64,000 nt of DNA from sequence record MT713136.1. The stretch is one strand, 5' to 3'. Shown piece after piece: positions 1 through 64,000 of the stretch. The position numbers and the translations under genes were made by a program. A model generated the notes under the pieces. That model was not told the DNA's origin and made no database searches. It saw only the letters and a program-made list of their open reading frames with translations. Numbering within the stretch: the stretch's first letter is position 1; each line of letters starts with the position of its first letter.

Positions 1-114
1 GGTAAATTTGTAACATCCCTCCCCCAACATACTCTAAATATACCTGTAAAGTGTAAAAAATGTGGACACCAAGAAATTGTTACACTTAAAGGGGTAGAAA
101 GTTTTTTCGCATAA
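1..114 (+). CDS. 26: baseplate hub subunit gp26-like, C-terminal part (window edge)
   Basis: Hand translation ...IPVKCKKCGHQEIVTLKGVESFFA*; CxxC plus LKGxxxFF end typical of gp26 homologs. Confidence 0.65.
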   Translation, partial: GKFVTSLPQHTLNIPVKCKKCGHQEIVTLKGVESFFA

Positions 115-278
115 CGCTTGTTAACCATACCATATACGATCATTTTAATACGGTATATAAGCTTAGAAAAGATGGATGGAGCCATTCGGACCTTGAGGAT
201 ATGACCCCCTTTGAATTTGGTGTTTATGTTCACCTCTACCTAAACGATCTTAAAGAACAGGCGAGAGAAAAGGACTAA
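102..278 (+). CDS. 51: gp51-like baseplate hub assembly protein; no start codon, probably reached by -1 frameshift
   Basis: Hand translation FFRITLVNHTIYDHFNTVYKLRKDGWSHSDLEDMTPFEFGVYVHLYLNDLKEQAREKD*, resembling the gp51-type 'YSLTELENMIPWERDIY' motif. Confidence 0.55.
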   Translation, partial: FFRITLVNHTIYDHFNTVYKLRKDGWSHSDLEDMTPFEFGVYVHLYLNDLKEQAREKD

Positions 279-635
279 GTGATGATTGACAAGCAGAAAC
301 AGAACGAACTTGATAAATCGGTTCGAGATGTCACGGATGCTATGGATATTGTTTCTGATTCGATGCTTAAGTTGGACGACAAGACAGAAAAGTTGTCCAA
401 CTCAACAAAAGACCTTACCGCGTCTTATGATATTACCTCTGATTCCAGTCTGGAAGTCGCACAAGAACAAGAAAAATTAGCGAACCAGATAAAAGGTGCC
501 AGAAAGGATAATAAGCGTAGTAATAAGGTTGAAAACGAATTAGTTTCAGCTAGACGAAAGCAACTGGAAGACATTTTAAATAATAAACAACCCCTAGTGG
601 ATTATAGCCAAGGTGTAAAAAGTCAGAACCCGGAA
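279..635 (+). pseudogene. 29: N-terminal fragment of gp29-like tape measure/baseplate hub protein
   Basis: Coiled-coil-like helical sequence after gp26/gp51; rejoins 61819 in frame. Confidence 0.55.
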
Positions 636-1208
636 CAGTGTGTGGTTGATTGGTGTTCAAATCTGGCATTTTTTGCCGCAGAACATAACCTACCAACACA
701 AGTCATCATTGATATGATGCAAGATCAGATGTTCCGTCCCATGCACGAAATTTTTAATTGCTCCCCCGCATTTGGTGACCAGCTTCTCAGGAAATACAAT
801 GAAAGTAAGTGGATTCGTGGTCTCAAACCTTATAACGACGCACTAAAATTCATCAACGAAAATAAAGATGAATTCGATTTCGTCGGTATTACTGCTTTAG
901 GAACTAAGTTCGAAGTTGCTGCAAACCGGATGTCTAACCTGAACGTATTATTTCCCGGTGCATTTCGTGAAGTTCTGATCTGTGACCACAACGAAAGTAA
1001 AGAGAAACTGTTTGAAGAGGCGTTTCAACACTATGGAAACCGGATAGTAACTTATGTGGATGATCTACCTCATCACTGTGATATGGCTCGTAAGGTGCTA
1101 AATGACCGTTGTGGACTCAATATTCCAGTTTATGAAATGAACCGTCGTAATAGCGACAAATCCGAATTCGTAGTTAACGATTTCAGTCAACTAGTAGGTA
1201 AAATTTAA
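636..1208 (+). pseudogene. 30.2: T4 gp30.2-like HAD-family protein lacking its N-terminal DxD motif
   Basis: WCSNLAFFAAEHNLP...LNVLFPGAF...YVDDLPHHC matches T4 30.2; ORF-track 279..1208 is a chimera. Confidence 0.75.
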
Positions 1209-1669
1209 TGCAATATGAAGTAATTTGTGATGAAACAAATAATCCGATGTTAAATATTAAATCTCCGGTTCCAACCTATTCTGTACCTCGCCGGGGGTAC
1301 GTTTTTGTACATCGTGGGATCTCTGGTATCTATGCTGGTATTCAGCTTGCACATGCACTCGCACGACTTGTACATGATCAATACGCAAATACTGATATGA
1401 TTGAGTGGATCCAAAACCACGAAACTCTGGTTGCTCTGGATGGTGGTAATTCCGATAACATGAACCAGATTATGGGGATTTTGTATGGTGCTGACAATGT
1501 GTTTGCATCATTTAACGAACCAGATATGAACAATATGGTTACTGCAATTGCATATGTTCCCTCTGAGGATGAAATGTTGGATATTGAATTCTATAAAAAT
1601 AACAAGGAATTGGTCCCAACAAACCCAGTAATCGATCTCCTTATTAAAACTCGTACTCATAAAGGTTGA
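1208..1669 (+). CDS. Pth2-like (peptidyl-tRNA hydrolase II family) protein
   Basis: GIQLAHA, W...TLVAL and FNEPD..NMVTAIAYVP motifs resemble phage Pth2-like proteins. Confidence 0.55.
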   Translation: MQYEVICDETNNPMLNIKSPVPTYSVPRRGYVFVHRGISGIYAGIQLAHALARLVHDQYANTDMIEWIQNHETLVALDGGNSDNMNQIMGILYGADNVFASFNEPDMNNMVTAIAYVPSEDEMLDIEFYKNNKELVPTNPVIDLLIKTRTHKG

Positions 1670-1672
1670 TAT

Positions 1673-3226
1673 ATGATTCTTGATATTCTGAACGAAATTA
1701 ATACCGCCCGTGGTAGCGCAAAACTGGAAGTTTTGAAATCACATGTAGATAACGAACTTCTCTCCCGAGTATGTCTGATGACATACAGTAAGCAGATTAC
1801 CTTTGGTATCAGCAAAAAGACATTCCCGGTTGTGTCATCCCATACCGGGGAATGCAGTCTTGAAAAAGCTCTAACTTTCATGATGGAAAAATTCGCAACT
1901 CGGGTCTTTACTGGTGGAGATGCTATCAGTAGACTTTCTGAAATTCTCAGTCAATTGTCTGAATCTGATTCGGAAGTGGTTAAAAGGATCATGTTTGGTG
2001 ATCTAGATGTCGGTATTAACGTATCCACTATCAACAAGGTATGGAAAGGTCTGGTTAAAGAACAACCTCAGATGCTGAGTAGTCCAGAAGATCAAAAACT
2101 GATTGATAAAATTCTCAAACTTGGTAATGCATATGCAGAACTTAAGGCTGACGGGGCTCGTGGATTTGGTGATGTGACTGGATTGTCAACTGATGATGGT
2201 GTACATTTCTTTACCCGTAGTTCAAACGAATATTTGGGTCTTAATCGCATTTTGAGAGCGATTGATAAGATGCAGTGCATTGGGTGGGTGTTGGACGGGG
2301 AATTCGTTGTACGCGCATCTGATGAGCCAGAAATCGATGTTATGGCAGCCCTTATGGGTGATGTTGAAGAAGTTGAACTCTCGAAAAGTAAAAAGTACGA
2401 TAAAACTGTGTTTGACCGTGAATCTGGTAATGGGATCATGAATACATCCCTTAAAAACAGTATCACTCCGGAAGACTCAGAGCGTGTTGTTTATCAGGTA
2501 TGGGATATTGTACCCCGTGATGTGTATTATGGTTTGGTTCCTTGTCCCCCAGAATTGACCCAACAGAAACGACGTAAAATTTTGATTGACTTCTTGTCTA
2601 AGTTGGATGATGATTGTATCCAGATCATTGAGTCTACCCCGGTAAAAACCCTTGCTGATGTACGCCGCGTGTATCAGGGTTATGTACAGGATGGATACGA
2701 AGGTATCATTCTTAAACACGGTGATTCTTTGTGGGAAAACAAGCGTAGTAAACTGTTTGTTAAGTTCAAGGAAAAATACCCGTTTGACCTTCGGATCGTT
2801 GAGGTTTATCCTCATGACAAAGACCCTAACAAGGTTGGTGGGTTTGTCATGGTCTCTGAATGTGGTACTATCAAGACAAACGGTGGTAGTGGTCTTACCG
2901 ATACAACCCATAAAAAATCATATAGTTCGGTTGACATTTTTAACCATCCAGAACTAGAACGGTTTGAAGATAAGGGTGGACAATTTATCGAAATCTATAT
3001 CCCGTTGGAAGAACGTGGTGAACTAGACCGAGAAAAATTGATGCAGATGTATCGAGACGGGGAACTTGATGATATGATTGTTGAATGTGAAGTTAACGCA
3101 CCAACCACATCAAAAACCCGGAAAGCTGGTGATCCAGAGTATAGTTTCTTCTTGCCTATCATCAAGAAACTGAGATGGGATAAAAACACCGCAAACCGCT
3201 ACGAAGATGTTTTTGTTATCAGTTGA
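1673..3226 (+). CDS. 30: ATP-dependent DNA ligase
   Basis: ELKADGAR (KxDG), LDGEFV, EGIILK, KFK motifs; T4 gp30-like N-terminus. Confidence 0.97.
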   Translation: MILDILNEINTARGSAKLEVLKSHVDNELLSRVCLMTYSKQITFGISKKTFPVVSSHTGECSLEKALTFMMEKFATRVFTGGDAISRLSEILSQLSESDSEVVKRIMFGDLDVGINVSTINKVWKGLVKEQPQMLSSPEDQKLIDKILKLGNAYAELKADGARGFGDVTGLSTDDGVHFFTRSSNEYLGLNRILRAIDKMQCIGWVLDGEFVVRASDEPEIDVMAALMGDVEEVELSKSKKYDKTVFDRESGNGIMNTSLKNSITPEDSERVVYQVWDIVPRDVYYGLVPCPPELTQQKRRKILIDFLSKLDDDCIQIIESTPVKTLADVRRVYQGYVQDGYEGIILKHGDSLWENKRSKLFVKFKEKYPFDLRIVEVYPHDKDPNKVGGFVMVSECGTIKTNGGSGLTDTTHKKSYSSVDIFNHPELERFEDKGGQFIEIYIPLEERGELDREKLMQMYRDGELDDMIVECEVNAPTTSKTRKAGDPEYSFFLPIIKKLRWDKNTANRYEDVFVIS

Positions 3227-3251
3227 CAAAAATGTGCAGGGGGAGTAAAAT
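3223..3251 (+). promoter_or_regulatory. sigma70-type early promoter
   Basis: TTGACA-N17-TAAAAT upstream of 3282. Confidence 0.75.
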
Positions 3252-3281
3252 CCCCCATACAATCAAAAAGAGGAATACATT

Positions 3282-3458
3282 ATGAAAGGTTATATCTCAT
3301 ATATGGGTAAAGTTGTTGATGTAGAGCTTGACGAAAATGGTAACATCGATTTTGAATCGATGGGGATCCCAATCGTCGGAGTTTTACCGACTGCGTTTAA
3401 CAAAAACACGTTTGTTGATGCATATGGTAATATCCTTCATTTCAACGTACATCGGTAA
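3282..3458 (+). CDS. hypothetical protein (58 aa)
   Basis: AGGA SD, hand translation MKGYISYMGKVVDVELDENG... Confidence 0.65.
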   Translation: MKGYISYMGKVVDVELDENGNIDFESMGIPIVGVLPTAFNKNTFVDAYGNILHFNVHR

Positions 3459-3467
3459 GGGATTTTT

Positions 3468-4088
3468 ATGACTCGTAAATTTAAATTCAAAGACGAAGAA
3501 TCATTTAACAATTTCATCAGTAAACATCCTTATCTCAAAGGGATTTTGTTCTGGTTTCGAGAATTTGAAGTAGATTATGACGAGGACTTTGGTAGGATCT
3601 ATAATATCCAAGACGTTTTTGGAGATTGGCATACCACCCAGTTCGGTTCACCTTTTTTCTCTTATGGTGATATTAAATCGTCCCTTATCGAAATTTATGA
3701 TTGTGAATATCGTAATAAGTATGGTATGACCAGAGAAGAATACTGGGATGAGGTAATGCGCCGTCGTCAACCGGAATATTGTGAGCTTGACCGCCTTAAT
3801 ATGATTGGGTCTTATTTCTTCCATGAAGAAGAATACAAAGACTCGCATTATGGTGGTAAACTGTCTGTATTCCTTAGTGAGGCAAAACGACCTTACGGAA
3901 ACAAAGATATTCAACAGTCTATCGCATATACTTTGGGATGGGATTGGGGTCGCGAACTTTGTTACGATATGAAGGGGTTGCCAGATAATGTCAAAGAAGC
4001 AGCTACACAATTACATGAAAAATTGATAGCACAAGTTAGAGAGAAGGAAAATAATGAGGAACGAGAGCGAAATAACACTAACAAATAG
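3468..4088 (+). CDS. hypothetical protein
   Basis: ORF in operon; KFKFKD N-terminal motif. Confidence 0.75.
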   Translation: MTRKFKFKDEESFNNFISKHPYLKGILFWFREFEVDYDEDFGRIYNIQDVFGDWHTTQFGSPFFSYGDIKSSLIEIYDCEYRNKYGMTREEYWDEVMRRRQPEYCELDRLNMIGSYFFHEEEYKDSHYGGKLSVFLSEAKRPYGNKDIQQSIAYTLGWDWGRELCYDMKGLPDNVKEAATQLHEKLIAQVREKENNEERERNNTNK

Positions 4089-5358
4089 TCAACAAATGGC
4101 GGTAGATGCGGTTCGATCTGGGACTGGTCATATTACGATATCCGGTCCTCCCGGTAGTGGTAAAACATTCTTGGTAAAATATATTATCAAAATGCTTGGT
4201 GACGAATTGGGTACGGTTCTTGCTGCCCCCACACACCAAGCTAAAATCGTTCTAACTGAGATGTCAGGTATTGAGGCTTGTACAATCCATAGCCTAATGA
4301 AAATCCACCCAGAAACACTTGAAGATATTCAGATCTTCGACCAAAGTAAAATGCCAGACCTTAGCACGGTTCGATATCTCATTATCGAAGAAGCGTCTAT
4401 GCATTCAAAAACCTTGTTTAATATTACGATGAAATCTATTCCTCCTACTTGTCGTATTATTGCCATAGGTGATAAAGACCAGATTCAACCAGTAGATCAT
4501 GCACCGGGTGAATTGAGTCCGTATTTCACAGATAGTAGGTTTACTCAAATCAGAATGACTGATATTATGCGTCAATCTCTGGATAACCCGATTATTCAAG
4601 TAGCAACAACTATCAGGGAAGGTGGCTGGATCTATCAGAACTGGAACAAAGAGAAAAAGTCTGGTGTGTACAAAGTAAAAAGTATCACAGACTTGATCAA
4701 CTCATATCTCAGAGTTGTGAAAACTCCGGACGACCTAACCAAATACAGGTTCTTGGCATTTACAAACAAGGTAGTTGATAAAGTCAACTCGATTGTCCGT
4801 AAACACGTATACAAAACAGACCTACCATTCATCGAAGGTGAGAAGCTTGTTTTACAAGAACCGGTCATGGTTGAATACGACGATGATACGATAGAAACAA
4901 TCTTCACTAATGGTGAGGTAGTAACTGTTGATGAAATCGAAGTGTCTGATATGAACATTCGTATTGATGGTTCCCCTGCATTTTCTATTTCAGTTGCCAA
5001 GCTTAAGGTAACATCAGATTTTTCTGGTGTGACCCATGACATTATGTCTGTATATGGCGAAGACTCAAAAGCCGAGTTTAATTACCAACTCAGTGAGGCA
5101 GCGGCAGTTATCAAACAAATGCAACGTGGACAAACTAAGGCGGCGTGGGCTTCGTTCTGGGATGCTAAAAAGACATTTACAGAAACGAAATCTCTTGGTG
5201 CATGTACCATTCATAAGAGCCAAGGATCTACTGTAAAGGGTGTCTGGCTTGGGTTGCATGATATCAGTTATGCTGATACCGACCTACAGCAACAGCTTGT
5301 TTATGTTGGCGTGACCCGCCCAACAGATTTCTGTTTGTACTTCGATGGCTCTAAATAA
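4054..5358 (+). CDS. dda: Dda SF1B DNA helicase
   Basis: GPPGSGKT Walker A, APTHQAK, IIEEAS, GDKDQIQPV, TIHKSQGST, YVGVTRP. Confidence 0.95.
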   Translation: MRNESEITLTNSQQMAVDAVRSGTGHITISGPPGSGKTFLVKYIIKMLGDELGTVLAAPTHQAKIVLTEMSGIEACTIHSLMKIHPETLEDIQIFDQSKMPDLSTVRYLIIEEASMHSKTLFNITMKSIPPTCRIIAIGDKDQIQPVDHAPGELSPYFTDSRFTQIRMTDIMRQSLDNPIIQVATTIREGGWIYQNWNKEKKSGVYKVKSITDLINSYLRVVKTPDDLTKYRFLAFTNKVVDKVNSIVRKHVYKTDLPFIEGEKLVLQEPVMVEYDDDTIETIFTNGEVVTVDEIEVSDMNIRIDGSPAFSISVAKLKVTSDFSGVTHDIMSVYGEDSKAEFNYQLSEAAAVIKQMQRGQTKAAWASFWDAKKTFTETKSLGACTIHKSQGSTVKGVWLGLHDISYADTDLQQQLVYVGVTRPTDFCLYFDGSK

Positions 5359-5393
5359 AGGAAAGGGGGAATTCCCCCTTACTTGAAAGGAAT

Positions 5394-5435
5394 ATGAAAA
5401 TGAAATGTATCATTTGTAAACAAAAAATTGAATCG
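5394..5435 (+). pseudogene. truncated CxxC zinc-finger protein N-terminus
   Basis: MKMKCIICKQKIES after SD, then runs into the opposite-strand gene. Confidence 0.4.
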
Positions 5436-5436
5436 G

Positions 5437-5583
5437 TTCGTCAGTTACTACCTGATTACCGGAAGGACTTGCTTCACCAATTAGGGTTGTTAGCGCGTTG
5501 ATACGAACTTTCCCGTGATGGGTAGAACGATCTTCTGATTTACGGAATGATATTTGGTCTTTCTTAATTTGTTCAAGCAGCAT
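5437..5583 (-). pseudogene. truncated YqeY/GatB-like protein N-terminus
   Basis: Hand translation MLLEQIKKDQISFRK...ALTTLIGEASPSGNQVVTDE. Confidence 0.5.
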
Positions 5584-5830
5584 TTAATACACCTTTGATA
5601 TATTGGATAGTTGATTTGAGGGTTTCCAGATCTTCTTTGCAAGAGTTGTTTTCAACCCAAGCAATAAACGCCATAACTTCTTGAGCTTCCATCACGTTCA
5701 GAGATTTCTGATGCATCATACGATTATAAACAGCTTCAATCGCATACTGGGAAGGGTCTTCAATACAAACCCACTCTTGATATTGCGGATAAAGTTCATA
5801 AAACTCATGCATGTTCAGACGAATAATCAT
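5573..5830 (-). CDS. hypothetical protein
   Basis: ORF in minus-strand early cluster. Confidence 0.65.
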   Translation of the reverse strand: MIIRLNMHEFYELYPQYQEWVCIEDPSQYAIEAVYNRMMHQKSLNVMEAQEVMAFIAWVENNSCKEDLETLKSTIQYIKGVLNAA

Positions 5831-5892
5831 GGTGAATCTCTCTTTGTTTTGTATGTTGAATTTTAAACTGGTCTTTTGTTTGTGTCAACAGT

Positions 5893-6276
5893 TTATCGGA
5901 TAGAAATGAAACCGTACACACCAGAAGAAGAACCAAAGGACATCGCAGCCTTCCAGTTGTCGATGTGTCCACGGACATACTTAGAAGCACCTTTCCAGCC
6001 ATTTCCTTTGTGAATATCACCGGTTTCCATGTTTACAAACCAAACCATCGAACCGGTAGTTTCCTCTCGTCCGTAATCGTGCATCACGATACGAGCGAAT
6101 TTACGGCCTGTTTGATATGAGTAAGAACGACGGTTGAGATTTGCAGTGATAAAAGATTCTACATGTTCTTCACTGTAACGAGCCCGCATTTCAGGGAGGA
6201 CACGATTGAACCAGTTATCTTCTGAAAAGGCATTCATTTCAGCAACCATAGTTTCGATTTTGTTCAACATAGTCAT
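5893..6276 (-). CDS. hypothetical protein
   Basis: GGAG SD, early promoter context. Confidence 0.75.
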   Translation of the reverse strand: MTMLNKIETMVAEMNAFSEDNWFNRVLPEMRARYSEEHVESFITANLNRRSYSYQTGRKFARIVMHDYGREETTGSMVWFVNMETGDIHKGNGWKGASKYVRGHIDNWKAAMSFGSSSGVYGFISIR

Positions 6277-6325
6277 TCTCCTAAATGGTGTCTCGTCTCA
6301 ACAGGGATAGTATCTCACAACGCAG

Positions 6326-6637
6326 TTATTCGATCAAGTACTTTTCTACAAAAGTTTTAGCCAATTTTAGTTCGGAAACGATTACATCAAAGTATGCTTG
6401 TCGCACATCCACATCTTGAACATTAAAAAATTCGTTTTCAGTGGCGATCTGATACTTATTGAAAACTTCACTTGCCCGCACCAAAGCCTGAAAAGAGAAT
6501 GTGTGGTGTTCGAAATAAGGACCACCATTCAGAGAGAACATCGCCGCATTAATACAGTCATTAGTACCTTTGAATATAGATTCATTTTCGAAAATACCGA
6601 TTGCACTATTGATATCATTGATGATTTTCTTTTTCAT
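6326..6637 (-). CDS. hypothetical protein
   Basis: Likely start MKKKIIND at 6637. Confidence 0.65.
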   Translation of the reverse strand: MKKKIINDINSAIGIFENESIFKGTNDCINAAMFSLNGGPYFEHHTFSFQALVRASEVFNKYQIATENEFFNVQDVDVRQAYFDVIVSELKLAKTFVEKYLIE

Positions 6638-6638
6638 A

Positions 6639-6866
6639 TCAGACCTCATAATCCAGAACATCTTGAAAATCAAAGGATTCAACGCCACCACCGGACACTT
6701 TGTCATAGTAGCAATGTACGTCACCTTCAAAGTCTTCATCGTAATAGCTTTCATACACCATTTCGACACCAGATTCAAGAACAACAACGATCTTGTCCTC
6801 AAATTGAGTCAGATCAATATGCTTGAAACCTTTAACATCATGCAGAGCAAGCAATACGTTATCCAT
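6639..6866 (-). CDS. hypothetical protein
   Basis: ORF with SD. Confidence 0.65.
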   Translation of the reverse strand: MDNVLLALHDVKGFKHIDLTQFEDKIVVVLESGVEMVYESYYDEDFEGDVHCYYDKVSGGGVESFDFQDVLDYEV

Positions 6867-6943
6867 CTTAATCTCCTTTGGGAACCATTTCCCGACAAAG
6901 CTAGTGTCTCATAGGCCGAAACCTAGGTCAACTACTTTTTAAG

Positions 6944-7261
6944 TTATTTTCCCAAATTAATGTAAGCGGCACGAAGATTAGCCACAACCAGATCCATGTA
7001 AATGCTAAACACTTCGGTAATTTCTCCGTCGTGTGCCGCACACTCATTGTGGCAGTTTACAAACTCAACCGATGACTTCTCTACGTAGTCACGAGACGCA
7101 CACGGTCCCAAGTTTTTCATCAATTCATGCATGTCGTTGGCAGTTTGGACGAAAGTAGAATTTGAACTTGTACCTGTAACAACCTTTGCATTAACCATTA
7201 CCAGAGTGGATTGAATGTCCATGATTGATTCGCGAAGGCTTTGCATAGTGATGTGAGTCAT
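6944..7261 (-). CDS. hypothetical protein
   Basis: GAGGA SD. Confidence 0.7.
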   Translation of the reverse strand: MTHITMQSLRESIMDIQSTLVMVNAKVVTGTSSNSTFVQTANDMHELMKNLGPCASRDYVEKSSVEFVNCHNECAAHDGEITEVFSIYMDLVVANLRAAYINLGK

Positions 7262-7273
7262 AGTGTGGTCCTC

Positions 7274-7501
7274 TTATTTAACGATGGTGAAACCAGATTG
7301 TACCAGATCTTCAACTTGACTAGCACCAACACGACCAACGGTGTTCATTGCAAAGTCTGGACTGTGAGTGATTCCCTGAGATTCGAGATAATCTAACACG
7401 GTGATATATGCAACTTTCAAGCTTACTGCTTCCACTATGAAATCTTTCATAGTGGAAGAACCAAGAACCTTGATAGACACAGCGTAATTGAACTTTTTCA
7501 T
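7274..7501 (-). CDS. hypothetical protein
   Basis: SD, downstream of promoter. Confidence 0.7.
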   Translation of the reverse strand: MKKFNYAVSIKVLGSSTMKDFIVEAVSLKVAYITVLDYLESQGITHSPDFAMNTVGRVGASQVEDLVQSGFTIVK

Positions 7502-7544
7502 TTCTCTCTCCTTTAGGGAACCACTCCCCGTTTCGACAAGACCT

Positions 7545-7572
7545 ATATTATCAGAATACGACTGGATGTCAA
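7545..7572 (-). promoter_or_regulatory. sigma70-type early promoter
   Basis: TTGACA-N16-TAATAT on minus strand. Confidence 0.6.
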
Positions 7573-7775
7573 CGCTCTAATTGTGATTGTTTGCAAATAT
7601 TTTTATATCGTGCTTCTAGGCAATCTAGCCAGTGGCGATGTACAGGGTCGGGATTCTTTTCCAGATGTTCTGTTAACATATCGATCATTAGCTGGAAATT
7701 ATCAATCAGATATGCTTGATCGTCAAATTCCAGTGGGATGAATGTAACCCCTTGATTCCACGAATATTGTTTCAT
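7569..7775 (-). CDS. hypothetical protein
   Basis: Coupled ORF. Confidence 0.65.
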   Translation of the reverse strand: MKQYSWNQGVTFIPLEFDDQAYLIDNFQLMIDMLTEHLEKNPDPVHRHWLDCLEARYKNICKQSQLER

Positions 7776-8329
7776 ACAAATACATCTTCCATAGTGAAAT
7801 TGATAGAACCTAACGCTTCTTTGAGGATATCAACCGTTTTGTATACTGCTGGGATGGTTTGATGTTCCTCCAAACCCCGATGACGATACATGTGATGGCG
7901 AATCATCATATCAATGACACTACTGGTAATCGTCTTGATGTCACTTGGGTATTTGCTACCGATATACCGTTTGTATTCCTTGATGAACCATTCCTGAGAA
8001 CGGAATTTAGTTCGTTTAAGGAATTCGGTTGGGATCGTAATACTCATTTCTGAGGTAATCCATACCTTGGTATATTCTCGACCTACAATATATTCCTTTT
8101 CTTCGCAAACAAACGCTTTATAAACGGTATCTCCAATAGGAGAGTTAGGTTCAAATTCCCAACGAGAGATAACACCATCGCTGTTTATCTCGATTGTCCC
8201 GGCTTTGTGATCGACAACACAATCACCCGGATTGTACCTAACTGCGTCTTTGAATTCACCACTTTCACCGATCCAAACAGTCCATTGACTCATGAAAGTA
8301 CTGTAGTGGCAGTAACCAATCTTCATCAT
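7772..8329 (-). CDS. hypothetical protein
   Basis: Coupled ORF. Confidence 0.7.
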   Translation of the reverse strand: MMKIGYCHYSTFMSQWTVWIGESGEFKDAVRYNPGDCVVDHKAGTIEINSDGVISRWEFEPNSPIGDTVYKAFVCEEKEYIVGREYTKVWITSEMSITIPTEFLKRTKFRSQEWFIKEYKRYIGSKYPSDIKTITSSVIDMMIRHHMYRHRGLEEHQTIPAVYKTVDILKEALGSINFTMEDVFV

Positions 8330-8724
8330 TAACCCTCGATTTTGAACTCGTTATAACCAACAAGAGAGATTTTACGTTCTTTCTTATGGTATACCAGATA
8401 GCGAATGACATCAACTTCTTTAACGTGATTCCGGATATATACATCGATGTCCATCATAGAATCTGCTGAGATCTTAACACCATTTACAACTCTCCCCAAT
8501 GGCATAGACACTGTGTCAAACACGTTGGTACACAATGTGCGAGCTTCTTGCCAAGATAGGTTATTCATCGCCTTTTGTTGACCACCCCGAGTGTTGTAGT
8601 ATCCTGTCCAGCCTTTTCCATTGCTTGGGCGATAACCAATCAACCACATAAGGTTGTCCATGTGTTCAATTACTACTTTAGCATTAGGCCATTTGTCGAA
8701 GTTTTTCATTTTACTTGTACCCAT
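8329..8724 (-). CDS. hypothetical protein
   Basis: Coupled ORF; start may be 8709. Confidence 0.7.
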   Translation of the reverse strand: MGTSKMKNFDKWPNAKVVIEHMDNLMWLIGYRPSNGKGWTGYYNTRGGQQKAMNNLSWQEARTLCTNVFDTVSMPLGRVVNGVKISADSMMDIDVYIRNHVKEVDVIRYLVYHKKERKISLVGYNEFKIEG

Positions 8725-9122
8725 TCGTTGTTTTCATGATAAATAGAGTCGGATTCGCGGAAGAATACAGGAAGATCGTTGAATTCTTGAACAAGATTTT
8801 CTGCAATCATCTTCATAATCTCGATACCTTCTTGGTTGTGACCAATAGAGATATAAACCTTATCTCCCTCATAAACAAAACCGTCGATTTCTTCTTTCTG
8901 CGAAACAGTACACATAAACATACTTCGCTTTCCACTTTCCGCGTTAAAGACAATTGAAAAGCTTTGGAAGTCGTAAGAATGAATTGTTGCAAATCCACCA
9001 ACGCCAATACTGGTATTCTTCGCATGAATACGCTGTATAAGATTGTGAACAACGTGGCCGATGTTGGTGATGTTCATGTTGTGATTACTGATGTCAACAA
9101 AAATAGAAGTACATACGCTCAT
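8706..9122 (-). CDS. hypothetical protein
   Basis: AGGA SD, follows promoter. Confidence 0.7.
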   Translation of the reverse strand: MSVCTSIFVDISNHNMNITNIGHVVHNLIQRIHAKNTSIGVGGFATIHSYDFQSFSIVFNAESGKRSMFMCTVSQKEEIDGFVYEGDKVYISIGHNQEGIEIMKMIAENLVQEFNDLPVFFRESDSIYHENNEWVQVK

Positions 9123-9161
9123 AATAAAATTCCTTTAAGTGTGTTTTGTTTCGACAAAGAG

Positions 9162-9191
9162 AGGATACCTTTATTGATATCCTCTTGTCAA
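9162..9191 (-). promoter_or_regulatory. sigma70-type early promoter
   Basis: TTGACA-N18-TATCCT on minus strand. Confidence 0.5.
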
Positions 9192-9196
9192 CATGT

Positions 9197-9631
9197 TTAA
9201 TCAACAAATTTCAGAGAAGGACATAATTTTTCTTTCTTCGCTTTCAGGAAAGATACAATCAATGATTCTTTATATTCCCCGTTGGCTTTTTCTTCAAGTT
9301 TCTTAGCGTCCCGCTTCCATTTCTTTATACGGGCGGAACTCTTAACGTGGTCGTATAGAATGGCTACCCCGACAAAAATTGCAACAAAAATTGCAATCAA
9401 TACAGCACCAATCAAAGGAGACGTTACCAAGACAAGACCACTAGTGATACCAAACACTTTTAGAACAGACAACCCAATACTTGCCATTGCAGAAATAAAT
9501 AGGGTTGTTAACCCAGATGCCATAACCAAAGCCCAAACAGTTTTCCAGAAATATGGACACAAACTAGTTGGGATTTTGTCGAACAGTGAGTTAAGTAGAC
9601 GATAGTGCCAGCTTGATTTATTAATATTCAT
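9197..9631 (-). CDS. membrane protein
   Basis: Two hydrophobic segments; SWHYRL...SLCPYFWK. Confidence 0.75.
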   Translation of the reverse strand: MNINKSSWHYRLLNSLFDKIPTSLCPYFWKTVWALVMASGLTTLFISAMASIGLSVLKVFGITSGLVLVTSPLIGAVLIAIFVAIFVGVAILYDHVKSSARIKKWKRDAKKLEEKANGEYKESLIVSFLKAKKEKLCPSLKFVD

Positions 9632-9633
9632 TT

Positions 9634-10017
9634 TTATTCCTTTTCAATTTTCCAGTTGATGATGAGATTATCTAACGTACTCACCTTTTTGTCACCGCGA
9701 TTATAACCTATATGTTCATAGAAGTCCCATACACTATCAAAATAAATTTCTTGATTTTTGTAGTAGTCTGTTTCACCTATGGCTTTATTCATCCGTTCAT
9801 TATTACCGGAATCACATGGATCATATCGACCAAATACGCCCTTGTCAATAACACCCATATGTTTATCATACCATCTGTTTAGGATACGACCGACAAACCC
9901 CTCAATAGAGGTAAGTTGACGATACCAACCTCCTTTTGGATGTCCGTCATAAATCCGGATCCGATATAGCTGTGTTATCGGGTGTTCATAAAATTTATAA
10001 GTATAAACCTTATCCAT
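9634..10017 (-). CDS. hypothetical protein
   Basis: ORF. Confidence 0.7.
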   Translation of the reverse strand: MDKVYTYKFYEHPITQLYRIRIYDGHPKGGWYRQLTSIEGFVGRILNRWYDKHMGVIDKGVFGRYDPCDSGNNERMNKAIGETDYYKNQEIYFDSVWDFYEHIGYNRGDKKVSTLDNLIINWKIEKE

Positions 10018-10110
10018 TACTGAGTTCCTTTAGGATCCTCTGACTTTCATTAATCATATTTTGTTTCTGATTAAAAACCAAGAACTCCACAAAGTATAGC
10101 ATTGATTTGT

Positions 10111-10213
10111 AATCAAAGTATAAAATCTCTATAAGTATTTATATAGAAGATCTATAATTAGAAAGTGAGCGAAGCGAACAGGCGGCTACGCCGTCTCACT
10201 ACGTTCGAGATCT
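10111..10213. repeat. structured intergenic repeat, copy 1 (AT-rich half + GAGCGAAGCGAAC core + hairpin)
   Basis: 56 bp identical to 47098-47153; right half identical to 30854-30913 except for a TG indel. Confidence 0.9.
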
Positions 10214-10253
10214 ATTTATTTATAATGCTATTTAGGTGTGTTAAAATATCATC

Positions 10254-10814
10254 ATGAAAAGGAAAATTGTAACTCTTATAGGAACCAGATATCCTAACGA
10301 AGAGTATAAACAGTTGATGATAAGAATTGGAAAAGCTTTTTCTGATCGTGGTTATGGTGCTAGATCTGGTGGTGCCATTGGTTCTGATACGCTTTTCCTA
10401 ACCGAATATGACCCAGCATTAACCATTGTATATCGTCCTGATGATAGACCCGGTTGTGTTAATGTCAAAAATCATGAAAACTATTATGAATTTGAATTGC
10501 TTGCTTCCCGTGTTCATGGGTCTGGTATTGGATGGGAATTTATGCCAATTGGTCACCAAGAATTACACGCTAGGAACGTTCCTCAAGTCATGGGATTAAA
10601 TCTCAAGTCTTATTCTGACTTAGTTGTATTTTGTGCGGAAGAATCGATACATGGTACTGTATCTGGTGGAACTGCTACTGCGGTTAAAATAGCAAGAAGC
10701 CTAAATATACCTACCCTAAACATTATGAACCCGGTTCAAAGATCAAAACTTTGTAAGTGGTTAGGTATTGATGATATACCAGTATTAGAAAAGGTTGACA
10801 TTTTCAATCTCTAA
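10254..10814 (+). CDS. DprA/Smf-like SLOG-superfamily protein
   Basis: IGTR, RSGGAIGSD, HARN..QV.G, GGTATAV..A....IP motifs. Confidence 0.7.
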   Translation: MKRKIVTLIGTRYPNEEYKQLMIRIGKAFSDRGYGARSGGAIGSDTLFLTEYDPALTIVYRPDDRPGCVNVKNHENYYEFELLASRVHGSGIGWEFMPIGHQELHARNVPQVMGLNLKSYSDLVVFCAEESIHGTVSGGTATAVKIARSLNIPTLNIMNPVQRSKLCKWLGIDDIPVLEKVDIFNL

Positions 10815-10846
10815 ATATTGTTGTGGAATAATAACAATAAACGAGG

Positions 10847-11197
10847 TTGAAAATGAAAAGCTCACCACGTAAGATCGCCAGAACTGCGCATGATGCGATT
10901 CGACGGTTTAATTTAATACTAGGCGACACCGATACATTGTGGAAAGAAGAACCAGAAAAAGTTAAACGGGTTTGGACTAAACATGTAACATATATAATCG
11001 ACCACCCTGATTCTGACGCTCGAACTGTTCATGAGCTTTGGAGAAATTATAAAGAGGGAGAAGGTTGGATATTTGGTGAAGATAAATCTAGAGACGAGAA
11101 AACCCACCCATGTTTGACATCTTACGATGAACTACATGAAATAGAAAAGATGAAATATTATATTTTCATCGAAACTGTTCTTGAGCAATCAAAATAA
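10847..11197 (+). CDS. RyR-domain protein
   Basis: HELW...K..EGWIFGEDK....KTHPCLTSYDEL..IEKMK motif. Confidence 0.8.
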   Translation: MKMKSSPRKIARTAHDAIRRFNLILGDTDTLWKEEPEKVKRVWTKHVTYIIDHPDSDARTVHELWRNYKEGEGWIFGEDKSRDEKTHPCLTSYDELHEIEKMKYYIFIETVLEQSK

Positions 11198-11233
11198 AAA
11201 AGCCCCGACCTAAAAAGGTTGGGGCTTTCTTTT
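11196..11233. terminator. bidirectional rho-independent terminator
   Basis: AGCCCC...GGGGCT stem flanked by A/T runs between convergent genes. Confidence 0.75.
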
Positions 11234-11275
11234 ATCCAGAATAAAGCTTCTACGTCTTTTTATCTGGAAAATTAA

Positions 11276-12505
11276 TTATGCGTAATCTTTCATTTCGACC
11301 ATGCACATACGAGCCAATTGAGACTTGTTGGCGGCACCTACCCAATCTTCCCCATCATATACCTTAGCCGGGTTGGATTCAATTTTTCTGAAATCTGGGC
11401 TAGTAGATAGAGCGTATCTTGAGATAATACCAACTACAGGTTGTAGTGCGTCCGGATCGGCAGCAACCATAAAAGTTCCTGCTTCATCTTCTTCTATATA
11501 CGGACTGTAATAAACTGCACTTACTGTATCAACACTATCATCAAATTTAGCTTTAACACCAACCAGCATATAATGGACTGGTGTTTTTGTATCAACAATC
11601 AATTTCATTTTAGTACCGATAATTCGGTGTTGGTCGTCAACTAGTCCAGACGTTTGAATAAGTGCAGCTACATGAGCAGAAGCAAGAATATAAGTTGGTT
11701 TAAACGTGGTATCTAAAGTAATTTGAGCCGCCATACGACACGCCCGAGCAACAAGATCACGACCAGCAAAATATTCGGTGGTTGCTACATTGTACGGGGT
11801 TGCTTTAACTTCTTTAGATGCAACGGTTACCAGCTTCATGATAATATCGCTGTTAATTTCTTCTGCGATGGCAACAGACAATAGATCTTCTACTGCGGCA
11901 TCACCATCCATATTCATACCACCCATATCTTGAAGAAGTTCTAGGGTGATGTTAGATTTTAGTTTGCGACTACGAACAACGGATTTCCATTTGTTCATTA
12001 CATATCTGGTTTTTTGGATTTCTTTATCTTCTTGTGTGTTCGGTACAATTGCGTCAACAACAAGACGAAGGTTACCAGTAAAGACATTCTCAAAAAGAGA
12101 ATTCAAATCACCGGAGTAATCACCATCATTGATAACTTGGAACACATAACCTTCACTGGCAAAATATGTTTTTGATACCATACCAGCACTACCAGCGGGT
12201 AATGCAGCAACGGCGGCCATATCAAATTCACCACCATAATTACGGTTGTCAAGGTTAATATCCCGATGACTTTGATTGTCTTCGCTAATATACTCGTAAC
12301 GTACACCAAATACGTTTGCTACTGGGTCTGTAGTTGGTTGAACACCAGCAAGCTCATCATAAATTTTATTAAATGTTTTGCGAGTTAGTGAAACTAAAGA
12401 AGGGCGACCCGTTACGATATCACCACTACTAGATTCAACCAACCGCCCGGACATACCAGACTCTTTAATTAGGTCTTGTATTTTTTTGGAGACTACTTTA
12501 GCCAT
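11276..12505 (-). CDS. 24: capsid vertex protein gp24
   Basis: gp23-paralog motifs (RKLKSNITLELLQD, YYSPY, RYAL), immediately downstream of gp23. Confidence 0.9.
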   Translation of the reverse strand: MAKVVSKKIQDLIKESGMSGRLVESSSGDIVTGRPSLVSLTRKTFNKIYDELAGVQPTTDPVANVFGVRYEYISEDNQSHRDINLDNRNYGGEFDMAAVAALPAGSAGMVSKTYFASEGYVFQVINDGDYSGDLNSLFENVFTGNLRLVVDAIVPNTQEDKEIQKTRYVMNKWKSVVRSRKLKSNITLELLQDMGGMNMDGDAAVEDLLSVAIAEEINSDIIMKLVTVASKEVKATPYNVATTEYFAGRDLVARACRMAAQITLDTTFKPTYILASAHVAALIQTSGLVDDQHRIIGTKMKLIVDTKTPVHYMLVGVKAKFDDSVDTVSAVYYSPYIEEDEAGTFMVAADPDALQPVVGIISRYALSTSPDFRKIESNPAKVYDGEDWVGAANKSQLARMCMVEMKDYA

Positions 12506-12528
12506 TTTTAAGATTCCTCTTTTTCTTT

Positions 12529-12582
12529 TATTTAGGGCTCATTCATTGGTTGACTGTATGAACTCTATCTAGTATTATTTAG
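12529..12582 (-). promoter_or_regulatory. two candidate late promoters (CTAAATA) upstream of gp24
   Basis: CTAAATA on minus strand at 12529-12535 and 12576-12582. Confidence 0.55.
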
Positions 12583-12598
12583 ACCAGTAAGAAAAACG

Positions 12599-12628
12599 AA
12601 AAGGGAACCCGAAGGTTCCCTTATTTTT
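12599..12628 (-). terminator. terminator after gp23
   Basis: AAGGGAACC-CGAA-GGTTCCCTT stem-loop. Confidence 0.75.
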
Positions 12629-12638
12629 GGATTTGCTA

Positions 12639-14321
12639 TTAGGCACCCAGAACACGTACACGACGGTAGAAGGAGTTCTTACCGAAGATTGCAGCACCCG
12701 GCATACCGGAAGTGATCTTGGAGAAGCCTTTGTTCTTGGAACCGTCAGCGAACGGGTGCAGTTTAACACCGTAACGGGTCTTGAAGCCAAGAATGGTAGC
12801 GAAGGACTTAGGATCCACACCACGCAGCGGGCTCAACGGGATGTATGGGCAGTAGTACAGACCCGCATCCAGTTCGGAGCTACCCTTGAAGCCTACAGTG
12901 AAGTAATCTTCAACAGCGTACTGGTCGATGAAGACACGATACTTACCAGCCAGAACACCAGCGAACTGAGATACGGAGGTATCAGTGTTCAGCTTGGTAG
13001 TACCAGCAGCAGCCGGAGAAACCAGTTGGTCGGTGGAACCGAGCATTACGGCAACGTTACGGGAACAGATTACGAAGTTACCGTTACCACGACCGGTTTG
13101 ACGACCGATTTCAGCAGCTTCCTTATCGATTTGGGTAACCAGAGCCTTGGCGCTCTCACCTTGCCAACGAGCACCACGAACGTCGTTCGGGTCGGCAAAG
13201 TTGAAGACACCAGCTTGACCACCATGTTGGTTAGTCCAACCGGTCTTACCAATTTGAGCGGTAGCGTTGATCCACAGGATCATTTCACGGTTGATTTCCA
13301 GCATGATTTCGTTAGCCAGAATGCTGGACAGTTCGCTGTCTGCATCCAGACCGTGAACGTTACGCAGGTCCTGAGCCAGTTCGATAGAGTACTGAGCTTT
13401 CAGTTGACGAGCCTTAGCTTCAACTACTTGCTTATCAATACGGAAACTCATTTCAGGCCACGGGTTATTGCTGGAACCATTAAAGTTCTCTTGCAGTTCC
13501 GCCATGGAGGTAGCCATACCTTCACCGATTTCAACCGCGATCTTGTCGTGGATCAGTTTCAGGTAACCAGCGGTTTTAGCGTCAGCAGCAGTACCAGCAG
13601 TATAAGCGGTAACGAACTGAACAACCTTAGTACCGGAGTTGGAATAAGCGTCTACTTCTTCATCCAGTTGGAAGCGAGCCAGATCACCGATTGCATAGGT
13701 TCCGTCTTTATCAAAAGCAGGAATCAGCGGGGCAGTGGCACCACGACCAGAGAAGCTGGAATCAGGTGCATATTGCGGGTGGAAAGCTTCGCGAGCTTGA
13801 GCATCCAGCGCATCAGTACCATAGATGGCACGAAGGGTGAATACCTGACCAGCGGAAGAGGTCATCGGCTGAACACCACAGATATCAAAGGCAATCAGGT
13901 TGCTGATAGCACGACGAGCCAGACCCATAACAGCCGGACCGACGTTGGTGATGTTACCGGAAGCTTCACCAGAGGCGATCTTAACAGCATCATAACCGTG
14001 GTCACCGACGATGTTAGCTTCGGTTAGCATGGTTTCCATCTCTTCACCGGTCAGTTCGCGACCTTCTGCCAGAGCAGCGGCTTGAGCTTCGTTCAGCATC
14101 TTTTTGGCTTCTGCCAGTTGAGCTTTACGACCTTGAACGTCAACCATGGAGTCGATTACGGTTTGGTCGGTATATGCAGCACCGTCGTTACTCTTGATGT
14201 CTTCATATTGGTTTTCCATCAGACGAGCGACGATATCCTTGCGCTTCATGGTAGCAATTTCCGGCATACCTTCTTTTTCAAGCAGCGGTTTCCACTTAGC
14301 GATAATAGCGGTCTTAGACAT
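12639..14321 (-). CDS. 23: major capsid protein gp23
   Basis: KWKPLLE, GVQPM, EMSFRIDKQVVEAK.RQLKAQYSIELAQDLR.VHGLDAD, GFKTRYG. Confidence 0.98.
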   Translation of the reverse strand: MSKTAIIAKWKPLLEKEGMPEIATMKRKDIVARLMENQYEDIKSNDGAAYTDQTVIDSMVDVQGRKAQLAEAKKMLNEAQAAALAEGRELTGEEMETMLTEANIVGDHGYDAVKIASGEASGNITNVGPAVMGLARRAISNLIAFDICGVQPMTSSAGQVFTLRAIYGTDALDAQAREAFHPQYAPDSSFSGRGATAPLIPAFDKDGTYAIGDLARFQLDEEVDAYSNSGTKVVQFVTAYTAGTAADAKTAGYLKLIHDKIAVEIGEGMATSMAELQENFNGSSNNPWPEMSFRIDKQVVEAKARQLKAQYSIELAQDLRNVHGLDADSELSSILANEIMLEINREMILWINATAQIGKTGWTNQHGGQAGVFNFADPNDVRGARWQGESAKALVTQIDKEAAEIGRQTGRGNGNFVICSRNVAVMLGSTDQLVSPAAAGTTKLNTDTSVSQFAGVLAGKYRVFIDQYAVEDYFTVGFKGSSELDAGLYYCPYIPLSPLRGVDPKSFATILGFKTRYGVKLHPFADGSKNKGFSKITSGMPGAAIFGKNSFYRRVRVLGA

Positions 14322-14359
14322 TTTTGTTTTCCTTTTTGGATTTGAAATTTAATTTTCGG

Positions 14360-14479
14360 GGAGAAGAACCATTTCTTCTTTCCCACTACTTTACAAGGTC
14401 CCAACTCATCTTCATTTATATACCTGATCATTTCAGCTTTTTGTTCTTCCGACGCAAACCACACTTTATATTTAAACAT
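14360..14479 (-). pseudogene. hypothetical protein, probably 3'-truncated at a junction
   Basis: MFKYKVWFASEEQ...KKKWFF then reads out of frame over the gp23 start. Confidence 0.4.
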
Positions 14480-14486
14480 ATACACC

Positions 14487-14780
14487 TCAAAATTCTAAAA
14501 ATCGATCAACCAATTTACCATTTTCATCACGAATACCACCCAACCCTTTATTGATCAGATGGATATCACCAGTATACTTAACAACTCTGTCATAGTCTCG
14601 GTTATGACGGTTGTTCAACCACATTTCATAGTACCCCTGTTCATGCTTATGAACATAGTAGAACCAACATTTCTTCTCACCTAGCTTAAACACACGACCC
14701 AATAACAGGGTAGAACCGTTGTCCATACCGTGGACGATATAATCACCGACCACAAGCTCATTACCAAACATATCAACCAT
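14487..14780 (-). CDS. hypothetical protein
   Basis: GAGG SD. Confidence 0.7.
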   Translation of the reverse strand: MVDMFGNELVVGDYIVHGMDNGSTLLLGRVFKLGEKKCWFYYVHKHEQGYYEMWLNNRHNRDYDRVVKYTGDIHLINKGLGGIRDENGKLVDRFLEF

Positions 14781-14834
14781 TTTATTTCCTCATAACGAAA
14801 AAGGGAACCCCGAAGGATTCCCTATAGTTTACTA

Positions 14835-15788
14835 TTATTCACGAGCATTAGTCAACAGAAGTTTTGACTTAATCTTAGTGATTTGGTTCTTGCGACCACG
14901 CCAGTGTTTACCACAGTGGGTACACTTATACTGCTTGAACTTACTGACTTCTGTATACGCAAATCCAGCATCTTCAAACTCATGATTTCCACATACGCAA
15001 GTGAATTTGTCTGAATCTGTATAAAGAGAGAAGTTCGGAAGACGATCCGACCATGGAGCCAATTTAACATATAGTTCTTGGAGAGATACGATATCATCAA
15101 TATTATATTCTTCCATCTCTTTCCAAGCTTCGATATTACCAGCCAAGCATTCTTTCCACAATTCAAAACCGGGGAATTGAGTATGTTTAGATTTCTTGGT
15201 TTCTGTGCATAGCTTATCGGTCATATATTCCAGCTTGTTGGAAGTAAAACCAAACGTGCGTTTTGCGATCTCAAGAGTATCAATATGCTTCACGGTAGAG
15301 AACGGTTTCATACCATGAACGATCATACGACTGCGAATTTTTGGAATATCAAACCGACGACCATTCTGATGAAGAACGATATCAGCTTCGTCAAGAAGCT
15401 CCCATAGAACTTTCAGCATTTCTGAATCATCTTCGATATTTGGTGCATTTCGCTGGTCCATATAAATGATTTCATCACTGTCAAACCATTTAGCAGCAAA
15501 ACTAAGCATATACCAATCGGACTCGATCATATTCAGACCAACGTTGGTCTTAAACAAGCGCCATACATGAGCCATAATCGGAGCGGTTTCAATATCCAGA
15601 ACTAGAACACGGGGACCGGTTTTGATATCGTCCACAATATTGTTCTCTTCCATGAAACGCTCGTAATAATAGTTTACGGAAGATTTAGAAATACCAAGTT
15701 CTTTCGCAATTGCTCGCGAACCCATACCCTTGTTCTCTTTCATCTCAACAATCTGTGAGATTACGGTTTCGTAATTACTGATAGCCAT
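14835..15788 (-). CDS. HTH + DnaQ/RNase H-like 3'-5' exonuclease + C-terminal zinc ribbon
   Basis: SRAIAKELGISKSSV HTH; LDIETAP, HQNGRRFD, YNIDD; CVCG...CTHCG. Confidence 0.8.
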   Translation of the reverse strand: MAISNYETVISQIVEMKENKGMGSRAIAKELGISKSSVNYYYERFMEENNIVDDIKTGPRVLVLDIETAPIMAHVWRLFKTNVGLNMIESDWYMLSFAAKWFDSDEIIYMDQRNAPNIEDDSEMLKVLWELLDEADIVLHQNGRRFDIPKIRSRMIVHGMKPFSTVKHIDTLEIAKRTFGFTSNKLEYMTDKLCTETKKSKHTQFPGFELWKECLAGNIEAWKEMEEYNIDDIVSLQELYVKLAPWSDRLPNFSLYTDSDKFTCVCGNHEFEDAGFAYTEVSKFKQYKCTHCGKHWRGRKNQITKIKSKLLLTNARE

Positions 15789-15893
15789 TATTTAAAGTAC
15801 CTTATGTGTTTTGTTATAAACATTATATATCACAATGTACTCATGTTTTGATTTTTATTTTCTCATATGTTAAAAGGGGATTTCTCCCCTTAT

Positions 15894-17087
15894 TTAGAAC
15901 TCGTGAGTTACGTCTGAGATTACTTCATAAGTCCAAGTACGAAGTTTCGCATTGTCGTAATCAGTTGGGATAGCAACGACGTGGGCTGGGTTGATCTTAA
16001 CCATCACAACCCGGTCATTCTCACAAGATGAATAGTATGGGATGTAGTGACGAGCAGCAGCATGAAGACCCGCAGCACAAGTATTGTTTCGGTCGTCATC
16101 TACCTCAAATGGCTCGACTCGTGGCTTAGAACCAATACTATTATCAAACGTGTGGGTGCGGATATCCTTATAATCCTCGGTAACGCGCTTGTACGCTAGG
16201 AAATGACCATCGTTGGTGATTTTGATGTCACTATGAGTCAGGAAGTCAAAAAGCTCGTATACAGCCGCACGGCGCGGATTCTGTAACAGGTTTTTCAGGA
16301 AGGTAACCATATACTCAAACTCTTCCCCGGACGCCCACATATCAATGATTCTTCGGGTCATCGATGTATCAAGAACAATATCACGATAGTAGAGTGTGTC
16401 GCCTTCAATCCGAATATCACCAGAAGAATAGGTTTTGATTGCTTCTTTGATAGAAATCAGGTTTACCGCACCGACCACATCATTGTCGCGGATCAGGAGT
16501 TGAAACGCATCTTCAAACCGTGGGTGGGCTCGGTCTGCAACGTATGGGGTTCCATCAATGAAGCAGTTAATAAAGTCATAACTTGCATTCCAAGATACCA
16601 CGGGGGTATGAACCGGTTCGATTATTTCCTTCAAATGGATTGTTTTATCCGACTTCTTCTGAATTCCCTTATAGCGACGAACTACATCACCTACTGTTGA
16701 ACGAGGGATACCAGTTTGACGGGAAATTTCGTTTTGGCTGATTCCGCGATTATGAAGTCGGATAATTTTATCATCACGACTTTCTTCGACTTTATTTTCA
16801 GAATAATCATGTACATCAAATTGCAAATCGATTTTATTAGTCCCAACCATCAATTTAATCAATTCTTTAATTGTAAGGGCTTCCCATCCTTCAAGTACAT
16901 CGAGATCGCCAAGATCTATATCAAGTTCTTCCTCGATATACATAACAAGTTCTACAACATCGAGATCGTCTAGGTTGTAATATGCAAAAGTTCTGTTGTT
17001 GTCAAGTTCTTTTACTTTATAACCGGTTACATCGTAAATACCGCTACGAATCAATGCTTCAAGTTTTTCAATATGGATAGTTTCCAT
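15894..17087 (-). CDS. rIIB: rIIB protein with N-terminal ACP-like domain and HTH
   Basis: C-terminus LYDF-like/GHFLAYKRV/CAAGLH/KLRTWTYEV typical of rIIB; downstream of rIIA. Confidence 0.88.
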   Translation of the reverse strand: METIHIEKLEALIRSGIYDVTGYKVKELDNNRTFAYYNLDDLDVVELVMYIEEELDIDLGDLDVLEGWEALTIKELIKLMVGTNKIDLQFDVHDYSENKVEESRDDKIIRLHNRGISQNEISRQTGIPRSTVGDVVRRYKGIQKKSDKTIHLKEIIEPVHTPVVSWNASYDFINCFIDGTPYVADRAHPRFEDAFQLLIRDNDVVGAVNLISIKEAIKTYSSGDIRIEGDTLYYRDIVLDTSMTRRIIDMWASGEEFEYMVTFLKNLLQNPRRAAVYELFDFLTHSDIKITNDGHFLAYKRVTEDYKDIRTHTFDNSIGSKPRVEPFEVDDDRNNTCAAGLHAAARHYIPYYSSCENDRVVMVKINPAHVVAIPTDYDNAKLRTWTYEVISDVTHEF

Positions 17088-17111
17088 TTTATTTCCTCAT
17101 TAAAAAGGGGC

Positions 17112-18565
17112 TTACACCCCTTTGTAGTTTTCCATAATAAGTTTAGTTGCAAGTTCGAACTCTTCGTTTTTTACACAACTATAATTTTTCTTCAACCTAA
17201 GAATCGCACATTCCATGGGGAATTGCTTTTTCATTTCGTCATAAAAATTATGATATACATCATACATACTCTGACGATGGTTTTCAACAACATCGGTATA
17301 AACTTGATATTCATGTTCAGTCAAATATTCTTGAGCATGAACATAAATATTACCAAGATCATGATCCCAATCACCGGATTCCGAGATACCAAAATAGTCC
17401 TTCATTTCCCGAGTAATTTCCATATCGACCCTTGGCTTATCAGACCTATTGATATTCCAACCAATTTTATTACCCTTTAAATTGTTATTGAGATATTCAA
17501 CAAGTTTACCTTTGATCATTTCCTTTGTAATGAGAGTCAAATTCTCATTCATGTTAGCCCGTCGTTCAAGGGTTTTCGGAAATGCATACAACGTTGTATC
17601 AAACATCTCAGATAACCAACTTTGAAGTCCATCTGTAACTTCATGACCATCAACAACAATATATTCGCCAGAACGAAGACCATACAGCCCACTAAGCTCG
17701 TGTACATCCTTGGCAAGGAAATTGCCAGTACTGCGATACCCTTTATTATAATAATGCGAGTTGTCTGGTTTGTAACGTGGAGTTTTAGCCCTATTCCGCT
17801 GTGCTTCTAAACGACGTTGGCGCTTCTCTTCTGCTTCTTTCTCTTCAATTTCTTGAACGTGCTTATCATACAACTTCTCTACATGAAAAACATCGATATC
17901 GTCTTTGTGGTAACGCTTTGCAATCTGGATAAAGAGATTTCGAGTTACATTCTTGAAAGGTTTGCGAGAATAAGGGTAATCGCTCATAACAACAACCCGT
18001 TCATTAGGAATGATACCATACTTCATAAGAAGCTTGATCCTTACCTTCCACTTACCATCCATATTAGACAGAAGGATTGGGAATGGATATCGCTTATTCT
18101 TTACTGACGGCATGAAATAGTCATTAAACTCGATTTTACGAGACGACCCGTAATATCTTGCACGTTCAAGATTCCAAACATTTCGCACCGCATTACTAAA
18201 TGTATCGATATAAACGAAATTTTTGTTTTTATAACTGTAATCCACACAGAAATCTTTAAACAAAGACCATTCTTTCGAAGATGTAATACTTTCGTAGAAG
18301 AAGCGCCAATCTTGAAGAGACTTGCCGTTATGGTCAATAATCTTTGATACTTTGTTAAAGATATGCTCACCAAAATCCATAGACAAAATAGCATGAATTT
18401 TACTTCGAGCATCCTTTCCATGTTCAGAAACCTTTTTATTGACTTCATCAATAACTTGGTCCGATTGGGATTTAAAATAAGAATTCAGTGTATTCAGTGT
18501 GTGTTTATCAAGACTCAATTCTTCCCGGTTCGGGAGAGGATTGAGAGACCCAACAGGATATTTTG
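17112..18565 (-). pseudogene. rIIA: rIIA lacking the N-terminal ATPase region
   Basis: Frame extends to YPVGSLNPLPNREELSLD (T4 FPMGSLDIAPSREALSLD), preceded by a stop. Confidence 0.8.
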
Positions 18566-19039
18566 AGCAAATTCATTGTAAGAAAATATATCGTATCTGG
18601 TTCTCCCAGACCAGAAGTTGTTTCCTATGATTTATATGGGGATACGAAATATTATTGGATCCTACTATTTCTTAACCAAGTATACGATCCTTTTTATGAT
18701 TGGATATGTGAGGAAGAAATAGTTCATCAATATACAGCACAAAAATATAAAAACCTTCCAGCAAAAGAGGGAACTGTTTTATATCATATTGATGAAAATG
18801 GCGAGATGTATTTTCGTATGAAAGAATATCCGGTTGGTTCTGGTGTTTGGTATGATGAAGGGGATACCGCCCATCTATATAAACAGTATGTCGGGACTTT
18901 AGTCCCTGTTACTGCAATAGAACATGAATTAGCAACCAACGAATCCAAGAGAACCATAAACGTTTTAAATCCGTCAGATTTGGGTAGGTTTATGGATGAA
19001 TACACAAGATTAATGGAGCGTATCCGTGGGAATAAGTAG
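18561..19039 (+). pseudogene. 53: baseplate wedge gp53, C-terminal part
   Basis: GSPRPE...YG...YWILL..N..YDPFYDWI; N-terminus lies at 34486. Confidence 0.88.
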
Positions 19040-20264
19040 ACGCAGTACGGCGGCGTATGAAAACTTTACCATTGAGCGTATTGTTTTCTTTCAAAGCTTG
19101 GATAGTGAAGGGTTTGATATAACTGATATATTCAAATCCTTCTCCATATATGAAGGGATTAGTCAAGGGTTGCTGAAAGGCACCCTTGAATTTGTTGATT
19201 TCATGAATTTAATAAACTCAATTAATCCAAGAGGTGATGAGAAGGTACAAATAAGTTTTAGATCCGTACATTTAAACGGGGTGGATGCAAAAACGTATTC
19301 TAAAATATTCAAAGTTACTCGTTACGAAGATATTACAAACCCAAATACACAAACTCAAAAGTTTGTAAGACTTCATCTTGTATCCGAACAAGATCACAAG
19401 AATGAATATAGTCGGATCAGTAAAAGTTATAAAGGGACATCCATTCATGCAATCGTTTCTGATATGCTCAGGGTGATTGGGTTCACTGACGAAACCATAT
19501 TTGTCGAACCAACGCTTTATAACCGGGATATTGTAATCCCAAATTTAACACCGATATCAGTTATTAATTTCTTAGCTTCTTCTGCACAATCATCAGATGT
19601 TAATTCAAAGGGTGATAGTAATTTCTACTTTTATGAGGATGTAGATGGAGCCAAATTCAGAACTGGTACATCCATGATGGTTGGAGATCCGGTTGTTGAT
19701 CTGATATTTGAAGCAACTCACGACACTACAATGTATAACAAGATAATCAAGATGCAGCGTGTTAAGGGATACAACATACCAGAACAATATAGGAATGGTG
19801 GTCTAGGCGTTAACGTTCATTCGATGTCTTTGGATAAAAAGCTTTATACAAATAATTATCAGGATTATACGTCTGTAAAAGATGTATATCCAACATTAAA
19901 CCCAGAACCGTGGTTTGGTGGTGATATAAAACCAGAAAGAAATGCATGTGTTTATTTCACAACAGAAGATCAAATGTATAAGTATATCAATATGGGTTCT
20001 AATGGTAACTCTCTTGGTATAAGAGCAACAAACCGAACCTCACTAAACGCTAAAAGAATGCTTATTCAAGTTGCCGGTAATTCGGACCTGAGTTGTGGTC
20101 AAGTGGTAAATATTATTGCTGGTGATATGAATGGTGAAATGACATCAAAAGATGCAGGGCGCTGGCTTATCAACTCAATAAATCATGTATGTACACAGGG
20201 CTCTTATATCATGAACTTAGAATTGATATCTGATTCCGATACTAGAGGGAAGGATATACAATGA
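19026..20264 (+). CDS. 27: baseplate hub gp27-like protein
   Basis: Size, position before gp5, SIYE...KGTLEFVD, FYFYED, GRWLINSINH. Confidence 0.65.
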   Translation: MGISRRSTAAYENFTIERIVFFQSLDSEGFDITDIFKSFSIYEGISQGLLKGTLEFVDFMNLINSINPRGDEKVQISFRSVHLNGVDAKTYSKIFKVTRYEDITNPNTQTQKFVRLHLVSEQDHKNEYSRISKSYKGTSIHAIVSDMLRVIGFTDETIFVEPTLYNRDIVIPNLTPISVINFLASSAQSSDVNSKGDSNFYFYEDVDGAKFRTGTSMMVGDPVVDLIFEATHDTTMYNKIIKMQRVKGYNIPEQYRNGGLGVNVHSMSLDKKLYTNNYQDYTSVKDVYPTLNPEPWFGGDIKPERNACVYFTTEDQMYKYINMGSNGNSLGIRATNRTSLNAKRMLIQVAGNSDLSCGQVVNIIAGDMNGEMTSKDAGRWLINSINHVCTQGSYIMNLELISDSDTRGKDIQ

Positions 20265-22099
20265 AATTTGAATTCTTTTTTGGCGTTGTAGAGGATCGTT
20301 TTGATCCTCTTAATCAAGGGAGATATAGAGTTCGTGTGATGGGATACCACACTGATCAAAAATCAAAAGATGATTTGATTGGTATACCTACCGATGAGCT
20401 TCTTTGGATGCGTTGTGCCACGTCAACGGATTCAGCCTCTATATCTGGTGTAGGAAATAGCCCAACAAACCTAGTAGAGGGTGTGTGGGTGATGGGGGTT
20501 TTCAAGGATGAGTTTAAACAGGATGGTTTAATACTTTTTTCTATCCCCGGATCTTATGTCCAAAAACCAAATACTCTACGGGGATTCTGTGACCCAACAG
20601 GTCAATACCCTCGATATATTGGTAACGACGTTAATATATTAGCCGGTGGTGGTCAAAAAGGTAATGGGATCCATGGAACGGCACCAGTTTCTATTGATGG
20701 GAAGCCGTTATCGGTTTATACTCAGGATGAAAATACTTCTGGTGCATTAGCCCCAGATGACAAATCATTTGACGATGCAATCGCAGATGATGATCCAGAT
20801 TTCACAATTGAAAAAATGTTGAAGGGAGACGAAGGGGTTAGGAACAAATGGTATCTCGATTCTCTTGGATATCCAACCATAGGTATTGGTCATCTAATCA
20901 TACATGAGAATACACGAAACGTAGCCCGTATAGATGCGATTCTAACCCAACAGTTGGGTCATCCTGTACAAGGGGGTGTGATCTCCCCAGAAGACGTTAC
21001 AAAGCTGTTTAACGAGGATATCCAAAAGACTCGTGCTGATATGATGAGATTCGAAAATATACGTCGTGTCTACGTCAAAGAAAATAGAAGTCGTCAAATG
21101 GCTTTAGAAAATATGGCGTTTCAGATGGGGGCTGGCGGATTAGCGAAATTCAAAAATACACTAAACGCTATGTATGAAGAACGTTGGCGAGATGCATATA
21201 ATGGTATGCTCGACTCTCTTTGGGCTAGACAAACTCCGGGTCGAGCGAATCGGGTTGCCAAGATTATTTTAACCGGAAACCTAGAGTCTTATGGAGTAAA
21301 ACCAAAACCAGAGGAACCACCTGTTATCCCAATATCTGGGAGAATGAAGCGTTCTATTATGGCATTGTCCTCTCCGGTTGTTTTTGCTGACGAAGTAGAC
21401 CCAGATGATCCGTCCGTTCCACCACCACCTCGTACTGATGGTCTTCTTTTCGAAGAACCACCCAGCGCATATGCTGCTGAATACCCATATAACCATGTAT
21501 ATGAATCGGAGAGTGGTCATATTCAGGAATTTGATGATACTCCGGGGAAAGAACGATATAACCTGAAACATACATCGGGGACGTATATTGAGATTTCTGG
21601 TGGTGGTCGTCAAGTAAACAAAGTTATGGGTGATGACTATGTTATTGATATGGCAAACCGGATGATCAACGTAAAGGGTGATTATCAGGTAGTTGTTGAA
21701 GGTAACGCGACTGTATACGTTATGGGTAACTGTACCCAGCAAGTTGATGGAAACTTGACTCAGGTTGTCAAAGGAAACGTATCTGAATCGGTTTATGGTA
21801 ACGTTGAACAGTCGGTGAAGGGGAACGTTAAGCAAACTGTTAACGGTGGCTTAGAATCGCGTATAGACGCTGATGTGACCCTATCTGTCGGTGGTAGTGT
21901 TGTTAGTGATATAGAAGGGAATTTAACTGCAACAGTTCAAGGTAATTGCAACGAGAACGTAGAGGGTGATATGAACCTTAATGTTTTTGGTGATTATACA
22001 GTTACTGTATCTGGTGACTATAAATCGCAAGCTGCTCAATCTCTTATTACCTCTCAAGGTACGACCGAGATTAGTGGTTCTACTGTTAGTATTAACTAA
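20261..22099 (+). CDS. 5: baseplate hub/tail lysozyme gp5
   Basis: OB-fold DPLNQGRYRVRV, lysozyme DEG/GYPTIGIGH, EYPYNHV, VxGxxxxx beta-helix repeats. Confidence 0.97.
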   Translation: MKFEFFFGVVEDRFDPLNQGRYRVRVMGYHTDQKSKDDLIGIPTDELLWMRCATSTDSASISGVGNSPTNLVEGVWVMGVFKDEFKQDGLILFSIPGSYVQKPNTLRGFCDPTGQYPRYIGNDVNILAGGGQKGNGIHGTAPVSIDGKPLSVYTQDENTSGALAPDDKSFDDAIADDDPDFTIEKMLKGDEGVRNKWYLDSLGYPTIGIGHLIIHENTRNVARIDAILTQQLGHPVQGGVISPEDVTKLFNEDIQKTRADMMRFENIRRVYVKENRSRQMALENMAFQMGAGGLAKFKNTLNAMYEERWRDAYNGMLDSLWARQTPGRANRVAKIILTGNLESYGVKPKPEEPPVIPISGRMKRSIMALSSPVVFADEVDPDDPSVPPPPRTDGLLFEEPPSAYAAEYPYNHVYESESGHIQEFDDTPGKERYNLKHTSGTYIEISGGGRQVNKVMGDDYVIDMANRMINVKGDYQVVVEGNATVYVMGNCTQQVDGNLTQVVKGNVSESVYGNVEQSVKGNVKQTVNGGLESRIDADVTLSVGGSVVSDIEGNLTATVQGNCNENVEGDMNLNVFGDYTVTVSGDYKSQAAQSLITSQGTTEISGSTVSIN

Positions 22100-22100
22100 C

Positions 22101-22131
22101 GAAAAGGGATCCCAAATCTGGATCCCTTTTG
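22101..22131. terminator. bidirectional terminator
   Basis: AAAAGGGATCC...GGATCCCTTTT. Confidence 0.75.
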
Positions 22132-22133
22132 TT

Positions 22134-22409
22134 TTAGATGTCGTCTGCACTTCGTTTGATATATTCTTGGAGTGCTTCTTTTTCAAGTCCCCACACAAAA
22201 GATAGAGTGCCGCCACCTACATCAATTTCAAATGGACAGAAATCCCAATAAATGGTTTCTTTCATCTTTACTTCCATCAGAAGTTCTTCGTCTTCCACTT
22301 TATCAAAGTTCTTTTCGATAAAGTTTTTTAGTTCTCGACGAACTCTAAAATTATGAACCTGATTTTCTTTAAAACCAGCAAAATTAGTTCCTACATAAAT
22401 TAGTTTCAT
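22134..22409 (-). CDS. hypothetical protein
   Basis: AAGGA SD. Confidence 0.7.
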   Translation of the reverse strand: MKLIYVGTNFAGFKENQVHNFRVRRELKNFIEKNFDKVEDEELLMEVKMKETIYWDFCPFEIDVGGGTLSFVWGLEKEALQEYIKRSADDI

Positions 22410-22420
22410 ATTTATTTTCC

Positions 22421-22862
22421 TTATAGAGATTCCAACATCTCGTCAATTCGATGTACTTGCTTCATCAATTCTTTGCGCAAAACCAATAAATCATTTTTGG
22501 TTTTGTTTACCTTCGGGGGTTCATACGATTCATCATCTGATTCTGCTATCATAAGGCATTCTTTCATCTCTTTCGAAGTAAAGATTGGGCTGAATTCATT
22601 TAGATTTTCATATCCTTCTATTTTATAGATTCCATCTCCCTGTTTTTCATCTACAAAAAAGATTTCCATACCAAGTGTTTCCACTATGATGCGATTATTT
22701 TCCTCGTTCTGGGATTCGTCGTGAAATATAAACTCGGTCCCCTGAAACTTTGGTTACAAGACGAGGTTTTGACGCAACAACACCACCGACATTAATGGAT
22801 TCGGTTAAAACCCATTTATCAACTAGATGTGCATGTTTTTCTACTTTTTCTTTCTTACTCAT
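22421..22862 (-). CDS. hypothetical protein, possibly one ORF split by a +1 frameshift
   Basis: ATG at 22862; span is 3n+1; C4 run at 22739-22742. Confidence 0.45.
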
Positions 22863-23175
22863 TTATCACCTCAAACTTGTCTGTGTTCATCTCTTCGAGA
22901 TGACCCCATTCACTAGTACCCAACGAGATGATTTTCCCTTCTTCTGTGACAATCACGTAATCACGAGCACAAATATCCAAACAATCACCATCTACTGTTG
23001 GTGGATTATAAGCCTCTTGACCATCAAACGGGATCTGTTTCAGAACATAAACCCACTTGATGTTAGGAAACAATCCTTTAAGGTTAGCCAATGCGTGTTC
23101 ACATTTAACATACTTGTATGAATCAACATGCCAACTTTCACCGTAGAATTCACTTACATTATCAAAATCAATCAT
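22855..23175 (-). CDS. hypothetical protein
   Basis: ORF with SD. Confidence 0.7.
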   Translation of the reverse strand: MIDFDNVSEFYGESWHVDSYKYVKCEHALANLKGLFPNIKWVYVLKQIPFDGQEAYNPPTVDGDCLDICARDYVIVTEEGKIISLGTSEWGHLEEMNTDKFEVINE

Positions 23176-23183
23176 AAATCACC

Positions 23184-23471
23184 TTAAAATTGAATACTTG
23201 GGGAAACCATATAACTTTCGACATCCATATGTGGGAAGTACGTGATTGTCAAGGTATCAACCCCTTTAACCATTCGATCCTCGACTGGAACAAGACGGTT
23301 AATCTCCTTCCGGATCTCCTTGAGATCATCTTTAACACTATGAGTTTTCCCACGAACCTTTTTCCCAGAAAGGCTGATCGTGGTTTTCCCAAGTACATTA
23401 CTATAATACGAAGTGATATAAACCATACTTTCTCCTTTGTCGGTGTATTGATATGGTCTCATCCAATACAC
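23184..23471 (-). CDS. hypothetical protein
   Basis: ORF. Confidence 0.65.
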   Translation of the reverse strand: MYWMRPYQYTDKGESMVYITSYYSNVLGKTTISLSGKKVRGKTHSVKDDLKEIRKEINRLVPVEDRMVKGVDTLTITYFPHMDVESYMVSPSIQF

Positions 23472-23493
23472 CTTTTGTCAACTACTTATATAC

Positions 23494-23679
23494 CTACAGA
23501 CACCAAATATCTTGTGTTTCGGTGTCGTCTCGGATGATATCCAATTCGCCCCAACAATCAGTTTTCTTCGCAATGTCGATTGCTTCCTCTTCTGAGTTTG
23601 CATATACATAAGCAGTTTTGTGTCCGCGAACGTATCCACTAATCTCTTTTCTTACCTCATATTCTTTCATCTGACTCAT
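23494..23679 (-). CDS. hypothetical protein
   Basis: ORF. Confidence 0.65.
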   Translation of the reverse strand: MSQMKEYEVRKEISGYVRGHKTAYVYANSEEEAIDIAKKTDCWGELDIIRDDTETQDIWCL

Positions 23680-23682
23680 CTT

Positions 23683-23961
23683 TTACCCCTTATAATTCTT
23701 TTCAAGAATATCAATGATATGAGAAACCATAGCTTTGTTCTTATCCTTTTCCCAACTAAAGTGTCTGATATCCATAGAGAAAAGACTTTTTGGGAGAGAG
23801 AATTTGCGTATTAAGAACCCATCACCGCGACTCGTTGGGTCATCAACAAAGAAATCATATTCATCTTCCCACACACGAATTTCTTTAAGATATTTCTTGA
23901 CAAATTGGGAAACTGTAATATCAATTGTTTTTGTTGTTACTACTTGGTATGTATGTTTCAT
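23683..23961 (-). CDS. hypothetical protein
   Basis: Start MKHTYQV coupled to upstream stop. Confidence 0.65.
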   Translation of the reverse strand: MKHTYQVVTTKTIDITVSQFVKKYLKEIRVWEDEYDFFVDDPTSRGDGFLIRKFSLPKSLFSMDIRHFSWEKDKNKAMVSHIIDILEKNYKG

Positions 23962-24677
23962 CAGTAAAATTCCGCTGTTGCTATTTCGACCATGGGACTT
24001 ACACCATGCCACTCAGAAAGATAAATCGAAGTATCTACACCACACCCCGGTTCAAGACGGATCCCTGTTTGCTCGGTAAACTTCAAATACTTATTCGATT
24101 GGTCTTTGTCACAAAATGAACGTACACCACTGTATTTAAATCCAGCACTCATTTGAGGGATAATAAAGACCCCGAATTCAGATACCTTACTAGCGGCCTC
24201 TATTACCTTATATTCGAATTCTGCACCAGTATACCGACCTTTATAACCAGATGTATTGATGTTGCCAAAAGGTGGATTGCTAATACAAAAATCAAACCGG
24301 TCATTAGTGTTATCACAGTATTCCAGTGCGTCACCACGGATCCAGTTTGCATTAGGTACGACTCGTTTACCAACCTCAAAATATTCGTGGTTCAATTCAA
24401 CGCAAGTAATGTCGTTGTCATACAACCAGAAAGACAGGCCACCAATACCAGCACACAAATCCAACACAGAACGGTCTGGGTTAACTTCGATCATTGCATC
24501 ACGAGCTAACATAGCTGGGGTGAAGAATGCACCCGCAAGACCATTCATCTGGGTTGCTCCCTCTTGGTAATTCTCAAGGATAAAACGACGCTCATCCCAT
24601 GAAAGGACTTTATCAGAGTGAACAAGATCCATTGCCTTATTATGGAGTTTCAACGCCTGTTTGCTGATCTTAGCCAT
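23961..24677 (-). CDS. orphan N6-adenine DNA methyltransferase
   Basis: FFTP (X), DLCAGIG (I), NPPF (IV). Confidence 0.85.
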   Translation of the reverse strand: MAKISKQALKLHNKAMDLVHSDKVLSWDERRFILENYQEGATQMNGLAGAFFTPAMLARDAMIEVNPDRSVLDLCAGIGGLSFWLYDNDITCVELNHEYFEVGKRVVPNANWIRGDALEYCDNTNDRFDFCISNPPFGNINTSGYKGRYTGAEFEYKVIEAASKVSEFGVFIIPQMSAGFKYSGVRSFCDKDQSNKYLKFTEQTGIRLEPGCGVDTSIYLSEWHGVSPMVEIATAEFY

Positions 24678-24680
24678 TGA

Positions 24681-24983
24681 TCATTTACTCCATCGCTTGT
24701 ATTCAGTTGGGCAAATGTCTTGAACAGGACATTCATCGCAGTAACCGGAAGTATGCATTACTTCCTTACCGGGTACGGTTACATCTTCCCATTCATCTGG
24801 GTCAATTTCTTCATTATGAATACAACCCCAAATATCAGCCTCTTCCTTTCCCCAGTAGAAGATTGGCATTGTGTTAGCAATCTTGGTGCAAAGTTGTTGA
24901 AGCTTTTTCTTGTTTTCCATTACATTACGTTTTTTAACGGCTTTCAGTTCTTTATACTCTTCTTCTGTCAAAATGTATTGCAT
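24681..24983 (-). CDS. hypothetical protein (Cys-rich)
   Basis: ORF; GYCDECPVQDICP. Confidence 0.7.
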   Translation of the reverse strand: MQYILTEEEYKELKAVKKRNVMENKKKLQQLCTKIANTMPIFYWGKEEADIWGCIHNEEIDPDEWEDVTVPGKEVMHTSGYCDECPVQDICPTEYKRWSK

Positions 24984-25216
24984 TACACAAACTCCAATTT
25001 AAGGAAAGAACCTTTGAGATGACCGACGTTTCGACCACCCATAGACGGAACACCCAGATATGCATCCCAATCAAGTCCGTACTGAGATTTCTGTGGGAAA
25101 AGAACGACAATAATAGAACGAATATCTGGTTTCTTATCGGTTCCGCTATTCCATAAGTAGGTTCCGGGGGTTTTTGGTGTATAAGGTGAAAAACTACTCA
25201 GATTAATCTCCATCAC
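24983..25216 (-). CDS. hypothetical protein
   Basis: Coupled ORF. Confidence 0.65.
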   Translation of the reverse strand: MMEINLSSFSPYTPKTPGTYLWNSGTDKKPDIRSIIVVLFPQKSQYGLDWDAYLGVPSMGGRNVGHLKGSFLKLEFV

Positions 25217-25464
25217 TTACCCTCTTTCAGCATATCGATAAACGCCCCACGAATCGATTCCTTGCATTCATCGGTGTTTTGGTTGCTACCACACCAGATA
25301 GACTCAGCAACGCCTTTAAGGCCCTGTTCCTGTACGTTAACGGCAGCATAACCAACAAGAGCGACTTTTGCTGCAATCATCAAGAGAACACCGATAAAGA
25401 ACACGGTAAAGATCTTGTTGAAGTGGCGGAAAAACCAAGGCTGATCGCTGTTAAAATTGCGCAT
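25213..25464 (-). CDS. membrane-anchored hypothetical protein
   Basis: Hydrophobic N-terminal helix. Confidence 0.65.
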   Translation of the reverse strand: MRNFNSDQPWFFRHFNKIFTVFFIGVLLMIAAKVALVGYAAVNVQEQGLKGVAESIWCGSNQNTDECKESIRGAFIDMLKEGK

Positions 25465-25467
25465 ATT

Positions 25468-25965
25468 TTATTCCTCAATGTCAATACTAAAATTTGATGG
25501 GGTGATATTCGAGCCTACCGACTCAAGTTCTTTGTAAATATCACGTTCTCGAATCTTAAGCTGTTGTAGTTCTTTTGTCAATATACTTTCTTTACTTTTA
25601 ATATGACTACGAGCGAATTTATCCTTGACATACTCAGATACTTCTGGATCATTCATAGCCCATTCCATAATCATAGTCTTTGTAAATTCCGGTTGCCCAC
25701 TCAAAGTAATTTCTTCTGAATCAAGAAAACATTCCATCTCAGTTTTGGTAAATGGCATTTTGTACCCCGGATGGTAGTTGACTGTTTTTCGGTCTTCACT
25801 AATGACAACCGGTCGAAGTAATTCATCCTCTTCGATAGTAAACCATTTGGGGTATTCACACACGGAAATGATACTATTGTACAAATCATCGTTATTGTTA
25901 ATAACAAACAAATCCCAAGTGTTTTGACTTTTAAACTTATATTTCTTTTTCATCTTATTTCCCAT
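25468..25965 (-). CDS. hypothetical protein
   Basis: YKFK N-terminal motif. Confidence 0.7.
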   Translation of the reverse strand: MGNKMKKKYKFKSQNTWDLFVINNNDDLYNSIISVCEYPKWFTIEEDELLRPVVISEDRKTVNYHPGYKMPFTKTEMECFLDSEEITLSGQPEFTKTMIMEWAMNDPEVSEYVKDKFARSHIKSKESILTKELQQLKIRERDIYKELESVGSNITPSNFSIDIEE

Positions 25966-26173
25966 TCAAAAATTGTTTCAGTTGTTCTTTACATTGGTCG
26001 AGTTCAATACGAGCTTGTGCTTTAGCTGCCTTATTGACTTCATTCCTAATAGTATTGCTGTAGATCCAATGGTTGTCGGTGCCACCAGAAGTTGTTACAG
26101 AGATACCGTTTTTGATAATATCTTCCAAAACTTTGATCTGGTCGATGATTTTGTGGGATTGTTCGTAAGTCAT
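25955..26173 (-). CDS. hypothetical protein
   Basis: ORF with SD. Confidence 0.65.
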   Translation of the reverse strand: MTYEQSHKIIDQIKVLEDIIKNGISVTTSGGTDNHWIYSNTIRNEVNKAAKAQARIELDQCKEQLKQFLNGK

Positions 26174-26187
26174 GTTATATCTCCTAA

Positions 26188-26448
26188 TTATCCGAGGTCT
26201 TGAAGGATGAGAATGGTTCGGTTTGCTGGGTCTGCGTGAACATCATAGAACCCTTTATACTGGCCGTCTGTGATGACGAAGGAGTTACCCCAACAAATAG
26301 ATACCTTTTGGTAATTGATATCGTGACGCTTAAAGAAACGTTCTGCCATTTCTTCACAGTGTCCAGACAACCAACGAAGTTCAACTGCGTAGGCACCAGT
26401 AGGAAGGAGTTCAAAATTTTTCATGATATTACCTCTTAGTTGAACCAT
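26188..26448 (-). CDS. hypothetical protein
   Basis: ORF with GAGG SD. Confidence 0.6.
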   Translation of the reverse strand: MVQLRGNIMKNFELLPTGAYAVELRWLSGHCEEMAERFFKRHDINYQKVSICWGNSFVITDGQYKGFYDVHADPANRTILILQDLG

Positions 26449-26636
26449 GGGTCGTTAATCATTTCTTCTAAACGAGCTTGGATTTCTTTAATCTCTTGCT
26501 CGTAATCGATGAGAAGACCAGTATATTCTTTTTTGGAGCTATCATCAAGGTCTTTTGACAACATATTTCGACAGTATGCGGCCTGTTTACCAAGTGATTC
26601 TAACTTTTTCATGTTCAGTTCAACGTAATGGTTCAT
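26436..26636 (-). CDS. hypothetical protein
   Basis: GGAGG SD. Confidence 0.7.
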   Translation of the reverse strand: MNHYVELNMKKLESLGKQAAYCRNMLSKDLDDSSKKEYTGLLIDYEQEIKEIQARLEEMINDPWFN

Positions 26637-26895
26637 ATCGCTTCCTCCGAATCAACAAAGCCCATTCTACACGAACGGGCTTATAATGCAACTACTTTTA
26701 AACTTTTTCGTATGTCTTCTCGAAAATATCTGGTTTACAATGATAATGCTCCCCACTAACACCACGGATGATCCAATCACCTACATTTGCTGTCATGTTG
26801 ATGTAGAAACAGGGAAAGCTTACCATGCAAAGGGGAAAGACGATCCAAGACTACTTTCTGGACAATGTATACTTGGTAAAAAGTTGAAGGGATAA

Positions 26896-27096
26896 ATGAT
26901 GGTTTGGTTTACAAAAAAGAGAAAATCTAAAGGGGAACGCCTGAAAGCTCAGGCTACCCACACTGATGATTTTGGTGCATTATACAAGTATGTAAACGGT
27001 CGTCTATTTCATTTTAGACGACATCCCTACTGGGACGACATTTGTGTTTGGGGAATTATTAACCTCCCCAAAGACCACAAGATCTTTAAGAGGTAA
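26896..27096 (+). CDS. hypothetical protein
   Basis: ORF. Confidence 0.6.
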   Translation: MMVWFTKKRKSKGERLKAQATHTDDFGALYKYVNGRLFHFRRHPYWDDICVWGIINLPKDHKIFKR

Positions 27097-27097
27097 T

Positions 27098-27649
27098 ATG
27101 GTAAAATATCTTCTTTTATGTCTTTTAATCTCTACTCCTTTACATTCCGAGGTTTTAGATACTCAGAGGGTGTGGAGAGAACATATCATAAATGATGCTG
27201 CTTCGTTGAAAGAACGTCATTTGGTTGGTTCATTCCAACACCCAGATTATGAAGATGATATCGACCTTCCGTATATGCTTCATATAGGCTCTATACAGGC
27301 TCATAGGGCATTTTATCTTAATCTGACAACCATGAAGACAGACATACACCCAAAAGCGCCTATAACCGTTTCTATTGGCGATAACGAAGCAACTTATAGT
27401 TCTCAGAACTCAAGTTTTAAAGGAGTTGCTTCCACAATAAGAAATTCTGATTCTTCTGTAGCATTGAAACTATTTTCTTATGATGAACTGTATGGATGTA
27501 CAGGATCTTATAGAATGCTGTGGGAATCTGATTATATTTCGGTTAGGTATGTTACGCCTGCACTAGAACATAGGTCATTAACGTTAGATCTGAAAGGTCT
27601 CATTGAGACTATGGAGTATGTCTATGGGATCCCAGAAACGTGTAAATAA
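27098..27649 (+). CDS. putative secreted/periplasmic protein
   Basis: GAGG SD; signal-peptide-like MVKYLLLCLLISTPLHS. Confidence 0.65.
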   Translation: MVKYLLLCLLISTPLHSEVLDTQRVWREHIINDAASLKERHLVGSFQHPDYEDDIDLPYMLHIGSIQAHRAFYLNLTTMKTDIHPKAPITVSIGDNEATYSSQNSSFKGVASTIRNSDSSVALKLFSYDELYGCTGSYRMLWESDYISVRYVTPALEHRSLTLDLKGLIETMEYVYGIPETCK

Positions 27650-27702
27650 TTAAATGGTGGTCAATGATGTGATATGATCACCAGTGAAATAGGAGATTAA
27701 TC

Positions 27703-27984
27703 ATGTTTGCATTGACATTTTCCGACGAATCAGGAAAAACACATTTAATTTTTCAAAATGAACGGGCTCTACTCTTTAAGTCAAAAAAAGAAGCCGAAGA
27801 CTATGAACGCGATATATTCGTTCCTTACTTGGAAACTTCCATAGAGAAAGGGGTATTGGTTAAGAAACGCCCAATTCTTGGTGATGTTTATAAACCATTA
27901 TCTCAAGAAGAAATCCGAAAGATGTATCAGATTGGAAGTACCATTCGTGTGCTTGAAGTCAAAGATCTAAAATATAAGAAGTGA
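27703..27984 (+). CDS. hypothetical protein
   Basis: AGGAG SD. Confidence 0.7.
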   Translation: MFALTFSDESGKTHLIFQNERALLFKSKKEAEDYERDIFVPYLETSIEKGVLVKKRPILGDVYKPLSQEEIRKMYQIGSTIRVLEVKDLKYKK

Positions 27985-27994
27985 GAATTTTGAT

Positions 27995-28219
27995 ATGAGT
28001 TTTGAAAACGATGTTAAAGAACTAATTCGACGGTTTGATAATTCAGTTCCTCCCCCTTTTCGAGTTGGGGTTATGAAGAAATCAGACACGGTTTTTGAGA
28101 TTGCGGTCGTTGATCCTTTTGGTCAACCTATCCAAATCTTTACCGTTTATGAGTATAAAGATAAGGTTTATTATTGTCATGGACAACAATATAAATCACC
28201 AGAAAAGGATATCAACTAA
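27995..28219 (+). CDS. hypothetical protein
   Basis: ORF. Confidence 0.65.
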   Translation: MSFENDVKELIRRFDNSVPPPFRVGVMKKSDTVFEIAVVDPFGQPIQIFTVYEYKDKVYYCHGQQYKSPEKDIN

Positions 28220-28743
28220 TGAAGATTAAAACTCTGGTTACCATGGCATTGGCTGTGAGTAATGAAAGTAAATGCCCTAGCCATAAGGTTGGAACCGTTA
28301 TCGTTAAAGATGGTCGGGTTATTTCTACAGGGTATAATGGTACTCGTGCTGGTGGTATTAATCCTGATGAACATGCTATTAATATGAAATGGGCAGGGTG
28401 TCAGCATGGTATGGTACGTCTTTACCCAGAACATGAAGAGGAATATAGCAATTGGGCTAATATCCATGTTGTTCATAGTGAGATGAACGCCCTTCTATAT
28501 GCAGCCAGAGCTGGTCAGTCGGTTGATGGTGCTACTCTGGTAACATCCCTTAGCCCTTGTTCAAATTGTGCAAAACACATGGCGGCTGCTGGGATCAAGA
28601 AAGTAATTTATCATACCCGTTATAGTAAATCCCCTGATGGGTGGGAGAAGATACTTGAGGATCAGGGTATAGAAGTAGTCCATTGTGGGGATGTGATTGA
28701 TTTTAACAATTATGCGGTTAGAGTAAACCGTATTCAAAAGTGA
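28219..28743 (+). CDS. cd: dCMP deaminase
   Basis: SKC...KVG, ISTGYNG, HSEMNAL, SPCSNCAK. Confidence 0.95.
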   Translation: MKIKTLVTMALAVSNESKCPSHKVGTVIVKDGRVISTGYNGTRAGGINPDEHAINMKWAGCQHGMVRLYPEHEEEYSNWANIHVVHSEMNALLYAARAGQSVDGATLVTSLSPCSNCAKHMAAAGIKKVIYHTRYSKSPDGWEKILEDQGIEVVHCGDVIDFNNYAVRVNRIQK

Positions 28744-29159
28744 GAGATAATAAAATGAGTGATTCTTTTATGCGTCAGGCCCTAGTTGAACAAGAACCCC
28801 GTAGTTATGAAAACCTAACTGATGAACAGAAAGTTTTCTTCAAATCTGTTGTTGAGGAAGTTCTTCATTCGGGGGTCGTTGATTTGGTTTTTGAGAAGGT
28901 TGATGGTACTATCCGTAGTGGTAACGCAACTTTGGATACTGAGGTAATTGTAGAAGCTATTGGTCAACCTACCGAAGGTAGTTCCGAATCCAAACCTCGT
29001 AAAGTAAATCCAGATGTTGTTCGCTTCTTTGATGTGGACAAGGGTGCATTTCGGACATTTAAACTTAGCAATTTGATTCAAGTTGGATTTACCACTGTTG
29101 GTGATATTCATCATATGATAGAAGCTATGAGCTTGGGTGTGGTTGATATCGATGTTTAA
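28740..29159 (+). CDS. 31.1: gp31.1-like SH3/WYL-type protein
   Basis: VFEKVDGTIRS and FFDVDKGAFRTF, as in T4 31.1. Confidence 0.75.
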   Translation: MRDNKMSDSFMRQALVEQEPRSYENLTDEQKVFFKSVVEEVLHSGVVDLVFEKVDGTIRSGNATLDTEVIVEAIGQPTEGSSESKPRKVNPDVVRFFDVDKGAFRTFKLSNLIQVGFTTVGDIHHMIEAMSLGVVDIDV

Positions 29160-29403
29160 AATCGAAGTTCAACCAAGTCGAGAACTGTGTTATCATGATT
29201 TCGTTGATATGTTTGAAGGTGAGGTATTGAGTGCACCAACCCTTCATAAAATGAACTTAGTTATCAGTGAAATAGAACACAAAAATATTTGTAGAACTGG
29301 TCATTCATATACAAAAGATTATATGGTTATCGATCAAGACCTATTTTTGATGAAACGGTATTTTAATGAAATCTCATACAAATTATTAAATGGATACCAA
29401 TAA
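29152..29403 (+). CDS. hypothetical protein
   Basis: Coupled ORF MFKIEVQ. Confidence 0.6.
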   Translation: MFKIEVQPSRELCYHDFVDMFEGEVLSAPTLHKMNLVISEIEHKNICRTGHSYTKDYMVIDQDLFLMKRYFNEISYKLLNGYQ

Positions 29404-29447
29404 CATGCTATACTCGTTGTATATAAACCAATAAAAGAGAAAACGAA

Positions 29448-29825
29448 ATGCAACAAAAAATCGACCAAAGTAAACTTGGATTTAAAGCTATGGGTGATCA
29501 TCTCATCCTGCGATGTGAAGCCGCTCGGGCGGGGGAAGAAGAAAAATCGTCTGCTGGTATTGTTCTTGCTACGGCAACCCAAAACAAGCAAGGTGGTATT
29601 CCTACCCATGGTGTCATCGTCTCTGTTGGTGGTAATTGCCCTAAAGACTTCAATGAAATGATTGGTGCCGAGGTTGCCCTACCAACTACCGGTAATTTCG
29701 CTAAATTCTGGGATCCTCGTGTAATTCGAAAAGAATTGAAAGAAGATAGCGGAAAAGATATCATCTATGTTACCTGTCATCATCTGGCTGTGCGTGGTGT
29801 TTACACTCACACAGATAAAGAATAA
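29448..29825 (+). CDS. 31: GroES-like co-chaperonin gp31
   Basis: KAMGDHLIL...AGEEEKSSAGIVLA mobile loop, VSVG. Confidence 0.9.
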   Translation: MQQKIDQSKLGFKAMGDHLILRCEAARAGEEEKSSAGIVLATATQNKQGGIPTHGVIVSVGGNCPKDFNEMIGAEVALPTTGNFAKFWDPRVIRKELKEDSGKDIIYVTCHHLAVRGVYTHTDKE

Positions 29826-29939
29826 TGGAAACTTCTTGCATCTTTCAATGGATTAAAGAAAATCCAGAAGAATACCAAAAGATCTTGACAGAAGAAATTG
29901 ATAAAGAAATCATCGAAAATTTAAAAAAGGAAATACAAA

Positions 29940-30155
29940 ATGGCAAAGCAAAAGAAAGCAGTACAAAAAGTTGAAGAGAAGAAACTGACCGGTCGTCAGG
30001 GTTATAAGCGCAAATCAAACGGTCGTGTTGACCAGTTTGGTGATGCACTCCGGGCTCGTGTTCGTCGGGCTATGAAAGCAGAAGCGTTTGCTTCCAAGTC
30101 CCTTTCCCATGGTACTAAGGAAGTGCTTTCACAAGCAGTATCCTTCAAGTTTTAA
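29940..30155 (+). CDS. 30.9: gp30.9-like basic protein
   Basis: MAKQKKAVQKVEEK...GYKRKSN resembles T4 30.9. Confidence 0.7.
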   Translation: MAKQKKAVQKVEEKKLTGRQGYKRKSNGRVDQFGDALRARVRRAMKAEAFASKSLSHGTKEVLSQAVSFKF

Positions 30156-30183
30156 AAGAAAGCCCCTTAATTGGGGCTTTTTG
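30155..30183 (+). terminator. rho-independent terminator
   Basis: AAAGCCCC-TTAATT-GGGGCTTTTT. Confidence 0.75.
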
Positions 30184-30241
30184 TTATTGACATCATTAAA
30201 AAACAAAGTAAAATAGGCCATACAAACTAAGGAGAATCGTT

Positions 30242-30472
30242 ATGAAGGTTGTTGTTACCCGTGAACAGTTTATCAAAGCACATCTTAATTATGTGGATAG
30301 TAAAGAGCGAGATGAGCTTGATAAACTTCTTGGTTTCCCTGTGAGTATTTCGACTGCAAATCAACTGTTCTTGAACATCAATACCTTGTTTGTTTTTGAT
30401 ATCAAACATGTAGAAATAGACTTTGTTGATTTCGCTTACTTGGCCCCTTTCTGGCCCAAGAAAAAGAATTGA
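30242..30472 (+). CDS. hypothetical protein
   Basis: AGGAG SD. Confidence 0.65.
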   Translation: MKVVVTREQFIKAHLNYVDSKERDELDKLLGFPVSISTANQLFLNINTLFVFDIKHVEIDFVDFAYLAPFWPKKKN

Positions 30473-30554
30473 AAAACCTGTTGCAATCCGTGTTTGGTTT
30501 TGAGATACTAATCCCGTAGACAGAAAAGACATTTGAATCATTGGGAGATTTATT

Positions 30555-30782
30555 ATGACTACTATGACTGTTCAATTCGTATTTGGTACTCGTGCTGCTG
30601 CTCGTGCTGCTTCCTTCGGTAAAATGACCGATAACGGTAAAGATTCCGCTAATCGTTGGGGTCGTTCCGCTACGGTGAATGTAGAAAAGAAAACTCCGAT
30701 GACCCTCACCCGTACTGGTCGTCGTGGTCCTTCCACACAGACTACCGTGGTTGTTAAGAAAATGAAAACCATGGTTCGCTAA
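30555..30782 (+). CDS. small basic hypothetical protein
   Basis: GGAG SD, highly-expressed-type codon usage. Confidence 0.7.
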   Translation: MTTMTVQFVFGTRAAARAASFGKMTDNGKDSANRWGRSATVNVEKKTPMTLTRTGRRGPSTQTTVVVKKMKTMVR

Positions 30783-30853
30783 GGATAAATTTATGGATAT
30801 TATCAACTCAACTTTGTTTTGCTTTATTTTATTTGCTGTTGTATTTTTAATAG

Positions 30854-30913
30854 AATTAGAAAGTGTGAGCGAAGCGAACAGGCGGCTACGCCGTCTCACT
30901 ACGTTCGAGATCT
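30854..30913. repeat. structured intergenic repeat, copy 2 (core + hairpin)
   Basis: AATTAGAAAGTGTGAGCGAAGCGAACAGGCGGCTACGCCGTCTCACTACGTTCGAGATCT. Confidence 0.9.
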
Positions 30914-30951
30914 TTAGATATGAAAAAGCCACCCCGTAGGATGGCTTAGTA

Positions 30952-31908
30952 TTAACGAATGGCTTTCACAACGCCTGTAGTACGTCTTATGATACTCTCT
31001 ATAGAGTCGATGGTGTTCTCTTCACCCTTAGTAGGAACATGCACTGTAGTTGATACAGCGAATGTGACGGTAAAGGTTGCTACCTGAGAATTGTTCTCAA
31101 AATCTAGTTGAACTTCACCTACCTCTATGGGAAAGCACCCTGTATTATGTACAGTGGATTGCTTAACTCCATGACGGTCTAACGTGATGACGTCAATATC
31201 CTTTGCATACGTATTATAAAATCCAAATTGACCATTTCTTGGGTTGACAATTGTATTCTGCCATGTTAGCATCAAAGAACGTTCCTCATAAGAAGGGGAA
31301 CAGTAAAACGTCATACTCATGGTTCCGTAGTTTCTACCTCTTACTTCGTGTCGAGGTAGTTTGTCTGTACGGTTGATTGTCGTTTCCAAAGTAGAACTAG
31401 GAAGACCGACACTCTTTACCATTAATGCTAGGTCTCTGTTTACATCGTAATCAGTCCCCAAAAATCCATCAAGGATCTCTCCTGCTCCCGGTATGATCCG
31501 GATCAAGGACGGGTCCCAAGCACCAAAAATCTTCTTCATGCTAGGCGTGAGGATTTTGTGTGCTTGTCCCAAAGCAATGTCCTGAACTCTATGCCAAGCA
31601 TAACTTGTACCAGAGAAAAGACTATCATTGACGTCCATCCCGCTACTTGAATCAGGAAATATTGGTAAATCCCTATCAAAAACACCATCACTGAATATAG
31701 AGGTTCGGAAATCTCCGAACCTTACAATAAACATGTTTGGTCTAGCCAGATCAGTATTTTCAACTTTCCGCATAAACCTAGTTAGGTCGGGGATCTCGCT
31801 TGCATCCCCACCATCGTTTAATAAATCTTCACCAAACCCGATAGTACTATCTATCATACTATCTATGGTTGGAATAGGTGGTATTAAGTTCATTAGTATG
31901 ATCTCCAA
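30952..31908 (-). CDS. 54: baseplate tail tube initiator gp54
   Basis: DLARPNMFIV; tail-tube-like C-terminal half (WQNTIVNP, FPIEVGEVQL). Confidence 0.75.
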   Translation of the reverse strand: MEIILMNLIPPIPTIDSMIDSTIGFGEDLLNDGGDASEIPDLTRFMRKVENTDLARPNMFIVRFGDFRTSIFSDGVFDRDLPIFPDSSSGMDVNDSLFSGTSYAWHRVQDIALGQAHKILTPSMKKIFGAWDPSLIRIIPGAGEILDGFLGTDYDVNRDLALMVKSVGLPSSTLETTINRTDKLPRHEVRGRNYGTMSMTFYCSPSYEERSLMLTWQNTIVNPRNGQFGFYNTYAKDIDVITLDRHGVKQSTVHNTGCFPIEVGEVQLDFENNSQVATFTVTFAVSTTVHVPTKGEENTIDSIESIIRRTTGVVKAIR

Positions 31909-32891
31909 ACGGAATTCGTATTATAGGTCTTCGGAGGAACACCAGATACAAACCGTTGAGTCGGTAGATTAATAACAGAACTCCAATCCTGCGGTTTAAT
32001 CTCCATTAATGGACCCTTAATATGACCCGGCAAATACGCTTTGATCATATGGTCTGCACCTCTCATTCCCTTAACCTTACCCCAGTTGATATTTAGGGAT
32101 GTACGGTTGGTAATCCTCTCTGTGGTTGCATGTTTCAGCAACTCTTCCATAAATTCTTTACGGGCTTTGATCGGGATGTAGTGAAGGTTGAGACCCAACA
32201 TCAAACCTTTGTGTTTTGCACTTAGGCCAAGATATACGATCAGGGGGAATTTATCCCAGTATGGTAGTGTTGCCTTATGTTTTGCGTCATATGCGAAAGT
32301 ATACAATCGTCCAGCAATTGGTCTTGTTACTTGATGACCACGAACGTTTTTCTTTATGAAATTGTTAAACCATTCCGTTGACTTCTTCTGAGACTTTACA
32401 GGCTCTTTTTCGTGTTGTCTTACTTTATTTCTAAAGTCAGCCAACAACATCTGATATTTTTCGGCTTTAGATAGTTTTCTTCCGCTTATTTGCGCATCTT
32501 TTAACTTCTTAGCCAGTAGAATATCTTGCTTGAATCTTCTGAATGCCCGTTCCGTGGTTTCTTTATTAAGTCCACGTCCTTCAATATAATTTTTTAGAGT
32601 AATGCTACTCTTTTCTTTTTGTGTCAAATAATCAACACCAAGCTCAATCCATTGTTGTTTATTCTTGTTTGGGTTTACCAGAGAATAATAAGTCTTTATT
32701 TCTTCTCTGTGTCTGCGCATTGCTCTACTGAATGTTTCATAATTCAACCCTTTTTCCTCTGCATATTTCTTTGCAGTAAGACTTGGGTTCTTTTTCTTGG
32801 CGTTCATATAATCAACACCAACATCAATCCATTGTTTTCTATTGCGTTTTTCTGTTGTGGACTCTGCACGTTCCGTTATTTCGAATATCAT
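31893..32891 (-). CDS. 2: DNA end protector gp2
   Basis: GRLYTFAYDAKHK..LPYWDKFPLIV, GLNLHYIP. Confidence 0.92.
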   Translation of the reverse strand: MIFEITERAESTTEKRNRKQWIDVGVDYMNAKKKNPSLTAKKYAEEKGLNYETFSRAMRRHREEIKTYYSLVNPNKNKQQWIELGVDYLTQKEKSSITLKNYIEGRGLNKETTERAFRRFKQDILLAKKLKDAQISGRKLSKAEKYQMLLADFRNKVRQHEKEPVKSQKKSTEWFNNFIKKNVRGHQVTRPIAGRLYTFAYDAKHKATLPYWDKFPLIVYLGLSAKHKGLMLGLNLHYIPIKARKEFMEELLKHATTERITNRTSLNINWGKVKGMRGADHMIKAYLPGHIKGPLMEIKPQDWSSVINLPTQRFVSGVPPKTYNTNSVWRSY

Positions 32892-33358
32892 TTAGTAAGT
32901 CCTTTGAAACCCATTGCTCTCAATGAGTCCTCATTAATTATATTAAATCTCCACCCTTTTTTCTTACATAATTCAGCGGTGGTTTTCCATTTGTCGTTAT
33001 TGACTTGCCATGTATACACAGCTTGAATATAAGCATTTTTTGCTTTTAATGTATTTCTTTTTGGTGGTACTGGTGGAAAACATTCTTTTTTAGGCTTAAC
33101 TTCCCAGAGAGAAATAGAACCGTCTGACCACTGTATCCACATATCCATAAAATAACGTCGTTTCTTTCCATCTGCATTAGAAAAATACGGAATGACCATA
33201 CATTCGCTGTTCCAATATCTAACGTCTGGATTATTATCCAACATCTCCATTATATACTTTTCCCACGAACTACGGTAGGTAACCTTTTTTGGGTCTCCTT
33301 TATATTTTTCTCTATTCTTTACAAAGTATTGACCTTTGTATGTATTATTTCCGGCCAT
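32888..33358 (-). CDS. 4: head completion nuclease gp4
   Basis: KYKGDP..VTYRSSWE, WNSE, IPY, YFMD, EVKP, VNNDKW. Confidence 0.93.
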   Translation of the reverse strand: MAGNNTYKGQYFVKNREKYKGDPKKVTYRSSWEKYIMEMLDNNPDVRYWNSECMVIPYFSNADGKKRRYFMDMWIQWSDGSISLWEVKPKKECFPPVPPKRNTLKAKNAYIQAVYTWQVNNDKWKTTAELCKKKGWRFNIINEDSLRAMGFKGLTK

Positions 33359-33379
33359 AATAAATTCTCCTATTTGTTT

Positions 33380-33402
33380 TATTTAGGGTTTGCCCCTAAA
33401 TA
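33380..33402. promoter_or_regulatory. back-to-back late promoters forming an inverted repeat
   Basis: TATTTAGGG-TTTGC-CCCTAAATA between divergent gp4 and gp48. Confidence 0.65.
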
Positions 33403-33427
33403 CAAGTAAACAACATGAGGTTTAAAA

Positions 33428-34486
33428 ATGAAAGTTAATATTCTCAATGGGGTTAACCGAGCTACTGGTGGTAGTTTCAACCCACTCACTGACACTAAGT
33501 CAGAGGGAACTGATCTTATTATAGAAAATAAAAACTCTAAGAAACCCGGTATAAAGGCTTTGCAGTACCCATTAACCATGAAGGGTAGTGACAACAAACA
33601 CTCTTCCTATTTAGTTTTCTATGCGGTGAAACCAACAAATGGGGGGCTTAAAAATAGTGATATCCACGAACGTTCTATGAGGTCTGTTAAGGGTAAATTC
33701 AACGAAGAAACCCTAGCCGTTATTCAGCTATATATGCCAAACATGAACGAAAACATTAGTCATAATTATGAAGATAACGATGGTGGATTCCTTCAAGATA
33801 TAGTTATGAACTACCAAGCCAACGCATCAGAAAGAGATGGAACATTGGATAGCATTGCAAACGGTGGTAAAGCCGTTGTAAACGCGATGGCTCAAAAGGT
33901 TATCGTCTCCACTGGTGGTATTGCACAGCGATATAATTCTCAGGTAACTGGTAATTTGCTTGGTGATCGAGCCGCCCAAATGTATCGTGGTACTGGTGTA
34001 CGTTCCCAAACATTTATATTTCAATTCCGACCGAGGTCTATGGCAGAATTAAAAGAGGTTGGACAAATAATTAAAACTTTTATGGTTCTTAGTGCTGCCG
34101 AAAACAAAGGGGCTGTAGATCTTGCTTCTCTTGGAATTGGTACGGATTCAGAACTTGGTGCGGGTGAAGGGTATACTTATCTCGAAGTACCCCCTTTGTG
34201 GTTTATAGAAGAAAGGGTAAGTCAAAGTCAAGAACAGAAGATTAGATTTACACCTAAATTCGCAATGGGACCAGCCGGTATTAGTAATATCCGGATCAAC
34301 AAAACTCCAGACCAAATATATGATACATTTGCGTCAACGGCTGCTGATTCTGTTGCAATAGATCTAGAAATCACTGTTACAGAACTTCGTCCGGTTTATC
34401 GCGATTACTGGGAAGCTCTTACATCCGATTTGGGTAATCCTGATTCTGGTGAATTCTTCTTCGGTTCGTATGGAGGTAAGAGATAA
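33428..34486 (+). CDS. 48: baseplate tail tube cap gp48
   Basis: LQYP, IQLYMP, FIFQFRPRS..E, precedes the gp53 N-terminus. Confidence 0.75.
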   Translation: MKVNILNGVNRATGGSFNPLTDTKSEGTDLIIENKNSKKPGIKALQYPLTMKGSDNKHSSYLVFYAVKPTNGGLKNSDIHERSMRSVKGKFNEETLAVIQLYMPNMNENISHNYEDNDGGFLQDIVMNYQANASERDGTLDSIANGGKAVVNAMAQKVIVSTGGIAQRYNSQVTGNLLGDRAAQMYRGTGVRSQTFIFQFRPRSMAELKEVGQIIKTFMVLSAAENKGAVDLASLGIGTDSELGAGEGYTYLEVPPLWFIEERVSQSQEQKIRFTPKFAMGPAGISNIRINKTPDQIYDTFASTAADSVAIDLEITVTELRPVYRDYWEALTSDLGNPDSGEFFFGSYGGKR

Positions 34487-34575
34487 TGTTATTTAACTAT
34501 TTCCCCCCTATAAAATATAATGGGGCACCGACTGCTGATATATTTCGTCCGCATGGTAACTATTTTGAGTTTTTG
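34486..34575 (+). pseudogene. 53: gp53 N-terminal fragment
   Basis: MLFNYFPPIKYNGAPTADIFRPHGNYFEFL resembles T4 gp53 MLFTFFDPIEY...TDIFRNY.DYF. Confidence 0.8.
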
Positions 34576-34747
34576 GAATTCTGGCAGAAATAAAATCACA
34601 CACCACCGAATATTTAATGGTTCCAATCAGAGAACGACGATTGAGCATATCCCGAATTACAGCATTCAGTATTTCCTCAACAATCTCATCTGTACTACGC
34701 TTGTTCCGAATGGTAATTTCTGTCAGTAAATCTTTTGCGTCATACAT
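34576..34747 (-). pseudogene. hypothetical protein truncated at junction
   Basis: MYDAKDLL... runs into gp53N antisense. Confidence 0.4.
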
Positions 34748-35003
34748 TTCCAACCTCCAATTCCAAAAAACCTTTCTCGTCAAGGATTTTACATGCGTCG
34801 ATTACAACAACGTAATCCATAGCACAACAAACTGGCGTACCATATACCGAGCTGTAGTAAACCACATCTTTCAATAGCCCCGGAAGGTTGTTCCCGTAGA
34901 TATCTTTCAACGGAGAAATAATTTTTCCTTGGAGATGAGGCTTACATGCCAACATCAACCGATCCGCACAACGCCCTGCTTCGTTCCAACTTACATTTTT
35001 CAT
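34740..35003 (-). CDS. hypothetical protein
   Basis: ORF. Confidence 0.65.
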   Translation of the reverse strand: MKNVSWNEAGRCADRLMLACKPHLQGKIISPLKDIYGNNLPGLLKDVVYYSSVYGTPVCCAMDYVVVIDACKILDEKGFLELEVGNV

Positions 35004-35015
35004 CAGGATTTCCTC

Positions 35016-35792
35016 TTATTTCCCAAACCACATTCTACACAGTTTATACTGATTTTCAACTGTTTCGAGACGCCCTTTACCATAGTCACGATTGAAAGAG
35101 CCCCAACGGTTAGAACCACTTTCCCAGATTTTGATGGCCTTCTTTGTAGGTGCCCGCATCATAATCCCGGAGGGAGCCATTACCTTTGATTCTTTTTTCG
35201 CGATGATCGTCTCGCCTTCCAGATAATGGTCGTATCCGTCGGGGATTGAGTCCATTACAGTCCCAGAAAGAAGATGTTCCTTCTTAATCTCAAAGGCCCC
35301 ACCACCACAAGTAAACGGCTTGTCGTAATTTTTACCTTGAATGACCATATGGGTGCTATTTGTAACAGTTACTTTACCATACCCCGGAACCATGTAAACC
35401 ACACGTCCACGACCAGCAACCGGGAGGCTATGACGGGATACACCATCACAACCAAGAGATTTTGCAATCCGTTCCCACACACGATCATGGTTACTTTTAC
35501 CACGAGTAACATAATCAACAAGGTGTGCAATTTCGTGAGGGATCGTGTTGTGGAAAATATGATTCCATTCCTTCATCCCTTGCACCATCAAATTGATGTT
35601 AATCTTGATAGTGTACTCTGTATCGCCCCATCCTTTGTTGGTGTAACTGGCGATACCTGCACAGCGACCTGTACATTCTTTAAACGTATACTTAAAACCA
35701 GCCATCTCTGGATAGAGTGTCTTTGCAATTTCCACAACTTCTGCAATCCGTTTCTCAACAATCACTCGGGCTTGGCTCTTAATCAAAGACAT
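35016..35792 (-). CDS. SprT-like zinc metalloprotease
   Basis: AGIA, TIPHEIAHL, HDRVWERIAKSLG. Confidence 0.85.
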   Translation of the reverse strand: MSLIKSQARVIVEKRIAEVVEIAKTLYPEMAGFKYTFKECTGRCAGIASYTNKGWGDTEYTIKININLMVQGMKEWNHIFHNTIPHEIAHLVDYVTRGKSNHDRVWERIAKSLGCDGVSRHSLPVAGRGRVVYMVPGYGKVTVTNSTHMVIQGKNYDKPFTCGGGAFEIKKEHLLSGTVMDSIPDGYDHYLEGETIIAKKESKVMAPSGIMMRAPTKKAIKIWESGSNRWGSFNRDYGKGRLETVENQYKLCRMWFGK

Positions 35793-35822
35793 CTATATTT
35801 CCTCTCATCAGTTGATATGAGT

Positions 35823-35851
35823 ATACTACATCAAAATTTATATCGGGTCAA
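35823..35851 (-). promoter_or_regulatory. sigma70-type early promoter
   Basis: TTGACC-N17-TAGTAT on minus strand. Confidence 0.6.
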
Positions 35852-36131
35852 CAGTTTTATTTCCAAAAACGCCAGAAGGGTCAAAAATCTTTTTGTCGAC
35901 CTCTTCTTTCAACTCTTCGTACCCAACCCCGGTAACAAATTGGCTCATGGGATCGGTTGCAAAGATGATAGAATCGTCAATAAAGTATTTGTAATGGTTG
36001 AAATCCATATACAGTTGTGACTTGGCAAGAGACACAATGAAATCAGCTATAGTTTGTTTGTTAGCACAACCACTCATAATAAAAGCATTGACCACATTTC
36101 GATTTTGAGATTTGGATAGGCGATGACTCAT
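35838..36131 (-). CDS. hypothetical protein
   Basis: ORF. Confidence 0.65.
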   Translation of the reverse strand: MSHRLSKSQNRNVVNAFIMSGCANKQTIADFIVSLAKSQLYMDFNHYKYFIDDSIIFATDPMSQFVTGVGYEELKEEVDKKIFDPSGVFGNKTVDPI

Positions 36132-36382
36132 CGTACCACCTTAACCACACGAGGGTCGTTGTAAATACTGAAATTACTACTTTCTTGATCTTCTCTCCAA
36201 GTTTTCAAGCAATCTTCACATTCGATATCGTACCAATATGAATCAAACCCATCCCAGTTTCCAGTATTGGAACCTAGTTTAAGGATAACTGCACCATGTG
36301 GACATTTAGACCGAAGTTCTTCTATTTGACTGCGAAGTTCTTCAATCTTCTTCAATTTTGCGACAATTTTTACTCGGCTCAT
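36128..36382 (-). CDS. hypothetical protein (zinc-ribbon-like)
   Basis: CPH...CEDC. Confidence 0.7.
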   Translation of the reverse strand: MSRVKIVAKLKKIEELRSQIEELRSKCPHGAVILKLGSNTGNWDGFDSYWYDIECEDCLKTWREDQESSNFSIYNDPRVVKVVR

Positions 36383-36549
36383 AGCAATTCCAGATCAGCA
36401 TCCGAGTGGATTTCAAACTCTTTATCACAGAAGTCACAAGTTGTAGTTTCCCCTCTCGGGTCTACACACCAACCATCCAGTTCCTTATTGCAATGTGGAC
36501 AAATCACATAAACACCACACAACTTAACACCAATTTCAGTTACTTTCAT
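36379..36549 (-). CDS. small zinc-ribbon protein
   Basis: CPHC...CDFC. Confidence 0.7.
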   Translation of the reverse strand: MKVTEIGVKLCGVYVICPHCNKELDGWCVDPRGETTTCDFCDKEFEIHSDADLELL

Positions 36550-36560
36550 TATATTTTCCT

Positions 36561-37127
36561 TCATGTATATTGTTTTAGAGTATTCACCATAGCATAACCG
36601 TGCCAAGAGATTTCCGCAACCTCTTTCTCGTACTTCGTTAGGTTTTCTTTGTTGAACCAATATTCGTTTCTATCACAAACAGGGACAAAAATCCCAAGTT
36701 TTTCTAGACGTTTGAAATATGTTTCGAAGCACAATGGAACAAACCCACGTTTCAACCAGACGATACGACCATCAAGAATAGCAGAGGTAATGACTTTTGT
36801 GATACCAAGTGCTTCACATATATCAACTGTACAACGAAACATATGTTTAACAAGTCCTTTCCCTTGAAATTCCTCACTAAGGGAAAATGTGTCGTGCTCA
36901 TAATGACCAGTTCGTAGGTTAACAACTCGGATCATACTGAGTTTCTTTCCACAGGACAAAGAGAACTCGTATTGGTTCCCCTCATATTGAGTAACAAGAA
37001 GTTCCATATTTGAATCGTCGATTATTTTAGATGCAACAACCGCAAATTTTGTGAAATGCTTAACAACAATATCAACACCTTTGCAATGTTCAAAGCTGGT
37101 GTAATCGCATTCATATGAAACTTTCAT
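36561..37127 (-). CDS. GNAT-like acetyltransferase-fold protein
   Basis: EEFQGKGLVK motif A; A..DG..VW.K.GF. Confidence 0.55.
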   Translation of the reverse strand: MKVSYECDYTSFEHCKGVDIVVKHFTKFAVVASKIIDDSNMELLVTQYEGNQYEFSLSCGKKLSMIRVVNLRTGHYEHDTFSLSEEFQGKGLVKHMFRCTVDICEALGITKVITSAILDGRIVWLKRGFVPLCFETYFKRLEKLGIFVPVCDRNEYWFNKENLTKYEKEVAEISWHGYAMVNTLKQYT

Positions 37128-37181
37128 TGTACTACCTCAGAACAGTTGATAACCATGATTATAATCTAACGGCTATGGGAG

Positions 37182-37439
37182 TCAACTATAATCGAACAAA
37201 AATTCTTTTACTTCGTCTGGCTTGAAAATCAAACCATATTCTGTTTCAAAATACCAGTTGTTGCCGTGTCCCTGTTCCCAGTTTAAGGTAACAAGGAAGA
37301 CATCTTTATAATGTGGTGGTTCTCCAAGATCTTTTGTGCGAATCACCAGTTGTGCATCATATTCCATATAGATGACATCACACATATACTCACGAAAAGG
37401 TTTCCAACCCAAAGAGTCGTAGTATTCGATCATATCCAT
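37182..37439 (-). CDS. hypothetical protein
   Basis: ORF. Confidence 0.65.
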   Translation of the reverse strand: MDMIEYYDSLGWKPFREYMCDVIYMEYDAQLVIRTKDLGEPPHYKDVFLVTLNWEQGHGNNWYFETEYGLIFKPDEVKEFLFDYS

Positions 37440-37560
37440 AATTGTTATTCCTCTTCTGTTGTGCAGTATTCGCACACATCATCGATACCACCATCAAGGG
37501 CACCGCCACATTCAGGGCAAAAACATACTGGTTGATAAATGATATCGATGATTTCCATAA

Positions 37561-37857
37561 TTATTCCCTCAGTGATTTGATTAATTCAATAATCTCTCGT
37601 TCTCCGTCAGCTTGCTTGATAAGGTTCTCAGCCTGCCAACGGTAACTCTCTTCTGTATCAATACACCTAGAGTACACCTTAGAGATCCATTGGTCAATAC
37701 CTTTTTTATAAGTTTTTTCATAATCATTGCACTGACCTAGTTCTATCTTCTCCCCGTTAATAACCGCAACCAGATAATAACGACTACACCGGATTACAGA
37801 AAATGGGCCTTTGGTTTCAATTAGCTTGCCGTTTTTGTATTCTTGAAAAATTTTCAT
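37561..37857 (-). CDS. hypothetical protein
   Basis: ORF with SD. Confidence 0.65.
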   Translation of the reverse strand: MKIFQEYKNGKLIETKGPFSVIRCSRYYLVAVINGEKIELGQCNDYEKTYKKGIDQWISKVYSRCIDTEESYRWQAENLIKQADGEREIIELIKSLRE

Positions 37858-38043
37858 TCTATTGCCTCACAACACACCCGACCATCGTCAATATCTTCCG
37901 GTATAAAGAGGTTTATACCATCGTTATATTTCCCATTAAATACGGTTTTTAACGTCCCGTCGTTTTTTCGCAGTAGACTTTTTTGGTTTAGTTTCTTTTT
38001 CTACTGGTTCTTCTACATAATTCAATGCCATTTCGCATTCCTC

Positions 38044-38310
38044 TTAGTTTGTTAATGTATTTAGGGATTTGAGATATTTTACTGCCATCCCAATCTCGTT
38101 ATACCCAAAGATCATACCATATTTGGTCTTTTTATAGCCATGGTCTTTCCTGATCTGAGTTCCTTTGAATTTGGAGTGACCCCCGTGGTCTGAAACCCTC
38201 ACCATATGCCCCTGTACGTCGATATAAGAGCTTGTGGATGAAGATACCAACCTACACTCGATCCCGCTATTGAATAGCTCTATCATCAATTCACGAGCTT
38301 TTTGGTTCAT
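38044..38310 (-). CDS. hypothetical protein
   Basis: ORF; VRVSDH motif. Confidence 0.7.
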   Translation of the reverse strand: MNQKARELMIELFNSGIECRLVSSSTSSYIDVQGHMVRVSDHGGHSKFKGTQIRKDHGYKKTKYGMIFGYNEIGMAVKYLKSLNTLTN

Positions 38311-39029
38311 TAATACAATTCTCCGGAATCACACATGATTTTAACAAGACCCAAATCACCCTTCACGGAATCCACCATATATTTGATCATCATGTTTGCA
38401 GCAACAATTTTAAAGCTATGCTCATTATTAACATAGATATCAAATTGACCATATTTCTTGGCGTCGTTGATGAAGTATTTTGTACCGTGTACTTCTCCTA
38501 CCATCATCCCACAACCTTTTAACCAGCTAGGGTAACCCTTCCCAACTTCTTTTGCAGAAAAGAATCCGTCCTTACCAGTCATTCCACCAGTACGTTGTAC
38601 TTCATCGACATAATATTTAATGTCTTTCACTACGTTTTTATTTTCAACAACAGACACTTTCTTGATTTTTGGTTTTTCCGCACGGGTGAATACACTTTCA
38701 TCATCTTGTTCGATGATTGGTTTAAGCATGGCCTCAAGTTCTTGGATCCGTGTTTCATGGAGTTGGTCAAGTTCTTCGATTGAAGATGCTTTATTACGAC
38801 GTTTGACCCAATCTCGCTGACCTTCTATGATCGCTGGGTTAATTTTTCGAACTTCTTTATAAACAGAATTCAGTTTCTCATCTGATTCACTCAGCCGTTC
38901 GTCTGCACAAATAGTTCGTTCTATTTTACTCGATGCTTTCTCACAGTCAAAAGATGCCGCATTAACCTGTACCGCACTAATAGCACACATAGCACCTAAG
39001 ATAGCAAAACTAACAAACCGCTTTTTCAT
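38310..39029 (-). CDS. secreted LprI-like (lysozyme-inhibitor domain) protein
   Basis: Signal peptide; ASFDC.KA....E.TIC.D..LS..D..L...Y; QR.W...RN. Confidence 0.75.
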   Translation of the reverse strand: MKKRFVSFAILGAMCAISAVQVNAASFDCEKASSKIERTICADERLSESDEKLNSVYKEVRKINPAIIEGQRDWVKRRNKASSIEELDQLHETRIQELEAMLKPIIEQDDESVFTRAEKPKIKKVSVVENKNVVKDIKYYVDEVQRTGGMTGKDGFFSAKEVGKGYPSWLKGCGMMVGEVHGTKYFINDAKKYGQFDIYVNNEHSFKIVAANMMIKYMVDSVKGDLGLVKIMCDSGELY

Positions 39030-39050
39030 TTTTCATTCCTCAATTTAAAG

Positions 39051-39686
39051 TTATTTGGTTTCTTTTTTTGCTGCTTCTTCCATAGCAGCAATGATTACAT
39101 TCAGGGGGGTCAGGTGTCCACAAACGTAGTAGAAGGCGCGAACAAACACAGTACCTTTGTGTCCACGAACAAGGTGCACGTTAGCGGTTACCATCATCCG
39201 ACCAAACATCTCATCCAAACGAAGACACCGGTTGAACTGTTCACCCCGAAGTTCCATGATCTCCATGATGTTTTTCTTGATAACGGCTTCTTTCTCGCTA
39301 ACTTTCGGTTCTGGTTGGTTGATTGGAGCGTTTTTAACTGTTTCAATCATAGCAACAACCTGTTCACCCATAGAAACCAATTCTTCACACAGAGCTTTAT
39401 CCATCCAAGGCATTGCTTTTTCTGCTTTTACCAGATATTTGGCGAAAGTCGCGGTGTTTGGTTGTGCATAATAAAGGTCTACCGCTGCTTCGTGTTCCGG
39501 AAGATTCATATTACGCTGTTCGATGTTGATGGAGTCCAGATAGAAAGAAGAGAATTCGGCCCGCACCAGTTCCATCATTTTTGCGCATTCGTTCAGGGCG
39601 CGTTTCTGACCGGCCTTAGAAACAAAACCGGCTTCAACCATACCAACTACGTTTTCCATAATTTCATTGAATTTTTCGTTGTTCAT
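39051..39686 (-). CDS. hypothetical protein
   Basis: SD, early promoter upstream. Confidence 0.75.
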   Translation of the reverse strand: MNNEKFNEIMENVVGMVEAGFVSKAGQKRALNECAKMMELVRAEFSSFYLDSINIEQRNMNLPEHEAAVDLYYAQPNTATFAKYLVKAEKAMPWMDKALCEELVSMGEQVVAMIETVKNAPINQPEPKVSEKEAVIKKNIMEIMELRGEQFNRCLRLDEMFGRMMVTANVHLVRGHKGTVFVRAFYYVCGHLTPLNVIIAAMEEAAKKETK

Positions 39687-39770
39687 GGTTCGTTCCTTTT
39701 TGTCTCTTGTTTCGATATGGATAAGATATCAAAAAGGCTCACCCATTGGCAAGCCTTTTTTCATTTATTT

Positions 39771-40772
39771 TTAGAAATTTCCATCAAGGATATTCATCCA
39801 GTGTTCCCGAACAAGTTCCCCTGCTAGGTTGTTCACTGCTTTACCTACATCAGAAGGACGTTCTGCATCTCGTAGATTTTTGCTGGTATCCTTCGTGAAA
39901 TCTTCAATTGCGTCTTTCGAGAGGTTACCAGAAACCTTACCAAACTCTTTGGTGGTAGGGATCCCAATCTTACTGAGGACATTTTTAAGACGATTCACGT
40001 TGATATATTCAGCAATCTCATGAACCATAGCAAGATCTGATTCACCCAGAGGCTCTTTTACCTTTACCGGTTTGTCAGATTTCCCTTTCTCTGTAAACTT
40101 GGAGTTTTTAGATTTGAAAATAGTCCGACCTTGACGGGTATAATGTGGGTCTACTGTCTTCGCAACAAACCCCTCCGCAATGTTATCAGTTCCTTCAACA
40201 AGATCGAATTTTCCTGCTTTGTTGCTTGGGATAACAACTGATTGGAAGTCGTTCGGGAGTTTTGTTACACCATCGAAATCCCCACGGTAGATAACAGGGG
40301 CATGTTTGAAGATCCCATCTATTGCATCCATAACGAAATCGTGGGAGAGGTACATTCCAGTTTCACCAGAGAAAATGAAGATATCAAACACATAAAAGTC
40401 TTGATCTCCATACTCTACTTCTTTTTGAATCATTTTACCAGTAGTAAGATTACCGGCATATTCCCCGAAGATTGTAACTTGATCAACTTCTGGGTGTTTT
40501 TGTTTAACAAAGTTGTATACTTTTCGGGCATTATCATGATATTTCTTTACAATCAGGTCTGCTTCATAAAACTGGTCAAAATCACCAAGAAGATCAGTTC
40601 GACGACCAGCCTGTACATGTTCATCATTTACAGCAAGTTGAAAATTAGTACCATGAATCTTTTCCATTGCAACCCATTCAACACCCTTTGCAGTATATCC
40701 GGAAGTTGCAAAAGAGTCGATGACGTTTTGACGATAGTGGTTCTCAAGAGAGTTATATTTTACAAAAATCAT
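39771..40772 (-). CDS. rnlB: RNA ligase 2
   Basis: KYNSLENHY, EKIHGTNF, IFGE, FYVFDI, EGFV, FKSKN. Confidence 0.93.
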   Translation of the reverse strand: MIFVKYNSLENHYRQNVIDSFATSGYTAKGVEWVAMEKIHGTNFQLAVNDEHVQAGRRTDLLGDFDQFYEADLIVKKYHDNARKVYNFVKQKHPEVDQVTIFGEYAGNLTTGKMIQKEVEYGDQDFYVFDIFIFSGETGMYLSHDFVMDAIDGIFKHAPVIYRGDFDGVTKLPNDFQSVVIPSNKAGKFDLVEGTDNIAEGFVAKTVDPHYTRQGRTIFKSKNSKFTEKGKSDKPVKVKEPLGESDLAMVHEIAEYINVNRLKNVLSKIGIPTTKEFGKVSGNLSKDAIEDFTKDTSKNLRDAERPSDVGKAVNNLAGELVREHWMNILDGNF

Positions 40773-40787
40773 ATTATTTCCTTTTAT

Positions 40788-41111
40788 TTAGTCGTAAAAA
40801 CCGGGTTTTTTGCTTTCAGCAATAGATTTGCGAATTTGTGGCTCTTTGTCATAGCAGGTTTTGCAATATTTCCCAGCAAACACATTACCAACAAGTTGGT
40901 CTTCGTCTTGTGCAGTACCACAACAAGTACATACAAAATATCGAACACCTACATTTACCAAACCACACTGTTCGTTAAGGAACTCAAGTGGTTTGTTTCG
41001 TGGGAGTGCTTCTGCATCTCGACCACCAACCCCTTTTCGCCAATAAGACCCTGTGCAGTACTTCGAAAAATAAATGTTTGGGTATTTTACTTGCAATTCT
41101 TCGTTACACAT
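40788..41111 (-). CDS. zinc-finger hypothetical protein
   Basis: CTCCG...CKTC. Confidence 0.65.
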   Translation of the reverse strand: MCNEELQVKYPNIYFSKYCTGSYWRKGVGGRDAEALPRNKPLEFLNEQCGLVNVGVRYFVCTCCGTAQDEDQLVGNVFAGKYCKTCYDKEPQIRKSIAESKKPGFYD

Positions 41112-41340
41112 TTTTGTTTCCTTTCTTTATAAAGGTTGTTAATAAAGTTAACAATTACCGGGTGGGGGACACAAATTTCTTTCTCGGTATAACTTACCCT
41201 AGCTTTGTGTTTTCCACCATAAAATTTACCAAACACATTTTTGGCGATCATACCTTTTTGGTGGTGTTGGTTCCTCATTACTGAATCTTGATCTGCGTTA
41301 GGTGGTATGATACATAAAATAAATTAAAATAAGGAATGAT

Positions 41341-42687
41341 ATGAAATTCGTAGATCGTACTATTTCAAGTTATATTCATAATGAAGCAAAAGAATATACA
41401 TTTTATACCATCGTCAACCGGGCATTACCTTCCATGGTAGATGGGTTCAAACCATCTCAGCGTTTTGTTTTGTACTCCACAATCAAAAACGCAAGTAAGG
41501 ACTTCAAGAAATCCGCATTTCTTTGTGGTGTTATCTCCGACTATGGATATCCCCATGGCGAAGCAAGCGGGTATGATGTTCTTGCAGGTATGGCAACTGA
41601 ATACGCAAACAACTTCCCAGTTATCAAGGGTCGCGGTAACTTTGGTTCACGACAGAACCCAGCAGCAGCGGAACCACGTTACATCTTCGGTAAGCTGGAT
41701 GATAATTTTGACCTACTGTTTAAAGATTTGGATCTAGTTTTACCAAGTGAGATTGATTCTTATTCTATTCCAAAATTTTATCTCCCAGTCATTCCGTTTG
41801 TTCTGATCAATGGGGTTCATGGTGTTGCAACTGGTTACGCGACTCATATCCTACCACATGACATTCACAGCGTTATTGATGAATGTATTTCTTATGTTAA
41901 GACTGGTAAATGTAAAGATCCAGAAATCAAGTTCCCTTCTTTTATTGGGAACGTTAATACATCAGGTGAACAATGGACAAACGAAGGGGTTTATGAACTT
42001 CAAGGTAAAACCAAGCTTTTGATCACAGAAATCCCAGTTAGCTTCAATCGAATAAAATATGTGGCGATTTTGAATAATCTCATTGAAAAAGATCAGATTG
42101 TTAGTTATGATGAGATTGAAGGTGACGGTGATTTTACATTCCGAGTCACTTTGAAACGTGATTTTGATACTTCTCATGAAAATATCATGAAACAGTTCTC
42201 TCTGTCTGAGAATATCTATCAGAATATCAACGTAATCGGTCCAAACTCCAACATGGTTACGGGGGATATGGACCTAAGAAAATACGACAATACTAGTCAA
42301 CTTGTGTGTGAATTTGTTGATTATCGCATGACAGTTGTTGACCGTCGCATTGAAAATATGATTGAAAATCTGACTATTCTTATCCCGGAATTGAAAGCGA
42401 AGGCAGAATTTATTCGTCTGGCTCGTGATGGGAAAATCGGTTATAATCAACCGAAGAAATCTATGATCCAACAAGTTAAAACTCTTCTGGATCCAGAGCT
42501 TGCGGTTTATGCTGATAAGGTGGTTGGTCTTCCAATCTTTAACATGACAGAAGATGAAGTAGAAAAGCTGGTTAAAGAATATGAGCAAGCAGAAAAAGAC
42601 CTAGCTTATTGGAAAAGTACAAACTCAAAAAAAGAATATTTGAAAGATTTAACAACTTTGAAAAATAAATTGAAGGATAGTAAATAA
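41341..42687 (+). CDS. 52: DNA topoisomerase II medium subunit gp52
   Basis: RALPSMVDGFKPSQR, YPHGE, GNFGS, AAAEPRYI (catalytic Tyr), GVATGY. Confidence 0.96.
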   Translation: MKFVDRTISSYIHNEAKEYTFYTIVNRALPSMVDGFKPSQRFVLYSTIKNASKDFKKSAFLCGVISDYGYPHGEASGYDVLAGMATEYANNFPVIKGRGNFGSRQNPAAAEPRYIFGKLDDNFDLLFKDLDLVLPSEIDSYSIPKFYLPVIPFVLINGVHGVATGYATHILPHDIHSVIDECISYVKTGKCKDPEIKFPSFIGNVNTSGEQWTNEGVYELQGKTKLLITEIPVSFNRIKYVAILNNLIEKDQIVSYDEIEGDGDFTFRVTLKRDFDTSHENIMKQFSLSENIYQNINVIGPNSNMVTGDMDLRKYDNTSQLVCEFVDYRMTVVDRRIENMIENLTILIPELKAKAEFIRLARDGKIGYNQPKKSMIQQVKTLLDPELAVYADKVVGLPIFNMTEDEVEKLVKEYEQAEKDLAYWKSTNSKKEYLKDLTTLKNKLKDSK

Positions 42688-42688
42688 A

Positions 42689-43117
42689 ATGCCTATAGAA
42701 ATAAACATTATGAGACAGGCAGAAACAGAAACAAACGGGATGTTGCCTGCGCTTATCCCATCATGTATGGGGGCATTGGTAGCAAGTGTAATTGTGGGTT
42801 GTGGGTTTGTGTCGGATGTCAATCTATACATACTGTTATGTGCCATATTTTATGTTCTCCTTGATATTGTGTTCATGGTAGTTGTATGGATTAAGCGCCC
42901 CAATTATGGCAAAGAGTTTAAACATCCATTATCTATGTGTATGCTATACTCATTTTGCGATAATAACGTTGGGAAATACCTTCATATTTATAAAAATACA
43001 CCAAACTTTAATCTACGAATTACTATTGCAGGAATAGTAATATACTTTTGTGATTTTGTATTTTATCTTGGTTTATTTGGTGTTCCTGTAATGGTATCAT
43101 CTTGGTTGTTCCTCTAA
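42689..43117 (+). CDS. membrane protein
   Basis: Several hydrophobic helices. Confidence 0.6.
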   Translation: MPIEINIMRQAETETNGMLPALIPSCMGALVASVIVGCGFVSDVNLYILLCAIFYVLLDIVFMVVVWIKRPNYGKEFKHPLSMCMLYSFCDNNVGKYLHIYKNTPNFNLRITIAGIVIYFCDFVFYLGLFGVPVMVSSWLFL

Positions 43118-43144
43118 ATATAGTTTTGTAAAAAGGAAAATGAA

Positions 43145-43594
43145 ATGTCTATTGAAACTCGTGTAACAAAAGTAAAACAACGTATTCATGAAGAAACCCA
43201 GCGGGTTAAATCGAATGCAATTGTTACTTGGGGCCTGTTCTTCATGGCAGCAGCCCTTGCATCAATCCCCGCATCCACTATGTATGGCCCTATCATCGTT
43301 GGTGCTATCGTCATGGTGATGTTCCAGTATCTTACCATGACATCTTATGCCAAAGAGCGCATCGGCTATCTTGGTAAAGCATATGCTAACCCAATGACAC
43401 TGATCTACATCGAGAGTGGTATTGATGGAGTTAAAGATCTGGAAGAGTCGATTCGGAAATGGGAAGCAATGACCGACGATGAACGAGATGCCACCAACAA
43501 ACGAATCAATGTAATCACGGTAGTGGCTCTTTTGGCTCTTATTGCTGCCGTTTCTGGATTCTTCTGTGGTCTTTTCTGGATTCTCCCAGTATAA
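43145..43594 (+). CDS. membrane protein
   Basis: Three hydrophobic helices; AGGA SD; CTAAATA upstream. Confidence 0.7.
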   Translation: MSIETRVTKVKQRIHEETQRVKSNAIVTWGLFFMAAALASIPASTMYGPIIVGAIVMVMFQYLTMTSYAKERIGYLGKAYANPMTLIYIESGIDGVKDLEESIRKWEAMTDDERDATNKRINVITVVALLALIAAVSGFFCGLFWILPV

Positions 43595-43678
43595 ACCACT
43601 TGCAAACATGTATTGGTTATGAGACTATAACCACATCAAGGGGGTTCGCCCCCTCTTTCATAACATAAGGAATAGAAA

Positions 43679-43789
43679 ATGAATCCAGTAGCTAAACACA
43701 ATTTTAATCGTCCTTCTGTTATGAAGGACAAGAAAGAGAATTCCAAGAAAATTCGTGGTAAAAAGCACAAGAAGTCTGAGGTTTGGTGA
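43679..43789 (+). CDS. small basic protein
   Basis: MNPVAKHNFNRPSVMKDKK...RGKKHK. Confidence 0.6.
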   Translation: MNPVAKHNFNRPSVMKDKKENSKKIRGKKHKKSEVW

Positions 43790-44031
43790 TTATGATTGAT
43801 ATGACATTATTTGGTGGTGGGGTGGTGTCTGGTCTTACAAAAGATGGAAAACCTACCCATATCAACCTGAAAGACCATTCGATGGAAACTGTCAAACTGT
43901 CTATCCAAAAAGATGCGTTTGGATATGAAGTAAGTATTATTATTTTTCCATGTGGTAGTACTGCAAGATTTATTGGTGATGTTAGAAATCGAACTGATGT
44001 GATCCTAAGAGATAAAGATTATAAAATATGA
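43783..44031 (+). CDS. hypothetical protein
   Basis: ORF. Confidence 0.6.
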   Translation: MVIMIDMTLFGGGVVSGLTKDGKPTHINLKDHSMETVKLSIQKDAFGYEVSIIIFPCGSTARFIGDVRNRTDVILRDKDYKI

Positions 44032-44300
44032 AAATTACAAAAGTTGAATTGATGAAAGATATTGTAGCTACCGCATCTATCCTAGCAAAATATGGCTGTG
44101 ATGACATTCTAGATACTCAATCTGGGTTTGTAGATTTTCTAAATGAACTAGGGTTTACTACCGTGCGAGGTAAACCACTAACGATTTTCAATTTCCGAGT
44201 TATGGTTAACAGTCTAACCCCATATCAGAAAAAAGAGATTGTCAAAGAATTTGATGCTGGTAGAATTGACCATTTGATTAACTGTATGGTTGACGAATAA
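44028..44300 (+). CDS. asiA: anti-sigma70 factor AsiA
   Basis: DIVATASIL.KY..DDI...F..FLNELG...G..L...NFR, colinear with T4 AsiA, 90 aa. Confidence 0.85.
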   Translation: MKITKVELMKDIVATASILAKYGCDDILDTQSGFVDFLNELGFTTVRGKPLTIFNFRVMVNSLTPYQKKEIVKEFDAGRIDHLINCMVDE

Positions 44301-44327
44301 AAAAGGGATCCTCATGGGATCCCTTTT
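44301..44327. terminator. bidirectional terminator
   Basis: AAAAGGGATCC...GGATCCCTTTT. Confidence 0.75.
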
Positions 44328-44365
44328 GTTTTATGTAAACTGATAATATATATCATCTGTTCTAT

Positions 44366-47037
44366 ATATAAAAGACCCTAAATTGGTAGTTGGTAAGAAA
44401 TTTTCTTATTTTATATCAATGGTTTATACAGATACCAACGTACCTGTAAACCGGGTTGGATCTGGATCCGATGATACTATTTTCATTGGTATGACAACAA
44501 AGACTCATCCTACTGGTATGGGGCATATTGTTACTTATGCTGGAAAAACGATAACCACGAATGAAATAATTTCTTGTAATAAAGAATATTTGTATAAGTT
44601 GGAAATTGATAGCCCAAGTATGAAGTTTTATGTCAACGGGGTTTTAGTTGGAAGTACAACAATAGAAGACTTAGCAAGACGAGAGTTTGAAGAAATTCGA
44701 GTTGGTTCTGAAATGAGTGGGTATATCATATCTTCGGAGTATGAAGATTATGAGCTACCAAATAATTCAAGATATTATGAATATCCACAATCAGAAAAAC
44801 TACCTTTTATTAAAGGGTCTTCTCCTGCTAGTGGTGTCTATTATTCCGGTTCCAATATCACACCGGATGCGGGGGGTGGTTGGCTATATTGCGGTATCGG
44901 AAGTCAACTAATCCCAGCAGGAATGAAAACCGGTTCTAAGGCTTATGTTACCATAGTTGAAAATAACGGGGCTACGTTGAATACCGGTATTGAAATGAAC
45001 AAAAGATATGAGGTTATTGCAGAAAGACAACCAGCGCAAGGACTGCAACCTAGACACATGTTCTTCTTTAGAAAAGATGGGGTGAATTGGATATCTGCCG
45101 GTAATATGTCAAACCTTAAATTTGATGTCGATTGTTATACGGACCCTGACATAATTAGTGAAAAACCTACTATATCGTGGGTTAAAAACAACAAATACAC
45201 CTTCAATTTCAATGGAGGTACGATGGTTGATATTCCACCAGTATATTTGATCAATAAATCTGGTTATGCCACATTCAATTTCATTTTTGGATACACAGAT
45301 TTCAATATGTACTTACTGGATGGAAGAAGTTCTAATACCCAAGAGTTACAGGGTGGTTGGTTGTATATATCTAAACAGAAAACACTCACATTTTCTTCTA
45401 CATATATGTCCATTGTCCAATTAGATGGGAAACCATATAATGGAGAGGTAATTACACCAAACATTCCACATAGTATTGTTGTTGAACTGAAAAAAGGTTC
45501 GGTAATCAGAAATATTGGTGGTAGATATTCAAAAACTGAATGTTTGAATGGTCAAATATGGGACATTAATATTGTCGGGGATAATGATTCCAGAGCATAT
45601 ATAAACACGCAGGAATCTAGATTTAACTACTACTCCACGGGTATAGAAGATCAGAATAATGCTGGTGTATTGGTATATGATACCGTTGATCTGTCTAAAT
45701 GGAAAATGTCGGATGAACTAAACTCACCGATTAGTGTGGTTAGCAACAACCGATTTAAATTTGTGAAAGATGTATCAGAAGGTGGGATGACATATCATCT
45801 TAACTTGCCAGCAAAGGGAAGATACAGAATAGAATATGATATCGATTGTCCAAGACCATTATTTCTTAAAGATGTATATGGGACAACAGTTGGTGTCGGT
45901 CAGATTCTAAAATCTTTACCATACGGTAGATTTAAAGGTGTTATTTATCATAACCACACAGAATCGTCTCATGATTCGGGTCTGTATATCTGTGTACCAA
46001 ATGCAAGAAATGGGGATGTGGTAACTGTCAGAAGCCTAGTAGCATATTCCACAAAAACGGATGCTATCGGCTATAACGTAGCTGGGGCTTCGTATTTCTT
46101 TAATACATTTGAAGAACCTCAAATGATCGGGAATACAATGAGTTCTTGGGTTCCAAACCTATCAAATAACAACTACCTAAATATATTACCGGCGTGGTTA
46201 CCACAAAAAGATTCATGGAGACTGAGATTCGTTGGTGATAATTTCTCTAGTGGTTATTATCTAGATAATACGGATAAAACCCATGGTATATTCATCACTT
46301 TATCGTCAACCACTTTACAGTTTGTTGTCAAAAACCGTGGTTCTAATATAAGCAATATTACCATTAACCATGGTATGACTGTTGGTAAGGAATTTGATAT
46401 TGACATTCAATACAATTTTCCAGACCTATATATCAGAACAAACTCTGTTATTAGCAATTCAACATATAATCATGTTGATGGGATATCTTCTGATATGTGT
46501 ATGAGGAATTCATCCTGTATCATCAAACAAATTGATATGATAGAATCAACAAATACCGTATCTAGCTCACGAGTTTATAACTTAGTTGACAATGGATATA
46601 TAATCCCAGAAAACGATGTTATTCAAAATACTCTGACATTCAGAAAGAAGCTACGCTCTGTTCTTCTTAAAACTGGTGGTGGGGTTGTTGGATGGGATTC
46701 TGTGCTGGGTGATGTAGCAGGGAACGGTAGGTTGAAGGATGATATCTATATATACAATAATAGGATATCTAAAATTGTTAGTGGTGGTTCAACTCATAGT
46801 ATGGTCATTGAGTTTGAAGGAAAAGTTACACCGTATTCTCAGCTAGAAGTAACCTTAAAAATTGGTGGTATATTGCAAACTAAATATGCATATATAGGAA
46901 CTGATAACTATGTTATATCGAAAGATATTGATGTAGATAACTGGTTAGAGCCATCTAGTCAATATAAAGTTATTGACATAAGACCAATTGGTCTGGTAGG
47001 TGTAAAACTACAGACAGTTAATTGGAAAAAGGTATAA
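44366..47037 (+). pseudogene. tail fibre/virion structural protein, N-terminally truncated (beta-sandwich/LamG-like segments)
   Basis: 884-aa beta-rich ORF with only a TTG start, no SD, in-frame stop shortly upstream. Confidence 0.55.
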
Positions 47038-47041
47038 AATG

Positions 47042-47072
47042 AAAAGCCTACCCAAAACAGGGTAGGCTTTTC
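47042..47072 (+). terminator. rho-independent terminator
   Basis: AAAAGCCTACCC...GGGTAGGCTTTT. Confidence 0.8.
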
Positions 47073-47097
47073 GTGTCTATGGATTAGTTTCAAGTGC

Positions 47098-47169
47098 AAT
47101 CAAAGTATAAAATCTCTATAAGTATTTATATAGAAGATCTATAATTAGAAAGTGTGAGCGAAGCGAACA
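47098..47169. repeat. structured intergenic repeat, copy 3 (AT-rich half + core)
   Basis: Identical to 10111-10166, then GTGTGAGCGAAGCGAACA. Confidence 0.9.
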
Positions 47170-47264
47170 CTCAAATGCAAAAACCCATTTTTACGCTGGT
47201 CAATTTGTTTGTTATACAGGAAATGGTGATGGTGTTATGATATGGGGGCATATAGGCGAACGGT

Positions 47265-48419
47265 ATGAATGAGTCATATGATTACGTGATAATGAATCCA
47301 CCATATAACAGGAATCTCCACTTAGACTTCTTTAACAAAGCGAGTTGTATTGGGAGAGAGATAATTTGTGTGCATCCATCTGCTCCATTTTTCAATCGTC
47401 GCCCGGTAAAAGAACAGAAACGTGTGGTTGAATTTAAAAGTGTGGTTGGAGAAAACATAACATCGATGGAACTAATCGATGGTAACCTTTATTTTTCTGC
47501 TGGTTTGTTTGTTCCATTATCCATAACTCATACAATAATGGGTGTCCCATTTGATGGGTATATCGATGTATACGGACCTATGACTAATGGCAGAAATAGG
47601 ATGAGGGTTGATGAACTAAATTATTTCGGAACCCAGATCTTAAAGCTATATGAAGCGTTACCAATTCAAAAGAACCTTTTAAATAGCCAGAATCCAGAAG
47701 GAAACTATTTCGTTAACATTGGATTAATCCGTGGACACGTACCAATAGCAGGTGAAAGGTTTAACGCGGATTTCTTTACTATGGTTCCAAAAGAATATTC
47801 TGTTGAAACGAAACCAAATCTTAAATGGCACCACTATGGATTTGATACTTTAGAAGAAGCTAATAAGTTCTTGGATTATATCAAATCTGATTATGCTAGG
47901 GTGTTCTTGGCACTGTATAAGAATAATCAACACCTCGATTCTGGAACCCTAGCATCAGTACCGTACCCAGACCTCACCAAACCTCTCCCAACGATTCGTG
48001 ATTGGATTTGTGGTTATATGGGTGTGTTACCCTACTATGACGTAGAAACGCGAGGTAGATACCATTCAGGGACGCACACAGAGGATAAGAATCGAGTTGC
48101 TTCTGAGTTTGATTTAGAGCGCCAGAAATCCACACACGAGGTGTTTACCCCAGACGTGGTTACTGATATGTTACTTGACCGTGTTGTTAACTGGGATGGG
48201 TCATTCTGTGATCCGGCGTGTGGTGATGGGAATATCCTATACCGTATCGCAGAACGTCGGTTAGATATGGGGCATGATAAGGAAACTATCGCTAACCAGA
48301 TATTCGGGTTTGACATAGTTGAATCTAACGTGGTAGCCTGTCGTCAACGTCTGGCGAACCTTCTCGGGTATCCAGAAGTATTTGACGAGCACATTGTTTG
48401 TAAGGACTTTTTAAAATGA
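47265..48419 (+). CDS. N6-adenine DNA methyltransferase with permuted motif order
   Basis: NPPY near the N-terminus; EVFTP and DPACGDGNIL near the C-terminus. Confidence 0.8.
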   Translation: MNESYDYVIMNPPYNRNLHLDFFNKASCIGREIICVHPSAPFFNRRPVKEQKRVVEFKSVVGENITSMELIDGNLYFSAGLFVPLSITHTIMGVPFDGYIDVYGPMTNGRNRMRVDELNYFGTQILKLYEALPIQKNLLNSQNPEGNYFVNIGLIRGHVPIAGERFNADFFTMVPKEYSVETKPNLKWHHYGFDTLEEANKFLDYIKSDYARVFLALYKNNQHLDSGTLASVPYPDLTKPLPTIRDWICGYMGVLPYYDVETRGRYHSGTHTEDKNRVASEFDLERQKSTHEVFTPDVVTDMLLDRVVNWDGSFCDPACGDGNILYRIAERRLDMGHDKETIANQIFGFDIVESNVVACRQRLANLLGYPEVFDEHIVCKDFLK

Positions 48420-48802
48420 TTGAACCTATTAGCACAATTTTTGGGTTATTGGTGTTTTACCAAATAAAGCATTACTCAGCAGATTACCTTCTACAAGGTA
48501 AGTATATGCTTGGGAAATTTAAAGAGGTTGGTTGGGTTACACCACTGGCTGCACATTGTACTGTACATGCATTAATGACAATGTTCGTTGCGATCATTAT
48601 GGGATTGAATATATGGGTTGTCCTAGGTCTTACCCTTTTTGATTTTATATCACACTTCTTTATTGACAAGATTAAAGTAGAGTTAAGCCGTGGTCATACG
48701 CCCCAAGAGCCGGTCTTTTGGTATCATCTCGGGTTAGACCAAATGGCACACCATCTTGTTCATTACGCAATAATTTTTACTATCGTGAAAATTCTTTTTT
48801 AA
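48416..48802 (+). CDS. DUF3307-like membrane protein
   Basis: HY.ADY.LQ...M..K, H..VH, H..ID, DQ..HHL.H. Confidence 0.75.
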   Translation: MIEPISTIFGLLVFYQIKHYSADYLLQGKYMLGKFKEVGWVTPLAAHCTVHALMTMFVAIIMGLNIWVVLGLTLFDFISHFFIDKIKVELSRGHTPQEPVFWYHLGLDQMAHHLVHYAIIFTIVKILF

Positions 48803-48868
48803 AAGTAGTTGATCTCATATCTAACTCGTGTATACTACTCATATCAACTAACGAGAAGGAAGAAAGAT

Positions 48869-49009
48869 ATGGTAATCGCACTTGGTTTTGTTGCTGGTGT
48901 TTGTTTCGTAAAATCGGTACAGGCTACTCGCGCAGCATATCAACGCGCTTTCACTACTGGCTATATCGTAGCCGGTCTTTCTTCCATATCTCTTCTTGCC
49001 ATGTCTTAA
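48869..49009 (+). CDS. small membrane protein
   Basis: AGGA SD, hydrophobic. Confidence 0.55.
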   Translation: MVIALGFVAGVCFVKSVQATRAAYQRAFTTGYIVAGLSSISLLAMS

Positions 49010-49018
49010 GGGGATGTT

Positions 49019-49156
49019 ATGACTTTTGCTCTGTTTGCAACCGGGTTTGGTTTAGGTACTGCTTTTATGGTATCGAAGAAAAAGAAACATAAGGTTATTG
49101 TGGTTGGTGTGAGTATTATTGCTGTTCTTGTTGAGGTTTTCCTACTTCCTAAATAG
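49019..49156 (+). CDS. small membrane protein
   Basis: MTFALFATGFGLG...LLPK*, two hydrophobic segments. Confidence 0.55.
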   Translation: MTFALFATGFGLGTAFMVSKKKKHKVIVVGVSIIAVLVEVFLLPK

Positions 49157-49184
49157 ATATGTAGATCTACGAAAGGAAAACAAC

Positions 49185-49712
49185 ATGTTGAAAACTAAAG
49201 AATTGTTCGAAACCCTGACCCGGTTTGATGAACAAATGGCACAAAGCCGAAATCAAAAGGTCGAACTTACTAAAGATCAGGAATTCGAACTTAGCAAACA
49301 ATCAAAGCTACCTGTTTCTATGCGGGTTGGTGCGTTTAAGGTTCAAAGTTCTGTTCATGCTCAAGCTCGCGCACACCAGCGAGCCGCTGCTAAAACGGCG
49401 GAAGAGTGGAAAGATTTTGCTCGAAAGATGGTAAAACACGTAGAAGCAAACAAGATTAAGAATGGTACTTATATGTTCCATTCCCAATCGGAAAACCGCT
49501 CTGTAGTTGGTTCTGTAAAGGGTCGAGAAATCAATATAGTAACTGTGTTCCCAAAAGGAACTGGTGGTAAAATTTCTCATAAACAACAAGCTGCTGGACA
49601 AAAAAGCGCAATGATGGAATCGCTCGTTGAATCTCTTATGATACAAGACGAATTTGAGTCTATGCTAAATGAAGCCAAGAATATCATTGGTTCTGATAAC
49701 GGTCACTCATGA
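49185..49712 (+). CDS. hypothetical protein, candidate internal head protein; C-terminus possibly truncated
   Basis: CTAAATA upstream, MLKTKELFE start, several LxE sites. Confidence 0.6.
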   Translation: MLKTKELFETLTRFDEQMAQSRNQKVELTKDQEFELSKQSKLPVSMRVGAFKVQSSVHAQARAHQRAAAKTAEEWKDFARKMVKHVEANKIKNGTYMFHSQSENRSVVGSVKGREINIVTVFPKGTGGKISHKQQAAGQKSAMMESLVESLMIQDEFESMLNEAKNIIGSDNGHS

Positions 49713-49853
49713 CACATTTCATCGGGGTATCAATATTGTAAATCTCATCAACTATTGGCTTGTACTGTTCCAGATCAAATCCAAGTTGTTTATAAAAATC
49801 CTTTTTCCAATCTTCTTTGGATTTATCGTCTTTCCATACAAAATATTTTACTT

Positions 49854-50135
49854 TCATTTGAAAAGTTTCTCCACTTCATCCTTCGATAATTCCACCAAAA
49901 AATTCTCGATGTCGTCGGTCGTGAAGATTGATACGCCATAATCGTAATCAATCCCATCGATTTTCATTACATGGTTTCGACCTTGGTAGGTATCACATCC
50001 ACAAACAAGAACCTCAAGATTCATCACGTCGTTGGAGATTGCAACTAGCTTTTGATAACCACTAGCGGAAATAGACCATTTGTCTTTCGACGATTCATCC
50101 TTCCAACGATACACACGCAATACATGATTACTCAT
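49854..50135 (-). CDS. hypothetical protein
   Basis: ORF. Confidence 0.65.
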   Translation of the reverse strand: MSNHVLRVYRWKDESSKDKWSISASGYQKLVAISNDVMNLEVLVCGCDTYQGRNHVMKIDGIDYDYGVSIFTTDDIENFLVELSKDEVEKLFK

Positions 50136-50146
50136 ATCAATAAACC

Positions 50147-50401
50147 TTATTCAAACCGGATGGTGGAATTTTTAAAGAGCAAACCAGAACAGACAGCACC
50201 GTTTACAACCTGACCAGATGCTTGATTTACTGCGGTAAACTTGGTTGCAAAGGTGTCTTTTTCACTACAGCTAAACCAAGCATAACCACCCACATGAACG
50301 TTTGTATATCCGTTTTGGGTCAATACACGACGGGCTCCGTCTGCATCAGTACAGGCAGATAAGGACAGTACAGCAAGGATTGCGATAATCATCTTTTTCA
50401 T
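50147..50401 (-). CDS. lipoprotein
   Basis: Signal peptide with LSAC lipobox. Confidence 0.8.
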   Translation of the reverse strand: MKKMIIAILAVLSLSACTDADGARRVLTQNGYTNVHVGGYAWFSCSEKDTFATKFTAVNQASGQVVNGAVCSGLLFKNSTIRFE

Positions 50402-50537
50402 TTCTATTTCTCCATTTGTTCAATTAAAATACTAAGTCCAGACACGGAATCTTCAAGAAGATCTACGTTTTCACTCTGGAATACATCTGAGTTTACTATA
50501 GCCAAGATACCAAGTAAAGTACCTATTACCAAATATT

Positions 50538-50888
50538 TCATTGTTCAACACCGGTAACCGATTCAAACTTACCTTCTGTGATGAGGAAGGTGATCTTATC
50601 AGAACAATGGTATACCATTTTTACTGGGGATTTTCCATTAATCTTGAATTCATATTCTACACGGACAACCCCGGAATTGAAAGGGGTTTCCACAATTTCG
50701 ATTTTCCCCAGATGTTCTTTACGAAGGTCTTTCAAGGTACGGACAATATCAAACTTCAATTCGTCCGGAATGGCCGCAACCGCATCATAAAAGTCCTGTT
50801 CCTGAACTTTTCGTATCTGGCTTTTGATTACGTTGATGAACTTTTCGATTGATTTGTTGTTTACGTTATCGATACGAGATTGTTTCAT
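50538..50888 (-). CDS. hypothetical protein
   Basis: GGAG SD. Confidence 0.7.
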   Translation of the reverse strand: MKQSRIDNVNNKSIEKFINVIKSQIRKVQEQDFYDAVAAIPDELKFDIVRTLKDLRKEHLGKIEIVETPFNSGVVRVEYEFKINGKSPVKMVYHCSDKITFLITEGKFESVTGVEQ

Positions 50889-50890
50889 TT

Positions 50891-51121
50891 TTAGCTCCTA
50901 GATTTAAATGTAAACATCACAGAAACATGTGGACTTCTATCGTGGGTTGGGACCATCGACCAACATAATACATCATAACCTTTTGCCGATGCAATAGGGT
51001 ATAGATCATTCAGTAAAGATTCCACCGAACTCTCGAATGCTCGATATTCGTATTTTTTCAGAGACTCAAACTCTCTTGACAATTGAACAAATGATTTTAC
51101 AACAAATTTACCAGTCCACAT
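50891..51121 (-). CDS. hypothetical protein
   Basis: ORF. Confidence 0.65.
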   Translation of the reverse strand: MWTGKFVVKSFVQLSREFESLKKYEYRAFESSVESLLNDLYPIASAKGYDVLCWSMVPTHDRSPHVSVMFTFKSRS

Positions 51122-51123
51122 AA

Positions 51124-51414
51124 TTAAACCCTCTCCAACATTGGAAGAATGAGAGTGTGTAACATATCCATATAAGTCTGATAGTAGATGTCTTTATGGA
51201 TCTCTTTTAGATATTCCATGGTGTCCCGCCCGTTGAAAGACCAGCTAACAACCGCAGCATTATCAATCTCTCTCAACGGGTTTCCGTTGAAATTAACAAC
51301 GATGAAATTCTCACTTCGTGGGATCTCGATGAGCCATTCGTTTTTCCCAGCCAACGATTTACCTTTTGAAACCACAACTTTTCGTACATCTTCATTGATA
51401 AATTGGATTTTCAT
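51124..51414 (-). CDS. hypothetical protein
   Basis: GAGG SD. Confidence 0.7.
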   Translation of the reverse strand: MKIQFINEDVRKVVVSKGKSLAGKNEWLIEIPRSENFIVVNFNGNPLREIDNAAVVSWSFNGRDTMEYLKEIHKDIYYQTYMDMLHTLILPMLERV

Positions 51415-51492
51415 AAAACACCTCTCGTTTGAGAATCCATAGTACCAGAAACAAAAATGGAGTCAAGCGATTTCTCGCAAGACTCCATAAAA

Positions 51493-51765
51493 TTATTTCT
51501 TGGCTTTCATTACTGCATCAACAACATCTTTGTTTTGACCCATAGCAAACATAACAGCCGCTTTACCGATTGCGGTTTTCTTTGCAATTTGTTCCCCTGA
51601 CCATTTAGCCTTAGCTTCGAAAGAACCGAACTTTAGTTCGTGATGTTCAATCCAAGTATTAAAAAACTTTGCAATGGAGTTTTTGAATTCGGAACTGATC
51701 AAATCTTTAGATTCTGCAATCATAGATTCGTCGAGACGGTTATCCAGTTCATTAAACTTTTTCAT
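51493..51765 (-). CDS. candidate internal head protein
   Basis: MKKFNEL...LDESMIAE start resembles the T4 capsid-targeting sequence. Confidence 0.55.
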   Translation of the reverse strand: MKKFNELDNRLDESMIAESKDLISSEFKNSIAKFFNTWIEHHELKFGSFEAKAKWSGEQIAKKTAIGKAAVMFAMGQNKDVVDAVMKAKK

Positions 51766-51773
51766 TTTGTTCC

Positions 51774-52106
51774 TTATTTCTTGAGCATACCGGTAAGTTT
51801 ACCGTGTGCGATGTTAAAACTTTGTTGTGTGTCAGACTGAGACCGTTTCCAAGTAATCTTACCAAAATCCTCAATAGGGCTGATGTTAACCTTGGTAATA
51901 TCTACGTTTTCTTTTACCCAACGCTTCCATTCACCCATTTGGACTTCATAGAAACGTTTTGCCTCACGCATACCAGCAGTATTCATTTTTGCTTGAACAC
52001 TGTTCAGAATAGAAATGTATTGGTTTACAATCCGGTTGTAATCCTTGGATGTTTTCATTTGAAACGATTCATCGATTCGTTCGAAAAATTCTTTATTCTT
52101 TAACAT
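51774..52106 (-). CDS. hypothetical protein
   Basis: Likely start MLKNKEF. Confidence 0.65.
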   Translation of the reverse strand: MLKNKEFFERIDESFQMKTSKDYNRIVNQYISILNSVQAKMNTAGMREAKRFYEVQMGEWKRWVKENVDITKVNISPIEDFGKITWKRSQSDTQQSFNIAHGKLTGMLKK

Positions 52107-52107
52107 T

Positions 52108-52309
52108 TTAGTAATCCTTCCCATACCCATAGTTTCTAGCGGCAATTGTATCATATAGATCCACATGATGGAACTCTTTTAGTTTCAGCGGAACCACAAT
52201 TAACACGAACTATCATATCCGACAAACTTGACATACAGGGTTCACCAGATTCATAAACCCCATATTCCCCAGTGAAAGTGATGATGTCGTTACCGTCTTT
52301 GATTTTCAT
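52108..52309 (-). pseudogene. hypothetical protein with apparent +1 frameshift in a homopolymer
   Basis: Removing one base of the T4 run at 52177-52180 gives a 66-aa ORF abutting the next start. Confidence 0.5.
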
Positions 52310-52311
52310 GA

Positions 52312-52713
52312 TTAACCCCTTTGAACTTTAGCAACGTTTTTCTTGAACTCTTCAACATTCTTTTCCATCAACTCAACAAAAGCAACCGGTGCCTTGCGAG
52401 CTTTAGCAGCATCAAGCTGGTCTTCCAGATCAAACAGCTCACGAGTGACGTAGAGTTGAGCAATTGTCAGGGTGTATTTGTCGGCCTGTTCGTCAGTCAT
52501 ATCAGCAACAACACCATAGTTCCGACCATTGGCTATATCAACACCGTGCTCAGGACGGAAGTGGTTACCGAGCATTGCACCAGTCTCTGGATGACATAGG
52601 GTCATTTGCTTCTTACCACATGATTTCACAACAGCTCGGGACCAAGAGAAGGTGCCTTTACCGTCTACGCTTGCAACCTGAATAACAACCTGACCTTTGG
52701 TGAATGCTTTCAT
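52312..52713 (-). CDS. hypothetical protein
   Basis: SD, early promoter upstream. Confidence 0.75.
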   Translation of the reverse strand: MKAFTKGQVVIQVASVDGKGTFSWSRAVVKSCGKKQMTLCHPETGAMLGNHFRPEHGVDIANGRNYGVVADMTDEQADKYTLTIAQLYVTRELFDLEDQLDAAKARKAPVAFVELMEKNVEEFKKNVAKVQRG

Positions 52714-52793
52714 GATTTTTCCCTTTCCGTCTCTCGTTTCGATATAGATATAATAGTCGAAAAGGGCCTACCGAAGCAAGCCCTTTTTATCAT

Positions 52794-53024
52794 TTATTTG
52801 AAAATAAATTCCACGATATCGTATTGTTCTGGATCGATTTGGACAAACAGATTGTCGTTGACACCATCCAACGTATCTTGAATTTTATGTGAGGTGGTTT
52901 CGGTGTAGACAAAAGCAACTGCATGATCTCCAATTGCTTCATCATCTACCAAATAAACAGCTTCACCACACACCTCTACCATAGCAACTTTACCAGTATA
53001 TTTGTTTTTCAGTGCATAGAACAT
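52794..53024 (-). CDS. hypothetical protein
   Basis: ORF with SD. Confidence 0.7.
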   Translation of the reverse strand: MFYALKNKYTGKVAMVEVCGEAVYLVDDEAIGDHAVAFVYTETTSHKIQDTLDGVNDNLFVQIDPEQYDIVEFIFK

Positions 53025-53027
53025 ATT

Positions 53028-53252
53028 TTATCCTTGGTTGAAAGTAACAACAATTTCCATCTCATGTAACGCCTTACCATACAGCTCGATAGCGTTATAA
53101 CCGGTTGGGTCAAAATGTACTAACCCTTCAACGTCAAAATGATTACCGAAGAAAACAAATTCTACTTTTGCATTTGGATCTCGTTCTTGGAGAATCTTAA
53201 TCAAATCACAATTTTTCAAACTTAATTTCTCCCACCAGAGATTCAGAAACAC
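53028..53252 (-). CDS. hypothetical protein
   Basis: ORF; true start probably near 53219. Confidence 0.55.
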   Translation of the reverse strand: MFLNLWWEKLSLKNCDLIKILQERDPNAKVEFVFFGNHFDVEGLVHFDPTGYNAIELYGKALHEMEIVVTFNQG

Positions 53253-53436
53253 GGTCGTAAATCATAATTGTTTTTGCGTTGTATGGGCTATCGAGAGAAT
53301 CCACTAGTTTCAACCAGCAAGGAAAATCAGTTTCTTCATAATAGGTATAACTCTCTTCCCATGGACCGATAGTAGCAACAAAATCGCCACGGGTTTCGAA
53401 CCAAACATATCCCAGAGCTTCCATAATCTTTTTCAT
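53206..53436 (-). CDS. hypothetical protein
   Basis: ORF with SD. Confidence 0.65.
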   Translation of the reverse strand: MKKIMEALGYVWFETRGDFVATIGPWEESYTYYEETDFPCWLKLVDSLDSPYNAKTIMIYDRVSESLVGEIKFEKL

Positions 53437-53439
53437 ATC

Positions 53440-53721
53440 TTATTCCTCAAACAGCCAGTTGCGAACGTGGTCACGCATAACCCCGTACATGTATTTTGTC
53501 ATTTCATCAGCAGCGATATCATCACCACAAGCATCATAATCAATAACCCGACCGAAGAAGTTGCGGAGCGCAATACATTGAGAATTGCACAACTCTTGTC
53601 CTTCCATCATATCGCGAAATGCGCGAGACTCAGGGGAAATTGTCAGAGCGATACGACTGTCGTGATAAGCCTTGATGCGGTTGATTAGTTCGGCTTGGTG
53701 GTCGGTAAAAAGAATTTTCAT
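53440..53721 (-). CDS. hypothetical protein
   Basis: GAGG SD, promoter upstream. Confidence 0.7.
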   Translation of the reverse strand: MKILFTDHQAELINRIKAYHDSRIALTISPESRAFRDMMEGQELCNSQCIALRNFFGRVIDYDACGDDIAADEMTKYMYGVMRDHVRNWLFEE

Positions 53722-53775
53722 TTCAATTTCCTCATCAGTGGGTACATAGGTATATTACCAGAACAGGCTATAGAG

Positions 53776-54015
53776 TCAAAGACTTTTTGAAATTATTTTA
53801 GCCATCAGACAAGTAAGGATGTTTGTCATACCAACCCAAAACAATACAACCGGATCTGCCCCATATTTCAGGGTAATCATGGTGGTACAGACTACTAGCA
53901 CGATAGTAAAGACCATGAGGATACAAGATAGAATCACATCACGATTTATCTTTTCCCCTAGCTGAACAATGAAGTATATCGGAGCATAACAAGATAATGC
54001 TACCAAAGAAATCAT
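53776..54015 (-). CDS. membrane protein
   Basis: Hydrophobic; likely start MISLVAL. Confidence 0.6.
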   Translation of the reverse strand: MISLVALSCYAPIYFIVQLGEKINRDVILSCILMVFTIVLVVCTTMITLKYGADPVVLFWVGMTNILTCLMAKIISKSL

Positions 54016-54016
54016 A

Positions 54017-54403
54017 TCAAACCCCCGGCTTATTTTTGCGATGGTTTTCCAGAGCTTCAATCAACTCCTTCTCTTCCTTCTCCCAATTTGCCAACAACAA
54101 AGCTTTCTTTTCTTCCATCTCCTTTTCTTTCTTCTTCAAGTTGGCAACTATCAAGTCTTTCTTTTCTTCGTCTGTGAGGTTTTCAACTTGGACAAGATAT
54201 TCTTTTACCATATCTTCTGTGTAGAAGCACCAACACCAAGGATATGAGTCGATGTTATATTCAGTTCCACTATCCATGATGATGGATATGATACCGGGTC
54301 CGTCCGTCTCTGTTACCGTGAAAGAAGAACCCAAAACCAGTTCGGGAAATTCTTTGTGGAAATCCTCAAAATCTTTTTTTACAGTATAACGTTTGTTCAG
54401 CAT
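54017..54403 (-). CDS. hypothetical protein with C-terminal coiled coil
   Basis: AGGAG SD. Confidence 0.7.
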   Translation of the reverse strand: MLNKRYTVKKDFEDFHKEFPELVLGSSFTVTETDGPGIISIIMDSGTEYNIDSYPWCWCFYTEDMVKEYLVQVENLTDEEKKDLIVANLKKKEKEMEEKKALLLANWEKEEKELIEALENHRKNKPGV

Positions 54404-54412
54404 AATAACTCC

Positions 54413-54538
54413 TTAACCGTTCAACATAGGGATGATAACGAAAAGAACAACACCAACAATACCAGCACAGATCAAAGTCTCTTTGTGCTTGGTGATTTGG
54501 AACTTAGCGCGTTTCATAGCAAATTCAAAGTTGGTCAT
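54413..54538 (-). CDS. small membrane protein
   Basis: MTNFEFAMKRAKFQ...AGIVGVVLFVIIPMLNG*. Confidence 0.55.
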   Translation of the reverse strand: MTNFEFAMKRAKFQITKHKETLICAGIVGVVLFVIIPMLNG

Positions 54539-54682
54539 GTCATTCCTTAGATAGATACTTTGGGGATAAAATCGTAATCCGCCCCACCATGGTATACATA
54601 GAGTATACCAGAACCATCCTCAAACTTGCAATAGGTTCCGTCAAGTTTAGTATTGCCCCTTTATCGTTTTGAGGTATTATAA

Positions 54683-55450
54683 ATGAAATTTTATTCTAAA
54701 GGTTCGTCTGTCACCTTGAGTTCAGAAATTACCACAGAAGGTGCAACCTATGTGTGGAAAAAGGGATCTACCGTCATTTCCGGTAAAACAGAAAAAGACC
54801 TTATTCTTAGTTCTTTCGGTGCTTCTGATGTTGCCACTTATACAGTAACTGCAACGGTAGATACTACCGACACAGACACTGTTTTTGAAATCGGTATGGC
54901 TGAATTGGACCTTACACCACAACCACTACAGACCATTACCCTTGAGGAAGGTGATAGTTTTTCGTCTACTATGACAGCAGTCGTTAAATTTACCCCTGAT
55001 ACCGCTGGTGATAACAAGTCTGATTTTACGATCAAATATCAATGGAAGAAAGGACCCATTAACGTATCCGGTGCAACTTCTGCGGTATTAACAAAAAGCA
55101 ACGTCGTTGTTGCGGACTCTGGTAATTATCTGGTCGAAACGACTCTTATGGATAAAACTACTTCTGGGCAAATGATTTCGACTAGAATGGTTGACCTAAC
55201 CGTTATTACGAAGGTTCTTGAGTCTTTATGGAAAGTTATCCCTCTTGAGTATAGAGGAACTAGCTTTACTTGGATTGGGTACTGGGTTATTGACGAAATA
55301 AAGAAAAATCCATCATGGTTTACAGACTATAGTTCTTTGAAATATAAAGACGAAATAGAAACCATAGTTAAAGCGTTTGATGAATATGGGGAAGTTGAGC
55401 TTCAAGAATCCAGAAATGGGCGGATTCTAAAGGTTAGTGACTTAAAATAA
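54683..55450 (+). CDS. hoc: Hoc head outer capsid protein (Ig-like domains)
   Basis: Two Ig folds (YxWKKG, DSGNY); C-terminal WIGYWVIDEI...ELQESRNG like T4 Hoc. Confidence 0.88.
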   Translation: MKFYSKGSSVTLSSEITTEGATYVWKKGSTVISGKTEKDLILSSFGASDVATYTVTATVDTTDTDTVFEIGMAELDLTPQPLQTITLEEGDSFSSTMTAVVKFTPDTAGDNKSDFTIKYQWKKGPINVSGATSAVLTKSNVVVADSGNYLVETTLMDKTTSGQMISTRMVDLTVITKVLESLWKVIPLEYRGTSFTWIGYWVIDEIKKNPSWFTDYSSLKYKDEIETIVKAFDEYGEVELQESRNGRILKVSDLK

Positions 55451-55473
55451 AAAGAGCCTTCGGGCTCTTTTTC
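55448..55473 (+). terminator. rho-independent terminator
   Basis: AAGAGCC-TTCG-GGCTCTTTTT. Confidence 0.85.
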
Positions 55474-55514
55474 ATTTCTTAATCTCTAAATATGTTATAT
55501 TAAGGAGAGTTGAA

Positions 55515-55931
55515 ATGAAATACAAACACAGTAAAGGTATAGATAGACAAAATATGCCTCAAATCGCTGCCGAGAACGTCCCCGGATTTTTGGATTGGTG
55601 TACAACAAACGGAGTTGGGTTCATTAAGGAAAGGGTTAAAGTAAAGACTTTACTTCCTACTCAATCAGAGTATAATGAAGAAAAAGTGGAAAAGATGAGA
55701 AGTGCACCATATAGTGTGTTATCAAAACCTATTGTTGTTTCTGATGATAACTACATTCTAGACGGACACCATCGGTATAGTGCATTGTTAGCCAATGATG
55801 GTGATAACCTGATTGAAATATATCGGGTTCGTTGTGATATTGTGGATCTATTGATTGCTGCTCATAAGTTTCCATTAACATTTTATAAAGGGCTCAAAGA
55901 GAGTCGTAAAAAGTTTTCTGATTTTATCTGA
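55515..55931 (+). CDS. ParB/Srx-like domain protein
   Basis: LLPTQ, PIVVS.DNYILDGHHRY. Confidence 0.75.
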   Translation: MKYKHSKGIDRQNMPQIAAENVPGFLDWCTTNGVGFIKERVKVKTLLPTQSEYNEEKVEKMRSAPYSVLSKPIVVSDDNYILDGHHRYSALLANDGDNLIEIYRVRCDIVDLLIAAHKFPLTFYKGLKESRKKFSDFI

Positions 55932-55939
55932 GGTATGAT

Positions 55940-56515
55940 ATGTCTAGTTTGCATTTCCATCATTCAGCAATGAATGCGGGAAAGAGTTCTCATTTATTGC
56001 AAGTTGCTTATAATTATGAAGAAAGAGGAATGGGAGTTTTAGTTTTAAAACCTTGCATTGATACTCGTGATGGGGAAATGGTTTCTTCACGATTGGGGGT
56101 TTCTCGTCCATCAATTATGTTTTCTGATAAGGAGAATTTAACTGATCTTTATTTGAGTTATAAGATCGGAAAGAAAATAGATTGTATTCTTATCGATGAA
56201 GCCCAATTTATGACGGTCGAACAAGTAAAGCAACTGGCTTTTATTGTTGATAACTACGATGTTCCTGTTATGTGTTATGGTCTTATGTCTGACTCCAATG
56301 GAGAGATGTTTGATGCAAGTCGTCAACTTGTGGTTATGGCTGAACAAATTGTGGAACATAAAACAATTTGTTGGTGTGGTTCTAAAGCAACGATGAACCT
56401 TCGCGTTGATGAGAACGGCAAAAAAGTTATTGGTGATCAAGTTTGTATTGGTGGGAACGATAGATATATTTCTGTTTGTCGTAAACACTGGGTTGCTGGT
56501 ATGAGTGGAAAATGA
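55940..56515 (+). CDS. tk: thymidine kinase
   Basis: AMNAGKS, SRLG, IDEAQF, YGL..D, CWCG, Y.SVCRKH. Confidence 0.95.
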   Translation: MSSLHFHHSAMNAGKSSHLLQVAYNYEERGMGVLVLKPCIDTRDGEMVSSRLGVSRPSIMFSDKENLTDLYLSYKIGKKIDCILIDEAQFMTVEQVKQLAFIVDNYDVPVMCYGLMSDSNGEMFDASRQLVVMAEQIVEHKTICWCGSKATMNLRVDENGKKVIGDQVCIGGNDRYISVCRKHWVAGMSGK

Positions 56516-56548
56516 AAAAGGGATCCCTATTTGGGATCCCTTTTTGTT
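56515..56548. terminator. bidirectional terminator
   Basis: AAAAAGGGATCCC...GGGATCCCTTTTT. Confidence 0.8.
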
Positions 56549-57048
56549 TATGCGAATGGATAACCTTTGTAAGTACCAGTCTCAATAACGTCTGTAACTC
56601 TCTTAGCACGATTTGGTGTCTGTCTCGCCCAAGCACTAGCAAGACCGTGCTTCTTTGCTTCTACCCAGTTCTTGGAGCGCATAGCGCGAAGCATCGACGG
56701 GAAGCCATTTACACCTTTAGCCCCCATCTGAAAAACCATATTTTCCAATGCGGTTTTTCTGACTTCATCTAATCCAACATATGTAGACCATAAATCGACA
56801 TACCCTTTCATAGAATTTCTAACTACTTCAAGATCTTTAGCAAAAAGTTGACTTTCTTCTGATTGAGTAATCTTACCGTCGGTAATAACCCTCCCAACAT
56901 GGGAACTTAACTCACGGTTAATTTCCCCCATATCTTTTGTACGAAGTTTCTTTATTAAATGACCAATACCGATAGTCGGATATCCTTCGGTATCCCAATA
57001 AACAGTAAGCTTCGAACCCTCGTCGAATTTAAGCATTTTTTCTAACAT
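56548..57048 (-). CDS. e: T4-type endolysin (GH24)
   Basis: DEG..L.VY.DTEGY.TIGIGH, NMVFQMG, W..QTPNRAKRV. Confidence 0.93.
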   Translation of the reverse strand: MLEKMLKFDEGSKLTVYWDTEGYPTIGIGHLIKKLRTKDMGEINRELSSHVGRVITDGKITQSEESQLFAKDLEVVRNSMKGYVDLWSTYVGLDEVRKTALENMVFQMGAKGVNGFPSMLRAMRSKNWVEAKKHGLASAWARQTPNRAKRVTDVIETGTYKGYPFA

Positions 57049-57066
57049 ATAATATTCTCTCTAAAA

Positions 57067-57279
57067 TTATGGACTCATTTTTGGACCATAATGGGAATAT
57101 TTCTCAACCCACAAAAATTCATGCATCAGACCAAACTTGTCTGTGGCTTCCCAGATATACCCATCGTCACGATTTGCGTTAACCTTGGTAAATTCTGGTT
57201 TCTTTGTGCATTTGAATGGACCAAAACGACCATCCCAAAACTCAGTCCCGATATCAATTTTTTCGATTATGTCTTTCAT
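57067..57279 (-). CDS. hypothetical protein
   Basis: ORF. Confidence 0.65.
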   Translation of the reverse strand: MKDIIEKIDIGTEFWDGRFGPFKCTKKPEFTKVNANRDDGYIWEATDKFGLMHEFLWVEKYSHYGPKMSP

Positions 57280-57722
57280 AGTTGCACCTCGTAATATGAC
57301 TGTATGACATCATTGACTGTTTCAATAGAACAAGACTTGATATTATCCTTGCTGGTATAGTATATCATTACTAAAACATCTTCACCTTGTATGTACATTT
57401 CAGATACAAAGAAATCATATACATCGTCATATCCATATTCGGTGATTTTCCCGGTTGACCCTACTTGTAGTCTATCTGTTATCACCCTGTTTACATCATG
57501 ACCGGGTGGTGTGTTTATCCCATGTTCGACATGTACGATATCATCACCATATTTTTCTTGAAACTCAGTACCAGACATATAGACGGGGTGGTTTCCGAAT
57601 GGATTAACTGTGATCTGGCGTCCATTGGTAACATGAACAAAAATTTGGATATCACCTTTCATATAGACTGTATAATAACCAAACGTCATTTTCTTGACAA
57701 AATCATTGAGCTTTGTATTCAT
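57276..57722 (-). CDS. hypothetical protein
   Basis: ORF. Confidence 0.7.
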   Translation of the reverse strand: MNTKLNDFVKKMTFGYYTVYMKGDIQIFVHVTNGRQITVNPFGNHPVYMSGTEFQEKYGDDIVHVEHGINTPPGHDVNRVITDRLQVGSTGKITEYGYDDVYDFFVSEMYIQGEDVLVMIYYTSKDNIKSCSIETVNDVIQSYYEVQL

Positions 57723-57731
57723 ATCCAGTTC

Positions 57732-57962
57732 TCACCGAGTAACAAAGTAATAGATACCATAATACCAAAGGATCTCGGTAATAGTACCAATCGGGTGTTG
57801 ATTGATCGTCAGTTTTCCATCACCAAACAGCTTGTTGTTGATTATCGCAATACGAAGAATTGGGGAATTCCAATAGAAGTATGTACCAATAACCATAAGT
57901 GCCAGAGAAAAACATTCCCAACCAGACAAAGTAAACAACCAAGTATTGATAGATTCGAACAT
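57732..57962 (-). CDS. membrane protein
   Basis: GAGG SD, hydrophobic. Confidence 0.65.
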   Translation of the reverse strand: MFESINTWLFTLSGWECFSLALMVIGTYFYWNSPILRIAIINNKLFGDGKLTINQHPIGTITEILWYYGIYYFVTR

Positions 57963-57972
57963 AATAATTTCC

Positions 57973-58356
57973 TCAGTTAAATTTGGCTACAACAGCCATA
58001 AAGTTTTCGACGTTTTCATTAAAGAACTTGATTACTGCATCACATGCTTCGAGTTGGGTTTTCTTCTTACGAAGTACCGGCTTACCAACACTACTCAAAA
58101 GGACTTTAAATTTTGTTTCATCTTCGTGCATGATGAATTGAATGATGCGACCGTTGAAATATTCGACACCAGATTCAACCTCTTTACCAGTTGCGATGAA
58201 TGCAACGGTAGTATCAGCTTGTCCAATACACCAGCTAGGATATGCTTGGATGTATGGGAGAAGAACAGGATCTACCTTAGAAAGGATATAATCCGCATTC
58301 TTTTGCATTTCTGCGATACGGGTGGCCTTGTTTACTTCATATTCGTTAGCAGTCAT
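57973..58356 (-). CDS. hypothetical protein
   Basis: GAGG SD, start MTANEY. Confidence 0.7.
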   Translation of the reverse strand: MTANEYEVNKATRIAEMQKNADYILSKVDPVLLPYIQAYPSWCIGQADTTVAFIATGKEVESGVEYFNGRIIQFIMHEDETKFKVLLSSVGKPVLRKKKTQLEACDAVIKFFNENVENFMAVVAKFN

Positions 58357-58522
58357 GGTTTTCTTCCTCTGGTTTCGATATGGATAATGTAATCTATTTT
58401 CAAAAAGCAACAATAAATTATTATTTTTCCTTACGAACTTCAAGCCAGACCAACAGACCAAATATTACTACAACACCAATCACGGTTTCAAGAACAAAAA
58501 CATTAAGAAATGTCATAAAATC

Positions 58523-58921
58523 TCACATATCCAAATAAATATTACTTGCTTTTTCTAGGTCTTCTTCACTGAAAAACCCATAAACAAGACCATCCAGCCC
58601 CATGGTGGATTCATCCCCCTCTCGTTCTTCCCATTCGTATTTTATTCCTGATAGTTCGAGATGAGTTTCAAACACAGAAGCTGAATTATTCCAGTAGTCA
58701 AACCACAATGTATACACCCCATATTCTCTTTTGTAAAGTTCAATATCGTCATCGGTAATGTATGATGAACTACATTTCGTCATATAGCAAGCACTTTCTT
58801 TGTTCATCTTAAAGATTCTAGCCGAACCAATTGATACATAAGGAATTTTATTCAGGTTGAGGAATGAGTCAACCCATTCCTCTTTACCTTCAACCTCAAG
58901 TTTAACAAGCCCGACGTTCAT
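58523..58921 (-). CDS. hypothetical protein
   Basis: Start MNVGLVK. Confidence 0.65.
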   Translation of the reverse strand: MNVGLVKLEVEGKEEWVDSFLNLNKIPYVSIGSARIFKMNKESACYMTKCSSSYITDDDIELYKREYGVYTLWFDYWNNSASVFETHLELSGIKYEWEEREGDESTMGLDGLVYGFFSEEDLEKASNIYLDM

Positions 58922-59414
58922 CTCGGATCCTCTCAACCAGACCACCAACACCAACCTCAAGGTCGTTACAAAAATAAGAAGGTAGGTCGTCGTCGTAAAG
59001 TGTAATCAAATGACCATAACCGACCGTCAAGATCTCTTCATTACCTTCAATTTCAACGATAATAGAGTCGGACTTAAAGAAATCTTTTACCACAAAACAC
59101 ACATGTTTAAGACGGTCTGCGTCGTCATAATAAGAAGCTCGTACAACGTCACCAACCTTAAGTTCTTCACGTTCACCAAACGTATACAAACAGCCGTCAA
59201 TAAAGGCGTAGTGCCACTGAGTTGTGTTACAGTGAGATGTTTGTGTTTTGTAATAGTAACTATGCACAGAATCAAATTTGATCTCTACACCGTTATCTAG
59301 TTTGATCTGACCATACATATGGTTTATATCAACGATTTTCGACTTGAGGTTACCATCATTAAATGAATCGCCAATAGCCAACTTACCCCAAGTATTCTTT
59401 TTCCAGAAAATCAT
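58902..59414 (-). CDS. hypothetical protein
   Basis: ORF. Confidence 0.7.
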   Translation of the reverse strand: MIFWKKNTWGKLAIGDSFNDGNLKSKIVDINHMYGQIKLDNGVEIKFDSVHSYYYKTQTSHCNTTQWHYAFIDGCLYTFGEREELKVGDVVRASYYDDADRLKHVCFVVKDFFKSDSIIVEIEGNEEILTVGYGHLITLYDDDLPSYFCNDLEVGVGGLVERIRDERRAC

Positions 59415-59475
59415 ACGTCTTCCCTCAATTTTTCGATGTCTTGTTCGATATCATCAATCTGAAAAAAGTCCCCCA

Positions 59476-59772
59476 TTAGGGGACTTTTTGACATTGTGGC
59501 TCTTTCAGATCCTTTCTATAAGAACATAACATTCTATTTTGAGAATCTATATAAACACCTATCTTTTCCAACCAAGCTCTATATCTTAAACTATCCTCGT
59601 ATGTCATTCCTACGTAAGTAGTTTCACCTTCCTTGATTACAGTCCATTTAGGAATATACGTTTTTACAGGCGTCGGTCTATTTGGATGAAAAACCAATAC
59701 CGGGTCTGGTTTTGGTGGTGTTGAACATGCAGCTAAAACCACTATACACATCATAATTAGAATTTTTTTCAT
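59476..59772 (-). CDS. o-spanin (lipoprotein, PseT.2-like)
   Basis: LAAC lipobox, Pro-rich segment, coupled to i-spanin. Confidence 0.85.
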   Translation of the reverse strand: MKKILIMMCIVVLAACSTPPKPDPVLVFHPNRPTPVKTYIPKWTVIKEGETTYVGMTYEDSLRYRAWLEKIGVYIDSQNRMLCSYRKDLKEPQCQKVP

Positions 59773-60146
59773 TTACATTCCCCTAGAGTAAGGCAATCCA
59801 TTCTGTTTCCAAACTCTTCGTAATCTTTCTGGATTATCTTCTCTACCAGCTTGGGTTTCTTGTTTATTGCATCCTTACCACGACTAGCATTAGATTCAAG
59901 CGTACCAATGCGCTTAGAAAGCTCTCTGTTCGATTTCTCTTCTGTTTGGCTATACTCATTAGACTGTTGTTTGAAATCGCTTATACTCAATTCTATGGCG
60001 GATAATTTGGAAGTTGTTATTTCTAGTTGTTGGGTCATCTCTCCGATTGTTATTGCCTGTGATTCGATCTTGTTGAACATATACCAAACAGACCCACCAG
60101 CCAAAATAAGAAGAATCCCAAATATAATTGCCTTGTATCTTACCAT
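59769..60146 (-). CDS. i-spanin (PseT.3-like)
   Basis: N-terminal TM helix, coiled coil, KKPKLVEKII. Confidence 0.82.
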   Translation of the reverse strand: MVRYKAIIFGILLILAGGSVWYMFNKIESQAITIGEMTQQLEITTSKLSAIELSISDFKQQSNEYSQTEEKSNRELSKRIGTLESNASRGKDAINKKPKLVEKIIQKDYEEFGNRMDCLTLGECK

Positions 60147-60211
60147 TGTTAATCTCTCCAAATAAAAAGGCTCCAACCTTATTTAGGATGGAGCCTTTGG
60201 GAGATTAATGA

Positions 60212-60706
60212 TTACTTTTTATCCCATTCGACACAAATCAATTCTTCAAAGTCGTCTTCGTCAAAACAATTTTCAATAACTTGTGAGATAACATCCCAAT
60301 CCCCACCGGCAACACCAGCCCCAATCTTTGGGAATATAAGTCGATACCCTTCATATCCAAAATCTTCGGCTAAGTGGACGAAACCATTCTCTAATGCATC
60401 CAAACGAAGATCTCGACCGGGGAAATATTGTGTGTATAGGTTAATCAATCGAGAGTCATAATCTAAGGGAGTCCAGCTATATTGACCCAGCATTCCAATA
60501 TCCACTTGACCGTTTGTCTTAAACAGCCGTTGGAAATGTGCGTCTACAATAGGCGCATCTGGGAAGTTCATGGCAATACCAGCAGCAATACCGGAACCCA
60601 TTGCAGTATGACAATTACACCCATGAACGAACAGGGTTGGGATCTTCAAAACTTCTGGGTCTTTCATCATGGTGATCATATCACCTTTAACATAACGAAT
60701 TTTCAT
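60212..60706 (-). CDS. macrodomain protein (tk.4-like)
   Basis: YVKGD, HGCNC...MGSGIA, NLYTQ, FPKIGAGVAGGDW. Confidence 0.9.
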   Translation of the reverse strand: MKIRYVKGDMITMMKDPEVLKIPTLFVHGCNCHTAMGSGIAAGIAMNFPDAPIVDAHFQRLFKTNGQVDIGMLGQYSWTPLDYDSRLINLYTQYFPGRDLRLDALENGFVHLAEDFGYEGYRLIFPKIGAGVAGGDWDVISQVIENCFDEDDFEELICVEWDKK

Positions 60707-60984
60707 TCGATAACCTCCTTATGAAATTCACCAATAACTTTTTCTGGTGAATGACCCAACACAACCATATTGACTGGGTGGGAAATGGTATGGACGCCGC
60801 TAACAAAATAAAATTTAACTACGTTTGTTTCTGTAATTCCACGAGATTCGTCAAGAGTTACGAAATCATACATCCAATCGTTGAATCCGCGATATTTTGC
60901 ATTATTCAAAATAATTTCAGCAGCAAGCCCGAAAGACCGGGCTTTATCTTTCAATTCTTTAACTGTCATATTTAACACCGACAT
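60703..60984 (-). CDS. hypothetical protein
   Basis: ORF. Confidence 0.65.
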   Translation of the reverse strand: MSVLNMTVKELKDKARSFGLAAEIILNNAKYRGFNDWMYDFVTLDESRGITETNVVKFYFVSGVHTISHPVNMVVLGHSPEKVIGEFHKEVIE

Positions 60985-61253
60985 GGAATAAAAAGAAAAC
61001 TCTCTTTTTGGTTAATAAAAACGGTTCCATCATTGATATAGATTGGATTTTTCTTTTCTTTATCTTCGATATCACAAACCGCGATTACGTTTTCATCATC
61101 GTCAATATGAAATACAATGAATCCATTCTTGAGAATTTCATAATTATAAAAATTACGTTCGCAACTGGTACGATATTCTTGAGCCGCTTCGACAGACCGA
61201 AAACGGTAAATGGTATCAAAGTTCATACGTGGATATTGGTCATTTGGATACAC
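60972..61253 (-). CDS. hypothetical protein
   Basis: ORF; YRFR motif. Confidence 0.65.
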   Translation of the reverse strand: MYPNDQYPRMNFDTIYRFRSVEAAQEYRTSCERNFYNYEILKNGFIVFHIDDDENVIAVCDIEDKEKKNPIYINDGTVFINQKESFLFIPCRC

Positions 61254-61815
61254 TGAACGTCACCTTGCCATTTTTAATTGAAATTTTGATTTCCATATCT
61301 TGAGAAAGTTTACCTTGTGTGTTAACTAGATTGAAAATTGCTTGATCTAGCGGTGCTAACTGACAATTGCCAATTTTTAGGTTACCTGTTATGTTAAGAC
61401 ATTCATCGTTTTTCTTCAACGGTTTAGTTACATCCCCAAAAGAGGTGGGTTTGATCTCCCCGAACTTAGAATCTACTGGTGTTTTATTTAGAATAATTTC
61501 ATTACAGACCCCACCCATTAGTTCCTCATCGCTGATCTGACGAGGTTTTGGAAGGTCTTCAATTTCAATCTCTTTGTCGAGAGTAAAATATTTATAAAAT
61601 TCGTCACTATCAATAGTGTTGAATTCGTCCACCTTCAATACACCATTAACAATAAAACGGCTAATATAACCATCGCTGTTAAGTCTGTTCAAGCTATCTT
61701 GGTTAACTGTCAGACGATAATCAACCAGATAATTAGAAACAATCCAATCATTAATTTTGGCGATACCGATAAATTCTTTCCGGTCTTTCAGATTTTTGAA
61801 TTTATAAACAAATGG
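61240..61815 (-). pseudogene. hypothetical protein lacking its true start (junction)
   Basis: VYKFKNLKDRKEF... with no ATG/SD; the upstream part of the ORF-track call is antisense of gp29C. Confidence 0.5.
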
Positions 61816-61818
61816 GGG

Positions 61819-63318
61819 GAAACTGCCAAACCTATGCAGGAAGACACTAGGGAGACTTTGAAAGAATTTATACAACGCGAAGTTGGTGATCGTCGTGAAT
61901 TTGTTGAAAATTTCAAAGAAGAAAATCAAAAAACTGGTAAATTTGTTCGAGAGATAGCAAAAAAAGCTAATATAGTTGATCGAATGAAGAAATCAGAAAC
62001 ATCAGCAACAGCGAAAATACTTGGTCATACTATGTCCGCTGGTATCGGTATGGTTACTGGAACCATAAACGATTTGTTATCAACTATTCCCGGTTATAAT
62101 CAGGCCGCTAATGCAACGAAGTTTGTTGGTGGGTCTATTATTGATGCACATAACGCACGTAAGGAAAAGAAATTAGATGCAAAAGCGAATGCGGCTTATG
62201 AAGAGAAGAAGGCTGATGCTACTTCTAGATTCCAACAGATCCCACAAAACAAACCAGAAGACAAAGTAAAAACAGATAGAAATAACCAAGAGCAAAAGAA
62301 AGAAAGACAAGAAAATGGAAGAGAACGAGAGAACAACGAAAAGCGTCATAAAAGCTTAATCGATGTTCTTAAAGGTATCCAGATGTCCATGTTGATCGGT
62401 AAACTGATTGGTGGTGTTGGATTTGTTCTTAGTGGTCTTGTTTCTGGTATCAGTGTTCTATCTGGTGCGGTTCTTGGTTTGGCCCCTATGATTGCGGGTG
62501 CCCTATCTGCCGCTGTTGGTGGTTTAATTGCTAAGTTCTCTGGGATGTTTGATAAGATACCGGGATTGGGAAGTAAGACCCCAACACCATCGTCTGGTGG
62601 GGTTAATCCAAACGATGTATCGAAGGATCCTAAGAAGTCCCCGAAAACTACACAACCGGATGGAAAGAAGCCACCCACACCAGAACCAAGACCGGGACAA
62701 CCCGCAAAAATTGAGACGCCTAAAACAAAGACTCCTACCCCAAAAGGTAAGGCTGGTATTTTGTCAAAGGCAGCGGAACTTGGTAAAAAAGGTTGGTCTG
62801 TCGCTGCTGATGCAGCAAAATCAGCCTCTAAATTTATACCAAAAAGCGCATTAACTGGCGCAGGTATGGCGGTACGTGTCGCTGGTAGAGCAATTCCTTT
62901 TGTTGGTGCTGGCTTGATGGCTTATGAGTTGTATAACTTCGCCAAAGAGAACCCAGAGCTGTTAGATAAGGGTGTTGATGCTGCTAAGGGTGCTTGGGAA
63001 AGTCTTACTGGATCATTATTTGGGAAAGCTAATGCTAGTGAAGCTCAACCGGAATCTAAATTAGGGAATGAAATTAAGGCTGGTGAAACCGAGCCTGTAT
63101 TTAAAACCCTTGAGAAAAGAAATCAAGAGGTTGAAGAATTCCGAGCTAAACAACAACGTGAAAAGGAAGAACGAGACGCACGACGTCAAGAAGGTGCTTT
63201 AATGGCTGCTGTAAATAATACCACATATAACAGTATGAATTCCGTTCTACCGTCTGGCTTTGGTGAATTTAGACCAGATCAACCGCAATATTCATATGGA
63301 GTTCAACCGTCAACATGA
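61819..63318 (+). pseudogene. 29: gp29-like tape measure/baseplate hub protein, C-terminal part
   Basis: Long helical Ala/Gly-rich protein with RAIPFVGAGLMAYE motif, upstream of gp3; rejoins the 279-635 fragment. Confidence 0.6.
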
Positions 63319-63872
63319 TACATAATCAAGCACACATAACAAACATGCGTCTGGAAATCCCAGACGCAAACACAACCGCTAACTTTGTAACATCAGCTCA
63401 ATCCGTTGTTCTTCCAACTATGGAAATGGATATAACGAGGGTTTCAATAAATCAGATGACGTCCGGGCTTATGCCGGGTTCGAAGATCATTTACGAACCA
63501 TTTAGGATTAGATTTTTGATTGATGAAAATTTCGAATCTTATAAAGAGTTGTATCAATGGATGATCTCTGTTACTGATAGTAGAACTTTCAATTCCACCG
63601 CCCATCTACCGGGTGCTAGACCTAGATCTATTTTGGTTCATATTCTGGATAACTCAAAAAAGAATATAGTATTGACTTTCAAGTTTCATGACCCATTCCC
63701 GAGTTCATTGGACGATATAGAATTGTCCTATGTTGATGACGGAAACCCAGCCCTTATAGGTAATGTAACGTTTAGTTACTCATCTATGAGTGTTGTTGGT
63801 GTAAACGATTTGGAAATCCTACCAAAACAAAACCCGGTCGGTATCGGTGCAGGGCACCCATTCCAAAAGTAA
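63315..63872 (+). CDS. 3: tail completion/sheath stabiliser gp3
   Basis: NQA.ITN..LEIP..NTT..F...AQSV.LP; FLIDEN..SY.E.Y.WM. Confidence 0.9.
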   Translation: MIHNQAHITNMRLEIPDANTTANFVTSAQSVVLPTMEMDITRVSINQMTSGLMPGSKIIYEPFRIRFLIDENFESYKELYQWMISVTDSRTFNSTAHLPGARPRSILVHILDNSKKNIVLTFKFHDPFPSSLDDIELSYVDDGNPALIGNVTFSYSSMSVVGVNDLEILPKQNPVGIGAGHPFQK

Positions 63873-63925
63873 AATCTAAAGGTTCTTCGTCTTGAGGTAT
63901 AATAAACAAAAAGATGAGGTACTAT

Positions 63926-64000
63926 ATGATATACGCTATTTCTGGTTTGAAACGGACGGGTAAAGACACAGCCTCGAAGTTCATTCAAGAACTTACTGGG
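63926..64000 (+). CDS. 1: dNMP kinase gp1, N-terminus (window edge)
   Basis: MIYAISGLKRTGKDTA P-loop, follows gp3. Confidence 0.8.
   Translation, partial: MIYAISGLKRTGKDTASKFIQELTG

Follow-up and report, generated by a model that had tools for sequence, protein, structure and literature searches.

The rIIA and rIIB genes are among the most famous in genetics. In the T-even phages, rII genetics concerns protection from Rex-type exclusion and the rapid-lysis phenotype (PMC10312443, PMC13716836), and recent work calls the biochemical mechanism of the two proteins unclear (PMC10312443). The rIIB family of T4 and T6 shares with the protein described here a core, at residues 164-397 of our sequence, and the pairing of rIIA with rIIB; T4-like coliphage rIIBs also carry a helix-turn-helix (HTH) before the core, and their matches to our protein begin at about residue 107. 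The N-terminal region of the present rIIB is related to acyl carrier proteins (ACPs). The ACP of E. coli, AcpP, presents an L-V-M triad which, together with acidic residues, forms the surface required for SpoT, MukB and the FAS enzymes (PMC3340395). Few ACP folds are known to work without phosphopantetheine; one is the mitochondrial ACP of Plasmodium falciparum, which lacks this group and acts purely as a binding subunit of Isd11-Nfs1 (PMC8547962). MukBEF is a known phage target, that of T7 gp5.9, which also acts on RecBCD (PMC7617805). MukBEF is an AcpP-binding complex as well.

The window analyzed here, a stretch of 64,000 nucleotides from record MT713136.1, derives from Aeromonas phage AP1 (Ceceduovirus). 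In the list of open reading frames, rIIB occupies 15894-17087 on the minus strand as a single unbroken frame of 397 codons and a stop, and its product matches the rIIB annotated in AP1 at 100% identity. PHROG 609 ('RIIB lysis inhibitor') matches this protein at E 2.4e-106 over residues 58-397, and PF26926 (Phage_T4_rIIB) is precomputed on 64 of 64 rIIB homologues. Directly upstream lies rIIA (17112-18518, minus strand), a 468-residue open reading frame matched by PHROG 612 at E 3.4e-36, with 24 bases separating its stop codon from the rIIB ATG. The rIIA of this record is shorter at the 5' end; that of relatives has 744 residues, and homology in the window covers only residues 244-744. AS-zj, CC2, AS-szw and ZPAH1 share this gene order, as do metagenomic contigs.

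Three modules make up rIIB, namely an ACP-like domain (residues 1-90), an HTH (residues 104-145) and the core, with a linker between each pair. The original prediction described an ACP mimic that has its own Shine-Dalgarno sequence, runs in frame into an HTH and the rIIB core, and is not a junction product. The Shine-Dalgarno sequence and the in-frame fusion were borne out. GAGGA, read directly from the sequence at 17094-17098 (minus strand), stands six bases 5' of the ATG, the modules occupy one 397-residue frame, and the fusion is one annotated CDS in 21 independent phage records, with the same synteny in each.

The assignment of the N-terminal module to the ACP, or PP-binding, fold draws on a Pfam match, on AcpP matches among PDB sequences, on two AlphaFold models and on Foldseek. 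The ACP-like segment had been placed at residues 1-82 (16842-17087); these positions were confirmed, but the folded domain reaches to about residue 90, and thus spans 16818-17087 on the minus strand. A search against Pfam PP-binding (PF00550), one of the checks suggested with the original prediction, gave 28.6 bits (E 1.7e-6) for residues 1-82 alone and 24.5 bits when the whole protein was scanned, both above the gathering cut-off of 20.8 bits. In a phmmer search of PDB sequences, E. coli AcpP chains (4ihf_G, 3ejb_A, 1l0h and 1acp) were matched at E ~1e-5, with D40-D41-L42-D43 of rIIB opposite the carrier motif D-S-L-D. The domain is ~34% identical to E. coli AcpP, with 13 of 22 residues identical over helix II plus its C-terminal flank. 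Polyubiquitin, top-ranked in the PDB sequence search, was rejected; its rank reflects nine summed sub-threshold repeat matches, which are artefacts because each of them alone has an E-value >2000. An exhaustive phmmer search with residues 1-95 as the query, covering 1.84 billion representatives, yielded 19 matches at E <= 1e-3, and eight of the ten small proteins scanned among them are PP-binding by Pfam, six at E 8e-9 to 1e-12. Word-indexed protein searches with the same residues, entered within the full protein or as a free piece, returned only the query's own cluster, or nothing. Scores against the AcpP equivalog models (TIGR00517, NF002148-NF002151) fell far below their cut-offs (27.0 against 70.45 bits; 26.5 against 106). 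Judged by these scores, the domain is a relative of AcpP and not an orthologue.

AlphaFold modeling of residues 1-95 resulted in a four-helix ACP topology (pLDDT 87, pTM 0.77), with helices at 6-21, 41-55, 60-64 and 73-82 and a small strand pair, 2-5/86-89, at pLDDT 87-94. The model shows the right-turn four-helix bundle and the long loop between helices I and II that characterize PP-binding domains. A full-length AlphaFold run gave the same fold, though its alignment held rIIB homologues only and no ACPs, and an independent BFVD model of the rIIB of phage 65.2 superposes at an rmsd of 1.9. When the domain model was compared with the PDB using Foldseek, the top 50 matches were all carrier proteins or carrier domains, with E. 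coli AcpP leading; target TM values were 0.67-0.79 for free-standing carriers, and identity was up to 34% for AcpP. ACPs also dominate the Foldseek matches of the full-length model. The structure prediction proposed earlier thus returned the expected bundle in both runs. We conclude that residues 1-90 are a folded member of the ACP fold, maintained by selection, and that among solved structures it is most closely related to the type II ACPs of Gammaproteobacteria (E. coli, Vibrio harveyi). These have the same four-helix fold (target TM 0.69-0.79), likewise an acidic pI, and an L-V-M triad with flanking Asp/Glu in the recognition helix. Unlike them, the rIIB domain has Asp41 in place of the attachment serine, is fused in cis to a 300-residue phage protein, and has, in the AlphaFold model, an additional two-strand clasp linking its N and C termini.

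When rIIB is aligned with E. coli AcpP, the codon at the phosphopantetheine-serine position is GAT (Asp41; 16965-16967, minus strand, 'atc' on the plus strand), within L39-D40-D41-L42-D43. Because residue 41 has no hydroxyl, phosphopantetheinylation there would be chemically excluded, and the original claim that the domain cannot be acylated stands for this site, the attachment serine having been replaced. Replacement by Asp in particular is not a conserved design. In ten related rIIB lineages this residue is D, D, S, G, G, G, E, E, E and E; that is, the conserved serine that opens helix II in PP-binding domains (D-S-L) is missing from nine of the ten, and Asp is a trait of the CC2-like lineage only. 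The suggested survey of homologues therefore found the domain in relatives, but not a constant Asp.

The single lineage with serine is that of a metagenomic relative, P0002, which reads D-S-L-D and scores 24.3 bits against Pfam PP-binding, above the cut-off. Its domain could be phosphopantetheinylated, and some lineages might then retain a true carrier, with an ancestral role involving acyl or other thioester cargo. On the codons and gene neighborhoods this seems very improbable. Besides the rarity of Ser, the sister lineage of P0002, 71% identical overall, has Asp; the P0002 serine codon, AGT, is one step from the Gly codons of its relatives and two from their Asp codons, and therefore looks like drift at an unconstrained site; and no PPTase or acyl-handling gene was seen adjoining rIIB in any locus examined.

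Helix II (residues 40-56; 16920-16970, minus strand), delimited from conservation in the ten lineages and from the AcpP alignment, is an acidic and hydrophobic recognition helix. L42, D43, E46, L47 and E52 are invariant in all ten lineages, D40 and M49 are kept in nine, and D56 in eight; L47-V48-M49 align with the L-V-M triad of AcpP. The helix by which partners recognize AcpP is thus the best-conserved part of the domain, and the predicted retention of the docking surface (defined in PMC3340395) holds for both the triad and the flanking acidic residues. In every ACP, however, helix II is the segment that varies least and the one that HMMs pick up, so that its 'conservation' here is in part a selection effect, arising from homology detection and from fold stability.

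Among rIIB relatives, the domain changes rapidly outside helix II (39-46% identity, versus 79-86% for the HTH and 65-87% for the core). Its dN/dS is 0.11 relative to CC2 and 0.22 relative to AS-szw, with few substitutions (4-12 non-synonymous) behind both values. By these ratios purifying selection acts on the domain, although its sequence changes more quickly than the remainder of rIIB. For AS-szw, the 5' third of the gene has a dS of 0.26 and the core a dS of 0, which indicates that the domain was exchanged by recombination.

Such divergence bears on two further explanations. First, the domain could be a relic, i.e., a captured carrier-protein gene that was fused to rIIB and is decaying, and that serves at most as a spacer. 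The serine site drifts one base at a time (GAT, GGT-type, AGT) between D, S, G and E, and identity outside helix II is low, both of which are in keeping with decay. The domain is, however, intact in 21 of 21 phage records and in metagenomic relatives diverged to 22-46% identity, its dN/dS is low, its compact fold is confidently predicted, and the acidic residues on its surface are invariant, all of which makes a relic highly improbable. Second, rIIB is sensed by some defence systems, and a fast-evolving N-terminal domain might alter or mask what they see. Expression of T6 rIIB alone triggers the Lysobacter gasdermin system, and rIIB is where escape mutants map (PMC10312443). Among the folded parts of the present rIIB, the domain diverges fastest, and it is the part that was swapped in AS-szw. 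Against such a shield, pairwise comparison puts dN/dS well under 1, helix II keeps its most exposed acidic residues without exception, which is the opposite of a diversifying surface, and no Aeromonas sensor of rIIB is known. We regard this explanation as improbable.

The domain is followed by linker 1 (residues 91-103; 16779-16817, minus strand), which is predicted to be flexible, with pLDDT <50 at residues 92-99, and is poorly conserved in relatives. The HTH module (16653-16778, minus strand) has a pI of 10.5 and three helices in the model, at 104-113, 118-125 and 129-139; it scores 25.0 bits against Pfam HTH_23, above the cut-off of 24.6, and 36.8 bits (E 3.3e-9) against HTH_SB, below the cut-off of 43. 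The core (15897-16598, minus strand) is assigned by PHROG 609 and related families and by PF26926; in the Foldseek search with the full-length model it had no fold neighbor in the PDB. That model has a pTM of 0.55, linkers at pLDDT <50, and no confident packing between domains. The ACP-like domain is probably modular, because the linkers have low pLDDT, because it occupies a shifted position (residues ~58-123) in the relatives P0010 and P0011, and because extra HTH repeats take its place in other Aeromonas phage rIIBs.

This arrangement could also mean that the domain acts within the rII system. With a pI of 4.1 (21 acidic versus 8 basic residues), it adjoins the basic HTH on a flexible linker, and it might bind rIIA, the rIIB core or that HTH, possibly as an autoinhibitory or DNA-mimicking lid, with host AcpP partners uninvolved. 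rIIA and rIIB are always adjacent; moreover, the N-terminal region of rIIB in other phages holds HTH modules, so this accessory region seems tied to DNA binding. We consider an intra-rII role possible but rather doubtful, since the conserved positions coincide exactly with the helix through which partners recognize AcpP, P0010 and P0011 have the domain with no HTH_SB-type module between it and the core, and the full-length model does not pack the domains against each other with confidence. If the domain acts only within the rII pair, the present assignment is a modest improvement in annotation.

To survey the distribution of the domain, we combined a full-length protein search, the exhaustive phmmer of representatives, tblastn on phage records and one IMG/VR pattern scan. 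The ACP-like domain is present in 21 of the 2827 phage records that tblastn matched to rIIB, and all 21 are Aeromonas Emmerichvirinae; the 2806 without it include the T-even rIIBs. P0007 (305 residues) was taken to be a truncated record and not a natural domain-less relative, as its contig begins inside the gene; the upstream frame can still be read as the C-terminal half of the ACP-like domain, a single stop lying near the contig end. A D-E-L-D motif that MAFFT placed in P0009 (551 residues) was not counted, being unsupported by Pfam and by a domain-specific HMM. The N-termini of the phiAS5 and phage 31 rIIBs were rejected as divergent ACP-like domains; they consist of HTH repeats instead. 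A literature search found no paper linking rIIB with a carrier-protein domain.

From the fold and the conservation, we tentatively infer that the likeliest role of the rIIB domain is to dock, independently of any cofactor, on a host protein that binds AcpP. In mechanism, the domain would be no carrier but a protein-docking module, tethered by a flexible linker before the basic HTH and the core, through which rIIB would attach to a host protein whose usual contact is helix II of AcpP and which has no need for the phosphopantetheine arm. The most plausible targets would be the two reported to tolerate apo-ACP, namely PlsB at the inner membrane, inhibited by apo-ACP as reported for glycerol-3-phosphate acyltransferase (PMC3896788), and the neck of MukB, where apo- and holo-AcpP both stimulate the ATPase. 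Of the partners named originally, MukB is thus plausible, but SpoT is a poor candidate and was rejected, because it is reported not to bind apo-ACP (PMC3896788). The effect of docking would be local, with rIIB placed at one machine or one site blocked, and would not involve bulk titration of AcpP partners. AcpP is among the most abundant proteins in the cell, and a competitive decoy that titrates its partners, as first proposed, is at odds with this abundance; docking or targeting fits better. Another phage protein or, as above, the basic HTH of rIIB itself would be just as possible a partner.

The docking reading has a precedent in the Plasmodium mitochondrial ACP (PMC8547962), likewise an ACP fold without phosphopantetheine; that protein is eukaryotic, organellar and free-standing, with a demonstrated partner, whereas the rIIB domain lies within a viral multidomain protein and would be one more such fold, now viral. 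T7 gp5.9 (PMC7617805) is alike in function only, as a small acidic viral module and a possible occupant of a host basic site; it is a DNA mimic of unrelated fold, and binding by the rIIB domain is putative. A lineage-specific fusion of rIIB to a host-type interaction module may serve as a natural 'Rosetta stone', in that it would narrow the search for rIIB contacts to the few proteins that bind AcpP via helix II without the cofactor.

The nearest non-rIIB sequence relatives of the domain are free-standing phage carrier proteins (PHROG 5934 and 4154; the BFVD 'Carrier domain-containing protein' of pf16, Motura and phiCbK), which have the same fold and a similar size and are 33-38% identical to it. 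They differ in being separate small open reading frames unlinked to rII, and most keep the serine of D-S-L-D; among the loci of the nearest ones, no free ACP-like frame was found beside rII genes. Some are serine-less too, with Glu in P0067, Ala in P0074 and Asp in the L024 frame, and serine-less ACP-like frames recur across unrelated large phages. It is conceivable, though unlikely, that serine-less ACP modules form a class of phage effectors imitating host AcpP, occurring as rIIB fusions in Aeromonas Emmerichvirinae and as free proteins in other large phages, and that rIIB docks on the MukBEF neck or PlsB. If true, such docking would give the rII system, its mechanism elusive since the 1950s, a first point of molecular contact. 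By identity, the rIIB domain is about equally near to AcpP and to the free phage ACP-like proteins.

The window region matches Aeromonas phage AP1 (MT713136.1; Straboviridae, Emmerichvirinae, Ceceduovirus) at 100% identity. Fourteen other Ceceduovirus records match it at 96-99.8% identity, and in all of these the ORF is annotated rIIB. This ORF (15894-17087, minus strand, 397 aa) matches PHROG 609 ("RIIB lysis inhibitor") over aa 58-397 with E = 2.4e-106, and the ORF upstream matches rIIA. The sequence GAGGA lies six bases 5' of the rIIB ATG, which is separated from the rIIA stop by 24 bases. In relatives the gene order is topoisomerase, three small genes, rIIA, rIIB and an exonuclease-like gene, and rIIB is likewise a single CDS; as had been argued, the N-terminus of rIIB is therefore not a junction product. 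The gene after rIIB (14835-15788, minus strand) encodes an N-terminal HTH and an RNase_H_2/exonuclease domain, and corresponds to PHROG 403 ("DNA polymerase exonuclease subunit"). Every Emmerichvirinae relative and metagenomic contig examined has it beside rIIB.

The original prediction that the first 82 residues of rIIB mimic an acyl carrier protein (ACP) is borne out at the profile level: residues 1-82 match Pfam PP-binding with 28.6 bits (E = 1.7e-6), above the cut-off of 20.8. PHROGs annotated as acyl carrier protein likewise match the window protein. Among PDB sequences the best real matches are E. coli AcpP chains (E about 1e-5); polyubiquitin, which ranked above AcpP in this search, was rejected as a sum of sub-threshold repeat matches. 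In the alignment to AcpP, D40-D41-L42-D43 fall on D-S-L-D and L47-V48-M49 on L-V-M, and 13 of 22 positions are identical over D40-D61. NCBIfam ACP equivalogs are also matched (E about 3e-6), yet far below their cut-offs (27 versus 70.45 bits); this makes the domain a relative of AcpP and not an orthologue.

A model of residues 1-95 was generated with AlphaFold from an alignment with ten small homologues found in the exhaustive search. The model (pLDDT 87, pTM 0.77) contains helices at 6-21, 41-55, 60-64 and 73-82, i.e., ACP topology, and a short strand pair (2-5/86-89) clasps both ends of the domain. Because true ACPs were among the aligned sequences, a full-length run, with an alignment of 64 rIIB homologues and no ACPs, was used as a control; its N-terminal fold is identical, with pLDDT of about 90. 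Beyond this fold, the full-length model has two linkers of low confidence (92-99 and 147-157), an HTH of three helices (104-139) and a core that mixes alpha and beta structure. When the domain model was compared with the PDB using Foldseek, all of the top 50 matches were carrier proteins or carrier domains, E. coli AcpP being first; for free-standing carriers the target TM was 0.67-0.79, with identity up to 34% (AcpP). The full-length model matched almost only ACPs in the PDB. In BFVD, the rIIB of phage 65.2, modelled independently, matched best (rmsd 1.9 over 82 columns); free phage carrier proteins came next. The two predicted structures and their Foldseek matches thus show the proposed ACP fold. 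For the rIIB core (15897-16598, minus strand), Foldseek of the full-length model found no fold neighbour in the PDB, every meaningful match falling on the ACP-like domain; the core is modelled confidently, with pLDDT mostly 80-97.

In fold and profile the domain is a member of the PP-binding superfamily, but it lacks the attachment serine, the defining functional feature of that superfamily. Because this serine is absent and the AcpP equivalog thresholds are failed, the domain should be named ACP-like, not ACP. PF00550 is already assigned to the ZPAH1 protein in the precomputed Pfam list, so databases do see the domain; we found no mention of an ACP-like domain of rIIB in the literature searched. 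We regard the protein as an rIIB to which a degenerate carrier-protein module has been added.

The rIIB-family set comprised 65 representatives (the window protein and 64 clusters), ten of which carry the ACP-like domain according to a domain HMM. The serine site is Asp in the window protein (codon 41, GAT, 16965-16967) and in P0001, a cluster of CC2-like phages; Gly in three phage 65-type clusters; Glu in ZPAH1 and the clusters P0008, P0010 and P0011; and Ser only in P0002, a metagenomic relative. Common to the ten lineages is thus the near-general absence of the attachment serine. A single step separates the P0002 serine codon, AGT, from a glycine codon of the GGT type. Judged from these sequences, the site looks like one of drift at an unconstrained position rather than of kept carrier function; the lineage with Ser may still have some carrier role, but support for this is poor. 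The Asp41 first noted is present, but since the site varies among D, S, G and E, replacement of Ser by Asp is no design feature.

The serine is also absent from some free-standing proteins. The exhaustive search returned only 19 matches at E <= 1e-3. Ten of these measure 80-99 aa, and Pfam calls eight of the ten PP-binding; in place of the serine, several of the small relatives have another residue (Glu in P0067, Ala in P0074 and P0076, Asp in P0075). P0067 and P0074 are found on phage-like contigs, one with ThyX, HNH and M15 peptidase genes and the other with NAMPT and many small ORFs; neither protein is encoded beside rII genes. A scan of IMG/VR added six free ORFs: five have D-S-L-D, and the sixth, from a viral contig of 436 kb, has D-D-L-D. 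Among the carrier-like ORFs of phages, serine-less ACP-like proteins are therefore a minority that recurs. The serine-less free ORFs on phage-like contigs are 88-94 aa long (L006, 5001-5267, Glu; L014, 4001-4285, Ala; L024, about 2411-2692, Asp).

Within rIIB the domain is rare. Whole-protein tblastn matched rIIB in 2827 phage records, and in only 21 does the match start inside the ACP-like domain: 15 Ceceduovirus records, avDM6, three phage 65 records, ZPAH1 and Aswh_1, all of them Aeromonas phages of Emmerichvirinae of roughly 225-255 kb. For T-even-type rIIBs the alignment starts at about residue 107 (HTH and core), and for many others at about residue 165-180, so that it covers the core only. 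At the rIIB N-terminus, two further T4-like phages of Aeromonas, phiAS5 (L015, 1141-1500) and phage 31 (L016, 27-203), have one or two extra HTH-like repeats and no ACP-like domain; P0010 and P0011 have their ACP-like segment at aa ~58-123, after another N-terminal stretch. Thus, the N-terminal region acts as a variable cassette for accessory modules. The metagenomic rIIB P0007 (L011, 1-1080, 305 aa) was rejected as a natural domain-less rIIB and taken as a truncated record, as its contig begins within the gene; in the upstream frame the C-terminal half of the domain is still readable, interrupted by a single stop near the end of the contig.

What is conserved is the recognition helix. L42, D43, E46, L47 and E52 are invariant over the ten lineages, D40 and M49 are kept in nine and D56 in eight, and position 53 is always acidic; outside these positions only the hydrophobic pattern is retained. 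In AcpP, the central L-V-M of helix II and the surrounding acidic residues are recognised by SpoT, MukB and fatty-acid-synthesis enzymes (PMC3340395). Domain identity is 46% to P0002 (HTH and core, 86-87%) and 39% to phage 65 (HTH, 79%; core, 65%), so the domain is the fastest-changing folded part of rIIB. Pairwise dN/dS, from small counts, is 0.11 against CC2 (4 non-synonymous changes) and 0.22 against AS-szw (12), which, for estimates from few changes, indicates purifying selection. The AS-szw rIIB (L009, 3001-4194) is a mosaic: its 5' third (ACP-like domain, linker and HTH) has a dS of 0.26, and its core is DNA-identical to the window. This implies recombination inside rIIB near a domain boundary, through which N-terminal modules are exchanged. 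Fast divergence and recombination, together with gasdermin work (PMC10312443), suggest a variable face turned to host sensors that detect rIIB; the low dN/dS and the invariance of exposed acidic residues contradict this reading. That the domain is a decaying relic is likewise contradicted, as it is retained, under selection and confidently folded in the models.

The strongest rival is that the domain acts inside the rII pair or on the basic HTH of rIIB itself. This is favoured by the complementary charges, with 21 acidic and 8 basic residues in the domain (pI 4.1) and a pI of 10.5 for the neighbouring HTH, and by an accessory region rich in HTHs; against this reading are the AcpP-like conserved surface and the absence of predicted inter-domain packing. 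The analysis shows that the domain has an ACP fold but no attachment serine, that its recognition helix is conserved, that it is under purifying selection and that a flexible tether joins it to HTH and core; we infer that it is a cofactor-free docking module, by which rIIB could be brought to a single AcpP-binding site. Few soluble proteins of the cell are as abundant as AcpP. Because of this abundance, the decoy originally proposed, titrating AcpP partners, is implausible by mass action for an early phage protein domain present one-to-one with rIIB, and docking or targeting is preferred. The closest functional precedent is the Plasmodium mitochondrial ACP, which is without phosphopantetheine and serves only as a binding subunit (PMC8547962).

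Candidate partners for such docking would have to take an ACP without its arm. Glycerol-3-phosphate acyltransferase is inhibited by apo-ACP, and growth stops (PMC3896788); SpoT, an earlier suggestion, is set aside because it is reported unable to bind apo-ACP (PMC3896788). Apo- and holo-AcpP stimulate the MukB ATPase equally (PMC8602292), and MukBEF has already been documented as a target of phages (PMC7617805). The adjoining DNA-binding HTH would suit a target of the MukB type. Classically, rII proteins are associated with the membrane, and a membrane-side target would fit this. Such a target would likewise agree with the finding that T6 rIIB is toxic when expressed in E. coli (PMC10312443).

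Around rIIB, the AP1 record differs from those of related phages. The rIIA ORF (17112-18518, minus strand) encodes 468 aa, versus 744 aa in AS-zj, CC2 and AS-szw. Its homology is limited to aa 244-744 of their protein, so rIIA has been shortened once, at the 5' end; the absent part is found nowhere else within the window, and a baseplate wedge gene on the opposite strand follows the shortened rIIA. The AP1 record is 254 kb versus about 230 kb in relatives, and is thus probably rearranged or misassembled. A second departure from the collinear order is at 12639-14780 (minus strand): the block of early genes after rIIB is followed almost immediately, on its downstream side, by the major capsid protein gene, where AS-zj and CC2 have about ten further small early genes.
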